The notes beneath the pieces were generated by a model. The model made no database searches. It was not told the DNA's origin and was given only the letters and a program-made list of their open reading frames with translations. A stretch of DNA of 63,736 nucleotides, counting the filler, from an uncultured Thermoplasmatales archaeon (GTDB lineage: Archaea > Thermoplasmatota > E2 > DHVEG-1): assembly GCA_964517155.1 (NCBI GenBank). It is 4 parts of 4 records of this genome, joined end to end, with 100 filler letters (N's around TTAATTAATTAA, not from the genome) between each part and the next. Parts side by side here need not be neighbours in the genome. Positions count along the whole stretch, not along the records: positions 1 to 28,466 come from CAZFAZ010000035.1; 3 more parts are not named here. One strand, given 5' to 3'. Position numbers and translations under genes: made by a program. Shown one piece after another: positions 1 through 63,736 of this stretch. Each line of letters opens with the position of its first letter. The stretch's first letter is position 1.

Positions 1-1
1 A

Positions 2-139
2 AAAGAAGGTTTAGTTGAACCATCTGCAAGAGGTGCTGTAACTACTGAGAACATAGATGTTATTATTAAACGTTTAAAAGACAACATCATCGATGTAAAT
101 ATTGCCTATAATGAACTTTTAAAAAAACTAGAATATTAA
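2..139 (+). CDS. 3' end of an unidentified protein (partial, runs off window start)
   Basis: Open frame KEGLVEPSARGAVTTENIDVIIKRLKDNIIDVNIAYNELLKKLEY* ending TAA at 137-139; same strand as the downstream genes. Confidence 0.6.
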   Translation, partial: KEGLVEPSARGAVTTENIDVIIKRLKDNIIDVNIAYNELLKKLEY

Positions 140-189
140 CTTAAATTAACAAAAATGCAGAGATAAATTTACTAATAAAATGTGATAAT

Positions 190-516
190 ATGAAATATAC
201 GCCCTGTGAATATATAGTATGGCATGGATTGCCTGTCTTAAGAAAGGAAATTGCTAAATGTATGATTAATAATTTTAATCTTAATGAAAAAGAAACTGCA
301 GATAAACTAGGGATTACTCCTGCTGCTGTTTCTCAATATTTGTCTGGTAAAAGAGGAAATTTTGATGTTACTGATGTAGCAATTCTTGAAGAAATAAAAA
401 TATCTGCAGAAAGAATTTTCAATAATGGAAATGGATCTGTTGTCCCGGAAATATGTAGACTCTGTAAATTATTTACATCAGAAGGAATATTTTTTGTAGG
501 AGATAATAAAAAATGA
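190..516 (+). CDS. Archaeal HTH transcriptional regulator (COG2522-like)
   Basis: PCE..V...LP.LR N-terminus, HTH ETADKLGITPAAVSQYLSGKRG, C-terminal CxxC. Confidence 0.8.
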   Translation: MKYTPCEYIVWHGLPVLRKEIAKCMINNFNLNEKETADKLGITPAAVSQYLSGKRGNFDVTDVAILEEIKISAERIFNNGNGSVVPEICRLCKLFTSEGIFFVGDNKK

Positions 517-737
517 AATTGACATTTGAAGGTTATTTGTTCAACAGGTTAGAAAAAATCGGTAACAAAAATTACAATCATGTAGGTTGTGAAGGAGAAA
601 ATAGTGAATTTGGTGATTTTTTAACTCATTTTGTACCAGAGTTGGGAATGAAAAGAAGAGTTAAATTTACAATAGACTCGCTTGAGGATCCTAAGATTGT
701 AAAAGAATACAGAGAGGACATTGGGAGGAGAATATGA
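513..737 (+). CDS. Hypothetical protein
   Basis: 74 aa ORF overlapping the upstream gene's end, operon-like packing. Confidence 0.6.
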   Translation: MKLTFEGYLFNRLEKIGNKNYNHVGCEGENSEFGDFLTHFVPELGMKRRVKFTIDSLEDPKIVKEYREDIGRRI

Positions 738-738
738 G

Positions 739-1308
739 ATGATGAACATTAGTAAAAATAAATGTGTAGGTTGTGGGATTTGTGAAATTGAATGTCCCGA
801 AAACTCCATATCTGTTGATTTAAAGATAGGGATTGCAGTTTTTGATAGAGCTAGATGTATTGATTGTAGACTGTGTTTAAAAAATTGTCCACAAAACGCT
901 ATAAAAAATATAACAGAAGATTTAGTTATTGCTATTGGAACAGATAATAAAAAAATAATAAAACCAGATGAACATTTTGGTATGTCAAAATATTTTCAAA
1001 TATGGACGTATTCTAATGGGGAGATTTTTTTAAAAGAAACAAGGGAAAATGCAAAATATGAAGAGGATGAGACAATAACTCATGGAGATCCAGCTAAAGC
1101 AAAAGCAACATCTTCAGTTTTAAAAGATGTTGATATTTTGGTTGGAAAGATAATGGGCCCAAATATAGAAAGATTGAAAAAAAGGTTTGTACCCGTAATT
1201 ATTAGAGAACCAGATATTAAAAAATCTCTCGAGATAATTAAAGAGAATATTAATGAAATTTTTGAAGAAAAAGAAAAGAGCAATAGAAGGGGGATTGTAT
1301 TACAGTGA
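739..1308 (+). CDS. 2x[4Fe-4S] ferredoxin fused to NifB/NifX (FeMo-cofactor-binding) domain
   Basis: Two CxxCxxCxxxCP motifs, then IAI.TD....HFGM..YF and DIL...MGPN typical of NifX family; GGAGG upstream of ATG 739. Confidence 0.85.
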   Translation: MMNISKNKCVGCGICEIECPENSISVDLKIGIAVFDRARCIDCRLCLKNCPQNAIKNITEDLVIAIGTDNKKIIKPDEHFGMSKYFQIWTYSNGEIFLKETRENAKYEEDETITHGDPAKAKATSSVLKDVDILVGKIMGPNIERLKKRFVPVIIREPDIKKSLEIIKENINEIFEEKEKSNRRGIVLQ

Positions 1309-1643
1309 AACTAAAGATAGACAAAGAAAGATGTATTGGTTGCAGTATCTGTGTAAGTGTCTGCCCAAGTGGATTTAAAATGGTTGATGGTAAAGCAGAA
1401 ATAAAAGATGAAAATGCAGATTGCCTAAAGGATGCTGCAGATGCTTGCCCTCAAAAAGCCATAGTTTTAAATGGAGAATATTACAAAAATAAAATAGGTA
1501 AAGCTACAAACCAGAATTATAACCAGTATATGCCAATTGGGCACGGAAGAGGCATGGGTGCAGGTAGAGGAAGAGGGCTTGGTAGAGGACCTAGAGATGG
1601 CAGAGGTGGTGGACGAGGTGGGGGTGGCAGAGGAAGATGGTAA
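1305..1643 (+). CDS. Mono-cluster ferredoxin with Gly/Arg-rich C-terminal tail
   Basis: CIGCSICVSVCP...AADACP; tail GHGRGMGAGRGRGLGRGPRDGRGGGRGGGGRGRW. Confidence 0.85.
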   Translation: MKLKIDKERCIGCSICVSVCPSGFKMVDGKAEIKDENADCLKDAADACPQKAIVLNGEYYKNKIGKATNQNYNQYMPIGHGRGMGAGRGRGLGRGPRDGRGGGRGGGGRGRW

Positions 1644-1687
1644 AAATTAGTTATATACCTTATTAGCAACAGGGAGATTAATGTTAT

Positions 1688-2923
1688 ATGAAAGATTTGG
1701 ATAGATTATATTCAGATAGAGCAAGTAAAATGCGGAAATCCGTAATAAGAGAGTTGTTAAAGGTTACTCAAGATCCTGAGATTATATCGTTTGCAGGGGG
1801 TCTGCCAAATCCAAAATCTTTTCCAATTGAAGATTTAGAAGGAGTCACTCAAGACGTTTATCGGCGATATGGAAAAACCGCGCTTCAATATGGTACCACG
1901 CAAGGACTTTTAGATTTAAGAAAAGCTATTGCAGAAAGAGCACAAAAAGAAGGTATAGAAGCAACTGATGAAAATATTATTATTTTTAGTGGATCTCAGC
2001 AAGCTTTAGATACAGTTGGTAAGATGTTTCTTAACCCAGGAGATGCCGCACTTGTTGGACTGCCTTCTTACTTAGGCGGAATTAATGCATTTAGGAGCTA
2101 TGAGAGTAACCTAACTGGGATACCTCTGGATAAAGATGGCATGCGGCTTGATATTCTTGAAGAAACAATTAAAAAACTACTCAAGGATGAAATTCTTCCA
2201 AAGTTTATCTACGTTATACCTACCTTTCAGAATCCTGCTGGTGTTATTATGCCTGAGTCACGGAGAAAAAAGCTAATAGAGATAGCAAATGAATATGACT
2301 TACTAATTGTAGAAGACGATCCATACAGTAAACTTCGTTTTGATGGAGGTTTTGTGAAACCTATCAAGGCTTTTGATGATGAGGATCATGTAATCTATAT
2401 GTCTACATTTTCAAAGATTTTGTCTCCTGGTTTTCGACTTGCTTGGACGGTTGCATCTGAGGATCTTACTCGTAGAATGGAGATATGTAAACAGGCGTTG
2501 GATCTGTGCACAAACACATTTATTCAGTTTATTGTCAACGAATTTATGAAGCGTGGTTCTTTGGATTTACATACTATGAAAATCTGTGAGATGTACAAAC
2601 CAAAGCGTGATATCATGATTAGTTCAATGAAGAAGTATTTTCCAAAGGGTTATGTTTGTCATAAGCCAAAGGGGGGAATGTTTGCTTGGGTGACGCTTCC
2701 AGAAGGAATTGATACTGAAAAGATGTTTTTAGATGCAATAGAAGAAAAAGTTGCTTATGTTTACGGTAAGGCATTTTGCGTTGATGGTAGTTGCGGTAAT
2801 TCAATGAGGCTGAATTTTTCTTATTCAACTGATGATCAAATAGATGAAGGCATGAAGAGACTTGGAAGAGTTATTGATAAAAACTTGAAAGATGAACGTG
2901 TTTCCAAAACTGTAACTACATAG
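1688..2923 (+). CDS. PLP-dependent aminotransferase class I/II (LysN/aromatic aminotransferase type)
   Basis: IISFAGGLP, FQNPAG, EDDPY, TFSKILSPGFRLAW. Confidence 0.92.
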   Translation: MKDLDRLYSDRASKMRKSVIRELLKVTQDPEIISFAGGLPNPKSFPIEDLEGVTQDVYRRYGKTALQYGTTQGLLDLRKAIAERAQKEGIEATDENIIIFSGSQQALDTVGKMFLNPGDAALVGLPSYLGGINAFRSYESNLTGIPLDKDGMRLDILEETIKKLLKDEILPKFIYVIPTFQNPAGVIMPESRRKKLIEIANEYDLLIVEDDPYSKLRFDGGFVKPIKAFDDEDHVIYMSTFSKILSPGFRLAWTVASEDLTRRMEICKQALDLCTNTFIQFIVNEFMKRGSLDLHTMKICEMYKPKRDIMISSMKKYFPKGYVCHKPKGGMFAWVTLPEGIDTEKMFLDAIEEKVAYVYGKAFCVDGSCGNSMRLNFSYSTDDQIDEGMKRLGRVIDKNLKDERVSKTVTT

Positions 2924-2951
2924 TAATCAATAAAATTTATTGGAGGATAGT

Positions 2952-3137
2952 ATGGATGAGAATTTATATGAACTAAAACAAAGTTTACAAGAATTAGAAA
3001 AACATGCAAAAGAAACAGCATCATTTTTGGTATCATATGAAGAAAACATCTATCTTGATCTAGTGAAACAACATACAGATAAATGTTTAAAAGAAATAAA
3101 TATCGCATTATCCTTTTTGTCTTTAACAGATAATTAG
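2952..3137 (+). CDS. Small hypothetical helical protein
   Basis: ATG 2952 preceded by GGAGG; sits within the operon. Confidence 0.6.
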   Translation: MDENLYELKQSLQELEKHAKETASFLVSYEENIYLDLVKQHTDKCLKEINIALSFLSLTDN

Positions 3138-3148
3138 AGGAAGAAAGT

Positions 3149-3448
3149 ATGGATTACCAATCAAAGTATCAGTTAAATGTAAAAAAACACAAAAACATAG
3201 TCACCACTATATCATATCCAAAAGTTGGTGCTATGGGGAAAACAGGTACTTGGAGAGTATTCAAACCTATTCTTGATAAAGATAAATGTGTAAAATGTTT
3301 GAGGTGTTGGATATTTTGCCCGGAAGCAGTAATTTGGAGAAACGAAGATGATTCTGTAGATATTGATTATGATTATTGTAAGGGATGTGGTATTTGTGCA
3401 AATGTATGCCCTGTGAAGGCGATAAAGATGGTGAGGGAGAGTAAATGA
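3149..3448 (+). CDS. porD: 2-oxoacid:ferredoxin oxidoreductase delta-subunit-like 2x[4Fe-4S] protein
   Basis: KTGTWRVFKP, CVKCLRCWIFCPE, DYDYCKGCGICANVCP. Confidence 0.88.
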   Translation: MDYQSKYQLNVKKHKNIVTTISYPKVGAMGKTGTWRVFKPILDKDKCVKCLRCWIFCPEAVIWRNEDDSVDIDYDYCKGCGICANVCPVKAIKMVRESK

Positions 3449-4968
3449 AAGAATTAGAAAAAACATATTCAGTTTGCCCAGCATGTTATCAAGAAGGAAA
3501 AATCAAAAAAATTCCTGCTGAAATTGTTGAAGAAAATGGAAAAGTATGGATTACTAAAAAGTGTGATAAACATGGTTCTTTTAAAGAAATATATTTTGGT
3601 GACTCTGTATTATATAAAAAATGGATGAAATATAAGGTTACAGGTGGACCATCTCCAGATGTTAAAACTAAAATTTTTGATGAGCCTGCATTATATGATG
3701 AACATAAATCTCAGACTGTTTTGACGAATCTTTTGATTACCAATAGATGTAACCTTAGATGTAGCTATTGTTTTATGAATGCTGGTGCTACTGGATATAT
3801 CTATGAGCCTTCTCTTGATAAAATTAGAGACATGTTAATACAAGCAAGAAATGAGCACCCAATAGGTTCTAAAGCACTTCAGATTACAGGAGGAGAACCT
3901 ACTATAAGAGAAGACCTTTTTGAAATAATTGATATGGGCAAAGAACTTGGTTTTTCACATATTCAAGTAAATACTAATGGGATAAAACTTGCAGAAAGTA
4001 TAAAATATTGTCAACATCTGAAGGATAGGAAAGTAAATACGATCTATATGAGTTTCGATGGAATGACAAAGGAAACTAATCCTTGGATTGACCAAGCAAA
4101 ACAAGCAATAAAAAACTTGCGCAAGGTAGATCTAAAAGTTGTTCTTGTCCCTGTGTTAATTGGTGATAAAAATGTCCATGAAGCTGGAGATATTGTTAAA
4201 TTTGCTTTAGATAATATGGATATTGTACGTGGTGTAAATTTTCAGCCGATATCTTTTTGTGGTCGTGTTAGTAGGATTAATGATGAAAAACGTGAGAAAC
4301 AACGTGTAGATTATGTAAGTATGTTAGAAGTTATTGAAAAAAGATTCAATGGTCAAATCTCACGAGATGACTTTTACCCTGTACCCTTTGTATATCCTAT
4401 TTCAAAACTTATTGAAATACTTAAAGGTGAAACTCAGGTGGAGTTCACAGCACATCCGGGTTGCGGAGGAGCAACATACTTGTTTTATGAGGATGGTAAA
4501 GTCATACCTGTTACTCGTTTCATTGACGTTGAGGCTATGTTTAAATTCATAGATAGACAAAGCAAAATCAAAGGTCCTTTGAAAAAGATAAGAGTTGGCG
4601 CTGCATTTATGAAAAATATTGATAAATTTGTTGATTATGATAAGGCCCCCCATGGTTTTAATCTAAAAAAACTTTTAAAAGATGCAGCGATTGGTGGAAA
4701 TTACGATTCACTAAGGGGATTTCATTACAATAGTCTATTTGTTGGAAGTATGTGGTTCCAAGATGCATTTAACCTAAATGTTGACCGTTTACAACGATGT
4801 GTAATTCATTATGTAACAGAAGAAGGAATTGTTCCATTCTGTGCATATAATGGTCTTGGAATCGGTGATAAAATCCGTGAGAAATATTCAATTAAAATTA
4901 AAGAGTGGGAAGCCAAAGCGGGCAGGAAGATTAAAGAAGATTTATGGAAAGGAGGGCCTATCAGTTAA
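3445..4968 (+). CDS. tes: Radical SAM tetraether lipid synthase (Tes/GDGT-MAS, MJ0619 family)
   Basis: N-terminal SVCPAC...KCDKHG metal site, CNLRCSYC, TGGEPT, RGVNFQP, HPGCG, C-terminal RCVIHY...PFCAYN; 507 aa. Confidence 0.82.
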   Translation: MKELEKTYSVCPACYQEGKIKKIPAEIVEENGKVWITKKCDKHGSFKEIYFGDSVLYKKWMKYKVTGGPSPDVKTKIFDEPALYDEHKSQTVLTNLLITNRCNLRCSYCFMNAGATGYIYEPSLDKIRDMLIQARNEHPIGSKALQITGGEPTIREDLFEIIDMGKELGFSHIQVNTNGIKLAESIKYCQHLKDRKVNTIYMSFDGMTKETNPWIDQAKQAIKNLRKVDLKVVLVPVLIGDKNVHEAGDIVKFALDNMDIVRGVNFQPISFCGRVSRINDEKREKQRVDYVSMLEVIEKRFNGQISRDDFYPVPFVYPISKLIEILKGETQVEFTAHPGCGGATYLFYEDGKVIPVTRFIDVEAMFKFIDRQSKIKGPLKKIRVGAAFMKNIDKFVDYDKAPHGFNLKKLLKDAAIGGNYDSLRGFHYNSLFVGSMWFQDAFNLNVDRLQRCVIHYVTEEGIVPFCAYNGLGIGDKIREKYSIKIKEWEAKAGRKIKEDLWKGGPIS

Positions 4969-5020
4969 TTAAATATTGCTAAATGAAATTATATGTTTTA
5001 CTGATACTCATTTGAAATGT

Positions 5021-5458
5021 ATGTTAAAAAAATACTTAAAGCTGTTAAGAAAAAATTCAATCAAAATCACTCCTCAAAGGTTAGAAATACTAAGATACTT
5101 AGATACTAGTAGAGCACATCCAACAGCTGACCAAATCTATTTATACCTTAAAGAAAAAAACCCTTCACTTTCGAAAACAACAGTTTATAACTCATTAGAA
5201 ATATTCAAAAAACATAGTATTATTCAAACGCTTACTATTTCAGGTTCTGAACTAAGATATGACTACGTAACCAAAATGCATCATCATTTCTTTTGCACAA
5301 AATGTGGCAGAATCTATGACATAAATTTCAAATGCCCAAGTGTAGAAACGGTTCGCCAGAGGATTGAGTTAGAAGGACATCATGTTGATGAAACATGTGG
5401 ATATTCTAAAGGCATTTGTAAAGACTGCCTACAAAAAAATAATAGTGAGATATCTTAA
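5021..5458 (+). CDS. Fur/PerR family transcriptional regulator
   Basis: KITPQR, HPTAD, SKTTVYNSL, HHHFFCTKCG, GICKDC. Confidence 0.92.
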   Translation: MLKKYLKLLRKNSIKITPQRLEILRYLDTSRAHPTADQIYLYLKEKNPSLSKTTVYNSLEIFKKHSIIQTLTISGSELRYDYVTKMHHHFFCTKCGRIYDINFKCPSVETVRQRIELEGHHVDETCGYSKGICKDCLQKNNSEIS

Positions 5459-5468
5459 GGTATAAAAT

Positions 5469-6374
5469 ATGAAAAAAATAGATAAAACGTTAGAGGAAAT
5501 TAGACTTTTGAAAAATAATAAAAATGCCATCCTCCTTGCGCATGTCTATCAGCCAGGAGAAATTCAAGATATAGCAGATTTTACCGGGGATTCTTTAGAT
5601 CTAAGTAAAAAAGCTGTTAGTACTTCTGCCGATGTAATTGTTTTTTGTGGTGTAAAATTTATGGCCGAAAATGCCTCTATTCTTAACCCAGATAAAACTG
5701 TTCTTTTACCAGATGAAAATGCGGGTTGTGGATTAGCAGATATGGCTACTGTTGAACAGCTAAAAATTAAGAAAAAGGAATATCCAAATGCAGCAGTTGT
5801 GAGCTATGTAAATAGTTCAGCGGCAGTTAAAGCCGAGTCTGATATTTGTTGTACTTCAGCTAATGCTGTAAGGGTAGTAAAATCTCTGCATCAAGATCAA
5901 ATCTTATTTCCTCCTGATAAAAACTTAGGAGGGTATGTAGCTGAATGTACCGGCAAAGAGATTATTTTATGGGATGGATTCTGCTATGTTCATGAAAATA
6001 TCACGTTAAACCAGCTAAAAAGATTAAAGAAAACAAAACCAAATGCAGAGATAATTGTCCATCCTGAATGTACAACCACGGTAAGACATGCAGCAGATTT
6101 TGTTGGGAGTACTTCGCAGATGTCACAACATGTAGCACAAACAGGTCAACAAGAGTTTATTGTTGGAACAGAGGATAACTTTGTATATCGATTGAGGGAT
6201 GATAACCCTAGTAAAGTTTTCTATCCAGTTGGGACTCGTTGTACAGGTATGAACCAAATAACTCTATTAAAAATAAAACTATCTTTGGAAAATATGAAAC
6301 ATGAGGTTATTGTTTCTGAAGAAATACGAATAAAAGCTAAAAATGCTTTAGATAAAATGTTGAAGGTAATATGA
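5469..6374 (+). CDS. nadA: Quinolinate synthase
   Basis: LAHVYQ, GDSL, FCGVKFMAE, GCGLAD, YVNSSA, GFCYVH, HPEC, three cluster Cys. Confidence 0.95.
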   Translation: MKKIDKTLEEIRLLKNNKNAILLAHVYQPGEIQDIADFTGDSLDLSKKAVSTSADVIVFCGVKFMAENASILNPDKTVLLPDENAGCGLADMATVEQLKIKKKEYPNAAVVSYVNSSAAVKAESDICCTSANAVRVVKSLHQDQILFPPDKNLGGYVAECTGKEIILWDGFCYVHENITLNQLKRLKKTKPNAEIIVHPECTTTVRHAADFVGSTSQMSQHVAQTGQQEFIVGTEDNFVYRLRDDNPSKVFYPVGTRCTGMNQITLLKIKLSLENMKHEVIVSEEIRIKAKNALDKMLKVI

Positions 6375-7396
6375 AAGAAGCAATGTTTTACGAGAAGCTT
6401 GAAAACAACAAGGTTAAATGTAATCTTTGTTATCATCGATGTATTATACCAGAGGGAAAAAAAGGAGTATGTGAGGTCAGGGAAAACAGAAATGGCAAAC
6501 TTTATACATTAGTGTATGGAAAATTAGCTTCAAGCCATATAGATCCTATCGAGAAGAAACCATTGTTTCATTTTTATCCAGGGTCAACAGCATATTCAAT
6601 AGCAACAATGGGATGTAATTTCCATTGTCTACATTGTCAGAACTGGGAAATCTCCCAAGTTACAAAGGAAATAATTGGTGAAGATATTTCCCCTGAAAAT
6701 GTCGTTGAAAATGCTTTAGATAACAACTGCCAGTCTATAGCATATACTTACACTGAACCAACTATATTTTATGAATATGCATACGATATCGCTAAAATTG
6801 CGCATAAAAAAGGTTTAAAAAATCTCTTTATAAGCAATGGTTACATCTGCGAGGAGGCATTAAAGGAGATTTCTCCCTATTTAGACGCAGCAAATATAGA
6901 TTTAAAAGCTATGAATGATGGTTTTTATAAAAAGGTCTGTGGTGCTCGACTTCAACCAGTTCTAGACAATATCAAACTTCATCATGAACTTGGAATATGG
7001 GTTGAAGTGACAACGCTTCTTATACCTGGCTATAACGATTCTTCAAATGAGCTGCAGAGTATCGCAGATTTTATAATTGAAATAGATGCTTGTATCCCCT
7101 GGCATGTCACAGCTTTTTATCCAACATACAAGCTAAATAGTGTGTCATCAACGCCCGTAGAAACCTTAAGAAAAGCTGCTGCGATAGGTAAAAGTGCGGG
7201 ATTGGAATATGTCTACCAAGGAAATATCGACCAGGGGGAAAATACTTATTGCCCAAATTGCGGGAAACTTCTGATTCAGAGAAAGATGTTTAATACAACT
7301 CTGAACAACATTGAGAATGAGCGTTGCCCCTTTTGTGGGAAACACATAGCAGGTGTAGCCATGAATAAAAATGGGGGGAAAAATACTTTACTATGA
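6371..7396 (+). CDS. amrS: AmmeMemoRadiSam-system radical SAM enzyme
   Basis: CNLCYHRC N-terminus, DPIEKKPLFHF, GCNFHCLHCQNW, AYTYTEP, C-terminal CPNCG..CPFCG. Confidence 0.9.
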   Translation: MKEAMFYEKLENNKVKCNLCYHRCIIPEGKKGVCEVRENRNGKLYTLVYGKLASSHIDPIEKKPLFHFYPGSTAYSIATMGCNFHCLHCQNWEISQVTKEIIGEDISPENVVENALDNNCQSIAYTYTEPTIFYEYAYDIAKIAHKKGLKNLFISNGYICEEALKEISPYLDAANIDLKAMNDGFYKKVCGARLQPVLDNIKLHHELGIWVEVTTLLIPGYNDSSNELQSIADFIIEIDACIPWHVTAFYPTYKLNSVSSTPVETLRKAAAIGKSAGLEYVYQGNIDQGENTYCPNCGKLLIQRKMFNTTLNNIENERCPFCGKHIAGVAMNKNGGKNTLL

Positions 7397-7459
7397 CATT
7401 TAATTGAACACATCAGTTTATAGTTTAAGAATAGATTTTATCAAGGAGTAGGATACCAA

Positions 7460-7708
7460 ATGGTTAATGATTGGGTGAAACAACATAGGAGAATAAAAAA
7501 AGCGGTTGACGAGAAAAAGGACTGTGTTAATATTTATGATATTTCAAGAGAAGTGAATGAATCTGCTTTGATTGTTAAGCAACATTTTGAAATTATGAAA
7601 ATAGATGGATATGGGAATTTCATGGATAAAGAGAAGAAAATATTCTGCACGGTTAGAACCCCATCTAAAGTTCTTGAGTATATTGCTAAAAATAAGGAAA
7701 AAATTTAA
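7460..7708 (+). CDS. Hypothetical protein, possible winged helix
   Basis: 82 aa ORF with AGGAG upstream; NIYDISREV..HTH-like. Confidence 0.65.
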   Translation: MVNDWVKQHRRIKKAVDEKKDCVNIYDISREVNESALIVKQHFEIMKIDGYGNFMDKEKKIFCTVRTPSKVLEYIAKNKEKI

Positions 7709-7772
7709 TACAGATAGATAACTTACGTTTGGATTTAAAATAATATTTAATGACAAAATAAATGTGATAATT

Positions 7773-8324
7773 ATGATAAATATTAAAGAATGGAGGGAAG
7801 ACATCGAAAGAGTTCGTAAAGAAAAAGATGTGTTCTTTGGCAGCGGTCATCCGCAATCACCAATACCACCTGATAGATTATTGCAGTTTAAAGGACTTAA
7901 TTATTATCCTCTAGATTCTAAGTACAGATTCGAGATTGCTCTTCATGAACATAAAGAAAAAAAATTATTAAAAGTAAAAGACTCAAAAGGAGGGGAACGT
8001 GAGTTAATTCGCTGGGGCGAATTCCGTTTCAAAATTGAGGATAAGAACTGCATACTTCAGACATATAAAAGTAGTCCTGCGGAAGAAAATGTATCTGTGC
8101 TTTTCCGTGATGCTACAAGCGGTAAGGAAACTTATGGAGCAGGACGTTATCTTGACCTTGAACCTGGAACACATCAAAATCCAGATGGAAAATGGATTCT
8201 CGATTTTAATTTAGCATATACTCCCTGGTGTGCATATAGTGAGAACTACGTATGTCCTTTTGTTCCACCTGAAAACTGGCTTGATGTTCCTGTTCTTGCT
8301 GGTGAGAAAATGTATAAACAATAA
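7773..8324 (+). CDS. DUF1684 family protein
   Basis: FRDATSGKETYGAGRYL, LDFNLAYTPWCAYS..YVCP..PPEN. Confidence 0.9.
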   Translation: MINIKEWREDIERVRKEKDVFFGSGHPQSPIPPDRLLQFKGLNYYPLDSKYRFEIALHEHKEKKLLKVKDSKGGERELIRWGEFRFKIEDKNCILQTYKSSPAEENVSVLFRDATSGKETYGAGRYLDLEPGTHQNPDGKWILDFNLAYTPWCAYSENYVCPFVPPENWLDVPVLAGEKMYKQ

Positions 8325-8375
8325 AAAAACGAAAAATCAGTTACAGTCGTATTTGTTATATGAAGCGGTGAAGAT

Positions 8376-8813
8376 ATGATGGTTAAAAGATCAGAAAAAG
8401 CAAAAACGATGAGGAAGCTTATAAAAGCTATATGGGTTTTTAACTGGTTTAACTCCTGTGGATTTGCTGAATTGGTGCCAGTTGTGGGTTCTAGATGGGA
8501 TATGGAAAGATTTGGAATGATTATTGTTGGAACACCTCGACATGCTGACGTTTTATTTATTGCTGGTTATCAAACCCTTAAGTCAATCAAAAGAGCACAA
8601 AGAGTATACGAACAGATGGCTGAGCCTAGAGTTGTAATTGCTTTAGGTTCATGTACTATGACTGGTGGCATGTATTGGGATTCTTATAATACAATCAAGA
8701 GATTAGAGGATTATTTACCCGTTACTATGTATATACCAGGATGTCCACCTAGACCAGAAGCGGTATTTGAAGCCTGTGAGAAAATTTTTCAGCATGTAAA
8801 GGAGTTAGAATAA
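8376..8813 (+). CDS. NuoB/MbxJ-like Fe-S subunit
   Basis: WDMERFG, TPRHAD, YEQMAEPR, GSCTMTGG, YIPGCPPRPE. Confidence 0.9.
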   Translation: MMVKRSEKAKTMRKLIKAIWVFNWFNSCGFAELVPVVGSRWDMERFGMIIVGTPRHADVLFIAGYQTLKSIKRAQRVYEQMAEPRVVIALGSCTMTGGMYWDSYNTIKRLEDYLPVTMYIPGCPPRPEAVFEACEKIFQHVKELE

Positions 8814-8814
8814 A

Positions 8815-9318
8815 ATGGCCATAAAAGGAACTGAGTTAATCGATGAGATAAAATCCAAGTTTAAAGCTAATGGAATAATTCAGAGGGAACAAAGGATATG
8901 GATAACTACAGATGCAAATAAACTAATGGAGATGTGTACATGGCTAAAAGACCATGGATTTATTCATCTATCGATGATATCTGTTACCGATTGGTTAAAG
9001 GATAGGAATTATGAGGTTACCTATCATCTGTGGTCATACAATGATAAAATACTTGTTACTATAAAAACAAAAATTGGTAGAGAGAATCCAGTTATCAGCT
9101 CTGTAACTTCCATCTGGGGAGAGAACGCTCAGATACATGAACGCGAACTTCACGAATTATTTGGTGTAAAATTTGAGGGTAATCTTAATTTATCTCCCCT
9201 CTTTTTGGAGGATTGGGAAAATATGCCCCCATTCAGAAAGGATTTTGAATGGAGAGAATATGTGAGAGAAAAGTTTTATGATAAAAAAAATGAGAGAGAA
9301 AAGGTTTACTATGATTAA
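8815..9318 (+). CDS. NuoC/MbxK-like subunit
   Basis: HLSMISVTDW, ERELHELFGVKFEGN, PPFRKDF. Confidence 0.9.
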   Translation: MAIKGTELIDEIKSKFKANGIIQREQRIWITTDANKLMEMCTWLKDHGFIHLSMISVTDWLKDRNYEVTYHLWSYNDKILVTIKTKIGRENPVISSVTSIWGENAQIHERELHELFGVKFEGNLNLSPLFLEDWENMPPFRKDFEWREYVREKFYDKKNEREKVYYD

Positions 9319-10435
9319 TGAGATGGAACCTGCTCCTAAAGGCACAGAATATGATTTATATTTTGGTCCTGCGCATCCAGGGTCGGGTAACTTTGGTGTT
9401 AAATTAAAAATAGATGGAGAAGCAGTGGTATCTGCTGTAGCTGATCCTGGTTACTTACATAGAGGTTTTGAGAAGCTGATGGAATATAGAACACCATTAC
9501 AAAATGCTGTTCTATCTGATAGGCTTTGTGTACTGGAACCATTAAACTGGAATTTGATTCATGCTGAAGCAGTAGACGAGTTAATGGGCATTGATGTACC
9601 AGAACGGGCAAAATATATAAGAGTGATAATGGCAGAGCTTTCTAGGATTCAGTCTCATATTATTTGGTATGGTGTGTTTTCAATAGGTACCGGTTTTGAT
9701 ACCGGATTTAAAATGGCCTTTGGGTATAGAGACTATATATTAGATTTATTTGAGATGATAACAGGCGGGAGAGTATACCCTGCGGGTTATATATGTCCTG
9801 GTGGTGTGAGAAGGGATCTTCCAAATTGTGCAAAAGACAAGATACTCAAAGTTTTAGATAAAATAGATGAAATGATAAAACTTGAAGAGTTAGAAAATCC
9901 TGCTTTAACTGCTAGGGCAAAAGATGTTGGAGTTTTAAAAGCAGAAGATGCAATAAGGTTAGGGGCGACAGGACCTGTATTAAGGGGTTCAGGGATGAAT
10001 ACCGATGTAAGAAAAGATGAACCCTATGAAATATATGACAGATTAGACTTTGAGGTACCAGTAAGAAAAGAAGGAGATGCATATGCTAGATACATTATTG
10101 GGTTAGAAGAGATGAAACAATCGGTAAAAATTGTAAAACAAGCTTTGGAAAAGTTGCCAAAGGGAGATGTAATAGTACCATCTTTGAAAAAACCTAAACT
10201 CTCAGTTAAAATACCAAATGGTGAAGTGTATGTTAGAAATGAAATAGCAAGAGGAGAGGCAGCTATTTATATGGTAAGTGATGGAGGAAGCACGCCGTAC
10301 AGGTGTAAAATTAGGGGACCCGACTTTCTCCACATGATCCCTGTTCTTGAATATTTGTTAAAAGGGGCACAAATTGCGGATGTGCCAGCTGTTTATTGGA
10401 GTTTGAATATATGCCCTGCTGATATGGATAGGTGA
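9311..10435 (+). CDS. NuoD/MbxL-like subunit (not a NiFe hydrogenase)
   Basis: FGPAHP, GYLHRGFEK, DRLCVLE, ELSRIQSH, GPVLRGSG, EIARGE, C-terminus NICPADMDR. Confidence 0.9.
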   Translation: MINEMEPAPKGTEYDLYFGPAHPGSGNFGVKLKIDGEAVVSAVADPGYLHRGFEKLMEYRTPLQNAVLSDRLCVLEPLNWNLIHAEAVDELMGIDVPERAKYIRVIMAELSRIQSHIIWYGVFSIGTGFDTGFKMAFGYRDYILDLFEMITGGRVYPAGYICPGGVRRDLPNCAKDKILKVLDKIDEMIKLEELENPALTARAKDVGVLKAEDAIRLGATGPVLRGSGMNTDVRKDEPYEIYDRLDFEVPVRKEGDAYARYIIGLEEMKQSVKIVKQALEKLPKGDVIVPSLKKPKLSVKIPNGEVYVRNEIARGEAAIYMVSDGGSTPYRCKIRGPDFLHMIPVLEYLLKGAQIADVPAVYWSLNICPADMDR

Positions 10436-10439
10436 TATA

Positions 10440-10832
10440 ATGAAACTGGGAATATTAATAAAATTATTTCAAAATTTGTTTTCAAAACCTATGACTGTTA
10501 AATTTCCGCATGAATCAATTCCCATTCCTGATGGGTACAGAGGGGAACATGCATATGATATAGATAAATGTATAAGCTGTGGGCTGTGCGTAAATATATG
10601 TCCTAATCGGGCGATAGAGATGGTAGAAGCACCTAAAGAATATAAGGATAAGTGCCCAAAGACTTATCCGAAAATAGATCTTGGAAAATGTTGTTTCTGT
10701 GGCCTATGTGAAGATATATGTCCAAAGAATGCTATCTACTTAACAAAAAATTTTTACCTTTCAACTTTTGATAAAACCGATGTTATTAGAGCTCCCATTC
10801 CAAAAAAGGTAAATAAAAATATCACTAATTGA
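10440..10832 (+). CDS. NuoI/MbxN-like 2x[4Fe-4S] subunit
   Basis: PMTVKFP..YRG, CISCGLCVNICP, CCFCGLCEDICP. Confidence 0.9.
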   Translation: MKLGILIKLFQNLFSKPMTVKFPHESIPIPDGYRGEHAYDIDKCISCGLCVNICPNRAIEMVEAPKEYKDKCPKTYPKIDLGKCCFCGLCEDICPKNAIYLTKNFYLSTFDKTDVIRAPIPKKVNKNITN

Positions 10833-10921
10833 CGTAAATAAGTTGATAAATTATAAAAAATGTTAGAAATTAGCTCACAAAATATTGTGAAAAATATTTA
10901 GTGCAAAAGGAGGGCAAATTT

Positions 10922-13249
10922 ATGGGCGATACTAATAAAAATTCGAAAATTGGTGTATTTCTTTGTCATTGTGGAGACAATATAGCCGACACAGTTAATA
11001 TTAAAAAATTAAAGGATGAGCTTTCTAAAAATAAAGATCTTGTTGTAAAAGATCATCTTTTTTTGTGTTCTGAGTCTGGACAAAAGTCAATTTTAGAGAC
11101 TCTAGAGAAAGACAAAGATATAGATAGGGTTGTTGTGGCCAGTTGTTCTCCAAAACACCATTGGAATATATTCAAAAATTGTATCCAACAGAAATTAAAT
11201 CCCTATATGTGGGAAATGGCAAATATTAGAGAGCATTGTTCATGGGTTCATACTGATAAAGAAAAAGCAACAAAGAAAGCATTGGCAATAATTAGTGGAG
11301 CAATAAATAAGGTGAGATACCATGAGCCAATACTCAAAAAAGAAATTTCCTTAAATAGAGATGTTTTAGTAATAGGTGCAGGGATAGCAGGTATGCATGC
11401 TTCTTTGGAACTTGCAAATAAAGATTTTCATGTGTTTCTTGTAGAAAAAAGCCCTGCTATTGGTGGTAATATGACAAAACTTGGTAGAACGTTTCCAACT
11501 GATGATTGTTCTATGTGTACGGCGTCACCAATAATGAACGAGGTTAGTTCTCATCCAAATATTGATATGATGACACTATCTGAGCTTGTAGATTTTTCTG
11601 GAAGACCTGGTGAGTATGTTGCTACGGTTAAAACCCGCCCAAGGTATGTTGATCCGAGTAAATGTACTGGATGTGGTTTGTGTACTGAGAAATGTCCTGT
11701 TTCTATTCCATCAGAATATGAACTTGGATTAAAAGATACAAAAGCAATCCATATTCCTTTTGACTCCTGTGTTCCTGAAGTAGCTTTTATTGAATCTGAT
11801 GCATGTTTGAAAATAACAAAAAATAAATGTGGGGTATGTGAGAAGGTATGCCCTGCTGGTGCAATAGATTATAATCAGAAACCAAAAACAAAAAAAATAA
11901 AGATCGGTGCTGTAGTTGTAGCTACAGGTTATAAACAAATGGATTTATCAAATACAGAATATAATTTTGAGCACCCAGATGTTATAAATGGATTACAGTT
12001 AGAGCGAATGATAACTCCTGCTGGGCCAACAAAGGGAAAAATTCTTTGTCCAAGTAATGGCAAAGAGCCTAAAACAGTCACTTTTATACAATGTGCAGGT
12101 TCTAGAGACCAGAGACATCATGAGTATTGTTCAAATATATGTTGTATGTATTCAGCTAAAAATGCAAAGATTACTAGATCTAAACTCCCAGATGCTGAAA
12201 TCAATATGTGCTACATTGATATTAGAGCTCCTGGGAGAAGATATGAAGAATACTATCGCCAACTTAGAAAAAACAATATAAAAATGATTTTAGGAAGACC
12301 ATCTGAGATAATGGAAGATGCAGAGGGGAAACTATATTTTGACGTATTTGATAAATCTACAGATAAACTATTACAGATAAACTCTGACTTAATAGTCCTT
12401 GCAACAGCATTGGAACCATCTGAAGGTACCAAAGAGATGACTGCTTTGCTTAACTTGCCATATGGATTGGATGGTTTTATATCGCCTTTGCATATAAAAA
12501 TTGCCCCAGTAGATACAACTGTTGAGGGCATATATGTAGCTGGAACAGCAGAGGCTCCAAAATCGATACAGGACTGCATAACTGATGCATCTAGTGCAGC
12601 TAGTAGAGTTGCAACACTTTTAAAAAGTGATACATCAGTTATCGATTTGACAACTGCAGAGATTGATATGGATAAATGTACAAAATGTGGTAAATGTATC
12701 GAGGCTTGTAATTATTCTGCGATAACAAAGGATTATGAAATAATAGATATGGCTTGCAGAGGATGTGGAAAATGTGTGTCTGTCTGTCCAGAAGGGGCAA
12801 TCCAGATTAGGCATCTTACAACTGACCAACTTAGAAGTCAAATTGATGGGATTTTGTCAATTGAACCAGATTCCATCATCGCATATACTTCAGAGACATG
12901 TGGTTATAACGCTGCAGATATAGCGGGTGTTTCTAGATTAAAATATCCTAGCGATGTCAAAATTGTAAAAGTTCCTTGTGTAGGAAGACTAAGTATCGAT
13001 GATCTGGTATATCCTTTTGAGAAAAGTGCAAAAAGGGTAATGGTTGTAGCCTGCCCTGAAGGTTTATGTCATTATATTGATGGCACTGAAACAGCAAAAA
13101 AAGCAGTTGAAGAGGCAAAAAAGATACTTGATAAAAAAGGAATTGGAAGCGAAAAATTGCGTTTTGTTCCAATTGTTTCACCGGATGGACCAAAATTCCA
13201 GCAGATATGTATTGAAGAAAGTGAAAAATTAAGGGGGAAAAACACATGA
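10922..13249 (+). CDS. hdrA: Heterodisulfide reductase subunit A fused to C-terminal MvhD domain
   Basis: GVFLCHCG, VASCSP, NIREHCSW, GAGIAG, TFPTDDCSMC, QCAGSRD..YCSNICCMY; C-terminal AADIAG..YP..VPCVGR..ACPEGLCHY (MvhD). Confidence 0.95.
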   Translation: MGDTNKNSKIGVFLCHCGDNIADTVNIKKLKDELSKNKDLVVKDHLFLCSESGQKSILETLEKDKDIDRVVVASCSPKHHWNIFKNCIQQKLNPYMWEMANIREHCSWVHTDKEKATKKALAIISGAINKVRYHEPILKKEISLNRDVLVIGAGIAGMHASLELANKDFHVFLVEKSPAIGGNMTKLGRTFPTDDCSMCTASPIMNEVSSHPNIDMMTLSELVDFSGRPGEYVATVKTRPRYVDPSKCTGCGLCTEKCPVSIPSEYELGLKDTKAIHIPFDSCVPEVAFIESDACLKITKNKCGVCEKVCPAGAIDYNQKPKTKKIKIGAVVVATGYKQMDLSNTEYNFEHPDVINGLQLERMITPAGPTKGKILCPSNGKEPKTVTFIQCAGSRDQRHHEYCSNICCMYSAKNAKITRSKLPDAEINMCYIDIRAPGRRYEEYYRQLRKNNIKMILGRPSEIMEDAEGKLYFDVFDKSTDKLLQINSDLIVLATALEPSEGTKEMTALLNLPYGLDGFISPLHIKIAPVDTTVEGIYVAGTAEAPKSIQDCITDASSAASRVATLLKSDTSVIDLTTAEIDMDKCTKCGKCIEACNYSAITKDYEIIDMACRGCGKCVSVCPEGAIQIRHLTTDQLRSQIDGILSIEPDSIIAYTSETCGYNAADIAGVSRLKYPSDVKIVKVPCVGRLSIDDLVYPFEKSAKRVMVVACPEGLCHYIDGTETAKKAVEEAKKILDKKGIGSEKLRFVPIVSPDGPKFQQICIEESEKLRGKNT

Positions 13250-13782
13250 ATAACGGAATGACAGATCTTTTTAACATGTCAAAACCTGATAAAGAAAAAT
13301 ATAAAGATTTAGAAGAAGCGCTTTCAATAATTGGAATAGAATCACCAAATATATGCTATCAATGTTCTAAATGTACATCTGGATGCGAATCTATGAAACT
13401 ACTTGAACTTCAGCCGCATTCTATAATGGCATCAGCAAAAGATGGATTTATAGAAGAGATAATGCAATCAGATAAAATATGGGATTGCATTGGATGCTAT
13501 AAATGCGTTGAACGATGCCCACAAAAGATGAGCCCTGTTGACCTTATGTACATCATCAAAAATTGGTGTGTTACTTCAGGAAAACAATTACCTGGGGATT
13601 ACCAAAAATTACTACAAAATATTTTAACAAGTGGTTATACACAGAATATTTTAGATGTTAGTGATAAAAAAGATAAAACTTGGAACAGGTCTTCTTTGGG
13701 GTTACCAGAGCTAAAAGTCCCAAAAGATCAACAAAAATTTACTAAGGCTATTTCAGAGCTTGCAATGGAGAGTCTTATATGA
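13246..13782 (+). CDS. hdrC: Heterodisulfide reductase subunit C
   Basis: CYQCSKCTSGC, IWDCIGCYKCVERCP; ATGA overlap with hdrA. Confidence 0.92.
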   Translation: MNNGMTDLFNMSKPDKEKYKDLEEALSIIGIESPNICYQCSKCTSGCESMKLLELQPHSIMASAKDGFIEEIMQSDKIWDCIGCYKCVERCPQKMSPVDLMYIIKNWCVTSGKQLPGDYQKLLQNILTSGYTQNILDVSDKKDKTWNRSSLGLPELKVPKDQQKFTKAISELAMESLI

Positions 13783-14639
13783 AAGAAATGGGATTATATC
13801 TAGGTTGCACGATACCAACAGAGCAATATGGTTATGAGATGAGTATAAGAGAAATAATGCCTGACTTTGGTATAAAACTAGTTGATTTAGAAAACGTCTC
13901 GTGTTGTGGTGCCCCACTTCGAAGTATAAACCTTATGATGCAGATGTATCTCTCTGCTAGAAACATTGCTATATGTGAATCAAAAAATTTAGATATGTAT
14001 GCCCCATGTTCCCAGTGTCATCTTTCTCTTACTGAAACAATGAATCGTTTAAAAAATTCTGATAAACTACGTGAAAAGATTGCAAAAAAACTCATAGATG
14101 ATGAGGGACTAAAGTACACTGGTAATCTAACTATTTATCACACTTTGGATTTATTGTATGATGAAATAGGAATTAATTCTATCAAAAAAAAGGTAAAAAA
14201 ACCTATAAATTGGAATATAGCCTGTCATTATGGTTGTCATACAGTTAGATACAGTGATATCAAAAGGCCTGATAAAGCAGAACATCCAAATAAAATGGAA
14301 GAAATAATTAAAGCAATTGGAGGTAAAACACAGGATTATTCAGAAAAGCTTAACTGCTGTGGTGCACCATTAATGATTACGCATAAAGATTCAGCTCTTA
14401 CAAAAGCTGGAGAAAAAATTAGAGCAATACAAGATAGAAATTTTGATGCAATATCTATAGTTTGTCCTTTTGGGGGAAGAATGCTTGATTCAAAACAAAA
14501 AAAAGCAGCTGATACAATAGGTGAAAAACTAAACATACCTGTGTTTTATTTAACTCAGATTATAGGCTTAGCAATGAACAAGGACGAAGACAAATTAGGT
14601 CTTAATCTAAATTTAAGTTATAATAAAACCATAGGTTGA
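13779..14639 (+). CDS. hdrB: Heterodisulfide reductase subunit B (two CCG domains)
   Basis: YLGC, SCCG, CSQC, HYGCH, NCCG, CPFG. Confidence 0.93.
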   Translation: MKEMGLYLGCTIPTEQYGYEMSIREIMPDFGIKLVDLENVSCCGAPLRSINLMMQMYLSARNIAICESKNLDMYAPCSQCHLSLTETMNRLKNSDKLREKIAKKLIDDEGLKYTGNLTIYHTLDLLYDEIGINSIKKKVKKPINWNIACHYGCHTVRYSDIKRPDKAEHPNKMEEIIKAIGGKTQDYSEKLNCCGAPLMITHKDSALTKAGEKIRAIQDRNFDAISIVCPFGGRMLDSKQKKAADTIGEKLNIPVFYLTQIIGLAMNKDEDKLGLNLNLSYNKTIG

Positions 14640-14703
14640 AAATTATTATTGATATAAAAAAAATTAATGAAATTATTTAGTAAGTATTATTGAAGGTTTA
14701 TAT

Positions 14704-15330
14704 ATGCCAAGAATTGAATCTTTTGAGGTATATAGCCAGGAATATGACAACTGGTTTGTTAGAAATAAAGATATTTATCATGCAGAAATTAATGCTATTA
14801 AACAAGTTATACCAAAAAATAAAAAGGGTGTTGAAATTGGTATTGGAACTGGTAGATTTGCCTTACCTCTAGGGATAAAAATTGGTGTTGAGCCTTCTAA
14901 AAAAATGACAGAAATATCAAAAAAACATGGTATAAAAGTTTATGAAGGAGTAGCAGAAAGACTACCTTTAGGTGATAAAACATTTGATTTTGTTCTCTTT
15001 GTTACGACAATATGTTTTGTAGATGATTTGACAAAATCATTTCAAGAGGCACATAGGGTTTTAAAAACGGATGGTTTTATTATTGTTGGTTTTGTAGATA
15101 AAGAAAGTGAATTAGGGATAAGATATCAGCTGAAAAGGGAAAAAAGTAAGTTCTATAAAAATGCTATTTTTTATTCAGTGAAAGAGGTTATAAATATTTT
15201 AAGAGAAACAAATTTTAAAGATATATTTATTAAACAAACAGTCTTTCCAATCAAAATTGGTAAATTAGATTCTATAGAAGACGGTTATGGCAAAGGAAGT
15301 TTTGTTGTAATAAAAGCCAATAAAAAATGA
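14704..15330 (+). CDS. Class I SAM-dependent methyltransferase
   Basis: EIGIGTGRF, VAERLP..DKTFD, RVLK.DG. Confidence 0.9.
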   Translation: MPRIESFEVYSQEYDNWFVRNKDIYHAEINAIKQVIPKNKKGVEIGIGTGRFALPLGIKIGVEPSKKMTEISKKHGIKVYEGVAERLPLGDKTFDFVLFVTTICFVDDLTKSFQEAHRVLKTDGFIIVGFVDKESELGIRYQLKREKSKFYKNAIFYSVKEVINILRETNFKDIFIKQTVFPIKIGKLDSIEDGYGKGSFVVIKANKK

Positions 15331-15334
15331 TATA

Positions 15335-16312
15335 ATGAGGAGAAATATGTTAAAGAAAAAAAAACTGATTGCTTTTGGGCCTGTTCCATCCAGACGTCTT
15401 GGGCAGAGTTTAGGGATAAATAATATACCGCCAAAAATCTGTACCTATTCATGTATCTACTGTCAGCTTGGAAGAACTTTAAATATGCAGGTTGAAAGAA
15501 AACCCTTTTACAGAACAGATGAAATATTTAACAACGTTAAAAGAAAAGTTAAAGAAACTTTAAATAAAAAAGAACCTTTAGATTACTTAACTTTTGTTCC
15601 TGATGGAGAACCTACTTTAGATATTAATCTAGGAAAAGAAATAGAACATGTCAAATCATTAGGAATAAAAGTTGCTGTTATTTCAAATGCTTCTCTTATC
15701 TGGCGAGAGGATGTTCGCGGTGATTTATCCAAAGCTGATTGGGTATCGTTAAAGATTGATGCTATAAGTGAGGATATATGGCATAAAATAGATAGAGCGC
15801 ATAAATCTTTAAAACTTAATGAAATCCTACAAGGCATATCAGATTTTTCCAAGACATTTAAAGGTCAACTAGCAACTGAAAGCATGCTAATTAAAGACGT
15901 TAATGATTCTCAAGATGAAATAGGAAAAATAGCAGATTTTATTAAAAAATTGCATTTCAAAAAAAGTTATATCTCAATTCCAACTAGACCACCAGCGGAA
16001 GAATGGGCAGCACCTGCAGATGAAACAAATATTAATATGGCTTATCAAATTTTTAATGAAAATGATATAGATACAGAACTTATAACAGGTTATGAAGGAA
16101 ACGCTTTTTCTTCAACAGGAAATTTAAAAGAGGATATATTAAGTATTACATCAGTTCACCCGATACGTGAAGAAGGAATAAATGAATTAATTAAAAAAAC
16201 AAATGAAAGCTGGGACTTAGTTAAAATCCTATTAAGAGAGGAAGAAATTATAGAAACAGAATATAAAAATAAAAAATTTTATTTACGTAAATTCAAAAAA
16301 ATAAAAAGGTGA
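15335..16312 (+). CDS. Radical SAM protein (COG0731-like)
   Basis: FGPVPSRRLGQSLG, CTYSCIYCQLG, DGEPTL, PTRPP. Confidence 0.9.
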   Translation: MRRNMLKKKKLIAFGPVPSRRLGQSLGINNIPPKICTYSCIYCQLGRTLNMQVERKPFYRTDEIFNNVKRKVKETLNKKEPLDYLTFVPDGEPTLDINLGKEIEHVKSLGIKVAVISNASLIWREDVRGDLSKADWVSLKIDAISEDIWHKIDRAHKSLKLNEILQGISDFSKTFKGQLATESMLIKDVNDSQDEIGKIADFIKKLHFKKSYISIPTRPPAEEWAAPADETNINMAYQIFNENDIDTELITGYEGNAFSSTGNLKEDILSITSVHPIREEGINELIKKTNESWDLVKILLREEEIIETEYKNKKFYLRKFKKIKR

Positions 16313-16321
16313 TAAAATTTT

Positions 16322-16756
16322 ATGCAAGTTAAAATAATACAAGTTGAAGGATTAACTTTTGTTGGAAAAGCAGATAGTAATCACTGGGTTACAATAGATG
16401 GACCTAAAGATTTTTATGGCTCAGAAGCTGCAGTTAGACCTACTGAACTGCTGTTAATATCTCTTGGCAGCTGTACTGCAAGTGATGTTGCATCGATTCT
16501 TAAAAAGAAACATGTAGATTTACAAAAATTTGAAGTAAATCTTACTGGAGAAAGAGCAAATGAGCATCCTAAAGTATTCACAAAAATAAACTTGGAGTAT
16601 ATTTTTACTGGTGAAAACCTAAAAGAGGAGGATATAAAAAGAGCAATTGAACTTTCTCAGGACAAATATTGTCCTATTGTATCTATGCTCAAAAAAACTG
16701 TTGAGATAACTTACACATATAAAATAAAAAATAGAAATAAAGAATATGGAAAATAA
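16322..16756 (+). CDS. OsmC/YhfA family protein
   Basis: RPTELLLISLGSCT, HPKVF, LSQDKYCPI. Confidence 0.9.
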   Translation: MQVKIIQVEGLTFVGKADSNHWVTIDGPKDFYGSEAAVRPTELLLISLGSCTASDVASILKKKHVDLQKFEVNLTGERANEHPKVFTKINLEYIFTGENLKEEDIKRAIELSQDKYCPIVSMLKKTVEITYTYKIKNRNKEYGK

Positions 16757-16871
16757 AAAAGTAAAAACAGAAGAACAAACAGTTATTTATTCATTTTACA
16801 AAGCAATAAAAGGCTTTGCAACCACTTTTCCTATTTTGTTTGTAGTGATATTCTTTTTGCTAGGTTTCTAG
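16746..16871 (+). pseudogene. Truncated permease N-terminus (relative of 17563-18045)
   Basis: MENKKVKTEEQTVIYSFYKAIKGFATTFPILFVVIFFLLGF* resembles SLKIALKSFIKLLPIVFIIIIFIGLLLGF; overlaps osmC end; stops after 41 codons. Confidence 0.5.
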
Positions 16872-16921
16872 TATGTGATTTTTTTCCCTTTTAAATTATT
16901 ATGCTAATAATTACCATGAAT

Positions 16922-17024
16922 GATAATATCATGCCCGCATCGGGATTCGAACGCGTATGTGACGTCACATTTTAATATTTTATATCTGTTGAACAAAAAT
17001 TATTTTTTAATTCTTCGAATCACC
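16922..17024. repeat. Dispersed direct repeat copy 1, containing a minus-strand tRNA-3'-end-like segment
   Basis: 56/72 ungapped identity with 27848-27919, weaker match continues ~30 nt; reverse complement contains GTTCGAATCCCGATGCGGGCA. Confidence 0.8.
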
Positions 17025-17158
17025 TTTATGAATAGTGCAGGAGAATCTAGTTAGATTTCAAGTTTAATCTCTTTTTTGTATTACCCTGACAGTAAAATAA
17101 CTTTAGTTTACAGAGAAAAAATTGTAAGTTATTTTTGAAGGTTAACTAAAACTTTATA

Positions 17159-17177
17159 TATATAACATTGTTATATA
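17159..17177. promoter_or_regulatory. Candidate PadR autoregulatory operator overlapping the TATA region
   Basis: Perfect inverted repeat TATATAAC-att-GTTATATA, 5 nt before ATG 17183, overlapping TTTATATA. Confidence 0.6.
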
Positions 17178-17182
17178 GCTGT

Positions 17183-17560
17183 ATGGATCATAGCAACAAC
17201 TGCCTGTTTCAGGAGAGTGAAAAATACCCTGAAAAAAGCTGGTTAAAATTTCTAATTTTAAGAGTAATATTTGAAACACCAACCTACGGTTATAACATCA
17301 TTCAAAAAATTGAAGAAATGAGCTATGGAAGACATAAAATCAAATCAGGCACTATGTACACCACGCTTAGACGAATGGAAAAAGAAAAATTAGTAAAATC
17401 AAATTGGAAAAAAAGTAAGTCAGGACCAAATAAAAGAGAATATCATGCAACAAAAAAAGGAGAGGAATACCTAAAAAACTATTTAGAAATTATTATCGAA
17501 CGGAAAAAAATGATTGATAGAATGACAGAGTTTTATTACAAACATTTTGGAGGGAACTGA
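17183..17560 (+). CDS. PadR family transcriptional regulator
   Basis: TYGYNII, GTMYTTLRRMEKE.LV, GPNKREY..T.KG. Confidence 0.92.
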   Translation: MDHSNNCLFQESEKYPEKSWLKFLILRVIFETPTYGYNIIQKIEEMSYGRHKIKSGTMYTTLRRMEKEKLVKSNWKKSKSGPNKREYHATKKGEEYLKNYLEIIIERKKMIDRMTEFYYKHFGGN

Positions 17561-17562
17561 CT

Positions 17563-18045
17563 TTGAATATTACTGCTCTTATAATAAATAGTATTGCAAT
17601 TGTAGGTTTACTGATAGCATTTGTTAAAAACAAGGAAAAAGCATTTACATCACTTAAAATTGCTTTAAAATCCTTTATTAAATTGCTACCAATTGTATTT
17701 ATCATTATTATTTTCATCGGCTTACTTCTTGGTTTTGTGCCACCCGAACAAATTTCACGATTTGTTGGGGAACAATCTGGCATAGGTGGTGTTTTGCTTA
17801 TAGGAGTGGTTGGTGCTCTTATGCATATTCCAGCATTGCTTTCATTCCCACTTGCCGCATCAATGCTTGAAAGCGGTGCATCAATTACAGCTATTGCTGC
17901 ATTTATAACTACACTTACGATGATAGGCATGATCACATTACCCTTAGAGATAAAAATCTTAGGTAAAAAAATGGCTCTTTTACGTAATGGACTGAGTTTT
18001 ATTGTTGCTCTATTAATAGCGTTTCTTATGGGGATGATTCTATGA
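17563..18045 (+). CDS. Permease, split DUF318/ArsP-like, part 1
   Basis: Hydrophobic; FPLAASMLESGAS..IAAFITTLTMIG..LPLE..LG. Confidence 0.8.
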   Translation: MNITALIINSIAIVGLLIAFVKNKEKAFTSLKIALKSFIKLLPIVFIIIIFIGLLLGFVPPEQISRFVGEQSGIGGVLLIGVVGALMHIPALLSFPLAASMLESGASITAIAAFITTLTMIGMITLPLEIKILGKKMALLRNGLSFIVALLIAFLMGMIL

Positions 18046-18602
18046 AACCAGGAGAAAATAAAGCAGAACAGAAGAAGAAAATACTAAGAGATTGGATTTT
18101 CCTTGCACTATCAGTAGTTTTTCTTTTCATTCTTTTAATGATATTCCCAGAAAAAACCGAACCAGTGACCTCAACTGCTTGGGAATACTTCATAGAAATG
18201 ATTATTATTCTTCCAGCAGTGATGATAATCATGGGTATTTTCTCTGTTTTTATTTCAGATGAAATAATAGTTAAGTACTTAGGAAAAGCCTCAGGATTAA
18301 AAGGTATAGCACTATCTCTTTTTCTTGGTGCATTACCCACAGGCCCACTTTATGTTGCGTTTCCCATGGCAGCGGCCCTTCTTAAAAAAGGAGCAAGAAC
18401 CTCAAATATTATTATTTTCCTTTCTGCATGGGCATGTATTAAACTACCGCAGGAACTTGTTGAATTACAATTCCTTGGATTAAATTTTATGATAACCCGA
18501 TTGATTCTGACAATTATTTTCGTAATCATTATGGGTTATATCATTGAAATCATCTTAGAAAGAAATAAACAACAGATTATAGAAGAAAAAAATGGAGGAT
18601 AA
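18042..18602 (+). CDS. Permease, split DUF318/ArsP-like, part 2
   Basis: GALPTGPLYVAFPMAAALLKKGA, KLPQELVE.QFLG. Confidence 0.8.
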   Translation: MKPGENKAEQKKKILRDWIFLALSVVFLFILLMIFPEKTEPVTSTAWEYFIEMIIILPAVMIIMGIFSVFISDEIIVKYLGKASGLKGIALSLFLGALPTGPLYVAFPMAAALLKKGARTSNIIIFLSAWACIKLPQELVELQFLGLNFMITRLILTIIFVIIMGYIIEIILERNKQQIIEEKNGG

Positions 18603-18670
18603 CGAAATGATATTAGAAAATATACCAAAAATGGTTGGAATGATTTATGCAAAAAAAGAGGTAAGAAAAT

Positions 18671-19009
18671 ATGAAAATAATTGAAGTAAATAATGTAGAA
18701 ACGTCTGAAAACATTCATCAGATTGATGTACGAAAGATATATGATACAAAAGATGCTCAGGCAGTGCACATAACATTAAACCCCGGTGAATCTATGAAAC
18801 GACATATAACACCAGTTGATGTGTTTTTTTATGTCCTTGAGGGCACAGGCATTGTTGAAATTGGAAAAGAAAAACAAGAGGTATCGCATGACACCTTGAT
18901 TGAAAGCCCTGCAAATATTGTTCATTGTTGGTATAATAAAAGCAATTCACCCTTGAGGGTGCTTGTGGTAAAAACTCCCAGGCCAACTGAAAAGACAAAA
19001 ATTCTTTAA
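18671..19009 (+). CDS. Cupin domain protein
   Basis: LNPGE..RHITP, FYVLEGTG, PANIVH. Confidence 0.9.
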   Translation: MKIIEVNNVETSENIHQIDVRKIYDTKDAQAVHITLNPGESMKRHITPVDVFFYVLEGTGIVEIGKEKQEVSHDTLIESPANIVHCWYNKSNSPLRVLVVKTPRPTEKTKIL

Positions 19010-19074
19010 TCCCGTATCTTATTTATGATAAACTTTGGGTTTCTATTTTATAATTATAAGCTCTATTAAGCTTA

Positions 19075-20265
19075 TCATCTTTTTATTTTACTAACAAGTT
19101 GTTCTCCTAATTCAATAATTTTTTTATAATCATTATCTTTTGGTGGGCCTTTAATCTCATGAGTTCCAACAACTTCCAAACCAGTAGGGCCAAGTATTTC
19201 AGATACCTGTCTGAGTGCTCCACCACCCCAACCATATGAACTTAAAACAACGCCATATCTAAGAGGTGGTCGTAAAGCCCTCACAAGATAGGATGCATAA
19301 ATTCCAAGTGGATGCATACCGCCAAGCACCGTTGGTACACCTAAAACGATTGCTCGTGCGTCAACTAATTCCCTTGCGATATCACCAATATCAGAATTTG
19401 TAAGATCAAACTTACTAATCTGGATGTTATGAGAAAGTAATGTTTCTGTGATTGTGTTTATCATTTTTTCTGTGGATTTCCACATACTTACATAGACAAT
19501 AATTACTTTTTCTTTTGTTTCGCCCTTTGTCCATTTTTCATATGCGTTCAAAATTTTTTTAGGGTTTTTATATATAGGGCCATGACTAGGAGCAATAATA
19601 TCAATTTTTAGATCTTTAATTTTCTCCATTGCTTTACTACCCATGCGATTAAAAGGCATCATTATCTCTCCATAGTATCTCTTAGCAAAATGAATAAGTT
19701 CTTCGACATCATTGTCATATATTCCTGCTGAGGTATGAGCTCCAAAAAAATCACATGGAAAAAGAATTTTGTCTTCGATAACATAGGTAAACATTGTTTC
19801 AGGCCAGTGAAGCCAAGGTGCATCAACAAATTGAAGGGTTTTACCGCCTATATCAATTTTATCACCATCTTTAACAACTTTAATTCTCTTAATTGGGATG
19901 TTGAAAAAGGTTTGTGCCATTTCCGCTCCCTTTTCGGTTGATATCAATATTGCTTTTTTGCTCATGTCCATGATAACTGGGATTGTACCTGCATGATCTG
20001 GTTCTGCATGATTCATTATTAAAAAATCTATATTTTTTATCTCGGTTATTTGGTTAATCCTTTGGATAAGTTCATTTTCAAAACCAGGGTTAACCGTGTC
20101 TATGAGAACTGTTTTTTCTTTACCTTTTAGCAGATAGGAATTATATGTTGTCCCCTGAGGTAGTGGTATAAGAGAATCAAATATTCTTCGATTCCAATCT
20201 TTAACACCAACTGAAAATACATCTTTTGATATTTGAGGAATATTATATGTTTCCATTTTTTTCAT
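19075..20265 (-). CDS. fprA: Flavodiiron protein (FprA, O2/NO reductase)
   Basis: TTYNSY, NHAEPDH, LHWPETM, CDFFG, PSHG, flavodoxin domain SYGWGG. Confidence 0.93.
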   Translation of the reverse strand: MKKMETYNIPQISKDVFSVGVKDWNRRIFDSLIPLPQGTTYNSYLLKGKEKTVLIDTVNPGFENELIQRINQITEIKNIDFLIMNHAEPDHAGTIPVIMDMSKKAILISTEKGAEMAQTFFNIPIKRIKVVKDGDKIDIGGKTLQFVDAPWLHWPETMFTYVIEDKILFPCDFFGAHTSAGIYDNDVEELIHFAKRYYGEIMMPFNRMGSKAMEKIKDLKIDIIAPSHGPIYKNPKKILNAYEKWTKGETKEKVIIVYVSMWKSTEKMINTITETLLSHNIQISKFDLTNSDIGDIARELVDARAIVLGVPTVLGGMHPLGIYASYLVRALRPPLRYGVVLSSYGWGGGALRQVSEILGPTGLEVVGTHEIKGPPKDNDYKKIIELGEQLVSKIKR

Positions 20266-20415
20266 CTCTTTTTAATATCCTGATTCCTTTTTTAAATTCT
20301 TTTAGTTTTTTTAAGATTTTCTTTGTTTAGGTTTTAAATCTCTTTTTTAATCAAAAAAATAAAGTCATTTAAAAAATGATGGTTTTTCTCTTGTTGGAAC
20401 TATATGAGTGTGGGG

Positions 20416-20455
20416 AAGTGATTTCGACTTCAAATTTAAATCACTTTTTTTTTTT
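20416..20455 (+). terminator. Hairpin plus T-run, terminator-like
   Basis: AAGTGATTT (20416-24) / AAATCACTT (20438-46) followed by a long T tract; no upstream plus-strand CDS. Confidence 0.35.
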
Positions 20456-20650
20456 AACCAAAACAACATTAGCATATAACAATTGATGGTTTTTACTCTT
20501 GTTATGAGGTCAATTTTCAATTTTTATATCTTATGAATATGCAGACATATGTACATTTCAATATGCAGTTGAATAATCCTGCATACTAATATGGAATACC
20601 CAAAAATATAAGTTATACGAACAGGTTTCATGTTTTGAGGATGGAATTGT

Positions 20651-21058
20651 ATGATAAATAAAATAGAAGATTTTGGTCTAAACGCAGGAAAAATATGGAA
20701 AACATTAGACTTTCATGGCACTCTCACACCTACTAACCTAATGAAAAAAACTAAACTAAAAGATGATGAATTCTATGCCGCAATTGGATGGCTAGCACGA
20801 GAAAACAAAATATATTATGATGGAATGGTTTGCAGACTTAGCGAAACTAATCTAACTGAAAAAATAGGGCAAGATGCTCATAATGTATGGAATACACTAT
20901 ATAAATGCGGAGATATTGATGTAAAATATATCCCAAAGCTGACAGATATACCAAAGAAAGATACATATATTGCTCTTGGCTGGCTGGCATGCGAAGGAAA
21001 GATAAAAACAAGGAATGTAAAACCAAAGAAACCTCAGCTGCATTATGGACTTAAATAA
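20651..21058 (+). CDS. Tandem DUF2582 winged-helix protein
   Basis: Two internal repeats G.NAG.IW..L...AIGWLARE.KI and G.DA..VW..L...ALGWLACEGKI. Confidence 0.82.
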   Translation: MINKIEDFGLNAGKIWKTLDFHGTLTPTNLMKKTKLKDDEFYAAIGWLARENKIYYDGMVCRLSETNLTEKIGQDAHNVWNTLYKCGDIDVKYIPKLTDIPKKDTYIALGWLACEGKIKTRNVKPKKPQLHYGLK

Positions 21059-21107
21059 AAAGAGTTATACCATAGAATAACTATTCCTGAAATTGGGGGT
21101 AGTTACT

Positions 21108-21317
21108 ATGTTATACCGATATGAAGATTGGGCATTATATAAAAAAGATGTAACTTTAAAAGGTGGAAAGAAACAAACCATCTACTTTTTTACTAAAAGA
21201 ACGCCGAAAAGCGGTACACCATGTGATTTACCAAATGGCTACATAGTTAATGTGAACAAAAGAACAGGCCTGCCCTATCTGAAAAAGAAGGTAAACATCG
21301 CATCTTCTCATATATAA
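21108..21317 (+). CDS. Small basic conserved hypothetical protein
   Basis: KDVTLKGGKKQTIYFF...LPNGY.V.VNKRTGLPYLKK, very Lys-rich; GGGGGT upstream. Confidence 0.75.
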   Translation: MLYRYEDWALYKKDVTLKGGKKQTIYFFTKRTPKSGTPCDLPNGYIVNVNKRTGLPYLKKKVNIASSHI

Positions 21318-21355
21318 CATGTTAAAAAATATTTATTAACCCTGTTACAAAATAA

Positions 21356-22486
21356 CTATATCACTTCTCTATAAACATCAAGTGTATTATCTGCAACCCT
21401 GTCCCAGGTAAATAAATCTATCTCACGTTTCCCCTCATTTGCAAGGGTTCTATGCAACGGGTCATATCTAAGTAGAGATACAATTTTATTTGCCATTTCA
21501 TCGGTATCCCAGAAATCAACACGTAGACAGTTTTTAAACGCCTCAGAAAAACCAGCCGTCTTACTAGCAATAGTAGGAGTCCCTGCACTAATTGCTTCAA
21601 GTGCGGTAATGCCAAAAGGCTCACTTACCGAGGGCATTACATATACACTAGAAATACCATAGATATGTTTAACTTCATCCTCAGTAAGCCTACCTGTAAA
21701 AATAGTCCTATCAGAAATACCAAGATCGATAGCCTGACTAATCAACCTCGGCAGCATATCACCAGTACCTGCAACCACAAACTTAGCATCAGGCTCAAAA
21801 TCTTTTACTTTTTGAGCGGCACGAAGGAAAAACTCAGCACCCTTCTGAATAGTAAGACGGCCTAAAAACAATACAATCTCTTTTTTATGGCCTTCTTCAA
21901 GCGGGTATACTGCGTTATGAACAACTGTTATTTTATCTGGGTTAATACCATATTTTTCAACACAAACCCTTTTAGTAAACTGGCTTACCGCAATTATCTT
22001 ATCTGCCTTTTGCATCCCCTCCCGCTCGATATCTATAAACCACTGGTTTGGATAAAGCCAACCTGAACGGTCATATTCTGTAGAATGAATAGTTAGAACC
22101 ATAGGCATTCCTAGTTCTTCTTTTAAAACAGAAGCTGCTTTCATCGTAAGCCAATCATGAGCATGAATCAAATCAAATCTTCCTTCAGCTTTTGCAACAG
22201 CTTTAACTCTGGCAACAACAAGTTGATTATATCTATCAACTGCTTCAAAGAATTTACCACCTATTGCTTTATCATCAGGGCGATCATAAGGAAAAATTTC
22301 TGCTTCTCCAACTTCCTTTATCACAAGGTTTTTTTTATCACTATTTGTTGAATGTTTTGTTTTAGGCATAAAAAAATAGACTTTTGTATTATTATCCGCA
22401 AGACTACGTGTAAGTCCATAGCAATGAGTGGCAAGACCACCTGCTTTAAACGGTGGATACTCCCAACCAATCATTGCTATTCTCAT
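21356..22486 (-). CDS. Glycosyltransferase family 4 (glycogen-synthase-like)
   Basis: WEYPP..GGL, HAHDW, HSTEYDR, GRLTIQKG, PSVSEPFGITALEA. Confidence 0.92.
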   Translation of the reverse strand: MRIAMIGWEYPPFKAGGLATHCYGLTRSLADNNTKVYFFMPKTKHSTNSDKKNLVIKEVGEAEIFPYDRPDDKAIGGKFFEAVDRYNQLVVARVKAVAKAEGRFDLIHAHDWLTMKAASVLKEELGMPMVLTIHSTEYDRSGWLYPNQWFIDIEREGMQKADKIIAVSQFTKRVCVEKYGINPDKITVVHNAVYPLEEGHKKEIVLFLGRLTIQKGAEFFLRAAQKVKDFEPDAKFVVAGTGDMLPRLISQAIDLGISDRTIFTGRLTEDEVKHIYGISSVYVMPSVSEPFGITALEAISAGTPTIASKTAGFSEAFKNCLRVDFWDTDEMANKIVSLLRYDPLHRTLANEGKREIDLFTWDRVADNTLDVYREVI

Positions 22487-22801
22487 CTAATAATAAACCT
22501 CCTGATTAATTTTTTTTAATAAGTGTATTTTATATTTTCTTCGTTTTGTTTAATAATTATTTTTTATTAGCTCTCCTCGTAAATTTAAATTTTTTTTTAA
22601 TGTATTAGTGGATGAAGTGGGAGATGTTTTTTTTTGATCTTTTTAGCCATAAAAAAACAGAGGATAATATTCAGCACTCTCCAAACATATCATCTGTTTT
22701 TTTATGACACCATCCCGCCGGGATCTGTTTCTAATTGATTAGCACATATTAAATGTTAATTAGAAAATAGGGTGAAAAAAGGTCGAAAACAAGGCAAAAT
22801 T

Positions 22802-24814
22802 TTAGAGGTTTTGTCTTTTATGAATTAATTCTTCTCCTTTTTGTGCAATATGTACTGTTTTTGTTCGTCCTTGCTTTTCTATGGATATCAATCCTTCATT
22901 TTCAAGATTTTTTACTCTTTTTGCTGTAGTTGATTTATCTATAAAAAATTCTTTGTTGATTTTCTTAAAAGTCACAATAGAATTAAGCCGGTTCTGTTTG
23001 TAAATAAAATGCAAAATATCATATAATTTATCCTCGATTTGTACATCATCTATCCTTTGACCTGGAAAAATTTGTATCTCAGATCCAATGAAACTTGTTT
23101 GTTTTATATCTAATAGATTTGGGTTAAGATAGATTAACAAAATTGAGTTATTTTTTAATATTATGCTATTAATTTTATACAAAGTCTTCATAAACTCTTC
23201 AAAAGAAAAATTAGCTATCAAATAATCAAGTCGTTCAAGTAAAACTACCGATTTTTTGTTTTTTAAAGTAAAATCAGTTATCTTTTTTTCTAGTTCATTA
23301 AGACTAGATATATTACGGTAACCATTTATTTTATTTTTATTTAACAACTCAACTTGAGTGTTTTCTGATAACATAATACTTTTTATGCTATCTGGATTTC
23401 TTCGGGTGATATACAGACCTTTGTAGTCTAGTTTAGTCAAATTGGTGAATACATCTAAACCAATCTGGTTGTTTTTCTCACTTATAAGATAACTATTCCC
23501 TTTTAGTAAATTTTTATGACTTTTCTGCTCATGAGCAATATCTTTTCCAAAAATAAGAAGATCTACTGTTTTATCATCATTTTTTTCTATTTTTGTGATA
23601 TAACTAGGTTTTATTATCTTTTTAGATCCTTTTTTTGTTTTTATTATTATCTCGTCTATAATATTTTTTTTTCCATTTCTTATATTTTGAATATCTCCCA
23701 ATAAATCTTGAGTTTGATCAAAAACATCTGATAATTCTTCTAAAGTTTTGTTTATTACTTGTCTTTTTTTGTATCCTGTGGTCTGTTCTGCAGTGTTATT
23801 CCACAGAGTTATTTTATTATTTTCATCAAGAGACATCATAATCTCTGAGGTGTTATCAATAATGTTTTGCAAATATTCCTTGGTCTTAAATATTTCTTCT
23901 TCTGATTTTTTCCTAGCTAATGCACTACCAAGAATTTCAGAGATTATTCTAAGAAGCTCAATATCACTTTTATTCCATGATCCTTTTCTAAATACATTAT
24001 CGAAACCTAGAAATCCGCTTAGTTCATTATTTATATGTAATGGTAGAACAACAAGTGATTTGATATCTTGTTTTTCCAATATTTCTTTTTCAGATTGTGC
24101 TTCATCTGGTAATTTTGAAACATCTTTGATATGAATAATTTCGTTATTATGAATTTTTTTCATCCACCATGGAGTCATAGATATAGGTACATTCTGTAAG
24201 TTATTTATCTGTGGGGTTACACCATTTGCACACCATTCATGTGTGTTGCTCATAGTAGTTCTGCCTTCATTATATAGGAATAAATAAGCTCGGCTAGCGC
24301 CACTGAATATACCGATATTTTTTAGAGTATTGTTAATTGCATCATCGATATTTGAAAGACCAACAAATTGAGATGAAACTTTCGAGATAGTTTTTTCAAA
24401 ATCTAATCTAAATTTAATATTTTCCTCGATATGTTTTTTTTCTGTGATATCATATATAACTCCTTGGACTAAAATAGGCTTACCTGAATCATCACAAATA
24501 TTCTGAATTATTTCGTGTACCCATCGAATATCGCCATCTTTACGGATTATACGGTATTCGAGTTCAACAGAAAAATTTGGTATTGAATGAATCTTTCCAA
24601 TGCTGCCATTTTTATGTATTATACTTAAATCCTCTGGATGAATAACTTCATCCCATTTTAGGTTGCTTGAGATAAAATCTTTTTCTGTGTAGCCGGTTAT
24701 TTCTTCAACAGCGCCATCAAAAAATATTGGCTGCCAGTTCATATCCCCTTGAAAAGCTATACCCTTGAAATTATGAATAAAGCCTTTGTATCTTTTTTCT
24801 TCATTTTTTAACAC
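22802..24814 (-). CDS. PAS-GAF-PAS-DUF835-winged HTH one-component sensor
   Basis: PAS/PAC (IHPED, EYRI.RKDG..RWV), GAF (NTHEWCA.GV.PQ, GFLGFD), PAS, DUF835 (GLYITRRNP, VVLLERLDYL..NF), C-terminal HTH KSTTAKRVKNLENEGLI. Confidence 0.82.
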   Translation of the reverse strand: MLKNEEKRYKGFIHNFKGIAFQGDMNWQPIFFDGAVEEITGYTEKDFISSNLKWDEVIHPEDLSIIHKNGSIGKIHSIPNFSVELEYRIIRKDGDIRWVHEIIQNICDDSGKPILVQGVIYDITEKKHIEENIKFRLDFEKTISKVSSQFVGLSNIDDAINNTLKNIGIFSGASRAYLFLYNEGRTTMSNTHEWCANGVTPQINNLQNVPISMTPWWMKKIHNNEIIHIKDVSKLPDEAQSEKEILEKQDIKSLVVLPLHINNELSGFLGFDNVFRKGSWNKSDIELLRIISEILGSALARKKSEEEIFKTKEYLQNIIDNTSEIMMSLDENNKITLWNNTAEQTTGYKKRQVINKTLEELSDVFDQTQDLLGDIQNIRNGKKNIIDEIIIKTKKGSKKIIKPSYITKIEKNDDKTVDLLIFGKDIAHEQKSHKNLLKGNSYLISEKNNQIGLDVFTNLTKLDYKGLYITRRNPDSIKSIMLSENTQVELLNKNKINGYRNISSLNELEKKITDFTLKNKKSVVLLERLDYLIANFSFEEFMKTLYKINSIILKNNSILLIYLNPNLLDIKQTSFIGSEIQIFPGQRIDDVQIEDKLYDILHFIYKQNRLNSIVTFKKINKEFFIDKSTTAKRVKNLENEGLISIEKQGRTKTVHIAQKGEELIHKRQNL

Positions 24815-24995
24815 GTTTTTTTGTTTATCAAAGTATATATTTTCTCCCCCAGTTAATACTCATTAGAAGGTATAAATTTGTAATTTAATATATCTTTCTC
24901 GAAAAATAGGTGACCTATCACAAAAATGTTATTGTATTTTTTTTGGTTTCTCAATATCTTATATTTTATTGAGTTTTTTTGTTGATTAGTTGTTT

Positions 24996-25541
24996 TTAAG
25001 TCTTGGAAAGAATAATAGCTACACCTTTTTCTCCATCTTTTAATACAGCTGGGATATATTTAGCATGAAGGCGATCTGGCTTTGAATTTTTGTTTCCGTT
25101 GTATACAATGTTATCTTCTAAAATCTCTTGTTTTTCTAAAGCATCTTTAATATTATCAGTCATTTTTGGATGTGACTCTGAAATCGGTAGATTTTTGATA
25201 AGTTTTCCAATTACATCTTCTTTTTTTGCTAATCCTAAATATTTAACAAAAGGATTATTTATCTCTATTGTCTTCATATCTTTTGTAACAACAATTATAA
25301 ACTCTTTTGCGTAATCAAACACAGCTGAAACAGGAACAGATCTTGAGGAGAAATACACCTTTGATCGCCCAAATTTTTCAACATCAACTTCGCCTTTTAC
25401 TTGAAGAACATCGAGGTATTTTCCAACTACATTACGATTTATACCGATTTTTTTTGCAATGTCTTTTGTTGTTATTCCTCTTGGGCTTTCTTTTACTATT
25501 TTTTTGATTTTGTCAAGTTCTTTTTCGTAACTTATTTTCAT
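24996..25541 (-). CDS. HTH + PAS domain regulator
   Basis: PRGITTKDIAKKIGINRNVVGKYL..GRSKVY followed by PAS (N..F..YLG..KEDVIGK). Confidence 0.82.
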   Translation of the reverse strand: MKISYEKELDKIKKIVKESPRGITTKDIAKKIGINRNVVGKYLDVLQVKGEVDVEKFGRSKVYFSSRSVPVSAVFDYAKEFIIVVTKDMKTIEINNPFVKYLGLAKKEDVIGKLIKNLPISESHPKMTDNIKDALEKQEILEDNIVYNGNKNSKPDRLHAKYIPAVLKDGEKGVAIILSKT

Positions 25542-25595
25542 CTCTCGTTCACAAAGCTTGTAATACGTAATGCGTATTTATGCATTTCTATTTAG

Positions 25596-25735
25596 CATTG
25601 CAATATAGCAATGACTTTTTGTCAGATTGGCATTTTCCCAGGAAAATTATAAATAGTGGCAATAACAGATAGTTATATAGCAATGCAATATAGCATTGCC
25701 ATAAAATGATATTATATTGATATGCTAAATTGCAT
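25596..25735. promoter_or_regulatory. Three TGC-N6-GCA palindromic operator candidates in a divergent promoter
   Basis: CATTGC-aatata-GCAATG (25596-613), GCAATGC-aatata-GCATTGC (25680-699), ATGC-taaatt-GCAT (25722-735). Confidence 0.6.
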
Positions 25736-25757
25736 TGAACATTGGTGAGGTGGTGAA

Positions 25758-26378
25758 ATGAACAATATGGGAAGTACAGGCATAACAGCTATACCATTAC
25801 TTGTAAGCTTTTTACTGATTGGTGCAACTACATCATCAGTAATATTTGATGGTATGGATGATATAGCATTAGATGCTGAACAAACATTGAAAGACACAAT
25901 AGACGAAATAACAACATATCTAAAAATAGAGGAGGCTATCGGTAAATATTATACAACTAACGGAATCCGTAGAGTTGAAAAGATAGTGATTTTCATAAAA
26001 CAATTTATTCCAAACGAAATCAACATGTCTGAAGTAAAAATAAAAATATGTAACAATAACGATGTAATATTATTAGATTACAGCGGATTTGCTGTTGAAA
26101 GCAATTCAAAAGCTACATTTGAAAATCAAGTATGGGATTTAACAAATAACACATATAGTTTAATCGTAATCCACGACAAAGATAGATCTCTTTTAGATTA
26201 TAATGTAATGAATGGAGATATTGCCCTTATTGCAATTAGACTACCAGATCAATTTGCCATGGGAAACAGCGATTCTATTACCGTATCAATAATGCCTTCT
26301 AAAGGGATAACCAGCTCCATTATTCTTGAAACACCGTCAGTTCATATATCTAATATTATATCTTTTGGAAGAATATAA
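25758..26378 (+). CDS. Archaellin (FlaB/ArlB)-like protein
   Basis: Class III-type N-terminus G|ITAIPLLVSFLLIGATTSSVI, then a beta-rich domain with D.DRS...MNGDIALI and PSKG; strong GAGGTG RBS. Confidence 0.75.
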   Translation: MNNMGSTGITAIPLLVSFLLIGATTSSVIFDGMDDIALDAEQTLKDTIDEITTYLKIEEAIGKYYTTNGIRRVEKIVIFIKQFIPNEINMSEVKIKICNNNDVILLDYSGFAVESNSKATFENQVWDLTNNTYSLIVIHDKDRSLLDYNVMNGDIALIAIRLPDQFAMGNSDSITVSIMPSKGITSSIILETPSVHISNIISFGRI

Positions 26379-26398
26379 ACAAAGAAGGGTGATGAAAA

Positions 26399-26578
26399 AT
26401 GCAGAAAATAATCGTTGGAAACACCGATAAAACTCAAGATGAAAATGTACAAAAAACAAAGGAACAACCATTTAGTTCACCACCCACAAACATCCAGAAA
26501 ACAGAAAAGAAGGGGGGAAAAAACATATGCTGTTTTGTCCTCCCTTTAACAAAACAAAATGAGGCGGTTAATTGTTGA
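26399..26578 (+). CDS. Possible 59-aa small ORF
   Basis: GGGTGA RBS before ATG; stop overlaps next ORF; no recognisable motif. Confidence 0.3.
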   Translation: MQKIIVGNTDKTQDENVQKTKEQPFSSPPTNIQKTEKKGGKNICCFVLPLTKQNEAVNC

Positions 26579-27375
26579 AGTGTAATGAATATACTGTAAA
26601 AGACATATCCATATCTTGCTCTGATTTCGACATTAAAAAACTAGAGATATACGGTGATTATATTTTTGAAAAAAATGAAATTGTAAAAAAAATTAAAAAC
26701 GCAGTTGAAGAATTTTTAAATTATAATAAAGATGTTGATTATCTCGTAGCATATTATTATCCAACCTATGACGATATGAAAAACAATTTAGCACTATGCT
26801 GTATTATATTAAGCCAAAATATCAAAAATATAAATCTAACATATGAAAATATTCATCAAAAACTTATATGGAACGAATATTATGATTTCTTCAGTGCTTC
26901 TAAAAAAGCAATTAAAACCCCGTACTCTAATGTTTTAAACGAAGCAAATAAAATGTTGCAAGTTGTAGAGGAAGCTTACTTCATTATTTATGAGCTATTG
27001 ATAGAAGTCAATTATAAAGACCCTGCCAAATCAAACAATCTTCAAGAGCGTCTGGAACGATGGTTAATCAGAGCAGAGCATATCAATAAATATTTATATA
27101 AACTAAAACCCATCGTCAATTATGATTTTGTATGTCTAATGCGCCATATGAATGATATTTTGTATTATTGTTATGTATCACAGCATAATGAAATCTCAAA
27201 TATGAAAAGTAATGAACAATTGATGATTGATAAAGAAATAGTAAATGTAATAGACAAATTCAAAATAATTCATCAACAACTAACAGATTTTATTAAAAGA
27301 TATTCAAATAAGGAGACTAATAACGATATTATTAAATTATTTTTGGAAGAAAACTTTGAAGAAAAAAGGAGGTAA
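26572..27375 (+). CDS. Hypothetical helical protein
   Basis: 267 aa ORF, GAGGCGG upstream. Confidence 0.7.
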   Translation: MLKCNEYTVKDISISCSDFDIKKLEIYGDYIFEKNEIVKKIKNAVEEFLNYNKDVDYLVAYYYPTYDDMKNNLALCCIILSQNIKNINLTYENIHQKLIWNEYYDFFSASKKAIKTPYSNVLNEANKMLQVVEEAYFIIYELLIEVNYKDPAKSNNLQERLERWLIRAEHINKYLYKLKPIVNYDFVCLMRHMNDILYYCYVSQHNEISNMKSNEQLMIDKEIVNVIDKFKIIHQQLTDFIKRYSNKETNNDIIKLFLEENFEEKRR

Positions 27376-27382
27376 AAGAAAT

Positions 27383-27769
27383 ATGAAAAAAATAATGGTG
27401 GTAGATGACGACTCGGATGTAAGAGACTCTGTTAAGTACGCATTGGAATATTATTCCGACTATGAGGTCATATGCGTTGAAAGCGGGAATAGTTGTTATG
27501 AACTATTAAAAAATAATGAAATACCAGACCTTATCATATTAGATATTATGATGCCTGGCATGAGTGGATGGATGCTTACCGACAGATTAAAAGAAAATCC
27601 ATCATGGAAAAAAATCCCTGTTGTTTTTCTTACTGCTCGTTTGGATAAATTTGCTGAAGACATTGGAAAAAAATTAAGCGATGATTATATCAAAAAACCT
27701 TTTGATATAAAGGATTTGAAGAAGAGAATTGACAAGATTTTAAAAAGCTATAGTTTAAAAGACAATTAA
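27383..27769 (+). CDS. Single-domain response regulator receiver
   Basis: IMVVDDD, PDLIILDIMMPGMSG, FLTA, YIKKPF; AGGAGG RBS. Confidence 0.93.
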   Translation: MKKIMVVDDDSDVRDSVKYALEYYSDYEVICVESGNSCYELLKNNEIPDLIILDIMMPGMSGWMLTDRLKENPSWKKIPVVFLTARLDKFAEDIGKKLSDDYIKKPFDIKDLKKRIDKILKSYSLKDN

Positions 27770-27847
27770 GTTTATCTTAGCGACAACATCTGGTTATTTT
27801 GCAAAATTTCCAGAAGTTTATGATAAAATATTAGCATTATACTGACA

Positions 27848-27950
27848 GATAATAACATGTCTACATGGGAATTCGAGCATCTGTGTGCCGTCGCATTTTA
27901 ACGTATTATATCTGTTGAATCTGTTTTATTATTAAAATATTCAAATCATC
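27848..27950. repeat. Dispersed direct repeat copy 2
   Basis: Ungapped alignment to 16922-17024. Confidence 0.8.
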
Positions 27951-27990
27951 ATTTTAATATAAAGTATTACACTTTTTTTAGAATCTAAAT

Positions 27991-28341
27991 CTATTTTTCT
28001 TTCTTAATTTTTGATTGAATAAGCAATATTTGATCTTTTAGCTCCGGTATTTTGTTTTCAACAACATCCCATACAATTTCTGTATCGATGCCAAAATATG
28101 CATGTATTAAAATATCTCTTAAACCTGCAATTTTTTTCCATTCCATTTCTGGATATTTTTCTATTAATTCTTTTGGTAAACGTTTTACAGCTTCGCCTAT
28201 AATTTCAAGATTTCTTACAATCGCATCTTGATAAAGCCGACTTTCAGAAAAATCATCAAATGTAAGATTTGTAGTATATGACTCAATTCTATCGATTGCT
28301 TCTAAAATATCACTTATATATGCTTTATAATCCCGCGGCAT
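27991..28341 (-). CDS. HepT-like HEPN RNase toxin (DUF86)
   Basis: [23 protein letters not shown] (Rx4HxY). Confidence 0.92.
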
Positions 28342-28466
28342 ATTTCACACTCTTTAATATATTCGGCTTTAAATCAACTTTTAATGCTTCCTTTATTACA
28401 AGATCAACCTTGCAGTCAAATAGATTTTCTAAATAAAACTTTAAATCCATATAGTTATCAAATGTT
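28325..28466 (-). CDS. MntA-like minimal nucleotidyltransferase antitoxin, C-terminal part (5' end lost in gap)
   Basis: [29 protein letters not shown]...* overlapping hepT start. Confidence 0.85.
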
Positions 28467-28566
28467 NNNNNNNNNNNNNNNNNNNNNNNNNNNNNNNNNN
28501 NNNNNNNNNNTTAATTAATTAANNNNNNNNNNNNNNNNNNNNNNNNNNNNNNNNNNNNNNNNNNNN
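28467..28566. other. Artificial contig-join spacer
   Basis: N44-TTAATTAATTAA-N44, identical at three places. Confidence 0.97.
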
Positions 28567-28685
28567 TTTGTAAACGGTTGAAACGTTGGGTGTTTATTCA
28601 ATTAGCTGGGAGATTGAAAGAGCAAAGAAGTGTTCTTTCAACCTAAATCTGCAAAAGTCTTGGTATAACTTACAGTTTGCATTAA

Positions 28686-29462
28686 ATGATGAAATACATA
28701 TACGGCCCAGTTGCTTCATGGAAACTTGGCAAATCACTCGGTGTAGATCTTTTATGCCGGCCTGGAAAAACATGTTCTTTTGACTGCATCTATTGTCGAT
28801 CAGAAAATACTGAAAACATAACAAAACAAAGACAAAACTTTATAAAAATACCTGAACTTATAAAAGAATTAAAAGAAGCTTTAAAAAAGACTAAACCTGA
28901 TATAATAACATTATCAGGAATGGGAGAACCTACTCTTGCAAAAAATATAGATGAGGCAATAAATAAAATTAGAAAAATAACAGACATTCCTATTGCAATA
29001 CTTACAAATTCTACTTTGTTTTATGATAAAAAAGTAACAGATGCTTTAAAAAAGTTGATATAATCGTTGCAAAATTAGATGCACCCGAACCTGAGGTTTT
29101 CAATAAAATAAGCAGACCTGCAAAAGAAATTACCTTTGAAGAAACACTAAAAAAACAAAACATAAAAAAAACTCAGATCTGAATTCAAAGGAAAATTTGC
29201 GCTTCAAATAATGTTTATGAATAAAAACAAAAAATATGCGAAAGAAATTACAGATATCGCAAGAGGAATAAACCCAGACGAAGTACAAATTAATACTCCA
29301 ACAAGACCCTGCAATATCAACCTGCTTTCTGTAAAAGAGTTAGGCGAAATAGAAAAAGAATTCTTTGGACTTAACATAATATCTGTATATCACAGCACAA
29401 AACCAAAGACGGACCCACTTGGTAAAATAGAGATTTTTAAAAGGCGAAGGCGAGAGGTCTAA
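28686..29462 (+). pseudogene. Frameshifted radical SAM protein, paralogue of 15335-16312
   Basis: YGPVASWKLGKSLG, CSFDCIYC, GMGEPTL; continues in other frames (VDIIVAKLDA..., FALQIMF...QINTPTRP) across A-tracts at ~29048 and ~29150-29171. Confidence 0.75.
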
Positions 29463-29912
29463 ATGAAACAAATACCAGTTGAACTAAAAGTAATAGGAAT
29501 AATTCATTCACCATATAAAACAAGAGAACAAGCACCAAGACAAGGGACAAATGATACGTCAGAAATAGAGATATACAACGAATATGAAGAAGGTCTTACA
29601 GATATAGAAGAATATTCACACATTCATCTTTTCTATTGGCTTCATAAATCAAAAGGATACAGCCTCATGGTACAAACCCTGTGGGAAAAAGAAAAACATG
29701 GTGTTTTTGTTACTCGTTCACCAAATCATCCAAACCCTATTGGCTACTCGGTTGTAAAACTTGTTGAAAGAAAAAATAATATCTTAAAAGTAAAAGGACT
29801 TGATGCAATTAAAGGAACACCTGTAATAGATATAAAACCTTACATAAAAAGAATAGACCAAAAAGAAAACATTGTATCTGGTTGGAGTGAAAACATAGAT
29901 TTTAAATTTTAA
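29463..29912 (+). CDS. trmO: TrmO/TsaA-like tRNA m6t6A37 methyltransferase
   Basis: IGIIHSPY, APRQG, GVFVTRSP.HPNPIG, LDAIKGTPVIDIKPY. Confidence 0.88.
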   Translation: MKQIPVELKVIGIIHSPYKTREQAPRQGTNDTSEIEIYNEYEEGLTDIEEYSHIHLFYWLHKSKGYSLMVQTLWEKEKHGVFVTRSPNHPNPIGYSVVKLVERKNNILKVKGLDAIKGTPVIDIKPYIKRIDQKENIVSGWSENIDFKF

Positions 29913-30531
29913 CAAATTCAGAATTGTTTAATGTCTTACCCACTAACTCTTTTACATTTATTTTATTTTCTTCTTGCAGTATCTTCTCAATTTTAGCGCT
30001 TGTTGAAGGTTTATCAGGAACCGCAGTACAGCCAGAAGATGGTTTAATTGAATATTCATATGTGCCAATTTCTTTTGCAATCAAAATTATCTCTTCTTTA
30101 TCAAAACCGATTAAAGGACGTAAAACCGGTATTTTTATTGATTCTTCAATTGTTTTAATATTCTGAAGCGTTTGAGATGCAACCTGGCCCAGATTATCAC
30201 CAGTAACTATTGCATCTGCATCATATTTCTCTGCAATTTTTTCAGCGTATCTAAGCATCATACGTTTACAAAAAACACAGGTAAATTTATTGTCGCAGTT
30301 TTTTTTGTATTCTAAAAGATTATTTCCATGAGATACAATAATTAATTTAGTTGGACAAACTATTTTTTTAGAAAGATATTTTGCTAAATCTAAAAATTTC
30401 TTTTTTTCAGAAATATCAGAAAAAGGCTGTGTGTCTGCATGAACAAGTATTATTTCATCTGCTTTTTTACTTATTAGAAAAGTTGCAACAGGTGAATCTA
30501 TACCACTTGAGAGAAGGCTTACTATTTTCAT
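29902..30531 (-). CDS. ThiI-like PP-loop sulfurtransferase, catalytic domain only
   Basis: LLSSGIDSPVA, CVFCKR.M, TGDNLGQVASQTL, LRPLIGFDKEEI. Confidence 0.85.
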   Translation of the reverse strand: MKIVSLLSSGIDSPVATFLISKKADEIILVHADTQPFSDISEKKKFLDLAKYLSKKIVCPTKLIIVSHGNNLLEYKKNCDNKFTCVFCKRMMLRYAEKIAEKYDADAIVTGDNLGQVASQTLQNIKTIEESIKIPVLRPLIGFDKEEIILIAKEIGTYEYSIKPSSGCTAVPDKPSTSAKIEKILQEENKINVKELVGKTLNNSEFVKI

Positions 30532-30839
30532 GATGTTTCAAGGCTTATATAGTCAAGATAGTCTTTAAGTCCACCGATAACCGGTAAAACAATAATATCT
30601 GGTACCTCATAAGTATGAAGTTGTTTAATGCGCTGAATTGCTTTTTTAACGTTTTGATCAATGGTTTTTGCAATTAAAACTACTTCATTTGAGTTTTCAA
30701 TTTTTCCTTTCCAGCGGTAAACAGATTCAACGTTTGGTATAATATTTACACATGCTGCAATTTGCTCTTCGGTTAAAGCTTGCGCGATTCTTCTTGCAGC
30801 CTTAATATCATCAATTGTTGTGTATATTGCCGCTACCAT
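30528..30839 (-). CDS. cutA: Divalent-cation tolerance protein CutA
   Basis: AACVNI, SVYRWKG, HTYEVPDI. Confidence 0.92.
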   Translation of the reverse strand: MVAAIYTTIDDIKAARRIAQALTEEQIAACVNIIPNVESVYRWKGKIENSNEVVLIAKTIDQNVKKAIQRIKQLHTYEVPDIIVLPVIGGLKDYLDYISLETS

Positions 30840-30880
30840 AAAACGCCCCTTATACAAAATCTAATAAAGAAAAGAGCTTT

Positions 30881-31300
30881 TTAGTGTTTTGCATTAAAGA
30901 CTTTTTTAAAATCAAGAGATAACAGGATACCACCAATATTTTTATCAGACGCATAAAACAAATGACTGCTGCATCTGCAATCGCTACAGCCAAAACCAGC
31001 AATGTTTTCTAATTTTTCATTTAAAATCTGTGCAATTCTACATTCTTCTTTAATTGTATTTTCTTTGAGATATACTTCTAAAATTTCTGCTTTTTCTAAA
31101 AGATAATCTATATGCCAATGAAATTTTTTCTCCTTACTTAAATGACGATTAATGCGTTTTTCTAAATTATTCATTGAACTTCCAACATAAACATAAAAGC
31201 CTTTTTTGAAAAATAATTTGCCAATTTTGCCGATTTGGATTTTTTGAGAAGTTTTTAGCCCTATAATTAAAATATAGCATCCTTTCATATTAAAATCCAT
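30881..31300 (-). CDS. GIY-YIG/DUF123 endonuclease-like protein
   Basis: GCYIL, YVYVGS, HWHIDYLL, GFGCSDCRCSSHL. Confidence 0.88.
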   Translation of the reverse strand: MDFNMKGCYILIIGLKTSQKIQIGKIGKLFFKKGFYVYVGSSMNNLEKRINRHLSKEKKFHWHIDYLLEKAEILEVYLKENTIKEECRIAQILNEKLENIAGFGCSDCRCSSHLFYASDKNIGGILLSLDFKKVFNAKH

Positions 31301-31353
31301 TCTTATCTAACTTTAGATTTGTATGTCAATATGTTTATTATTACTATTATTAT

Positions 31354-32085
31354 TTAAAAATTACAGCAAACATCTCCATTTTCTTTTAACCATTTTTGTT
31401 TCTCTTTGTAATCAGGCATTGCTTTTTCAACTAGTGTCCAGAAACGCTTTGAATGATTATGTTCGATGAGATGCGCGAGTTCATGAATGCATACATAATC
31501 AAAAACATCTTCTGGTGTAAATAAAAGCCTTGTTGAAATGTTAATGTTGCCTTTATGGGAACAACTCCCCCATTTTGATTTATGATTTTTAAAGTGTACC
31601 TTATTGATTTTTTGTTTGAAATGTTGTTTATTTAATGCATCGATTTTTTCTTTTAACTCTGGTAATTTTTTGTGTGCAATACATCTGCTCAGAAGATTTG
31701 AAATGTGATTATTTTGCTCTTGTTTTGACAATTGTGAAGAAATACGAAGGTAAATATTATCACCTTTTAATTTTGCTGAACTACTTGCTTTGTCTTTGTG
31801 TTCAATGTTAAGAATGTATCTTTCTTTACCTACATTAAAAACATCTTTATCATGATAATTCTTGCATGGTTTTGGTTTAAATTTCTCAGGGTTTGAGCGT
31901 ATTTTTTCCTCAGCCCATTTTTTCATCTTGTTTAACTGATTATTTTTTTCTTTTTGACTAAGAAACGAAGGAATTCTAATGTTAATTATTTGCTTTCGGA
32001 TAGATACAGTTGTGTTTTTTCGTCTTTCATAATGAATCTTTACAGTGTAATCAACACCGTTTACAGCCATAATTTCAAGATTCAT
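31354..32085 (-). CDS. YgjP/DUF45 zinc metallohydrolase
   Basis: KWGSCS, YVCIHELAHL..NHS..FW. Confidence 0.9.
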   Translation of the reverse strand: MNLEIMAVNGVDYTVKIHYERRKNTTVSIRKQIINIRIPSFLSQKEKNNQLNKMKKWAEEKIRSNPEKFKPKPCKNYHDKDVFNVGKERYILNIEHKDKASSSAKLKGDNIYLRISSQLSKQEQNNHISNLLSRCIAHKKLPELKEKIDALNKQHFKQKINKVHFKNHKSKWGSCSHKGNINISTRLLFTPEDVFDYVCIHELAHLIEHNHSKRFWTLVEKAMPDYKEKQKWLKENGDVCCNF

Positions 32086-32804
32086 ATGTTTTCAACAACT
32101 TTTTCAAAATCTTTCATAAAATTGCTATTCATAAGTTTATCAGGAAAACCAATTGCGCCTTCAAGATCCCAGTCATAAGAAACTTTACCAAGATATTTGA
32201 AGTTTTTTTCTTTTGCATACTCTTGAATTAATGTTAAATCATTAATTTTCATATTTTCAACAATACCTAAAATTGGTAGTTTTAATTCTTCTAAAATGTT
32301 TAAAAGTTTATCAACTGCACCAAGAGCAACCTTTGAAGGAGTACTTACAACCATAAACTCTGATTTTTTAATAAGATTAATGACATCAAGTGTTTCATCT
32401 CCAATTCCAGGCGGCATATCAATTATTAAATAATCTAATTCTTCCCAACGGGTAATCGCAAGCAGTTCAATTATTACATTTGTAATATCTACTCCTCGCA
32501 GTGGTGCAGGTTTATTCTGTGTAAAATAAACAATACTCATAAAATTGATATCAGCAACTTGATGCGGAAGAATTCCTTTTTCTTCCTCGGGAAAACTAAA
32601 GTCAGTAACACCAAGTATTATATGAGAAGATGGACCATATATATCTAAATCAAGCAATCCTACACTATGACCTTTTTTTGAAAGATTAATTGCAAGACTT
32701 GCAGCAACTAGGCTTTTACCAACGCCGCCTTTGCCACTAGCAACAGAGATGATGCGTTTAATCTTACTAAGTCTTTTGTCAATTACGCTGAGCCTTGCAT
32801 CCAT
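32082..32804 (-). CDS. Mrp/NBP35-family ATPase, probably ATPase-type HypB partner of HypA
   Basis: SGKGGVGKS, DLDIYGPS, DMPPGIGD; coupled to hypA. Confidence 0.85.
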   Translation of the reverse strand: MDARLSVIDKRLSKIKRIISVASGKGGVGKSLVAASLAINLSKKGHSVGLLDLDIYGPSSHIILGVTDFSFPEEEKGILPHQVADINFMSIVYFTQNKPAPLRGVDITNVIIELLAITRWEELDYLIIDMPPGIGDETLDVINLIKKSEFMVVSTPSKVALGAVDKLLNILEELKLPILGIVENMKINDLTLIQEYAKEKNFKYLGKVSYDWDLEGAIGFPDKLMNSNFMKDFEKVVENI

Positions 32805-33217
32805 TATTTCTCTCCTTTAATCTGAGTAATAGAAACCCCGCGGCCGGTAGTAATCTCAAAATCAGGACTACCGCATTTAGGACAACGAGTGTGAACAAAA
32901 GTAGTCTCAGGAATAAAATGTATTGATTCACCCTCATCTTCACTTATTTTTTTCTTCATATCAGAAAAAGACCAAGCATTCCCACAATTTTTACATTTAA
33001 GATTACTTTCTTCAACCTCAATTGTAATCTTTGTATTTTTAAGAATTCCACCTTGTTCTTTGATTATTTCATCTAATGCAAATTTAAAGATATCTTCTTC
33101 AATCTGTTGAAGTTCACCGAGTGCTATTTTTATCTCTTTGATTTTTTTCATTTTTTCTTTTTCTGCTGCTTCAACTGCTGCCGTTAGTATTGATTCTGCA
33201 AGTGCCCATTCATGCAT
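32804..33217 (-). CDS. hypA: Hydrogenase nickel incorporation protein HypA
   Basis: MHEWALA, GELQQ, CKNC...CPKCGS, GRG. Confidence 0.95.
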   Translation of the reverse strand: MHEWALAESILTAAVEAAEKEKMKKIKEIKIALGELQQIEEDIFKFALDEIIKEQGGILKNTKITIEVEESNLKCKNCGNAWSFSDMKKKISEDEGESIHFIPETTFVHTRCPKCGSPDFEITTGRGVSITQIKGEK

Positions 33218-33297
33218 ACAGAAAAAACGTAAAAGAAGACTTGGTTTAAATTTTGCTGTAGAAAAGTAAAAAAACCATTGTCAAATTCCTCGTTTTT

Positions 33298-34311
33298 ATG
33301 AAATACAATAAAAAAGAGTTACTAAAAGAAAAAGTAGAACATATTGACATTAAAAAAATTGATTCAATACAATTAATCGATAGTTTTGATAAAATGGCTT
33401 TTCAAAGTCGTAATCTTGCACGTGCCTGTAAAATATATGATACAATGATTAAAGATAAAGATTGCAGTGTTTTTTTGTGTCTTGCAGGATCCCTTGTTTC
33501 TGCAGGTCTTAAAAAAGTAATAATTGACCTTGTCAAACACAATATGGTTGATGTGATAGTTTCAACTGGTGCAATAGTTGTTGATCAAGATTTTTTTGAA
33601 GGACTTGGATTTTATCACTATAAAGGTTTTGTAAATGCAGATGATGATGAACTCAGAAAACTTATGATCGATAGAATATATGATACATTCATCGATGAAG
33701 AAGATTTGCGTGTTTGTGATATGACTACAAAAGAAATTGCAGATACAATGAAACCAGGTGCATATAGCTCTCGCGAGTTTATCTATAACATGGGAGAATA
33801 CCTGGACAAACACGGTAAACAAGAATCATTTGTACATGAGGCATTCAAAAAACAAGTTCCAATATTTTGCCCTGCTTTTTCAGATAGTAGTGCTGGTTTT
33901 GGTCTTGTGTTTCATCAAACCGAGAAAAAAGAGCATATATCAATTGATTCAGTAAAAGATTTCAGGGAACTTACCCAGATAAAAGTTAAATCAAAAGATT
34001 CAGGTCTTTTAATGATAGGCGGAGGTGTACCAAAAAATTTTGTTCAAGATACAGTAGTTGCCTGTGATATATTAGGTGTCGATGCACCGATGCACAAATA
34101 TGCAATTCAACTTACGGTTGCAGATGAACGTGATGGAGCACTTTCTGGTTCAACATTAAAAGAAGCAAACAGCTGGGGAAAAGTTGATATTGGCCTTGAA
34201 CAGATGGTTTACGGTGAGGCAACGATTACATTTCCACTACTTGCAAGCTATGCTTATCATAAAGGAAACTGGAAAAATAGATCTGAAAAAAAGTTTAACA
34301 AGATTTTTTAA
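33298..34311 (+). CDS. dys: Deoxyhypusine synthase family protein
   Basis: DSSAG, IGGGVPKN, GALSGST..EANSWGK (catalytic Lys present), EATI.FP. Confidence 0.85.
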   Translation: MKYNKKELLKEKVEHIDIKKIDSIQLIDSFDKMAFQSRNLARACKIYDTMIKDKDCSVFLCLAGSLVSAGLKKVIIDLVKHNMVDVIVSTGAIVVDQDFFEGLGFYHYKGFVNADDDELRKLMIDRIYDTFIDEEDLRVCDMTTKEIADTMKPGAYSSREFIYNMGEYLDKHGKQESFVHEAFKKQVPIFCPAFSDSSAGFGLVFHQTEKKEHISIDSVKDFRELTQIKVKSKDSGLLMIGGGVPKNFVQDTVVACDILGVDAPMHKYAIQLTVADERDGALSGSTLKEANSWGKVDIGLEQMVYGEATITFPLLASYAYHKGNWKNRSEKKFNKIF

Positions 34312-34348
34312 TGCAAAATCTTATAATAAAATTATAAGATAACCTTTA

Positions 34349-35269
34349 TTGAATAGAGGGGTATTAAATTTGGATAATTGGAAAAATTCAGTTTTACTTG
34401 AATCGGTTTTAAAGGCACTGCATACTGTTGCGAGTAGGCGCACTAGTATTCGTATGGCCGATGAAGCAATAGGTGCATCAATTAAAACACTGGAAAATAA
34501 GTACGATTTTTTTAAATATATAAACACTGGTGGCAAAAAAGGCATTTCACAAAGTGGTTTTGCGGTTAGTGTTTCACCGGATATAAATACAGTAAGTCCT
34601 GAGCGCGTAGGTAAAGCAATAGAAGCACTTATCCGAGTTGTTTACAATGATGTTGGCAACGAAGCAGGCTTATATTTTATAACAGAACTAAAGGAACATA
34701 CTGGTGAAAATATAACTAAAATGATAAATAATTTAGATGTCGATCTTGATCAAGTTCAGCTAGAGCAACATTACGCTTTTCGCAGGCAAGAACGGAAAAA
34801 TAAAATTCAAAAAATGGCAAGCACTGGTAGACTTAGCAGCAAACAACCAGATAATCTACTTGGTTACACTTGGGATAGTGTTTCATCTTGGCGCCATGAT
34901 CCTAATAGCAAATATTGTACGCTTTATGATAAAGAAGGAAAGGTTATTGATAGATTAAACTTAGATAGAATCATCCAAAATTATGTCGAAAAACTTTCAG
35001 GATATATTGATGTTGATCCTCGTGAAATTGAGCGTGAAAGCCAGCTTTATGAAAAAGAATACAAACTTCTAAAATTGATGCTTGAGCGAGATATGGATGC
35101 AGAAACTGCACAGCATATGTTAAATGTATCTCGTGATGATCTTAATAATATGATTAAGAAGTTATCAGAGATGGAGATGCTTCAGTTTGTAAGCTTTGAT
35201 ACAATTGAGATTACTGAGACAGGCATTGGTTATATTTCAAGAAAAGAAAAAGACAAAGAAAAACAATAA
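34349..35269 (+). CDS. Hypothetical protein with C-terminal winged-helix-like segment
   Basis: 306 aa ORF; ..L.KLSEMEML...I.ITETG. Confidence 0.75.
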   Translation: MNRGVLNLDNWKNSVLLESVLKALHTVASRRTSIRMADEAIGASIKTLENKYDFFKYINTGGKKGISQSGFAVSVSPDINTVSPERVGKAIEALIRVVYNDVGNEAGLYFITELKEHTGENITKMINNLDVDLDQVQLEQHYAFRRQERKNKIQKMASTGRLSSKQPDNLLGYTWDSVSSWRHDPNSKYCTLYDKEGKVIDRLNLDRIIQNYVEKLSGYIDVDPREIERESQLYEKEYKLLKLMLERDMDAETAQHMLNVSRDDLNNMIKKLSEMEMLQFVSFDTIEITETGIGYISRKEKDKEKQ

Positions 35270-35396
35270 ATATTTTTAAAACTCCGTGGGTTTAAATTCC
35301 TTTAACATTCATAAATTTTAGAATAGAACTAACTAATACAAAAAAAGTTGTATAGATGAGGTTAATCCCGAAATATTTTTATATCAATCCCTTTAT

Positions 35397-35423
35397 GTAG
35401 CACAAAATCGTAAAAAGTAACAC
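35397..35423 (+). promoter_or_regulatory. Candidate NikR operator
   Basis: GTAGCAC-N13-GTAACAC just downstream of TATA (TTTATAT 35378-84), over the expected transcription start. Confidence 0.6.
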
Positions 35424-35434
35424 GAGGCTATTGT

Positions 35435-36556
35435 ATGAAAAAAAAACTAATATACATAGTTATAATTACGCTTTTGATAACAACCGTCTTTTCAGGGTGC
35501 ATGGATACCGATAGCGCCTCTGCAGAAAAAACGGTAACTGATATAAGAGGAAGAGAAATAAATATCCCTAAAGAAATTAACAGCATAATTGCCCTTGGAG
35601 CTTGCTCTTTAAGGATACTAAGCTATTTTGATTCTATTAATAATGTAATAGCAGTAGATGAACAAGAAAAAATAGATACTGCCATGTTTCAGGGAAGCTA
35701 TTTTGAAAGTTCTACATATCGTATTGCTTTCCCTGAACTAAGGAACCTTTCCTCCATAGGAAGCTCCAGCCCAGTAAATGTAGAAGAAATTATTGCAAAA
35801 GGCCCAGATATTGTATTAAGTTCGACAGCAGATGTAAGCATTCTTAATGATCTTCAGCAGAGCTTAGGAATTCCTGTGGTTGCAATCAACGCTGACCTTG
35901 AAATGGATGATGAAGATTTTTTTAATCAAATTACCATCATCGGAGAGATTCTTTCAGAAGAAAAAAGAGCAGAAGAGTTAAATGAGGCGATTTATAACAT
36001 CATACAAGATCTTTCTAGTCGCTCAGAAAATGTAGCTGAAAATAAAACAGCATACGCCGCAGGAATGTTTTATTATGGCGGTGGCGGGCTTTTAAAAACA
36101 AGCGGCGATTACCTTCCGTTCACTTTTACAGGTGTCAATAATGTTATGCCTTCAAGTACAGCAGGTGTAGGAAAACAGCCATATAGTACAGATATTGAAA
36201 CACTAGTTGAAAAAAATCCTGAATTTGTATTTATTGATTCCATCACAGAAGATGTATGCAAAAATAATTATTATGATAATAGAGAACTTTTAGATGAAAA
36301 TGTTATAGCATTTGCAAACCATTCTGTTTATACTACTCTTGTTTACAAAAATTACGGAACAAACTGGGAAAATCAAATTATAAATATGTACTATGTTGGA
36401 TCAATTGTCTATCCTGAACTATACAGTGATATCAACATTGAAGAAAAAGCAGAGGAGATATGGCATCTTTTCTTTCAGAAAAATCTAGATTATGAGGATG
36501 CAGTTGAAAAAATGAATGGACCCGGGCTTTCAAAAGTAGACTGGTGGGAAGACTAA
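35435..36556 (+). CDS. ABC transporter substrate-binding lipoprotein (BtuF/FecB type)
   Basis: Lipobox FSGC, TD.RGREI.IP, NVEEII..GPD. Confidence 0.9.
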   Translation: MKKKLIYIVIITLLITTVFSGCMDTDSASAEKTVTDIRGREINIPKEINSIIALGACSLRILSYFDSINNVIAVDEQEKIDTAMFQGSYFESSTYRIAFPELRNLSSIGSSSPVNVEEIIAKGPDIVLSSTADVSILNDLQQSLGIPVVAINADLEMDDEDFFNQITIIGEILSEEKRAEELNEAIYNIIQDLSSRSENVAENKTAYAAGMFYYGGGGLLKTSGDYLPFTFTGVNNVMPSSTAGVGKQPYSTDIETLVEKNPEFVFIDSITEDVCKNNYYDNRELLDENVIAFANHSVYTTLVYKNYGTNWENQIINMYYVGSIVYPELYSDINIEEKAEEIWHLFFQKNLDYEDAVEKMNGPGLSKVDWWED

Positions 36557-36581
36557 AGCGAAAGAGAGTCTGAGAAAATAT

Positions 36582-37700
36582 ATGAGTTGTACAGATAGCA
36601 AAGAATTCCAGAAAAAGCTAAAAGGTATATACAGAGATGATGATTCAAAAGAGTCTACTACGATTCGTAATTATAAGGGTTTTGTCAAGTTCAAAAAGCT
36701 TTTTCTTGTTTTTTCTTTCCTCTTACTGATTGTTTTTATAATTATTGCATTAAATACAGGTGCTTTAAATATTTCCCTTGAAGAAGTGATTGCATATCTT
36801 TTCGGATTTGAAAGAGCAGGAATGGGCCGAGTAATCTGGGATATTAGATTAGTACGTATAATAGGGGCAATACTTGCTGGTGCCGGACTTGCAATATCTG
36901 GAGTAGTAATGCAATGTATTTTAAAAAACCCTTTAGCATCCCCATACACTCTAGGGCTTTCTAGTGCAGCAGCTTTTGGAGCATCATTTGCTATACTTTT
37001 TTTACAAGTGGGAACAAGCACCTCTTCATCGTTTATGGTTATTAACAATCCATATATTGTGACATTGAGTGCTTTTTTATTTAGTATGCTAGCCACAGGT
37101 GTAATACTTTTATTGACAAAGATTACATCAATTTCAGCAGAATCTATGGTTCTTGCAGGAATTGCCATGAACGCTATTTTTTCATCATGCTTGATGCTTA
37201 TGCAATATCTGGCTGACAGCATTCAACTAGCAAACATGATAACATGGTCATTTGGAGATCTCGGCAGAGCTAATTGGACCTGGAATGCGATTATATTTCT
37301 TGTTTTAGTTCCTGTTGCAACCTATTTTATTTACAACAGATGGAACTATAATGCTATGGACTCTGGTGAGGAAACAGCTAGAGGACTTGGAATAAATCCT
37401 GACAGAATAAGGAGTATAGGAATGGTATTGTCATCTTTATTGTGTTCAATAATTGTTTCATTTTTTGGAATTATTGCATTTATAGGACTCCTTGGCCCGC
37501 ATATCTCTAGAATGATTATTGGCGGGGATCACCGCTATCTTATTCCTGCATCCATTATTATTGGAAGTGTTATTCTTTTAATATCAGATACTGCTGCTAA
37601 AACTCTACTTGCTCCCGTCGTTTTGCCTGTTGGTATTTTAACATCCTTACTAGGTGGTCCCTTGTTTATTTTTCTTCTTATCCGGAGGCCACGTAAATGA
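36582..37700 (+). CDS. FecCD/BtuC family permease
   Basis: IRL.R, NPLASPYTLG.SSAAAFG, GIIAFIGL.GPH, LPVG. Confidence 0.93.
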   Translation: MSCTDSKEFQKKLKGIYRDDDSKESTTIRNYKGFVKFKKLFLVFSFLLLIVFIIIALNTGALNISLEEVIAYLFGFERAGMGRVIWDIRLVRIIGAILAGAGLAISGVVMQCILKNPLASPYTLGLSSAAAFGASFAILFLQVGTSTSSSFMVINNPYIVTLSAFLFSMLATGVILLLTKITSISAESMVLAGIAMNAIFSSCLMLMQYLADSIQLANMITWSFGDLGRANWTWNAIIFLVLVPVATYFIYNRWNYNAMDSGEETARGLGINPDRIRSIGMVLSSLLCSIIVSFFGIIAFIGLLGPHISRMIIGGDHRYLIPASIIIGSVILLISDTAAKTLLAPVVLPVGILTSLLGGPLFIFLLIRRPRK

Positions 37701-38452
37701 TATTTGATGTTAGGGATGTTGAGTTTGGATATAAGCGTGCCTCCACTATAAAGGATATCTCGTTTTCCATCGATAAAGGTGATGTTTTAACTATTCTAGG
37801 CCCTAATGGCGTTGGAAAAACAACGCTTCTTAAATGTCTAAACCGAGTGTTATTTCATCGAAGTGGTACAATTATGCTTGATGAAAAGCCTCTTGAATCC
37901 TATTCTAGAAGAGAAGTAGCAAAGAAAATTGGATACGTTCCTCAGAGAGGCTCTCTTTCAGGAATGACAGTTTTTGATTCTATTCTTCTTGGAAGAAAAC
38001 CGCACATTAAATGGGATGCCTCTGATAAAGATCTAAAAATTACGGGGAAGGTTATTGATTTACTGGGACTTGAAAAGTTATCATTAAGAAAGATTAATGA
38101 AATCAGCGGTGGAGAATATCAAATGGTACAAATTGCAAGAGCACTTGTTCAGCAGCCTAAAATCATACTTCTTGATGAGCCGACCAGCAGTCTTGATCTG
38201 AAAAACCAGCATGTTATCATGAGCATAATACAAAAAATCGTTAAGATAAATGATATGGCAGCTGTTATGGCAGTTCATGATTTAAATCAAGCCATCAGAT
38301 ATTCAAATAAATTTCTTCTTATGAAAAATGGTAAATTTATTGCCTCAGGAGGAAAAGAAATTATTACTCCTGATATCATCAAAGAAGTGTATGAAATTGA
38401 CGTACTGGTTGAAGAGGTAAATGGAGCACCCATGGTTCTTCCTCTTGAATAA
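37697..38452 (+). CDS. ABC transporter ATP-binding protein (FecE/BtuD type)
   Basis: GPNGVGKT, ISGGE, LLDEPT, VHDLN. Confidence 0.95.
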   Translation: MIFDVRDVEFGYKRASTIKDISFSIDKGDVLTILGPNGVGKTTLLKCLNRVLFHRSGTIMLDEKPLESYSRREVAKKIGYVPQRGSLSGMTVFDSILLGRKPHIKWDASDKDLKITGKVIDLLGLEKLSLRKINEISGGEYQMVQIARALVQQPKIILLDEPTSSLDLKNQHVIMSIIQKIVKINDMAAVMAVHDLNQAIRYSNKFLLMKNGKFIASGGKEIITPDIIKEVYEIDVLVEEVNGAPMVLPLE

Positions 38453-38469
38453 TAACATAGCGTGATAAA

Positions 38470-39102
38470 ATGAACGGCTATAAAGAAAAATTCAGTGAAC
38501 AAAGAAATTGCACGCAAAAAGAATTTTTTAATCAAAGGGCTCATGAATGGGATAAAAATACTAAACATGATGCAGACAAAATTAAGTATATTCTTTTGCA
38601 ATTAGATTTGAGCGGTAGTGAAAAAATTCTTGATGTTGGTACAGGTACAGGAATTTTAATACCATTTTATATTAAGTATCTTAATTCAGGAACAATCACG
38701 GCTATTGATTTCTCTGAAAAAATGATTGATGTTGCATCATCTAAATACCCCCCTGAAAAATATCCACAAGTTGAATTTATTAGCTCTGATATTTATGATA
38801 TTAATTATTCTAATCATTTTGATATTGTTATGTGTTATTCCTGCTTTCCTCACTTCAAAGATAAACCTCGGGCTATTTCGATTTTTAAAAAAATGTTAAA
38901 ATCTCAGGGAAAACTTGTGGTTGCTCATTCAAATTCCAGGGAGGAAATTAACAGTGTACATATGCAATCAGGAGATGAAATATCAAAAGATATTCTTCCG
39001 ACCAGTTCCGTTCTAAAAAATATGATTCAAACAGCTGGATTCAAAGTCATTTTTGAAAGAGATGATGAGAATTTTTTCATAATGATTGCTGAGAAAGTTT
39101 AA
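38470..39102 (+). CDS. Class I SAM-dependent methyltransferase
   Basis: LDVGTGTG, DFSEKM, YSCFPHF. Confidence 0.9.
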   Translation: MNGYKEKFSEQRNCTQKEFFNQRAHEWDKNTKHDADKIKYILLQLDLSGSEKILDVGTGTGILIPFYIKYLNSGTITAIDFSEKMIDVASSKYPPEKYPQVEFISSDIYDINYSNHFDIVMCYSCFPHFKDKPRAISIFKKMLKSQGKLVVAHSNSREEINSVHMQSGDEISKDILPTSSVLKNMIQTAGFKVIFERDDENFFIMIAEKV

Positions 39103-39127
39103 GATTTTGGGAGAGATTATGCTGTTT

Positions 39128-39322
39128 ATGCCCTGAGTTTTAAAGGAGGCATGACCCAAGTTCTGAACAAGAATTGTAAGGTGTATGACTCGAGTTCTGA
39201 ACAAAAGCCGTGCCACGCATACAGAACGCAGATTTATATAGGATTAGAAAACATGCCCTGAATACTGAACGCAGTTGACTAGGTGGGTTTTCTTCTGTTG
39301 GATGACGCGTATGCTGAACGGG
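39128..39322. repeat. Array of six degenerate ~18-bp direct repeats
   Basis: Units at 39128, 39151, 39185, 39210, 39253, 39302; consensus ATG(A/C)C-N5-T(T/A)CTGAAC. Confidence 0.7.
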
Positions 39323-39474
39323 GATGAGGGGTGTGTAGTATTTTTTGATTTTTTAACTTATTCTCTTGTGTGTTTAGTCTTTCTAATTATTTTTTCTATA
39401 ACACTGTATTGCTGTTCACATATGTGATAAAGCTTCAATGGTTCATATATAAACATAACAAAAGCTTTAAATTC

Positions 39475-39503
39475 GTGCTACTTTTACATATGAAACGTGT
39501 TAC
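39475..39503 (+). promoter_or_regulatory. Candidate NikR autoregulatory operator
   Basis: GTGCTAC-N15-GTGTTAC between TTTAAAT (39466-72) and ATG 39505. Confidence 0.55.
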
Positions 39504-39504
39504 T

Positions 39505-39918
39505 ATGACAGAAAAAATTACAAGATTTGGAGTTAGTATCGAACCAGATCTGCTTAAAAAATTTGATAAAATAATCAAAAAAGAAGGTTATACCAATAGA
39601 AGCGAAAAAATAAGGGATTTAATAAGAAAAAATCTGATAAACAAAGAAACAACAGACCCAAATACAGAAGCAATAGGGACCCTTACAATGATATATGACC
39701 ATCACACAGGAGACCTAACAAACAAATTACTAGATATGCAACATGATCATCACAGCGAAATACTAACAACCACACATGTACACATAGATCATCACAACTG
39801 TTTAGAAGTGCTAGTCTTAAAGGGAAAAACAAAAAATATACAAAAACTAGCAGACAACATTATCGCATTAAAAGGAATAAAACATGGAGAGTTAGTAATT
39901 ACTAAAAAGCAAATATAA
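39505..39918 (+). CDS. nikR: Nickel-responsive regulator NikR
   Basis: RFGVSI, GYTNRSE.IRD, YDHH, THVHIDHHNCLEV. Confidence 0.95.
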   Translation: MTEKITRFGVSIEPDLLKKFDKIIKKEGYTNRSEKIRDLIRKNLINKETTDPNTEAIGTLTMIYDHHTGDLTNKLLDMQHDHHSEILTTTHVHIDHHNCLEVLVLKGKTKNIQKLADNIIALKGIKHGELVITKKQI

Positions 39919-40011
39919 CATAAAAAAATGATAAATTTTAAAATTAAATGATTTTTTATTATATAGGTAATATTTATATATAAAAATCACTATAATATTT
40001 AACCGTATATT

Positions 40012-41067
40012 ATGCTTGGGTTTATCGGAGATTGTATTAGATTATTTAGAGTGCATCATATGGGCGCAATAGCTATAATTCCCGTATTGGGAGCAATTAG
40101 CCAAGGATGCTCTGATTTAACAAAACTATTTATTCTATTTATTATTGGCATGTTTTTGAATATTTTTCTTTTTGTATCAAATGATGTTGTAGACGCAAAA
40201 TTAGATCGAATGTCTAAATTATCAAGAGATTTTCATGTAAGAGCTATTTCTAAAGGAACTATATCAAAGAAAACGGGCGTATATCTCTCGATTATATCAG
40301 TCATCATTGCATATATTCTTTCTTTTTTGTTTTTTTATCGTGAAAACTTTTCATTTTATTTAGGTATTCTTGCTCTATCTGCAGGAATATCTCTTTGTAC
40401 ACTTTATAACTTATTTGGCAAACGATTCTTAAGTTCAGCATTTCTAGCATCTTTTGCAACGGGCCTAGGAGTTTTTTATGGTGCATATATGACAACAAAC
40501 AATAATGTTTTTAATGTTTATACCTGGCTTTTATTTGTTCTTGTTTTTAATTTTATGTTATTTCTAACAGCAGTAATCGGAGGGTTTAAAGATGCAGGAA
40601 ATGACTGCAAGCTAGATGGAAAAACTATTGCTATATTTTTAGGAGTAAAAATAGATGAGGGTAAAAAAACCGTAATTATCCCCGCCAGTTTTAAAGTCTT
40701 TACAATACTTTTAGAAATATCTTCAATTTTTATTTTGTTTTTACCCGTCTTATTAATGCACGAACATTATGAGTTTTGGAAATTGATTTTTATATTAATT
40801 TTAAGTATTGTTTCTTTAATCTTTATTTTTAAATTTTTAAAAATAAAAAGCTATAATAATCAAAAAGTATACAAAATACTTATACCTCTTATGGCAGTTA
40901 ACTCCATGTTTTTAGCACTTATATTGTTCCCAATAATTCCCGGGCATTATGTTTTGTTTCTAACACTTTTCCCGGGCATCTGGTTTGTAATAAATTTACC
41001 AATGTTACTACTTACAAAAAAATATTTACCCAAACCAAAGTTAGAACTCGGTGAAAAAAATATATGA
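40012..41067 (+). CDS. UbiA family prenyltransferase
   Basis: Polytopic; NDVVDAKLD and GGFKDAGND. Confidence 0.85.
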   Translation: MLGFIGDCIRLFRVHHMGAIAIIPVLGAISQGCSDLTKLFILFIIGMFLNIFLFVSNDVVDAKLDRMSKLSRDFHVRAISKGTISKKTGVYLSIISVIIAYILSFLFFYRENFSFYLGILALSAGISLCTLYNLFGKRFLSSAFLASFATGLGVFYGAYMTTNNNVFNVYTWLLFVLVFNFMLFLTAVIGGFKDAGNDCKLDGKTIAIFLGVKIDEGKKTVIIPASFKVFTILLEISSIFILFLPVLLMHEHYEFWKLIFILILSIVSLIFIFKFLKIKSYNNQKVYKILIPLMAVNSMFLALILFPIIPGHYVLFLTLFPGIWFVINLPMLLLTKKYLPKPKLELGEKNI

Positions 41068-41954
41068 ATGAGAAAATAAGAGAGTTTGTTAAGTTAATTC
41101 GATTATATCCTATGTTTTCTACGTTCATCGTATCCAGTTCTATCGTTACTACAAGCTATGTTTTAAACTCTTCACAACATATTATAAATCTGGAAATGTT
41201 ATTTTTGATTATTACTACAGTTTTTTCTTTGACAATTGCAACTGCTGCCTCAAATGTATTAAATCAAATCACTGATATAAAAGAAGATGAAATAACAAAA
41301 CCTTATCGTCCGATACCAAGTGGGAAAATTTCAATTAGAAAAGCTTTGATAATTTGCATAATATTTTACGTTATAGCAAGTATTATATCATTTTTAATAA
41401 ATCTATATTTTAGCTTATTTACACTCTTGTTTATTATTTTTACAATCACTTATTCAATTTATCCAAGAGTAAAAAAATTTTTTATCATAAATCAGCTGTG
41501 GATAGGTATTGCCAGAGGATGTTTTCTTATTTTGGCATCATGGAGTGTTTTTTCTAACCCACTTGAAAAAATGCCCTTAGCACTTTCAATTATAAGCTGT
41601 ATATTCATCTTTGGCGGCATGTCATCTAAAGATATTTTTGATGCAAAAGCAGATACAAAAACAGGTGTGAAAACACTTGTAAATGTAATTGGATTACAAA
41701 AAACCGCCACGCTTTCTTTATTTTTTATGACCGGGTCAATATTACTTATAATTCCCTTTATACTTCTTGACATTTTTAAATTAATTCATCTGCCCTTACT
41801 TTTTTTTATAATTCCTGTTTTTTACATTTACGTTCAGATGAAAAACTCAAAAAAATATAAAGTTTTTGAAAATGTAGCCGCATGGGTTATTATGCATGCT
41901 ACTAATTTTCTTTTTATTTTTTGTTTTGCAATATTAACTATAATATTCTCTTGA
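41064..41954 (+). CDS. UbiA family prenyltransferase (DGGGP-synthase/HPT-like motifs)
   Basis: NQITDIKED..KPYRPIPSG, KDIFDAKAD.KTGVKTL. Confidence 0.87.
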   Translation: MNEKIREFVKLIRLYPMFSTFIVSSSIVTTSYVLNSSQHIINLEMLFLIITTVFSLTIATAASNVLNQITDIKEDEITKPYRPIPSGKISIRKALIICIIFYVIASIISFLINLYFSLFTLLFIIFTITYSIYPRVKKFFIINQLWIGIARGCFLILASWSVFSNPLEKMPLALSIISCIFIFGGMSSKDIFDAKADTKTGVKTLVNVIGLQKTATLSLFFMTGSILLIIPFILLDIFKLIHLPLLFFIIPVFYIYVQMKNSKKYKVFENVAAWVIMHATNFLFIFCFAILTIIFS

Positions 41955-42956
41955 TTTGTTTAGAAATTTAATTAACTCCATACAAACTATATAACATAAA
42001 AAAGCAAATAAAACAAAAATTATTGTTTTTATTTCACCTATTATCGGAAATAAAAGCATTGGAACAACAACTGATCGGAAAATGATTTGAACAATTATGT
42101 TTTTTCTTAATTTTTCTCTATCATAATATCTAAATCTAAACATCTTAATAGTTGATATAATTACAATTAATGTAAAAATAAAAATTAAAAATATTTGCCA
42201 TATACTGTAATTCAACTTTAAAAAAAAGATAGGTGCACTAATAAGTATCGCAGAAAAAATACGTATACCCATTCCAAATGCAATAAAGCTTTTTGGAATT
42301 ATTAATTTTTTATCTGATTCATTTACAGTTACTCCCATTTTTGTTGCATAGTTTTTAACATTTTTTTTAAAATCATGATCTGCGTCTTTTATTCCTCCGC
42401 TTATCGCAGTCATAAAAAGAGTTTGTGTAAAAAATAGTAAAGAGATTGTTATCGTTATTTCATTTAGATGTATCGTATCTGATACCATGTATGCAGCATA
42501 AGGAATTATAAGTGCTTGTGCCCCTCCTGCAAGAAACGCTGAAAAAGCAAATTTTTTGCCATAAATATTATTTATTGTTCCAACTGTTGCTGCCAACGTC
42601 AAACAAATTAAACCAAGATAAAATGAAGAATTGTTTCTAAAAAAGAATAGAAATGTTAGAAGATACACCATTATAAAACAGAAAAATGAAATAAATATAC
42701 CTGTTTGTTTTGAAATGGTTCCTTTTACAAGAGGCCTAATCCTTAATTCCTCAACTTGTTTATCTACATCTATATCTACTACATCGTTTGATACAAACAG
42801 ATAGATATATTGCAATGTTCCTATTATAAATAAAAAAATTAAAGGAGTTATTTCCTTTATACCCGTACTCAGAGCACCTAGTAACGGCGTTATTGCAAAT
42901 AAACCAATACCTTGAAGCCTGAACAGGCGTATGTAATCAATAATTTTTTCTTTCAT
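41934..42956 (-). CDS. UbiA family prenyltransferase
   Basis: NDVVDIDVD..RPLVKG, GGIKDADHD. Confidence 0.87.
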   Translation of the reverse strand: MKEKIIDYIRLFRLQGIGLFAITPLLGALSTGIKEITPLIFLFIIGTLQYIYLFVSNDVVDIDVDKQVEELRIRPLVKGTISKQTGIFISFFCFIMVYLLTFLFFFRNNSSFYLGLICLTLAATVGTINNIYGKKFAFSAFLAGGAQALIIPYAAYMVSDTIHLNEITITISLLFFTQTLFMTAISGGIKDADHDFKKNVKNYATKMGVTVNESDKKLIIPKSFIAFGMGIRIFSAILISAPIFFLKLNYSIWQIFLIFIFTLIVIISTIKMFRFRYYDREKLRKNIIVQIIFRSVVVPMLLFPIIGEIKTIIFVLFAFLCYIVCMELIKFLNKSREYYS

Positions 42957-42962
42957 AGTAAT

Positions 42963-43985
42963 TTACATGGTTTTAGGTTCGAATATTGTTTTAAAAAGTA
43001 ATTTGTTCCATATTATAAATGCTAATGGTGGTATCAATACAATAATTCCGATTAGCGGGTTAAAAGTCATTAATATAACAGGCATTAGGCCATAGTTGAT
43101 AACATAGTGCAATCCTATTAGTTTTCGTGCTTTTGATCTTTTAAATTCTTTCATTTCAAGCAGGTTATATGATAACGTTAACATTATAAGAGCAATTATT
43201 CCAATTAGAGCCCATTGCACATACTTGATAGAGATTTGAGATGTTTGAAATTCAATTAATATAAAAAAGGGTAGAAAAGCAAGTCCGATATCTACTATTT
43301 GCAAAAGATATGCTAATGCTTTAAAACTTAATGGAACTGTTAATATTTTGTTTTTTACTTGTACGCCCATCTTCAAAGCAAGTGTTTTTCCACCTTGGAT
43401 ATAGTCGTTTTCAGCATCCTTTAATCCTCCTGTGATAAACTGCATATATAAAACCTGAATTGTACCAACAGCAGCTATAATCCAAGTTATCTGCGATAAA
43501 TTTGTAATATTTCCAGTTACAGTTGTTGCCCCATAGATAATTAAGAAAAATATTCCTGTTGTGACAAAGACATCCATACCTGGAAATTTTTTGCTGTATA
43601 AATCATAAATAGTTGCAAGAACTATAGAAATAGTGTATATTATTATAGGCAAATACATGTTTGTTTTTACTGCAAAATAAAATGTTATTAAATAAGCAAT
43701 TATTAAAGATAAAATTGTAAATATCCAAGCCTGTTTTATTGAAATTGTTCCAGTAATTAAAGGCCGATTTTTAATTTCTTTAGAATATTTATCTATTTTA
43801 TAATCTACAATATCATTTAATACAAATCCATAGGCATGGGAAAAAAAACCCAGTAAAAAAAGTAAAAAAAGTGTGAGTATATCAAATTGTTTTTCTGCAA
43901 GTGCACCCATCACGGCCATTAAACTAGTTAAAGTTCCACTGAAGGGTCTCATTAATTTCAAATACTCTAGCATGCTTTTTTTCAT
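42963..43985 (-). CDS. UbiA family prenyltransferase
   Basis: NDIVDYKID..RPLITG, YDLYSKK, GGLKDAEND. Confidence 0.87.
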   Translation of the reverse strand: MKKSMLEYLKLMRPFSGTLTSLMAVMGALAEKQFDILTLFLLFLLGFFSHAYGFVLNDIVDYKIDKYSKEIKNRPLITGTISIKQAWIFTILSLIIAYLITFYFAVKTNMYLPIIIYTISIVLATIYDLYSKKFPGMDVFVTTGIFFLIIYGATTVTGNITNLSQITWIIAAVGTIQVLYMQFITGGLKDAENDYIQGGKTLALKMGVQVKNKILTVPLSFKALAYLLQIVDIGLAFLPFFILIEFQTSQISIKYVQWALIGIIALIMLTLSYNLLEMKEFKRSKARKLIGLHYVINYGLMPVILMTFNPLIGIIVLIPPLAFIIWNKLLFKTIFEPKTM

Positions 43986-44082
43986 TTATACAAAAGTAAT
44001 ATTTGTATTTTTTGTAGCATAACATAAAATACATATAATAATAGTTATATATTAAAACAAATATTTTATTTTGTGAAATGAG

Positions 44083-44904
44083 ATGAACACAAAAGAACAA
44101 GGAAAGCTAATTTTCATTATTTCCCCTTGCAGATCAGGGTCAACGGCTTTGTTATATTCCTTTGCACAAATTCCCAAAACAAAAACATATTATCAACCAA
44201 TAAAAGGAACTATAAGAGAAAAAAAAAGCTTTATAATGCCTAAACTATCAAAAGGAAAAAATATTTTTAAAGAAACTCTAGGGCACGAAAATGAATTAGT
44301 ATGCACATACAATCCATTAAATTTCATACCAAAAAACATAGAGTATAAAACACTATTTTTATTCCGAGATCCAATAAACACATGGCAATCATGGAAAAAC
44401 CTTGCATGGATGCCTAAAATTGAATTGTTTTTACAGGCATACAACTCAGCCTTTAAAATATACAAAGAAGAGCAAGAAAAAAATCCAAAAAATACAACAG
44501 CTATGATACTTGAAGAATTAAATAACGGTAACACGGACATAATTCTTAAAAAAATATGTAACAGTTTGAATTTAAAATATACTAAAAAAATGTTATATTG
44601 GGGTCACAATGCAGATTTGAATAAATTTGTGTATCTTTCACAGATAAACAAAAAAGTTGCTTATGACTGCTCAGGCTTACTTAAAAAATCTAAAGGATTA
44701 AATGAAATAAAAGACAATGGTTTTCCAAATAATAACAACCCCGAAAGAAAGATAATTGAAAATAATCTAAGAAAAAAATATATTTTTGTTAAAGACCAAT
44801 TTCAAATTATGTATCAAAACAAAAATCACAAGTTACCCTTACATGACATAAATGTCGTGACTTTACCTCAAGCAAAAAAAATTCCTGACGGTGTTTTAAT
44901 CTAA
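44083..44904 (+). CDS. Sulfotransferase-fold protein
   Basis: 5'-PSB loop SPCRSGSTAL, 3'-PB motif LFRDP...QS, EEL, MLYW. Confidence 0.72.
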   Translation: MNTKEQGKLIFIISPCRSGSTALLYSFAQIPKTKTYYQPIKGTIREKKSFIMPKLSKGKNIFKETLGHENELVCTYNPLNFIPKNIEYKTLFLFRDPINTWQSWKNLAWMPKIELFLQAYNSAFKIYKEEQEKNPKNTTAMILEELNNGNTDIILKKICNSLNLKYTKKMLYWGHNADLNKFVYLSQINKKVAYDCSGLLKKSKGLNEIKDNGFPNNNNPERKIIENNLRKKYIFVKDQFQIMYQNKNHKLPLHDINVVTLPQAKKIPDGVLI

Positions 44905-44973
44905 CAAATTACATGACATCCATCCCACAAACTAAAATTTGAAAATTTCTTGCTTGGATTTATGTTAAAAAAA

Positions 44974-45180
44974 CTAATCCTTCATTGCACTGTTTAGCTC
45001 TTCTAAAAATTTTTTAACATCTACCCCGTGGACACTTGCAATATCACTTATTTTCTCAAAACTAGCTGCAATACAGCCTATACAACCCATATTATATTTT
45101 TGAAAAATAGGTATTACCTCAGGGTGTTTTTCTATTACTTCGCGTATATTCATATCTTCTGTAATTTTTCCACATGACAT
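44974..45180 (-). CDS. DUF1858 family protein
   Basis: ITEDM.I.EVI..HPE, GCIGC..A.FE, VHGVD. Confidence 0.88.
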   Translation of the reverse strand: MSCGKITEDMNIREVIEKHPEVIPIFQKYNMGCIGCIAASFEKISDIASVHGVDVKKFLEELNSAMKD

Positions 45181-45241
45181 GTTTCTTTTCACCTTAATTT
45201 AACAATTGTTACTATTTGTGAACCGTATACATATAAACTAT

Positions 45242-45326
45242 AAAAAAATATGGTGAGGAGAACCCGGACGGGAAAAATAACCAGGAGAAGAAAAAACGAG
45301 GGAGCCGTCCGGTTTGGATACACGCT
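45242..45326 (-). ncRNA. Candidate small structured RNA
   Basis: GC-rich island with CCGGACGG/CCGTCCGG stem (45264-71/45305-12); minus-strand TTTAAATA ~25 nt upstream and T-run downstream. Confidence 0.35.
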
Positions 45327-45413
45327 TAAAAAACATACAGTTCTTTTGATATTTAAATAAAAATATGAGGTTACTGAAAGTATTAAATACAATTTTAAAA
45401 TTTCGTTAAATAT

Positions 45414-45695
45414 ATGGAAAATCCGGAAATCTCAAAACTGGAAGATAAGATAGAAGAACTAAATGTTAAAGTTTTAAAACTCCCGCTTTTACTAATTATT
45501 CTATCGATAGTCCCTTTTGCTTTAGCAATAATATTTAGAGATAGTTACTTTGGGATTATTTCAGGGGTTTTAGCTATAGTTATATTTAGTTTAGCGATTG
45601 TATTTCTTATATATTTTACAATAAAATTTTTTAGATTAACTCTAAAAATAGTTAAAGAAAGAAAAAAAGAAAAGGCAGAAGATGATGATTACTAA
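45414..45695 (+). CDS. Small two-TM membrane protein
   Basis: Two hydrophobic segments. Confidence 0.7.
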   Translation: MENPEISKLEDKIEELNVKVLKLPLLLIILSIVPFALAIIFRDSYFGIISGVLAIVIFSLAIVFLIYFTIKFFRLTLKIVKERKKEKAEDDDY

Positions 45696-45712
45696 AGGTA
45701 GGTGCTAAAAAT

Positions 45713-46054
45713 ATGGATGAAAATCTTCTGATAATAATCATATTTATTTTAGTAGGAATAATGGAGATAATACTTGGAATACCATTGATTTATAAAAAAA
45801 TCAAACCAAACTGGTTTTATGGATTCAGACTGCCAGAGACAGTGTCAAATAAAGAAATCTGGTACAAAGTCAATAAACAAACAGGTAAAGACTTTGTAAT
45901 ATCCGGATTTATTTTGATAATTACATCTCTTATTCTATTAATACTGATAAGAAGTATTGATATTATCACAATAACAATGATTCAAACAATAGTACTTCTA
46001 GTAACAATCACTGCAATAATTGCAAGAGGTTTAGCACTACTTAAAAAACTTTAG
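45713..46054 (+). CDS. SdpI family membrane protein
   Basis: KPNWFYGFRLP.T....IW.K.N..G. Confidence 0.85.
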   Translation: MDENLLIIIIFILVGIMEIILGIPLIYKKIKPNWFYGFRLPETVSNKEIWYKVNKQTGKDFVISGFILIITSLILLILIRSIDIITITMIQTIVLLVTITAIIARGLALLKKL

Positions 46055-46467
46055 ATATCAAACAAAACCTGAACACTACAAGGCTTAGTTTTTTTAACCT
46101 CAAGCATATGATAAGTAACAGCCTTTATCTCAGCACCCGCCTTATGCTTAGAAATATTAAATTTTTCACCATAAAAAGTACCTTTCAAACTCTTTTTATT
46201 TTCATCAATATCTAATTTAAAAAAACCAAAAACCAGATTGTTTGCGCTGTGAAGATACAAAAGCTCAGAAAGAAAATCAACAAGCAACTGCTCAAGATCA
46301 GATGCTTTAAGTTCTATGTTATACTGACCTGTGCTTTCCACCTCGGAAGTATCAGTAATAATATCAAACATTGCCTTTGCAGCATTTTCAAAAGCCTCAG
46401 AAAGCGTTTTACCATATGCTTTAACACCAACATCTGCAGTATGCTCAATTAACTCATATTTTTTCAT
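46051..46467 (-). CDS. Archease
   Basis: EHTADVG, AFENAA, EIKAVTYH, VLFDI. Confidence 0.95.
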   Translation of the reverse strand: MKKYELIEHTADVGVKAYGKTLSEAFENAAKAMFDIITDTSEVESTGQYNIELKASDLEQLLVDFLSELLYLHSANNLVFGFFKLDIDENKKSLKGTFYGEKFNISKHKAGAEIKAVTYHMLEVKKTKPCSVQVLFDI

Positions 46468-46586
46468 ACAAAATCCCAGTTTTTTAAAAAAATATTATTA
46501 TTTATGAATGTTTAATTAAACATATAGTTTTTTAAATTTTCAAAACATAACACTTTTTAAATTAAAGTTTAAAGATCGTGTTTATA

Positions 46587-46988
46587 ATGAAAGAAAAAAT
46601 AATGATAGTTGATGACGAACCAGATGTACTTCAATCCTTAAAAGTAGTCCTAAAGCATGAAAAATATGAGGTTGTGACTGCTTCAAATGGTGTCGAATGC
46701 CTTAAAGAAATGGAAAAAGGATTCAAAGGAATAATACTGCTGGATCTTATGATGCCTCAGATGGATGGCTGGGAAACAGTCAAAGAACTAGTAAACAAAG
46801 GCTACATGAAAGATGTAGCAATAGAAATAATAAGTGCATTAGGAATAAGAGAAAACAAGAGAATGGGACAGCTTGAACCATATATCTATGATTATTTAAC
46901 AAAACCTGTAGATCTTAAAGATTTAATTCAAAGCGTAAAAAAATGCAATGTATATCTTTATGCACGAAACACTGAATCAAAACTATAA
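46587..46988 (+). CDS. Single-domain response regulator receiver
   Basis: IMIVDDE, LLDLMMPQMDG, YLTKP. Confidence 0.92.
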   Translation: MKEKIMIVDDEPDVLQSLKVVLKHEKYEVVTASNGVECLKEMEKGFKGIILLDLMMPQMDGWETVKELVNKGYMKDVAIEIISALGIRENKRMGQLEPYIYDYLTKPVDLKDLIQSVKKCNVYLYARNTESKL

Positions 46989-47023
46989 TAATTACTTGCT
47001 TTTAACAAAATTTGACTATAATA

Positions 47024-47360
47024 TGGAGTGAACCCCTCAATATTACACAATAAGTTACGTAAATAAGAAGATCTATTTGGGCAATAAGATGGTTAGAAAA
47101 CGAAGAATATTTTCACGAGAATTCAAAATTGAGGTCATTCGAGAAATCGAACAGGGAACCAAACAAGCAGAGGTCTGCCGGAAGCATAATCTTCATCCAG
47201 TATTGGTGAACCTATGGAGAAAAGAATATCATCAGTGTCTTGACACGGCTTTTCAAGAACATGGGAAGCAATATAAGGATGAAGCAAAAATAACGGAGCT
47301 AGAACAACTTGTGGGTAAACTCTACATCGAAAACGAGTTTTAAAAAAACGTTGACAAGCT
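47024..47360 (+). mobile_element. IS3-family remnant (left end + orfA, no orfB)
   Basis: TGGAGTGAACCCC.. left-end-like sequence; orfA (47089-47343) RRIFSREFKIEV..HTH..ELEQLVGKLYIENEF ending at a TTTTAAAAAAA slippery-type site; no DDE ORF follows. Confidence 0.8.
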
Positions 47361-47458
47361 TGGATGATAAACAAAATACCAGCATTAGAAAAAATAATCT
47401 CCCGATTCACTTGACAGTAATGGTTTAAATAATTTAATAATGATAAGGAAGAGATTAT

Positions 47459-47668
47459 ATGAATAATACAAATTATAAAAAATTTGGTTTACTTCTAGCA
47501 ACTGCGGTTGCTACTTTTGGGGTTATTTCATTATTATTAATTCTATTTAATATAGATTCCTTGTTCTCCCCATTAATCCTTCTTTTAATATTAGTTGTAC
47601 CTTCTATACTTACTATAATATTAGCTTCAATAATTATTAAAAAGAAAGAGAATAAATATGGAAAATAA
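47459..47668 (+). CDS. Small membrane protein
   Basis: Two TM segments. Confidence 0.55.
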   Translation: MNNTNYKKFGLLLATAVATFGVISLLLILFNIDSLFSPLILLLILVVPSILTIILASIIIKKKENKYGK

Positions 47669-47861
47669 AATAAATAAAAACATTTGGTATTTTTTATTAT
47701 TTGCAATATTGCAATTAGTGCTTTTTTCCATAACTTTATTTTCTAAGGGACTTGGAATTTCAAAAGATATAGAAGAATTTGTCGTTAACTATGTAATTAA
47801 TTTTTTAAGAGCGATTTTTTTAATCTTGGCTTTTTATTTTCTGTATAAATCAATCAAGTAA
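47658..47861 (+). CDS. Small membrane protein
   Basis: Two TM segments, overlaps the upstream ORF. Confidence 0.55.
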   Translation: MENKINKNIWYFLLFAILQLVLFSITLFSKGLGISKDIEEFVVNYVINFLRAIFLILAFYFLYKSIK

Positions 47862-48143
47862 CAGTTTTTTAAAAAATGAGTGTTGATTAACAATTTTTGA
47901 TTAAAATAAAGAATTGGACTGAAACCCAGCGGGTATGCAGCTAGTTAAATTAACATATTTAATTTTACCTTCTACTCGAAAAAATCTGGTGATTATAAAA
48001 CACGTAATCTCAGTAATTTAATAATTTATAAACACACTAATAAAAATTAAAACCAAAGAGCGCTATTTTTAAAAAAACTCTCTACTGCTTTTAAGTTACA
48101 AAAATGATATAAGACTGATAATATTTTGTTATAAACGATAAAA

Positions 48144-48359
48144 ATGATATTTGATAAAGGTAAACCACTGACAAAAGAATACTGCGAATTCTGTAAAAAA
48201 GAAATCAAACCTGGCGAAAAAATGATAATTTTATCTATCTGCCCTTCTCACGGCAGGCAGTTATCTAATAGATTGTGGTCTCCAGGCGTGTATAGCTATA
48301 TAGATAATGCTCCTAAATATCATGAAGAATGCTACATAAAAAGTGCTAAGAAAAAATAA
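48144..48359 (+). CDS. Small putative Zn-binding protein
   Basis: CEFCKKEI.PGE ... YHEECY. Confidence 0.6.
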   Translation: MIFDKGKPLTKEYCEFCKKEIKPGEKMIILSICPSHGRQLSNRLWSPGVYSYIDNAPKYHEECYIKSAKKK

Positions 48360-48366
48360 AGATTAT

Positions 48367-48729
48367 TTACATATCCAAATATTTTAAATTATACATCTGC
48401 TGTAAAAATAAATACAGGCGTTGATCAACGTTTTTTTCATCTGGAAAAAGATTTTTTATTATTTCCAAAATATCTTTTACAGTATTTACGCCATCACATT
48501 TTTGCCATACAACACTTCCAAGTTTATCCATATTCCCTGCGAAATGGGTATCCTTTTTTATTATACGACAAAAAGATTTGCCGAAGTCAGATTCAAACTT
48601 CGGTACTTTTATTTCAACAAGACCATCACTGTTAACTTTCCATTGCAGATTAATTCTCTTAGGAACATATCTCAGGAATTCTTCTTCAGTTGGAAGTATC
48701 GGTTTCTTGTCTTTGTTACTCCTTCTCAT
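48367..48729 (-). CDS. PqqD family protein
   Basis: MDKLGSVVWQKCDG.NTV.DI. Confidence 0.82.
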   Translation of the reverse strand: MRRSNKDKKPILPTEEEFLRYVPKRINLQWKVNSDGLVEIKVPKFESDFGKSFCRIIKKDTHFAGNMDKLGSVVWQKCDGVNTVKDILEIIKNLFPDEKNVDQRLYLFLQQMYNLKYLDM

Positions 48730-50776
48730 TAGCAAATATTTCCCTCAGTGGTATATATGCTAGAAGCACTGCTACAAACAAGAATATTAGAATGCTTGGC
48801 AATATCGGTGGGAAGTTAAACAATGAAAGGTTAAGCCCACCAATTATCATGAATGCAACAATTACACCCATAAGTGCTTCACCAGCAATTAATCCTGCTG
48901 TGAGAAGTAAACCGCTTCTTATAACATTTTCCTTTGGTTTAACATCGGTCTGCTTAATTGCAATCTCCCAATCAGAAATTTCTTCTTCCTCCGCACTACC
49001 ATATTTCTTTGCAATAAATCTATCTGTAACGTGTCTTACTATTCCTCCAAAGAAAATTGGAACACTAAGCGTAAACGGCAAATAAATACCGATTGCAACA
49101 GGTAGAACTGGTAAATCAATAAGTATCAATACAAATGCAAGAACAGCACCTGCAAGTACAAAAGGCCAAACCATGCCTCCGCCAAGAACTCCTTCGACGA
49201 TACCACTCATAAGAAACGCCTGAGGCGCAGGTAAATTAGTACTACCTATTTTATATGCTTGATCAAGTGCCTGAACAACAATTGCAAGGATTGGTGCTGC
49301 TGCAATAACACCAATTATTTTAGATATTTGTAGATTTTTTGGTGTAGCCCCAATCATATGGCCACAAGCAAAAGCTTGAAGTGAATCACCAGAAATTGCA
49401 GCTGCACAACAAATAATTGCAGCAATCAAAATTGCTACACCATATGCACCAACATTTCCAGAAAGACCAAAACCAAGCAAGATAAGTGATGTAATAAGAA
49501 GAACTGCGACAGTTACACCACTAACCGGGTTATTTGAACTGCCAAGTAAACCGGCCATGTAACCAGCAATGGCACTGGCGATAAAAGCAAACAAGATTGC
49601 AAAAACAGCCATTATACCAGATATTGCCCATTCACTAGAGATATAACCATAAACAAGGAAAATTGGTACAGTTAGTGCACCTATTGCAAGAAATACATAT
49701 TTAAAGCTGAGATCCTCATCAATACGTTTTTTAACAGTTGTTTTTCCGCCTTTAATACCAATAATTGCTTCTTTGATTCCATCCCCAAGACTTGAGCGTA
49801 ACTTAAAAATAGTGTAAAGTCCACCAACAACCATTGCACCTACACCTATGTAACGAATGTAACTACCCCAAATCTCAAAAAAACCCCATATACTAGTGCC
49901 AAGATCAAGGTCGCCTGCACCAAGGCTCATTACATCTTTATAGATCTCAGGATCACTTAAATTAGGTGTTGGTAAACCTGTTGCAAGAGCAATAAGTGGT
50001 GCAAGTATAACCCAGCCAATGAGACCTCCTACAAGAATAAAAACAGCTATTTTTGGACCTATTATCCATCCTACACCAAGAAGTGCGGGTGATGTTGCAA
50101 CTCCGCCATATAACACAGCGTCTTTTTCGCCGCCACCAATATCATATTTACCAATATTTATAAGACCATGCACCTGTCCAGCTAAAGAATTTAAACCCAC
50201 TTGTACAAACTTAAAAAGTCCTGCGATAACAACTCCAACAAGAAGCCAAATACCACCTACACCACTTGAAGATTTATCAGCCTTTATTTCTCCACCACCT
50301 ATAGTAGTGGTAAGCACTGCTGAAACAGCAATACCCTCAGGGAACGGCAAATCAGTTTTTATAACAAGTGCACGACGAAGTGGCACCATCCATAAAACAC
50401 CAAGAAGACCACCTAAAAGTGCTATAATTGTTGTCTCAAACCATTGAATTTCTGTCCATGTTTTAAGTATAACAAGAGCAGGTATAGTAAATATTACCCC
50501 TGCAGCAAGTGCTTCACCTGCTGCTGCACCACCCATACCAATATTTACTTCAAGGATAGTCCCCTTGAATGGCTTAAGTAGCGCAAAGGCCATAACTGCC
50601 CCAGGGATAACCGCAGAAACAGTCATACCTGCATACAATCCAAGATATGCATTTGCAGCACCTAAGATTATTGATAAAAGTGCTCCTACTAAAACTGCTT
50701 TTAAAGTTAGTTCAGGTATCTTTTTAGTCGTAGGTATAAATGATTTAAAATCTTCACGTGACGTTTTTTTTGACAT
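48716..50776 (-). CDS. Oligopeptide transporter, OPT family
   Basis: ELTLKA, NAYLGLYAG.T, FPEG, GSSNNPVSG, GATP, LPAPQA, AIGIYLP. Confidence 0.95.
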   Translation of the reverse strand: MSKKTSREDFKSFIPTTKKIPELTLKAVLVGALLSIILGAANAYLGLYAGMTVSAVIPGAVMAFALLKPFKGTILEVNIGMGGAAAGEALAAGVIFTIPALVILKTWTEIQWFETTIIALLGGLLGVLWMVPLRRALVIKTDLPFPEGIAVSAVLTTTIGGGEIKADKSSSGVGGIWLLVGVVIAGLFKFVQVGLNSLAGQVHGLINIGKYDIGGGEKDAVLYGGVATSPALLGVGWIIGPKIAVFILVGGLIGWVILAPLIALATGLPTPNLSDPEIYKDVMSLGAGDLDLGTSIWGFFEIWGSYIRYIGVGAMVVGGLYTIFKLRSSLGDGIKEAIIGIKGGKTTVKKRIDEDLSFKYVFLAIGALTVPIFLVYGYISSEWAISGIMAVFAILFAFIASAIAGYMAGLLGSSNNPVSGVTVAVLLITSLILLGFGLSGNVGAYGVAILIAAIICCAAAISGDSLQAFACGHMIGATPKNLQISKIIGVIAAAPILAIVVQALDQAYKIGSTNLPAPQAFLMSGIVEGVLGGGMVWPFVLAGAVLAFVLILIDLPVLPVAIGIYLPFTLSVPIFFGGIVRHVTDRFIAKKYGSAEEEEISDWEIAIKQTDVKPKENVIRSGLLLTAGLIAGEALMGVIVAFMIIGGLNLSLFNFPPILPSILIFLFVAVLLAYIPLREIFANEKE

Positions 50777-50877
50777 GTTAAACTCCCTAGTACTATTAAT
50801 ATATTACATTATTTATAAAACTATCGGTTTAAATTAATTTTAATATTTAAATATGATATTATAAATATCTATATTTT

Positions 50878-52125
50878 TTAAAATTCCAGAGGATACCTCA
50901 AAATACCTGCAATACCATTAAAAGCAGAATATAAAGAATCACCTTCTTCACTACCCGCAGATATAATTTCTACCTTTGAACTAGTTTTATCAGCTAAATC
51001 TGAAAGTTCATCAATAAGATCTATCTTTTCTTCCATATCCATCTGAGTAGGATTACTACATTTTGGGCAATTAGGATACTTGAAATCCTCAAGATCCTCT
51101 TCAGATATTGTCCTCCATTCAAAATAGTTACAAGTTGGGCAAACTATTTTAACCCTATACCTGCGCAGATTTTCAGATAAAAGAATTATATCTACAGCAC
51201 CCATCTCAAGGGCTTTACGAATCTCAGATTCCCCATAAACTGCAAGGCTTCTTTCAGTTTTGGTCACCTCGTTAAGGAAACGCTTCATAAGTTTTTTCTC
51301 AGAAGAAACCTTAAGATTGGTCATAGTTTCAGAAGCAGCCGAAACAAGCTCCCTAAGACCAAACTCATCAGTATACCCTGTATCAAACGTATCAATTATC
51401 TTATCCTGAATCTCATAATGAAGATAATTTTCCTCAACAAAATACTGTTTAGTAGGACCCGGACCACCAACCATTATACCTTTAATATTTTCCTCCTGCT
51501 TAAAAATTTCACTTGCCGCCTCACCACATGTAACAAACCATTCATGAGCAGCAATTTCAGTAAGACGCTCGAAACGACGTTGAGACTGCCCACCGCGACC
51601 ATGTTTACCTGGCACTTGTGAAGTCATATATTTAAGCATACTTATTCTATTTCCTTTAAGAAGACCGATAGTGCATTCACGTCTATCAATTAAAAAGAGA
51701 CCATAAATTTCTTTTTCAACCATCATTGCCTCAATTGGTTCAAGATAAAATAAAGAATCACAACGGTAAAGAAATGTTGTAATCGGCATCGGCGGCTCAA
51801 TTACATATGCAACCATCTCTGTTTTGTCTGCACCAATGCTTTTATGACCTACAAAAAACACAACACCATTTTCAGGAGGTTGTTTAAAATTCTTAAGACG
51901 ACTCATAATAGATTCAATTGCAGATAAAACATTTTTCATAGTGGTTTTTGATTTAATATTCTGAGATTGAGAATACTCATTACGAAGATATGATGTAACA
52001 TCATAGATTTGTTTGTTTGGTGGAACATACAAAGAAATAAGCTCAGTATGACGGCCTCTACATGCTTTAAGCTCTTCAAGTTTACGCTTAAGAACATATT
52101 TCTGCCGCTGTGTCATCTCAGTCAT
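50878..52125 (-). CDS. prf1: Peptide chain release factor aRF1
   Basis: TELISLY, NIKS, YRCD, GGQSQRRFER. Confidence 0.97.
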   Translation of the reverse strand: MTEMTQRQKYVLKRKLEELKACRGRHTELISLYVPPNKQIYDVTSYLRNEYSQSQNIKSKTTMKNVLSAIESIMSRLKNFKQPPENGVVFFVGHKSIGADKTEMVAYVIEPPMPITTFLYRCDSLFYLEPIEAMMVEKEIYGLFLIDRRECTIGLLKGNRISMLKYMTSQVPGKHGRGGQSQRRFERLTEIAAHEWFVTCGEAASEIFKQEENIKGIMVGGPGPTKQYFVEENYLHYEIQDKIIDTFDTGYTDEFGLRELVSAASETMTNLKVSSEKKLMKRFLNEVTKTERSLAVYGESEIRKALEMGAVDIILLSENLRRYRVKIVCPTCNYFEWRTISEEDLEDFKYPNCPKCSNPTQMDMEEKIDLIDELSDLADKTSSKVEIISAGSEEGDSLYSAFNGIAGILRYPLEF

Positions 52126-52190
52126 TTTTCTCACTTCAATTTTATATTTTTAAATATCTCTTATGAATAAATAAGTTTTATCAAAAAACG

Positions 52191-53438
52191 CTACAAGTTT
52201 ACTATTTCGCCTGTTTTAGGAGATAAAACCTCAGCAAACTCACTAAGTGGCTCAACTAATGCTTCACGATTATCACTATGCATGAGAATAATTTTTTCAG
52301 GACCACATTTCTTTGCAAAATCAATAAGTTCACTATGGCCTGCATGAGCAGAAAAATCAAAATATTCAACTTCACAAAGAACTTTTTCTTTAACACCATA
52401 AAAATCAAGCATTTTATGATCAACAAGAAGACGAGAGTTGCTTTCAGGGACTTGATACCCTGTTAAAATCACAGCGTTTTTCCTATCGTCCTTAAGAGCA
52501 CGCATATAACTAAGAACAGGACCTCCATCCATCATACCGCTAGATGTAAGGATAACATCTGCTTTTTTTACAGCAAGCTTTCTACCATGATCAGAATGAA
52601 CCAGGTTAATTTTATTAATAGCCTTGCGCAACTCATCAGGTGATTTTAAAAAACGAGGATATTTTAAAAAAATCTTTGAAACTTTACGCCCCATGCCATC
52701 AAACCAAACATTATAACCAGATTTTCTTAAAACCATTGCAATCTCCTGAGAACGAGAAACTGCAAAAGCAGGAAGAACTGCAATACCGCCACGGGTTACC
52801 ACTTCATCTATTTTATCAAGCATACTTTTTTCAATTTCCTGCCTTTTTGCAGGATGATCTCGCCCAGCATATGTTCCTTCAAGAAATAAATAGTCACATG
52901 GGACAGGATGTGTACCACGTACAATATTAGTATCAACTGTATTAAAATCACCAGTAAATAGAATCCTTTTATCTCCAACTATTTCAAACATAATAGAGCC
53001 AGGTATATGCCCTGCATCATGAAATTTTACTTCATTACTATCCCCTAATTCTCTTTTTTGTTTAGGAGCAATAGGTGTTACTGCATGTTTTGCTTCTTTG
53101 ATATCTGCAGTAGTATAAGGTGCAGCATAACCTTCACTTTTTGCAATTGAGATACTGTCTTTATGTAAAAGATTTGCAACTTCGCCGGTGATTTTTGTTG
53201 TAAGGATTTTTTGGTCGAATCTGGAAAAAAGCCATGGTATCATACCTGAATGATCAAGATGTGCATGAGTAAGCATTATAATATCAACTGGATCTGGCGG
53301 CATCGGGTAACTTGGAGGTTTTCCTGGACTCATACCATATTCAAATAATATTTTTATATCCTCTAACTCTAAAGTCATTGCAAGGCGCCCTACTTCTTCT
53401 ACGCCACCATGAAATTGAAATTTATAGCCATTATTCAT
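52191..53438 (-). CDS. beta-CASP metallo-beta-lactamase ribonuclease (aCPSF2-like)
   Basis: THAHLDHSG, AGHIPGS, FTGD, EGTY, FSAHAG. Confidence 0.9.
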   Translation of the reverse strand: MNNGYKFQFHGGVEEVGRLAMTLELEDIKILFEYGMSPGKPPSYPMPPDPVDIIMLTHAHLDHSGMIPWLFSRFDQKILTTKITGEVANLLHKDSISIAKSEGYAAPYTTADIKEAKHAVTPIAPKQKRELGDSNEVKFHDAGHIPGSIMFEIVGDKRILFTGDFNTVDTNIVRGTHPVPCDYLFLEGTYAGRDHPAKRQEIEKSMLDKIDEVVTRGGIAVLPAFAVSRSQEIAMVLRKSGYNVWFDGMGRKVSKIFLKYPRFLKSPDELRKAINKINLVHSDHGRKLAVKKADVILTSSGMMDGGPVLSYMRALKDDRKNAVILTGYQVPESNSRLLVDHKMLDFYGVKEKVLCEVEYFDFSAHAGHSELIDFAKKCGPEKIILMHSDNREALVEPLSEFAEVLSPKTGEIVNL

Positions 53439-53564
53439 TTTGTTTTAACCGCATCTGGGAAAAAATAAGGAGTTGTTAAATGTTTGTATGAAAACAACTT
53501 ATTTGTTTTTGAGTAAAGAGTTTTAATACATGAAAACATTTAGGGGTTTTGAGGAAATAGGTTT

Positions 53565-54854
53565 ATGTCTGAGATAATTAAAGTTAGAGCCCGTGAAGTT
53601 CTTGATTCTCGTGGAAACCCAACTGTTGAAGCAGATATTGTAACAAGTGAAGGTGTTTTTCGCGCTATGACGCCAAGTGGGGCAAGCGCTGGTCAACATG
53701 AAGCACTTGAGCTTCGTGATGATGATAAATCACGTTATCTTGGAAAAGGAACCTTAAAAGCAGTAAAAAATGTAAAAAATATTATTGCTCCAAAACTTAT
53801 CGGTCTCGATCCTGTTGCACAAGAAACAATTGATAATATTATGTTAAAACTCGATGGTACTGAAAACAAGGATAAACTTGGCGCTAACTCAATACTCCCG
53901 GTTAGCATGGCTGTATGCAAAGCAGGTGCAGCGTCAAAAGGTCTTGCATTGTTTGAGTATATTGGCGAATTATTTGGCGTTATACCACATATGTTGCCAG
54001 TTCCAATGTGCAACGTGATAAATGGTGGAAAACATGCAGGTCAAGAAAACAGCATACAAGAACATATGTTAATGCCTACTGGTGCCAAATATTTCTGTGA
54101 AGGTATTCGTATGATTTCTGAATCTTATCATCATCTTGCAAAACTTTTAAAAGAAAAATATGGGGCAGGTGCGGCATTAATTGGTGATGAGGGCGGTTTT
54201 GCACCTTCTCAAATGACTTTAGTAGAAGATAGATTTGATATAATGTTAAAAGCTGTTGAAAATGCTGGTTACAGTGGGCTTATGAGAATTGCCTTGGATC
54301 CTGCGAGTAGTGAATTTTTTTATGATGGCGCATATAAAATTGGTAAAAAATCTTTTTCTGGAGGAGAGCTGGTTGATTTTTATGTTGATCTTTGTAAAAA
54401 ATATCCAATTGTAAGTTTGGAGGATGGTCTTGCAGAAGATGACTGGGACAGTTGGGTTTTATTGACTAAAAAACTTGGAAATAAAGTTCAAATTGTTGGT
54501 GATGATTTATTTGTTACAAATACTAAACGTATACAGAAAGGAATTAAACTTGGTGCTGCAAATTCTGTTCTTATAAAGCTTAATCAGATTGGCAGTGTAA
54601 CAGAAACACTTAATGCAATTAAAATGGCTCATGATCAGGGTTGGACAGCGGTTGTTAGTCATAGGAGTGGTGAAACAGAGGATAGTTTTATTGCAGATCT
54701 TGTCGTGGGAACCAGTGCTGGACAAATTAAAACAGGTGCTCCTGCTCGCTCTGATAGAAATGCTAAATATAATCAACTTTTAAGAATCGAGGAAGAACTT
54801 GGTGATGAGGCAGAATATCCTGGTATTGATTTTAGGCTTGATCATTTAGCATAA
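53565..54854 (+). CDS. eno: Enolase
   Basis: [30 protein letters not shown]. Confidence 0.98.
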
Positions 54855-54901
54855 ATATTATTATATCTTTTTAGATACCTGTTCTTTGGGGTTGAATCAT
54901 T

Positions 54902-55855
54902 ATGAAAGTATTAATAACTGATAAAATGGCAGAAGAAGCCGTTCAAGTTTTAAAAAAAGCAGGCCACGATGTAACATTTGATGAGATGGATGCTGCAACT
55001 CTTTTAAATGAAATAGGGAAATATGATGCACTTATGATACGCAGTCGTACAAAAGCTGTAAAAGAAGTTGTTGATGCTGGTGCAAAAGGAAAACTTAAAG
55101 TAATTGGCCGTGCAGGAATTGGTGTAGACAATGTCGATATAGAAACTGCAGGCAAAAATAAAATCCCAGTAGTAAATGCTCCAACTGGTGCGACAGCTAG
55201 TGTTGCAGAACTAACAATTGGCCATATGCTTACTCTTTCAAGATATATTTCTTATGCAGATAAAACAATGAAAAAAGGAGAATGGGCAAAAAAACAACTA
55301 AAAGGCTTTGAGCTTGATGGAAAAACTCTAGGCCTTATCGGTACTGGAAACATTGGAAGATATACTGCAAAGCTTGCAAAGTGTTTTGGAATGAAAGTAA
55401 TCGGTTATGATCCATTTATCTCAAAAGAAGACATGAAAAAAGATGGAATCGAAAAAATAGAAGAAGTATCAAATGTAATGCAGAAATCTGATTATATAAG
55501 CCTGCATGTTCCACATATTCCTACAACACATCACATTGTAAACGAAGAGATGATTGCAAAAATGAAGCCTTCTGCTTATCTGATAAACTGTGCTCGTGGC
55601 GGAACGGTTGATGAAAAAGCATTATACAATGCTTTAAAAAACAAAAAAATTGCAGGTGCGGCACTTGACGTATACGAAAAAGAGCCACCTGAAAAAAGTC
55701 CTTTATTTGAGCTTGGTAATGTTGTAATGACACCACATATTGGTGCAAACACAAAGGAAGGGCAAATAAAAGCAGGAACAATTTGCGCGGAGCAGATAAA
55801 TAAAGTTCTTGCCGGTAAAAAACCTGATTATTGTGTAAATAAAAAGTTTTTGTAA
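54902..55855 (+). CDS. serA: D-3-phosphoglycerate dehydrogenase / D-2-hydroxyacid dehydrogenase
   Basis: RAGIGVDN, GTGNIG, NCARGG, TPHIGA. Confidence 0.85.
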   Translation: MKVLITDKMAEEAVQVLKKAGHDVTFDEMDAATLLNEIGKYDALMIRSRTKAVKEVVDAGAKGKLKVIGRAGIGVDNVDIETAGKNKIPVVNAPTGATASVAELTIGHMLTLSRYISYADKTMKKGEWAKKQLKGFELDGKTLGLIGTGNIGRYTAKLAKCFGMKVIGYDPFISKEDMKKDGIEKIEEVSNVMQKSDYISLHVPHIPTTHHIVNEEMIAKMKPSAYLINCARGGTVDEKALYNALKNKKIAGAALDVYEKEPPEKSPLFELGNVVMTPHIGANTKEGQIKAGTICAEQINKVLAGKKPDYCVNKKFL

Positions 55856-55924
55856 AATTATTTTTTCTTTAATTTATTTTTTTATGGAAAACCTTAAAGA
55901 TAGAAGACTGCTTTTATCGCTAGT

Positions 55925-56629
55925 ATGAAAAACTTGGATAAAATAGTAGATAAAATCGAGAAAAACATTGATGGAAAAGATAAAATTCGCGAACAAGCAC
56001 TTAGATATAGCCGTGAAATAATTATTTCTTGTCGCAAAGCAATCCAAAGTGTACATCAGAATAAAATGAAAGATGCACAAAACAACATTAAAAACGCATC
56101 TTCAAACTTGCAAACACTTTATGATATGACAAAACCACATCCTGATCTTTTTCATGCCGGTTTTGTAGAAAATGCTGCTCAAGAACTAGTTGAAGCAAGT
56201 TGTCTATATAATATTATTAAAGGAGAAGAGCTGCCAGACCCTGATGATCTGCAGACAACATATAGCAGTTATCTTATGGGCCTATGTGATCTTGTAGGTG
56301 AACTACGCCGTACCGCCTTAGACAGCATTCGTAAAGGAGACGCAAAAAAAGCAGATGAATGTCTAACTATGATGGAAGAAATATATGATGTAATTATCCG
56401 TTTTGATTACCCTTCAGGTTTACTGCCAATTAAAAAGAAACAAGACATGGTAAGAGGACTTATCGAAAGAACACGCGGGGAGCTTGCTGTAGCAAGTTGC
56501 GAGAGACGTATTGAATATCGCAATAGTGAATTTCGAGGAATGCTTGACCATGCAAATGGTAGTAAAAAGAAAAAAATAAATGTTAAAGATGAAGAGTCAA
56601 ACGAGCTTAATATCGATGATATTTGGTAG
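55925..56629 (+). CDS. Translin/C3PO family protein
   Basis: QELVEA, YLMGLCDLVGELRR. Confidence 0.9.
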   Translation: MKNLDKIVDKIEKNIDGKDKIREQALRYSREIIISCRKAIQSVHQNKMKDAQNNIKNASSNLQTLYDMTKPHPDLFHAGFVENAAQELVEASCLYNIIKGEELPDPDDLQTTYSSYLMGLCDLVGELRRTALDSIRKGDAKKADECLTMMEEIYDVIIRFDYPSGLLPIKKKQDMVRGLIERTRGELAVASCERRIEYRNSEFRGMLDHANGSKKKKINVKDEESNELNIDDIW

Positions 56630-56722
56630 TTTAAATACTAAACTCTTTTTTTCTCCTTATCATCAATCCAAACGTTTATAAAAGGCCTTTATATACTTCA
56701 GAATCTAAAAGGCTTGTATAAT

Positions 56723-57268
56723 ATGACTAAGATAAAAATTGAAAACATTGTTGCATATGCACAAGTTTCAGAGTTACTTGATATCGAGATTTTATCTCAA
56801 AAAATAGCAGGTTCAAGTTATAATCCTGATGAATTTAATGGTTTATCTGTCAAATACGACCAAGATAAAATCGCAGTTATCGTTCTTAACAACGGAAAAG
56901 TTGTTTGCACTGGTTCAAAATCTATAGATGATACAAGTGATAAAATTAAAAAAATTACAAGTCAAATAAAAAAAATTGGCTTTGACGTTAAAAAAAACTA
57001 TGATATACAAATAGAAAACATTATAGTTTCAGCAGATCTTAAAAAAGAACTGCATCTAGCAAGTATTGCAACAGGCTTTGCACTTCAAAACGTGGATTAT
57101 CATCCTGAAGATTTTCCTGGTTTAATTTATAGGATGGACGATATATGCACAGTTTTACTTATATTTAGCTCTGGTAAAATAGTTTGTACTGGTGCTAAAA
57201 ATATTGATGATGCGACTAATGCTGTTAAAAAAATGGAAGAAAAACTTTTATCAATAGGAGCGTTATAA
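56723..57268 (+). CDS. tbp: TATA-binding protein, divergent paralogue
   Basis: Two TBP repeats IENIVA..GKVVCTG / IENII..YHPEDFPGL..FSSGKIVCTG. Confidence 0.9.
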   Translation: MTKIKIENIVAYAQVSELLDIEILSQKIAGSSYNPDEFNGLSVKYDQDKIAVIVLNNGKVVCTGSKSIDDTSDKIKKITSQIKKIGFDVKKNYDIQIENIIVSADLKKELHLASIATGFALQNVDYHPEDFPGLIYRMDDICTVLLIFSSGKIVCTGAKNIDDATNAVKKMEEKLLSIGAL

Positions 57269-57294
57269 AAAAATATTAGGGAGGAAAAAAATTT

Positions 57295-57692
57295 ATGCCA
57301 GAAGTAATAGTTGAAAATATTGTTGCATCTACATCTTTTGCAGATAAACTGGATTTAGATGTAATAGCACAATCGTTAGAAGAAGCTGAATACGAGCCAG
57401 AACAATTCCCAGGTTTAGTATACCGTCTACTTGAACCAAAAACCGCTACACTACTATTCAGAAGTGGAAAAGCAAACTGTACCGGCGCAAAAAACGTTGA
57501 AGACGTAAAAAAAACAGTAAATATTATTGCAGATAAACTTAGAAAACTTGGCGTTGAAGTCTACAAAGATAAAGATTTGAAAATTGTTATACAAAATATT
57601 GTAGCAATTTCTGATCTTGGAACCGAGCTTAATCTTAACGAGGTTGCAATGGGCCTTGGTCTTGAAAATGTAGAATATGAACCTGAACAATT
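57295..57692 (+). CDS. tbp: TATA-binding protein, canonical (partial, cut by gap)
   Basis: ENIVAS, YEPEQFPGL, LFRSGK..CTG, QNIVA. Confidence 0.95.
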
Positions 57693-57792
57693 NNNNNNNN
57701 NNNNNNNNNNNNNNNNNNNNNNNNNNNNNNNNNNNNTTAATTAATTAANNNNNNNNNNNNNNNNNNNNNNNNNNNNNNNNNNNNNNNNNNNN
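57693..57792. other. Artificial contig-join spacer
   Basis: N-TTAATTAATTAA-N. Confidence 0.97.
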
Positions 57793-57794
57793 AA

Positions 57795-58586
57795 GATTTT
57801 AATTTTATAAAAGAAGATTTACTAAACAAAAAAGAAGTTGAAAACGCAGTAAAGGGCCATGATGTTGTTTTTCATATTGCAGCTAATCCTGATGTTAGAG
57901 GTGGTGCTGATGATCCATCTATTGCTGAAAAAGATATGCAGGCATCATATAATTTGCTTGATTCAATGAGAAAGACAGATGTTAAAAAAATAGTTTTTTC
58001 ATCAAGTAGTGTTATATATGGTGAAACGCCAGAGAAACCACTTCCTGAAGATTATGGTCCACTTTTACCTATTTCAGTATATGGTGCAGCAAAGCTTGCT
58101 TCAGAAGGAATGATTAGTTCTTTTGCTCACACATTTGACATGCAGGGATGGATATATAGATTTGCAAATGTAGTAGGAATACGCGGGACACATGGTGTTA
58201 TAGTTGATTTTATAAATAAACTAAAGAAAAATCCTCATGAACTTAAGATACTCGGTGATGGAAAACAAAAAAAGCCTTATCTTTATGTAACTGAATGTGT
58301 GGATGGAATCTTACATGGGTTTATGAATTCAGATGAAGGAATCAATGTATTTAACTTAGGTGTTGATTCAACAACTAGGGTTACACGGATAGGTGAACTA
58401 GTAGTTGAAGAAATGGATCTAGGCGATGTTGAATTCAAATACACCGGTGGAAAACGCGGATGGAAAGGAGATGTACCACATTTTCAGTTTGATATAACTA
58501 AAATCAAAGAACTTGGATGGAAGCCAGAGCTTTCATCTGATGAAGCAGTTAGAAAAGCTGTAAAAGATATTCTTAATAGTTGTTAA
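57795..58586 (+). CDS. NAD-dependent epimerase/dehydratase (5' partial)
   Basis: Frame open from contig start: VFHIAANPDVR, SSSSVIYG, YGAAK, RFANVVG. Confidence 0.92.
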   Translation, partial: DFNFIKEDLLNKKEVENAVKGHDVVFHIAANPDVRGGADDPSIAEKDMQASYNLLDSMRKTDVKKIVFSSSSVIYGETPEKPLPEDYGPLLPISVYGAAKLASEGMISSFAHTFDMQGWIYRFANVVGIRGTHGVIVDFINKLKKNPHELKILGDGKQKKPYLYVTECVDGILHGFMNSDEGINVFNLGVDSTTRVTRIGELVVEEMDLGDVEFKYTGGKRGWKGDVPHFQFDITKIKELGWKPELSSDEAVRKAVKDILNSC

Positions 58587-59115
58587 TAATCCACTTACTT
58601 GCATCATATAAGTTTTCTGCGATATAATCAGGTTTAATCTTTTTTTCCTCTTTCATCTCTTTTTTACCTAGTTTAGAGGGAATAATAATAGAACGAGTTC
58701 CCACCTTTTTACCTACTTTTACATCCATCATCCTGTCCCCTACCATAAAGGATTTCTTTGGATCAATATCATGATCCTTTATTGCCTGAAGCAGCATACC
58801 TGGTGCAGGTTTTCTACAGTTACATCCATCATCAGGGTGATGTGGACAATAATAGATATCTACTATTTTTCCACCTTTTTTTTCTATTTCTTTTACCATA
58901 TTAGAATGCATTTCTTCAAGTTCAGTTACACTCGTCATACCACGTGCAATAACCGATTGATTGGTAATTACAATAACATTAAAATTATTCTTTGTAAGAA
59001 GCTTTATTGCATCTTTTGCTTTTGGCAAAAAATGAAATTCATCCCAAGATTTTATATGATCAGGGCTATCCTTACTTATTACTCCATCTCTATCAAGAAA
59101 TACTACCTTTTCCAT
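58573..59115 (-). CDS. gmhB: D-glycero-manno-heptose bisphosphate phosphatase
   Basis: FLDRDGV, TNQS, CPHHP..CNCRKP, VGD. Confidence 0.92.
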   Translation of the reverse strand: MEKVVFLDRDGVISKDSPDHIKSWDEFHFLPKAKDAIKLLTKNNFNVIVITNQSVIARGMTSVTELEEMHSNMVKEIEKKGGKIVDIYYCPHHPDDGCNCRKPAPGMLLQAIKDHDIDPKKSFMVGDRMMDVKVGKKVGTRSIIIPSKLGKKEMKEEKKIKPDYIAENLYDASKWIINNY

Positions 59116-59130
59116 TAAATATCACAATAC

Positions 59131-59691
59131 CTATATTTTTTCTTTGTTTTTAAAAAAACATGCAATCAAATGAGTCAAAGACAGATGAATATCCTCAACT
59201 ATTTCCATACAATCTGATTTCACATGTATTGTGTAATCTGCGATATTCTTTAATTTTCCACCGTCAAAACCACAGAAACCAATTGTTGTTGCACCATGTT
59301 TTTTAGCGTAATCTATTGCGTTTAAAACATTTTCTGAGTTGCCGCTTCCACTGATGCCAATGACAACATCATCTTTTTTTAGTAAATTTTTAAGTTGTTC
59401 ATCGAAAATATGTTGAAAACCATAATCGTTTCCATATGCAAGCAAGTTTGGGATGTTATCAGTAAGACCTATGGCTCTAAATCTCTTACAACCTTCTGCA
59501 TTTGCACCCTGGGTTAGACCATTAACAAAATGTGAAGCATTAGATGCACTACCGCCATTTCCCATTATATAAATCGTTTTATCGTTTTTTCTTGCGTTAT
59601 CAATTATTTTTATTACATTCAATATTTCTTCTTCAGAAACAGATGAATAAACATCTTTTACATCTTTGATATATTTTTGTACAAAACTCAT
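59131..59691 (-). CDS. gmhA: Sedoheptulose-7-phosphate isomerase (SIS)
   Basis: GNGGSA, GNDYG, ISGSGNS.NV, EDIH. Confidence 0.9.
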   Translation of the reverse strand: MSFVQKYIKDVKDVYSSVSEEEILNVIKIIDNARKNDKTIYIMGNGGSASNASHFVNGLTQGANAEGCKRFRAIGLTDNIPNLLAYGNDYGFQHIFDEQLKNLLKKDDVVIGISGSGNSENVLNAIDYAKKHGATTIGFCGFDGGKLKNIADYTIHVKSDCMEIVEDIHLSLTHLIACFFKNKEKI

Positions 59692-59709
59692 AACAAATCA
59701 CATCATAAA

Positions 59710-60678
59710 TTATTGCTCTACATATATTATTTTACTGCCCTGCGGCTCTAGATTAAAACTTAATTCTTTTAAATCTGATAACTTATCTCTTAATTTATCC
59801 TGGTTTTTTTCTTCACAATAAAGTAAAAGAAAACCCTGTCCACCTGCACCAAGAAGTTTTCCTCCTAGAGCACCTGATTTTAATGCTTTTTGATAGGTTT
59901 CATCTATTTTTTTATTTGATACTTTCCCTGTCTTTTTTTTATATATCCATCCTTTGTGTAGTAGTTCTCCGAAGTTTGCTAAATCGTTGTTTCTAAGAGA
60001 TTTTGCCATTTCTTCAGATAATTCTTTAATTTTATCTACATGGTTACTGTGTTTATCCATGTTTTTTTTACTATCTTTAAGTATAGAGCTTGCTTTTCTT
60101 TTACCTCCAATATAGAACATTAAAAGGTTTTTATCTAGTTTTTCTTTTGTCTTTTTTTTACATATAACTGGATTTACAAATACTGTTTCATCTTTGTTGA
60201 AACGTATATGATTAAGTCCACCATATGCTGATGCGTATTGGTCTTGTTTACCGATTGGTTCTTTTAAAATATCTATTTCTATTTGACATGCGTCTTGTGC
60301 TAGGTCTTCTGCTCCTTTGTGTTCTCCTTTAAAAGCATATAAAGCGTTTAATAGACCAACTGTAAATGCACTAGATGAGCCAAGGCCTGTCCCTGAGGGT
60401 ATATCACCTATAGATGTAATTTCTATACCGCCCTCAAGATTTGTCATTTTCAAGGATTCTTTTACAATTGGATGAACGATATCTTCAACATTGTCTACTA
60501 TCTCAGTTTCTGAGTAGCTAACTCTTATTTTTTCATCAAATTTTTTGTTAACGGTAATATAGATATATTTATCTATAGAAGTACTTGTTACAGCTCCATA
60601 GCTATTTTGATAGTAGTCTTTTATATCTGATACACCGCCGGCAAAACTTACTCTGAAAGGAGTTTTTGAGATAATCAT
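59710..60678 (-). CDS. hddA: D-glycero-alpha-D-manno-heptose-7-phosphate kinase (GHMP)
   Basis: TPFRVSFAGG, PSGTGLGSSS, IGKQDQY, GKLLGAGG.GF. Confidence 0.9.
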   Translation of the reverse strand: MIISKTPFRVSFAGGVSDIKDYYQNSYGAVTSTSIDKYIYITVNKKFDEKIRVSYSETEIVDNVEDIVHPIVKESLKMTNLEGGIEITSIGDIPSGTGLGSSSAFTVGLLNALYAFKGEHKGAEDLAQDACQIEIDILKEPIGKQDQYASAYGGLNHIRFNKDETVFVNPVICKKKTKEKLDKNLLMFYIGGKRKASSILKDSKKNMDKHSNHVDKIKELSEEMAKSLRNNDLANFGELLHKGWIYKKKTGKVSNKKIDETYQKALKSGALGGKLLGAGGQGFLLLYCEEKNQDKLRDKLSDLKELSFNLEPQGSKIIYVEQ

Positions 60679-60748
60679 TTTTATATAACCTGTTCTTTTT
60701 TTTGATATTACTTTTTTTTGTAATTTATGATAAGATATAAAAAATTAT

Positions 60749-60848
60749 NNNNNNNNNNNNNNNNNNNNNNNNNNNNNNNNNNNNNNNNNNNNTTAATTAA
60801 TTAANNNNNNNNNNNNNNNNNNNNNNNNNNNNNNNNNNNNNNNNNNNN
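60749..60848. other. Artificial contig-join spacer
   Basis: N-TTAATTAATTAA-N. Confidence 0.97.
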
Positions 60849-60850
60849 AT

Positions 60851-61183
60851 AGTTTATTAAGAGAAGAAGACGAACAAATAACACCTAATTTTAACATAGA
60901 TGAAATACAAATACCTACAGGGTTTTATCCTTCTGAAAAAATAGTACAACAAAAAGAATTTAAAAAAGAACAAAAACAAGATGAAAATATTTTAGATATA
61001 ATTGTTGAAAAAATAGTTGAAAAATCAAATCTAGATAAAAAAACAATAACACAACAGATAAAAGAACTAGAAAAAGAAAAAAACATAACGCCAGAAATTG
61101 CAGCCTTGCTAATCGGAAAAGAATACACTCTTGTTTTTAATGAGTTATTAGATAAAATAGAAAAAACAGTTTTTAAAAGTTAA
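60851..61183 (+). CDS. DUF2240 family protein (5' partial)
   Basis: PNFNIDEIQIPTGFYP ... ITPEIAALLIGKEY; not in the ORF track because it lacks a start. Confidence 0.75.
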   Translation, partial: SLLREEDEQITPNFNIDEIQIPTGFYPSEKIVQQKEFKKEQKQDENILDIIVEKIVEKSNLDKKTITQQIKELEKEKNITPEIAALLIGKEYTLVFNELLDKIEKTVFKS

Positions 61184-62520
61184 ATAAAATAAAAAATTAT
61201 TGGAATCAATAAAACACCCATACAATGACTGCGTCTAACACCAAATTCAACAGGTAAAAGCCCAATAAAAGTAGAAATAAGAAGTATCAACAAACCCATA
61301 AAACCAGTAAATAAAAAAACAAGAGCACCAATAAGAGTGATTGTACTTTTAACTAACAACGCATAAGGAACATTTGCAAATTTTCTAGCAAAAATTTTAC
61401 CGATTTTAAGTGTTAAAAAATAAGAAAAAACACCGCCTAATAAAAGCGAAATCAAAAAATAACATAAAAACTCTGGAATTAAAAAACCACTCCATTCATC
61501 AACACTAATAATGCTCATAACAGCAAGTGCAGCACCACTACGTGATTTTAAAATAACAAACATCATAACCACTACAAAAAAAGCACATGCTGTATTTACA
61601 GCAGAAAGTGTGACAATTGTTTGTTTTTTATCTGACTCCCCTCGTGCATTCATAGAAATAACAGTACCTGTGGCACTAGTAATACCAGGTATGATGCTTA
61701 CAAGAATGCCACCCAGACTACCAGTTACAACAGATAAAATACTTGCTTTTTTAGCCTTAACATCCAAAACAGGCTCAGAAAGGTCTTGCTCAGGTATAAC
61801 TGGTTTAGTCATAAGACTGGTGACAAGGGTAGGCATACCAAATAAACCTGCAAGAGAAGGAAACAAAACAGGAGATTCAAGACCAATCGGGGAATCAACA
61901 TACAGTTCAAAAATAACAAAACCAAAAAAACCGGATAAAAGAAAAACAAACAAAGCAAAAAGCATACCTAAAACAGGGGGAAAAATACCGCCTTTGTTAA
62001 ATAAATCAATTTTTGATTTTTCAGTACAAATCATAAGAATACTAATTGCTACTAAAACAAAAACCATAATGTCTTTTAAAACATCATAAAAAAAGAGTGG
62101 ACTTCCAATTATAAATCTAATAGGCAAAAGCAGAAGAAAACAAAAAACAACTGCACCAAAACTACCAAGTGCAGACAAAGAAACAGCTTCAAAACCATGT
62201 CCTTTAAGCAAAAGATCATGGGCGGGCAGAACACTAAGTGCTGTATCAGGGTCAGGTGCACCCAAAAAAGTAGACGGGATGGTATCGTGAAACGAATGGG
62301 ATAAAGCGCAGCTTAAAATAAAAACACCTATCAACATAAAAATAAATTCACTAGAAATTCCATATTCAAAAAGAAAACTAAAGCTAGACAAGAAAAACCC
62401 GGTTAAAGAAAGCAGTATAAGTGCAATATTATTAACATGCAATCCTGGTAAAAGCCCCGTGAGGATACCTGTTAAAACACCTAAAAAACAAAAAAATATG
62501 ACAAGAAACAACTCAAGCAT
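61180..62520 (-). CDS. TctA/DUF112 tripartite tricarboxylate transporter-like permease
   Basis: GLLPGLHVN, IPSTFLGAPD...VLP.H, VRRSHCMG. Confidence 0.88.
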   Translation of the reverse strand: MLELFLVIFFCFLGVLTGILTGLLPGLHVNNIALILLSLTGFFLSSFSFLFEYGISSEFIFMLIGVFILSCALSHSFHDTIPSTFLGAPDPDTALSVLPAHDLLLKGHGFEAVSLSALGSFGAVVFCFLLLLPIRFIIGSPLFFYDVLKDIMVFVLVAISILMICTEKSKIDLFNKGGIFPPVLGMLFALFVFLLSGFFGFVIFELYVDSPIGLESPVLFPSLAGLFGMPTLVTSLMTKPVIPEQDLSEPVLDVKAKKASILSVVTGSLGGILVSIIPGITSATGTVISMNARGESDKKQTIVTLSAVNTACAFFVVVMMFVILKSRSGAALAVMSIISVDEWSGFLIPEFLCYFLISLLLGGVFSYFLTLKIGKIFARKFANVPYALLVKSTITLIGALVFLFTGFMGLLILLISTFIGLLPVEFGVRRSHCMGVLLIPIIFYFI

Positions 62521-63145
62521 AAAAAACTCCATGTTTTTCATCGCAAAGAACCAGTTTGTATCTTAGCTGTTGCTCATCAAATAAAAACTTAGCAAAAATT
62601 ACGACTTTTTTACCTGAAGAAATATTTGCACCTTGATAATAATCAAAATAAACAGGTACAACCGTATTTGCCTCTAAATCAACAAGGTTAAAAAAAGAGT
62701 TGTAAATAACATCGATAACTCCGGTGACGTTAACGTTTAAATCAAGATATCTAAGAGGTTGCCGGGAAAGTGCTCGCACGGGTAAAGAAATATTTTCCCA
62801 TTTCTCAAGTATCTGTAGATTTTTTTTATCACTAACCATTATCTCCCAGTCTTCTTTGTATTTTTGTATTTCTCCGGTAACGGAGATTTTATCTCCATAT
62901 TCAACATCTGTAGTTCCTTCAACATATACAATAGCAGAGAAGTTTTCATCTTTAATTGTTATCATTTGACTTGCGTATTTTGTTGTGAAATATTCTTTAA
63001 CTATCCCTTGTGTTATAATTTTTTTACCTTCGTAGTTTGGTATTTCTATTAGATCTATAACAACAGGTTTTGAAAGAAGTGATAAAAAATAAAGTAAAAG
63101 TGTCCCCGTTATTGCAAATATAAGAGACAATTGTTTAAGTTTCAT
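62513..63145 (-). CDS. Membrane-anchored double OB-fold protein
   Basis: N-terminal TM; GD.ISVTGEIQKYK..WEI. Confidence 0.72.
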   Translation of the reverse strand: MKLKQLSLIFAITGTLLLYFLSLLSKPVVIDLIEIPNYEGKKIITQGIVKEYFTTKYASQMITIKDENFSAIVYVEGTTDVEYGDKISVTGEIQKYKEDWEIMVSDKKNLQILEKWENISLPVRALSRQPLRYLDLNVNVTGVIDVIYNSFFNLVDLEANTVVPVYFDYYQGANISSGKKVVIFAKFLFDEQQLRYKLVLCDEKHGVFYA

Positions 63146-63305
63146 AAAATATTTTATCTAAGCTGTTTTTATATAAAGTTAATGTTATAAATATGCTTTT
63201 TAGATAGATAAAATGGTATAAAATACATACAAGTAGAAAAAATATAATAACCTCTTGCTTTATTAGGCCTAAAACACACATTAAACTTTATTTGGTGGGA
63301 GTTAA

Positions 63306-63736
63306 ATGGTACAAAAAGAAACTGTTTTAAAAATTGCAGAAGCATTCCAACAAGATGTAGGATATGGACGAGCAAGAATAGATCATCAAACAAGACTCAA
63401 CTTAGATTTATCAATAGGCGACGTAATAGAAATAGAAGGAACAAAAAATACTGCCGCAGTAGTCTGGCGTGCACATCCAACAGATGAAGGAAAAGGAATA
63501 ATCAGAATAGATAATTTAACTAGAAAAAACGCAGGAACAGGCCTTGGTGAAAGAGTAAAAATCAGAAAAGCAGAAGTAAAAGAAGCAAAAGAAGTAACCA
63601 TTGCTCCACTTATTTCTAAAGGACAACAAATACAGTTCGGCAGTGGTATCGATTCATTAATTAAAAAAGGACTTTTAAAGCGGCCGCTTACAAAAGGAGA
63701 TAGTGTAATAATACCGGGTATCGCACTCTTTGGAAG
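63306..63736 (+). CDS. CDC48/VAT AAA ATPase N-domain (partial, runs off window)
   Basis: LKIAEAFQQDVGYGRARID, GDVIEIEG, IIRIDNLTRKNAG.GLGE. Confidence 0.92.
   Translation, partial: MVQKETVLKIAEAFQQDVGYGRARIDHQTRLNLDLSIGDVIEIEGTKNTAAVVWRAHPTDEGKGIIRIDNLTRKNAGTGLGERVKIRKAEVKEAKEVTIAPLISKGQQIQFGSGIDSLIKKGLLKRPLTKGDSVIIPGIALFG

Follow-up and report, generated by a model that had tools for sequence, protein, structure and literature searches.

The soluble JKLN subcomplex (C-MBS) of the Pyrococcus furiosus MBS (Mbx; 6U8Y) is active in vitro, and therefore solubility is chemically possible for the JKLN module studied here, called the head in the following. The catalytic site of MBS is a three-cysteine cluster, and the C25A mutant remains active (PMC7684303). 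For the group 4d hydrogenase MBH (6CFW), a split of arm and head has been published for Thermoprofundales subgroup E, in which the arm and the NiFe head were reported to be able to work independently (PMC9585477). The Hdr genes next to the head resemble those of MvhAGD-HdrABC and ElpABC-HdrABC (5ODC, 8RVU; PMC12350162). Cys234 of HdrB is an extra ligand of HB1, the proximal non-cubane cluster; in DsrK of DsrMKJOP this residue is replaced, the cluster is open and trisulfide is reduced (10.64898/2026.08.25.746951). Precedents for a complex I-like pump with an Hdr component are the headless Fpo with HdrD of Methanomassiliicoccales, where a methanogen uses HdrD as terminal acceptor (PMC7374477), and the group 4 hydrogenases of Asgard archaea, for which a peripheral Hdr domain has been predicted (10.1101/2024.07.04.601786).

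The locus described here shares with MBS the J-K-L-N order, the single cysteine remaining from each nickel CxxC, the absence of the quinone Tyr, the positions of Cys28, Cys93 and Cys123 and a short cluster loop. It differs from MBS in belonging to a separate clade, in lacking Cys25, in having relatives that use a one-antiporter MbhI arm instead of H/H', and in being detached from an arm and followed by hdrA-mvhD, hdrC and hdrB. As in the split MBH, A-I plus M and a NiFe JKLN are on separate contigs; the MBH arm type is the one used by the head's relatives, but the head itself has no nickel site. HdrA residues, MvhD cysteines and HdrC clusters are common to MvhAGD-HdrABC and ElpABC-HdrABC, whereas here MvhD is fused, the operon has no donor module, HdrB lacks Cys234 and no Mcr was found. 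The Cys234 equivalent is Gly here and Asp in DsrK, which has one non-cubane cluster, while this HdrB also retains the cysteines of a distal cluster. Unlike the Fpo-HdrD and Asgard systems, which have quinone-site or NiFe heads, this locus combines an MBS-like head with a full flavin-containing HdrABC.

No description of the nickel-free clade or of the JKLN-Hdr pairing was found in the literature, of which main texts and few subscription papers were covered. The clade is absent from the accessible parts of PMC8813620, PMC10356935, PMC13197434, 10.1101/2023.11.21.568159 and PMC8165549. The accessible main text of PMC9585477 describes no second head and holds no word starting with 'Mbx', 'Hdr' or 'JKLN'. 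CPR Ehr proteins without metal-binding cysteines have been described (PMC7304191), but their membership in the clade is not established by the accessible text.

Gene Content of the Locus

The window, a stretch of 63,736 nucleotides from an uncultured Thermoplasmatales archaeon of sediments (GCA_964517155.1), consists of four contigs joined by N gaps, and the whole JKLN-hdr locus lies within the first contig (1-28466; Table 1). A preliminary description had read the locus as J-K-L-N followed by hdrA-mvhD, hdrC and hdrB. Pfam and NCBIfam families bore out all seven ORFs, which are all on the plus strand, and the upstream DUF1684 gene and the gap of 89 bp before hdrA-mvhD are present as well. The preliminary description did not mention the WFNSCG motif of J or the CPFGG motif of HdrB. 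Also as described, these profiles detected no membrane-arm (NuoH/MbxM, Mrp), mvhAG, fdh or flx genes within the locus, and the host appears to be a non-methanogen, as no Mcr alpha was found in the 90.8% complete genome. The TATA-like word reported near 10851 is present and is, from its sequence, a candidate promoter element only; across the genome, matches to a looser TATA-like pattern number 3.35 per kb and strand. A bacterial promoter scan gave 37 sites against 36.6 expected, which is uninformative in an archaeal host.

Table 1. Features of the JKLN-hdr locus, in positions of the window
Feature	Position	Strand	Evidence and remarks
DUF1684 gene	7764-8324		5' of J
J, NuoB/MbsJ-like, 145 aa	8376..8813	+	PF01058; best PDB match 6u8y_J (E 4e-36)
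J motif WFNSCG	8445..8462	+	Phe25 at position of non-ligating MbsJ Cys25
K, NuoC-like, 167 aa	8815..9318	+	PF00329
L, NuoD/MbsL-like, 385 aa	9278..10435	+	PF00346; best PDB match 6u8y_L (E 1e-90); tree; alternative start ATG at 9311 gives 374 aa
L motif DRLCVLE	9518-9538	+	holds Cys84
L motif NICPAD	10406-10423	+	holds Cys379
N, NuoI-like, 130 aa, two [4Fe-4S] motifs	10440..10832	+	TIGR01971; alignment
N-hdrA gap, 89 bp	10833..10921	+	TATA-like TTATAAAA at 10851-10858; GGAGG precedes hdrA start
HdrA, MvhD fused at its C-terminus, 775 aa	10922..13249	+	ATG start; NF040770, PF02662; MvhD portion begins about 12872 (alignments to 8rvu, 5odc, 9sfi)
HdrC, 178 aa, two [4Fe-4S] motifs	13246..13782	+	TIGR03290 below cut-off; motifs
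HdrB, 286 aa, two CCG domains	13779..14639	+	PF02754; 5odc_B alignment
HdrB motif CPFGG	14463..14477	+	Gly at Cys234 position; 5odc_B alignment

Cysteine Motifs and Phylogeny of the Head

The best solved-structure matches of both L and J are MBS chains. In L, the nickel site is cut down to Cys84 and Cys379, one cysteine per NiFe CxxC, and these align to Cys85 and Cys385 of MbsL. Cys84 takes the position of the Tyr in the RLDY/RMDY motif of complex I, and the quinone-binding His38 and Tyr87 are missing in an alignment with 2fug_4. The half-cysteine signature of MbxL/MbsL and the loss of the quinone-site Tyr, both read earlier from the sequence, are thereby confirmed, and the MBS-like identity of the head is upheld. 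The NiFe CxxC motifs of MBH (two in L, one in J) are lacking, as are the tandem Cys-Cys of the NuoB-like and the RxDY Tyr of the NuoD-like subunit of complex I and Fpo.

Cys28, Cys93 and Cys123 of J are invariant in 37 aligned sequences, and the proximal [4Fe-4S] cluster of J is predicted to be a three-cysteine site. Its loop is short and MBS-like, unlike that of NiFe small subunits; the match to MbsJ in loop length and in the three ligand positions is one of sequence only. N keeps an amphipathic N-terminal helix (hydrophobic moment 0.44 vs 0.54 in the hydrogenase N of the same genome). A decayed hydrogenase was ruled out because the motifs are invariant throughout the head clade.

The L tree places L in a tight clade (65-91% identity, support 100/100) with its own invariant motifs, in which the arm-linked L235 is the deepest branch. 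In this comparison with known large subunits, which had been proposed, the clade lies beside MBS and not inside it, and the sister relation is supported at 93/46 only. MBS is represented in this tree by operon-defined stand-ins (L051, L052) and not by the P. furiosus sequence; L is 44% identical to the MBS-type L of G051/G053. One genome (G061) encodes a canonical MBS as well as the nickel-free head (L188), so the substrate of the head may differ from that of MBS.

Membrane Arms in the Genome and in Relatives

The head had been regarded as membrane-arm-less and cytoplasmic, and an orphan arm elsewhere in the genome had been named beforehand as the finding that speaks against this. Such an arm was found, which weakens the soluble reading. 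The only NuoH and the only antiporter gene of the genome (a single PF00361 match) are both in a headless Mbh-type run A-B-C-D-E-F-G-H-I-M on contig C49, whose I subunit matches 6cfw_I alone and whose M matches 6cfw_M best. With one antiporter and an MbhI, this arm is not of the MBS/Mbx type, which has two antiporters (H, H') and no MbhI. Moreover, orthologous nickel-free heads lie inside Mbh-type arm operons in 18/49 other genomes. The genome also encodes a second JKLN head, of the [NiFe] type (RICGIC and DPCMSC motifs), on contig C82, and neither of the two 49-kDa subunits of the genome adjoins the arm. Lastly, contig C31 encodes mvhG-mvhA-mvhD, which offers the fused MvhD a conventional candidate donor in trans.

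A headless arm is usual in this family, with or without a nickel-free head; in the single-contig genome G004 the arm is near 1.78 Mb and the NiFe head near 1.09 Mb. As the family norm, the headless arm is explained fully by the hydrogenase. It says nothing specific in favour of a partnership with JKLN, and the idea that it proves such a partnership was rejected on this control. Trees of M and I mostly track the host lineage and do not indicate which head the C49 arm serves.

Among arm operons with the nickel-free head, it is the sole head in some and stands beside a hydrogenase head in others, and every arm-linked relative (of the 18) showing the region has one H. Both heads share one run with a single I and a single M in L082, L081 and L235, and in L067-L070, L077 and L095 each head has a separate I and M with one A-H set. 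Where two heads share an operon, duplicated and diverged copies of I and M are frequent, which hints at a benefit from a dedicated anchor; this genome lacks one. The nickel-free L is the sole PF00346 gene found in G076, G094, G096, G099 and G101, and the sole 49-kDa subunit found in four genomes of Altiarchaeota, which are autotrophs in need of reduced ferredoxin. NuoH is encoded in 39/43 plus 5/5 head-carrying genomes, and three of the four head carriers without NuoH have an antiporter gene. The copy in this genome retains 337 of the 345 columns with conservation of 90% or more among arm-linked copies, and no fixed difference separates arm-linked from stand-alone JKLN copies.

Association of the Head With Hdr Genes

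HdrA retains its Fe-S motifs and the residues aligned to Glu356 and Lys409 of 5ODC (alignment to 5odc_A), which we take to have a role in bifurcation. The MvhD domain retains four [2Fe-2S] cysteines and HdrC two cluster motifs. In the fused MvhD, YT[ST]ETCGY replaces FLCNWCSY, so that its surface differs. HdrB keeps the five distal-cluster cysteines and His154, and the second set of five cysteines is incomplete, with Gly in place of Cys234 in 15/15 sequences of this HdrB paralog clade. This substitution is a new observation; an open proximal cluster is only predicted from it.

The Hdr paralog occurs in 7/21 head-carrying genomes compared to 1/162 others, in three families, so that 14/21 head carriers are without it, and the head is present in 7/8 genomes with the HdrB paralog. 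The link between head and Hdr is real and non-random, and it is one-way. The expected synteny recurs in relatives but is a minority state (3/49 other genomes). Direct adjacency was observed in G000, L048, L083 and L231 and at the metagenome loci L203, L204, L206, L207 and L208, where N and hdrA are separated by 7 bp in L048 and by 33 bp in L204; one gene separates head and hdr in L205 and six genes do so in L201. Next to the head in L059, L062 and L063 are other HdrA/MvhD genes. 'HdrA-like' neighbours in L064 (identified by domain scan) and L232 (by equal length and a weak match) are ParA/ferredoxin proteins and were not counted as Hdr. The HdrB and L trees both set L048/L083 apart from the group of this genome, which is consistent with long joint inheritance. 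A conserved sulfur-carrier neighbour was not found among 69 neighbours scanned, with DsrE in L063, TusA in L098 and thioredoxin in L062 only, and a TusA search gave no hit.

Possible Role in Energy Conservation

We consider it somewhat more probable than its opposite that JKLN acts as an exchangeable head which reduces S-S bonds on a single-pump arm, the bifurcating Hdr being an accessory. Judged by sequence, the nickel-free JKLN likely plugs into the ion-pumping arm encoded elsewhere, alternating with the hydrogen-making head, and the Hdr encoded beside it probably serves as an accessory source of electrons and not as its partner in a purely soluble enzyme. J, L and N would bind MbhM/MbhI of the C49 arm, which would combine MBS-type chemistry with an MBH-type arm of one pump. 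On the model of MBS, electrons would enter at N and, by way of two [4Fe-4S] clusters, arrive at the open iron in the cluster of J; with these ferredoxin-level electrons JKLN would reduce an S-S bond and drive ion pumping. H2 oxidized by MvhAG (C31) would supply the fused MvhD and thereby the bifurcating flavin of HdrA. The low-potential electron could then pass to N, either by way of ferredoxin or without it, and the electron of high potential would go to HdrCB, whose altered proximal cluster may act on a persulfide, a trisulfide or a disulfide other than CoM-S-S-CoB. This electron route from MvhAG over HdrA to N and HdrCB is the least secure step of the mechanism.

Alternatively, the head, on the arm or by itself, could reduce S-S bonds with electrons from ferredoxin, and the Hdr genes would be only co-regulated island neighbours that share its ferredoxin pool, which we regard as unlikely. 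Genes for radical SAM (6/49), methyltransferase (3/49), DUF1684 (3/49) and OsmC (2/49) recur near the head too, and since radical SAM is commoner there than Hdr (3/49), part of the synteny may come from island hitchhiking. TATA-like words are present in the N-hdrA gaps of this genome, L203 and L231; besides the six intervening genes in L201, head and Hdr are on different contigs in G115, with other genes after N, and G020 has the Hdr paralog with no head found. Against this, adjacency occurs in three families without those other neighbours (L048, L083), the HdrB and L trees agree in setting L048/L083 apart, and the hdrA of G020 is cut at a contig end.

Next in standing, and likewise doubtful, is the model of the preliminary description, a soluble JKLN-MvhD-HdrABC complex without pumping, in which JKLN would replace MvhAG on MvhD or draw the low-potential electrons of HdrA and would link sulfane-sulfur chemistry with flavin bifurcation. 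In its favour are the direct adjacency, including L048, L083 and L231, the short gaps, the seven of eight paralog genomes with a head, the altered MvhD surface motif and the other HdrA/MvhD genes beside the head. C-MBS is active without a membrane arm (PMC7684303), and non-hydrogenase donors use MvhD-like adaptors, as in Elp-Hdr (PMC12350162). However, nothing in the JKLN residues sets the 9-10 Hdr-linked copies apart, membrane-facing features are retained, MvhAG is present in trans and two thirds of the head carriers are without this Hdr; a weak search found no L fused to other domains among longer proteins at E 1e-100. The least probable of all is an arm-docked head whose acceptor lies outside inorganic and small organic sulfur, such as a carrier soluble in the membrane or a group bound to protein, or else a complex run in reverse, in which the ion gradient would serve to reduce ferredoxin. 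Its own clade and motifs, the canonical MBS alongside it in G061, the missing sulfur-carrier neighbour and the Altiarchaeota genomes speak for this. Against it, the head has neither the quinone-site Tyr nor the second loop His known from complex I, and the cluster loop of MBS is retained together with the two cysteines of MbsL.

The preferred reading, an exchangeable head with an accessory Hdr, has a bolder and rather improbable version in which HdrA-MvhD sits on N as a bifurcating input that replaces the NADH module of complex I, with open-iron catalytic sites in both J and HdrB that would cleave sulfane sulfur. This would be an H2-fed, one-pump Mrp-arm respiratory supercomplex with a nickel-free exchangeable head that reduces two S-S bonds and pumps ions. 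If it exists, head plus arm would represent a surviving stage between MBH and MBS. If the preferred reading holds, a single arm could bear a head that evolves hydrogen or one that reduces sulfur. The published split of arm and head in Thermoprofundales would gain a reason, and sulfur respiration would be open to sediment archaea and bacteria that are now read as fermenters or complex I bearers.

Motifs of the JKLN Genes and the Hdr Paralog

The window encodes a nickel-free, MBS-like JKLN head followed by an Hdr paralog with fused hdrA-mvhD, hdrC and hdrB. These seven genes, the two half-motifs of L, the 89-bp gap and the TATA-like word all lie where the preliminary description had placed them. 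The gap also holds an inverted repeat (TCACAA-N4-TTGTGA, 10875-10890), located 3' of the TATA-like word and 5' of the hdrA start; it was not seen in the eight related N-hdrA gaps compared. The best solved-structure matches of L and J are chains of MBS, the Pyrococcus furiosus sulfane sulfur reductase. N retains its amphipathic N-terminal helix, an element that in complex I contacts the membrane. J has WFNSCG at the site of FCTGCG in MbsJ and the cluster cysteines left are Cys28, Cys93 and Cys123. The MBS catalytic cluster is described as bound by the three cysteines matching these, while MbsJ Cys25 is reported not to be a ligand and was mutated without activity loss (PMC7684303).

In the window HdrA, the residues that align with Glu356 and Lys409 are kept, and the fused MvhD keeps its four cysteines. 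HdrB reads CPFGG against CPFCH in the HdrABC-type structure 5ODC, so that Cys234 is absent; in contrast to bifurcating HdrABC, two five-Cys clusters are thus not found. The HdrB paralog clade (support 100/99) has CP[FY]GG in 15/15 rows, although Gly at the Cys234 position is not exclusive to it, as four rows outside share it. DsrK is described to reduce a trisulfide at an open cluster, with Asp as the equivalent of the Cys234 ligand (10.64898/2026.08.25.746951); in the window HdrB an open cluster is predicted.

Coordinates of the genes and gene clusters in the window and on contigs (C) of its genome, G000
Feature	Location	Remark
Tetraether lipid synthase Tes	window 3445-4968	NF045702 above cut-off; directly after lone porD-like ferredoxin gene
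DUF1684	window 7764-8324	recurs around head
JKLN head	window 8376-10832 (+)	
Hdr paralog	window 10922-14639 (+)	
Methyltransferase	window 14704-15330	recurs around head
Radical SAM gene	window 15335-16312	PF04055
OsmC	window 16322-16756	recurs around head
UbiA-family prenyltransferases	window 40012-43985	four genes, two convergent pairs
MbhA-I,M arm (L194)	C49 41034-46623	no head beside it
NiFe JKLN (L195)	C82 733-3390	adjoins hypE; no arm beside it
Group 3b hydrogenase beta and gamma subunits	C31 27988-29931	seemingly fused, one 647-aa ORF

Phylogeny of the L Subunit

Relatives of L form a sharp band of 65-91% identity, and the next genome matches found had 47% or lower. Their records are labeled Thermoplasmata, Dehalococcoidia, Altiarchaeota, Thermodesulfobacteriota, Thermotogae and others. 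In a careful tree built from 44 selected rows, with two operon-defined stand-ins for MBS (L051 and L052), L falls in a clade of its own (100/100), beside the MBS clade (support just 93/46) and not inside it, and apart from NuoD and NiFe subunits. A fast tree of 153 rows agrees. The J and L motifs are near-invariant across the clade; one member by tree, P0121 (59% identity), has lost the C-terminal Cys (IYPGAIDR). A weak search (E 1e-100) found no fused, longer form of L.

Membrane Arm and Hydrogenases Elsewhere in the Genome

The head had been described as lacking a membrane arm, but an orphan Mbh-type arm is present in trans. In the G000 assembly, which spans 1.59 Mb in 91 contigs and is 90.8% complete, there is a single gene each for NuoH and for an antiporter, and these belong to the MbhA-B-C-D-E-F-G-H-I-M run on C49. 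The I subunit of this run matches no chain but 6cfw_I of MBH, and the best match of M is 6cfw_M. Two 49-kDa subunits are encoded: one is the window L, the other a true NiFe subunit belonging to the second JKLN on C82. A split between arm and NiFe head has been published for Thermoprofundales subgroup E (PMC9585477); the C49 arm and the C82 head are this split MBH, and from this architecture and the Thermoplasmata labels of relatives we infer that G000 belongs to that subgroup. In the single-contig genome G004 the two parts lie about 0.7 Mb apart. Family arms are headless with or without a window-type head; therefore, distance from membrane genes is no evidence that a head is soluble, nor does the orphan arm prove that the window head uses it. 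On C31 there are mvhG-mvhA-mvhD, a hydrogenase of group 3b type and a further hdrCBA set; the HdrB of this set retains CPWC. Searches for Mcr alpha and TusA gave no match in this 90.8% complete genome.

Genomic Context in Relatives

The head lies in an Mbh-type arm operon in 18 of 49 other genomes and directly 5' of a window-type Hdr paralog in three. In six it is near a gene scored as HdrA or MvhD, two of which encode ParA/ferredoxin proteins; the remaining 22 show none of these neighbors, and in many of them the head is at a contig end. Six loci (L067-L070, L077, L095) have one A-H set followed by I-JKLN-M and then a second I, the NiFe head and a second M. The four head genes are inserted between hydrogenase K and L in L082 and L081, and lie upstream of the whole mbh operon in L235, each run having one I and one M. 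In G101 and four Altiarchaeota genomes, no 49-kDa subunit other than the window-type L was found. NuoH is present in 39/43 and a further 5/5 carrier genomes, and three of the four carriers without it have an antiporter gene. Of the 345 columns that are conserved among arm-linked copies, 337 are unchanged in the window copy, the L loop after GPAH among them, and the alignment shows zero fixed differences between arm-linked and stand-alone copies. The arm operons, kept columns, NuoH co-occurrence and N helix favor a head that still binds an arm. Genome G061 encodes the end of a canonical MBS operon (L188: H, H', M, J with FCTGCG, K, L) and also carries a window-type head as well as an Mbh arm without a head.

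Link between the Head and the Hdr Paralog

The proposed Hdr synteny recurs in relatives, with N-hdrA gaps of 7 to 89 bp, but is a minority state. The class was surveyed in 183 genomes: the head is present in 21, this HdrB paralog in eight, and both in seven, from three families (Fisher p 7e-7, overstated since kin are not independent). In the eighth paralog genome, G020, hdrA is cut by the contig end and no head was found. Close orthologs of HdrA-MvhD occur on 14 metagenome contigs, seven of which show the head. The other seven contigs reach just 1-1571 bases upstream of the ortholog; on two of these, L199 and L200, different genes precede hdrA-mvhD. Further arrangements were observed. In L048, an AMP-binding ligase and EtfB/EtfA genes (11720-14850) lie directly 5' of JKLN-hdrA/mvhD-hdrB, with a second hdrCBA-mvhD-mvhG set 3' of it. 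A second HdrA association, seemingly independent, occurs in L062 and L063: here an mvhD-hdrA-hdrA-x-(anaerobic sulfite reductase-like ferredoxin)-mvhD cluster lies next to the head, with thioredoxin (L062) or DsrE (L063) in between. In L059 (= L043) the head comes directly after a set of three genes: one very long and HdrA-like, one for an extended MvhD, and one HdrA-like of 1009 aa.

Dedicated docking of the head on the paralog is opposed by several observations: the alignment holds no JKLN residue specific to Hdr-linked copies, 14 of the 21 carriers lack this HdrB paralog, an MvhAG is encoded elsewhere in the genome, and close relatives of the radical SAM gene, possibly a maturation factor or island passenger, are near the head in 6/49 other genomes against the 3/49 for this Hdr. 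In our view, it is improbable that head and Hdr are neighbors without direct coupling. A soluble JKLN-MvhD-HdrABC complex, as first suggested, we consider improbable, even though a soluble MBS subcomplex is described as active (PMC7684303) and split modules have been argued to be able to act alone (PMC9585477). In family members (L064, L089, L205, L231-L234), genes for DUF1684, a methyltransferase and OsmC recur around the head, their order varying between loci.

Proposed Role in Energy Conservation

In the openly available main texts searched, no description of the L clade or of a JKLN-Hdr pairing was found. Related precedents are the headless Fpo with HdrD described in PMC7374477 and NiFe complexes of Asgard archaea for which an Hdr domain is predicted (10.1101/2024.07.04.601786). 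The window head would work like MBS, but differs from it in its arm and its place in the tree. A non-sulfur acceptor or the reverse direction, compatible with the additional canonical MBS in G061, seems quite improbable. The most probable reading, which we regard as somewhat more probable than not, is that JKLN is an exchangeable, S-S-reducing and ion-pumping head of a single arm, with the Hdr paralog as accessory. Clade, motifs, gene layout and co-occurrence are observations; the putative docking, substrate, direction and Hdr wiring would be as follows. An S-S bond would be reduced at the open iron of the head with ferredoxin-level electrons while ions are pumped. The Hdr paralog would probably make these ferredoxin-level electrons by bifurcation, with H2 entering via MvhAG, while at HdrB the other bifurcated electron would probably reach an unusual sulfur acceptor.
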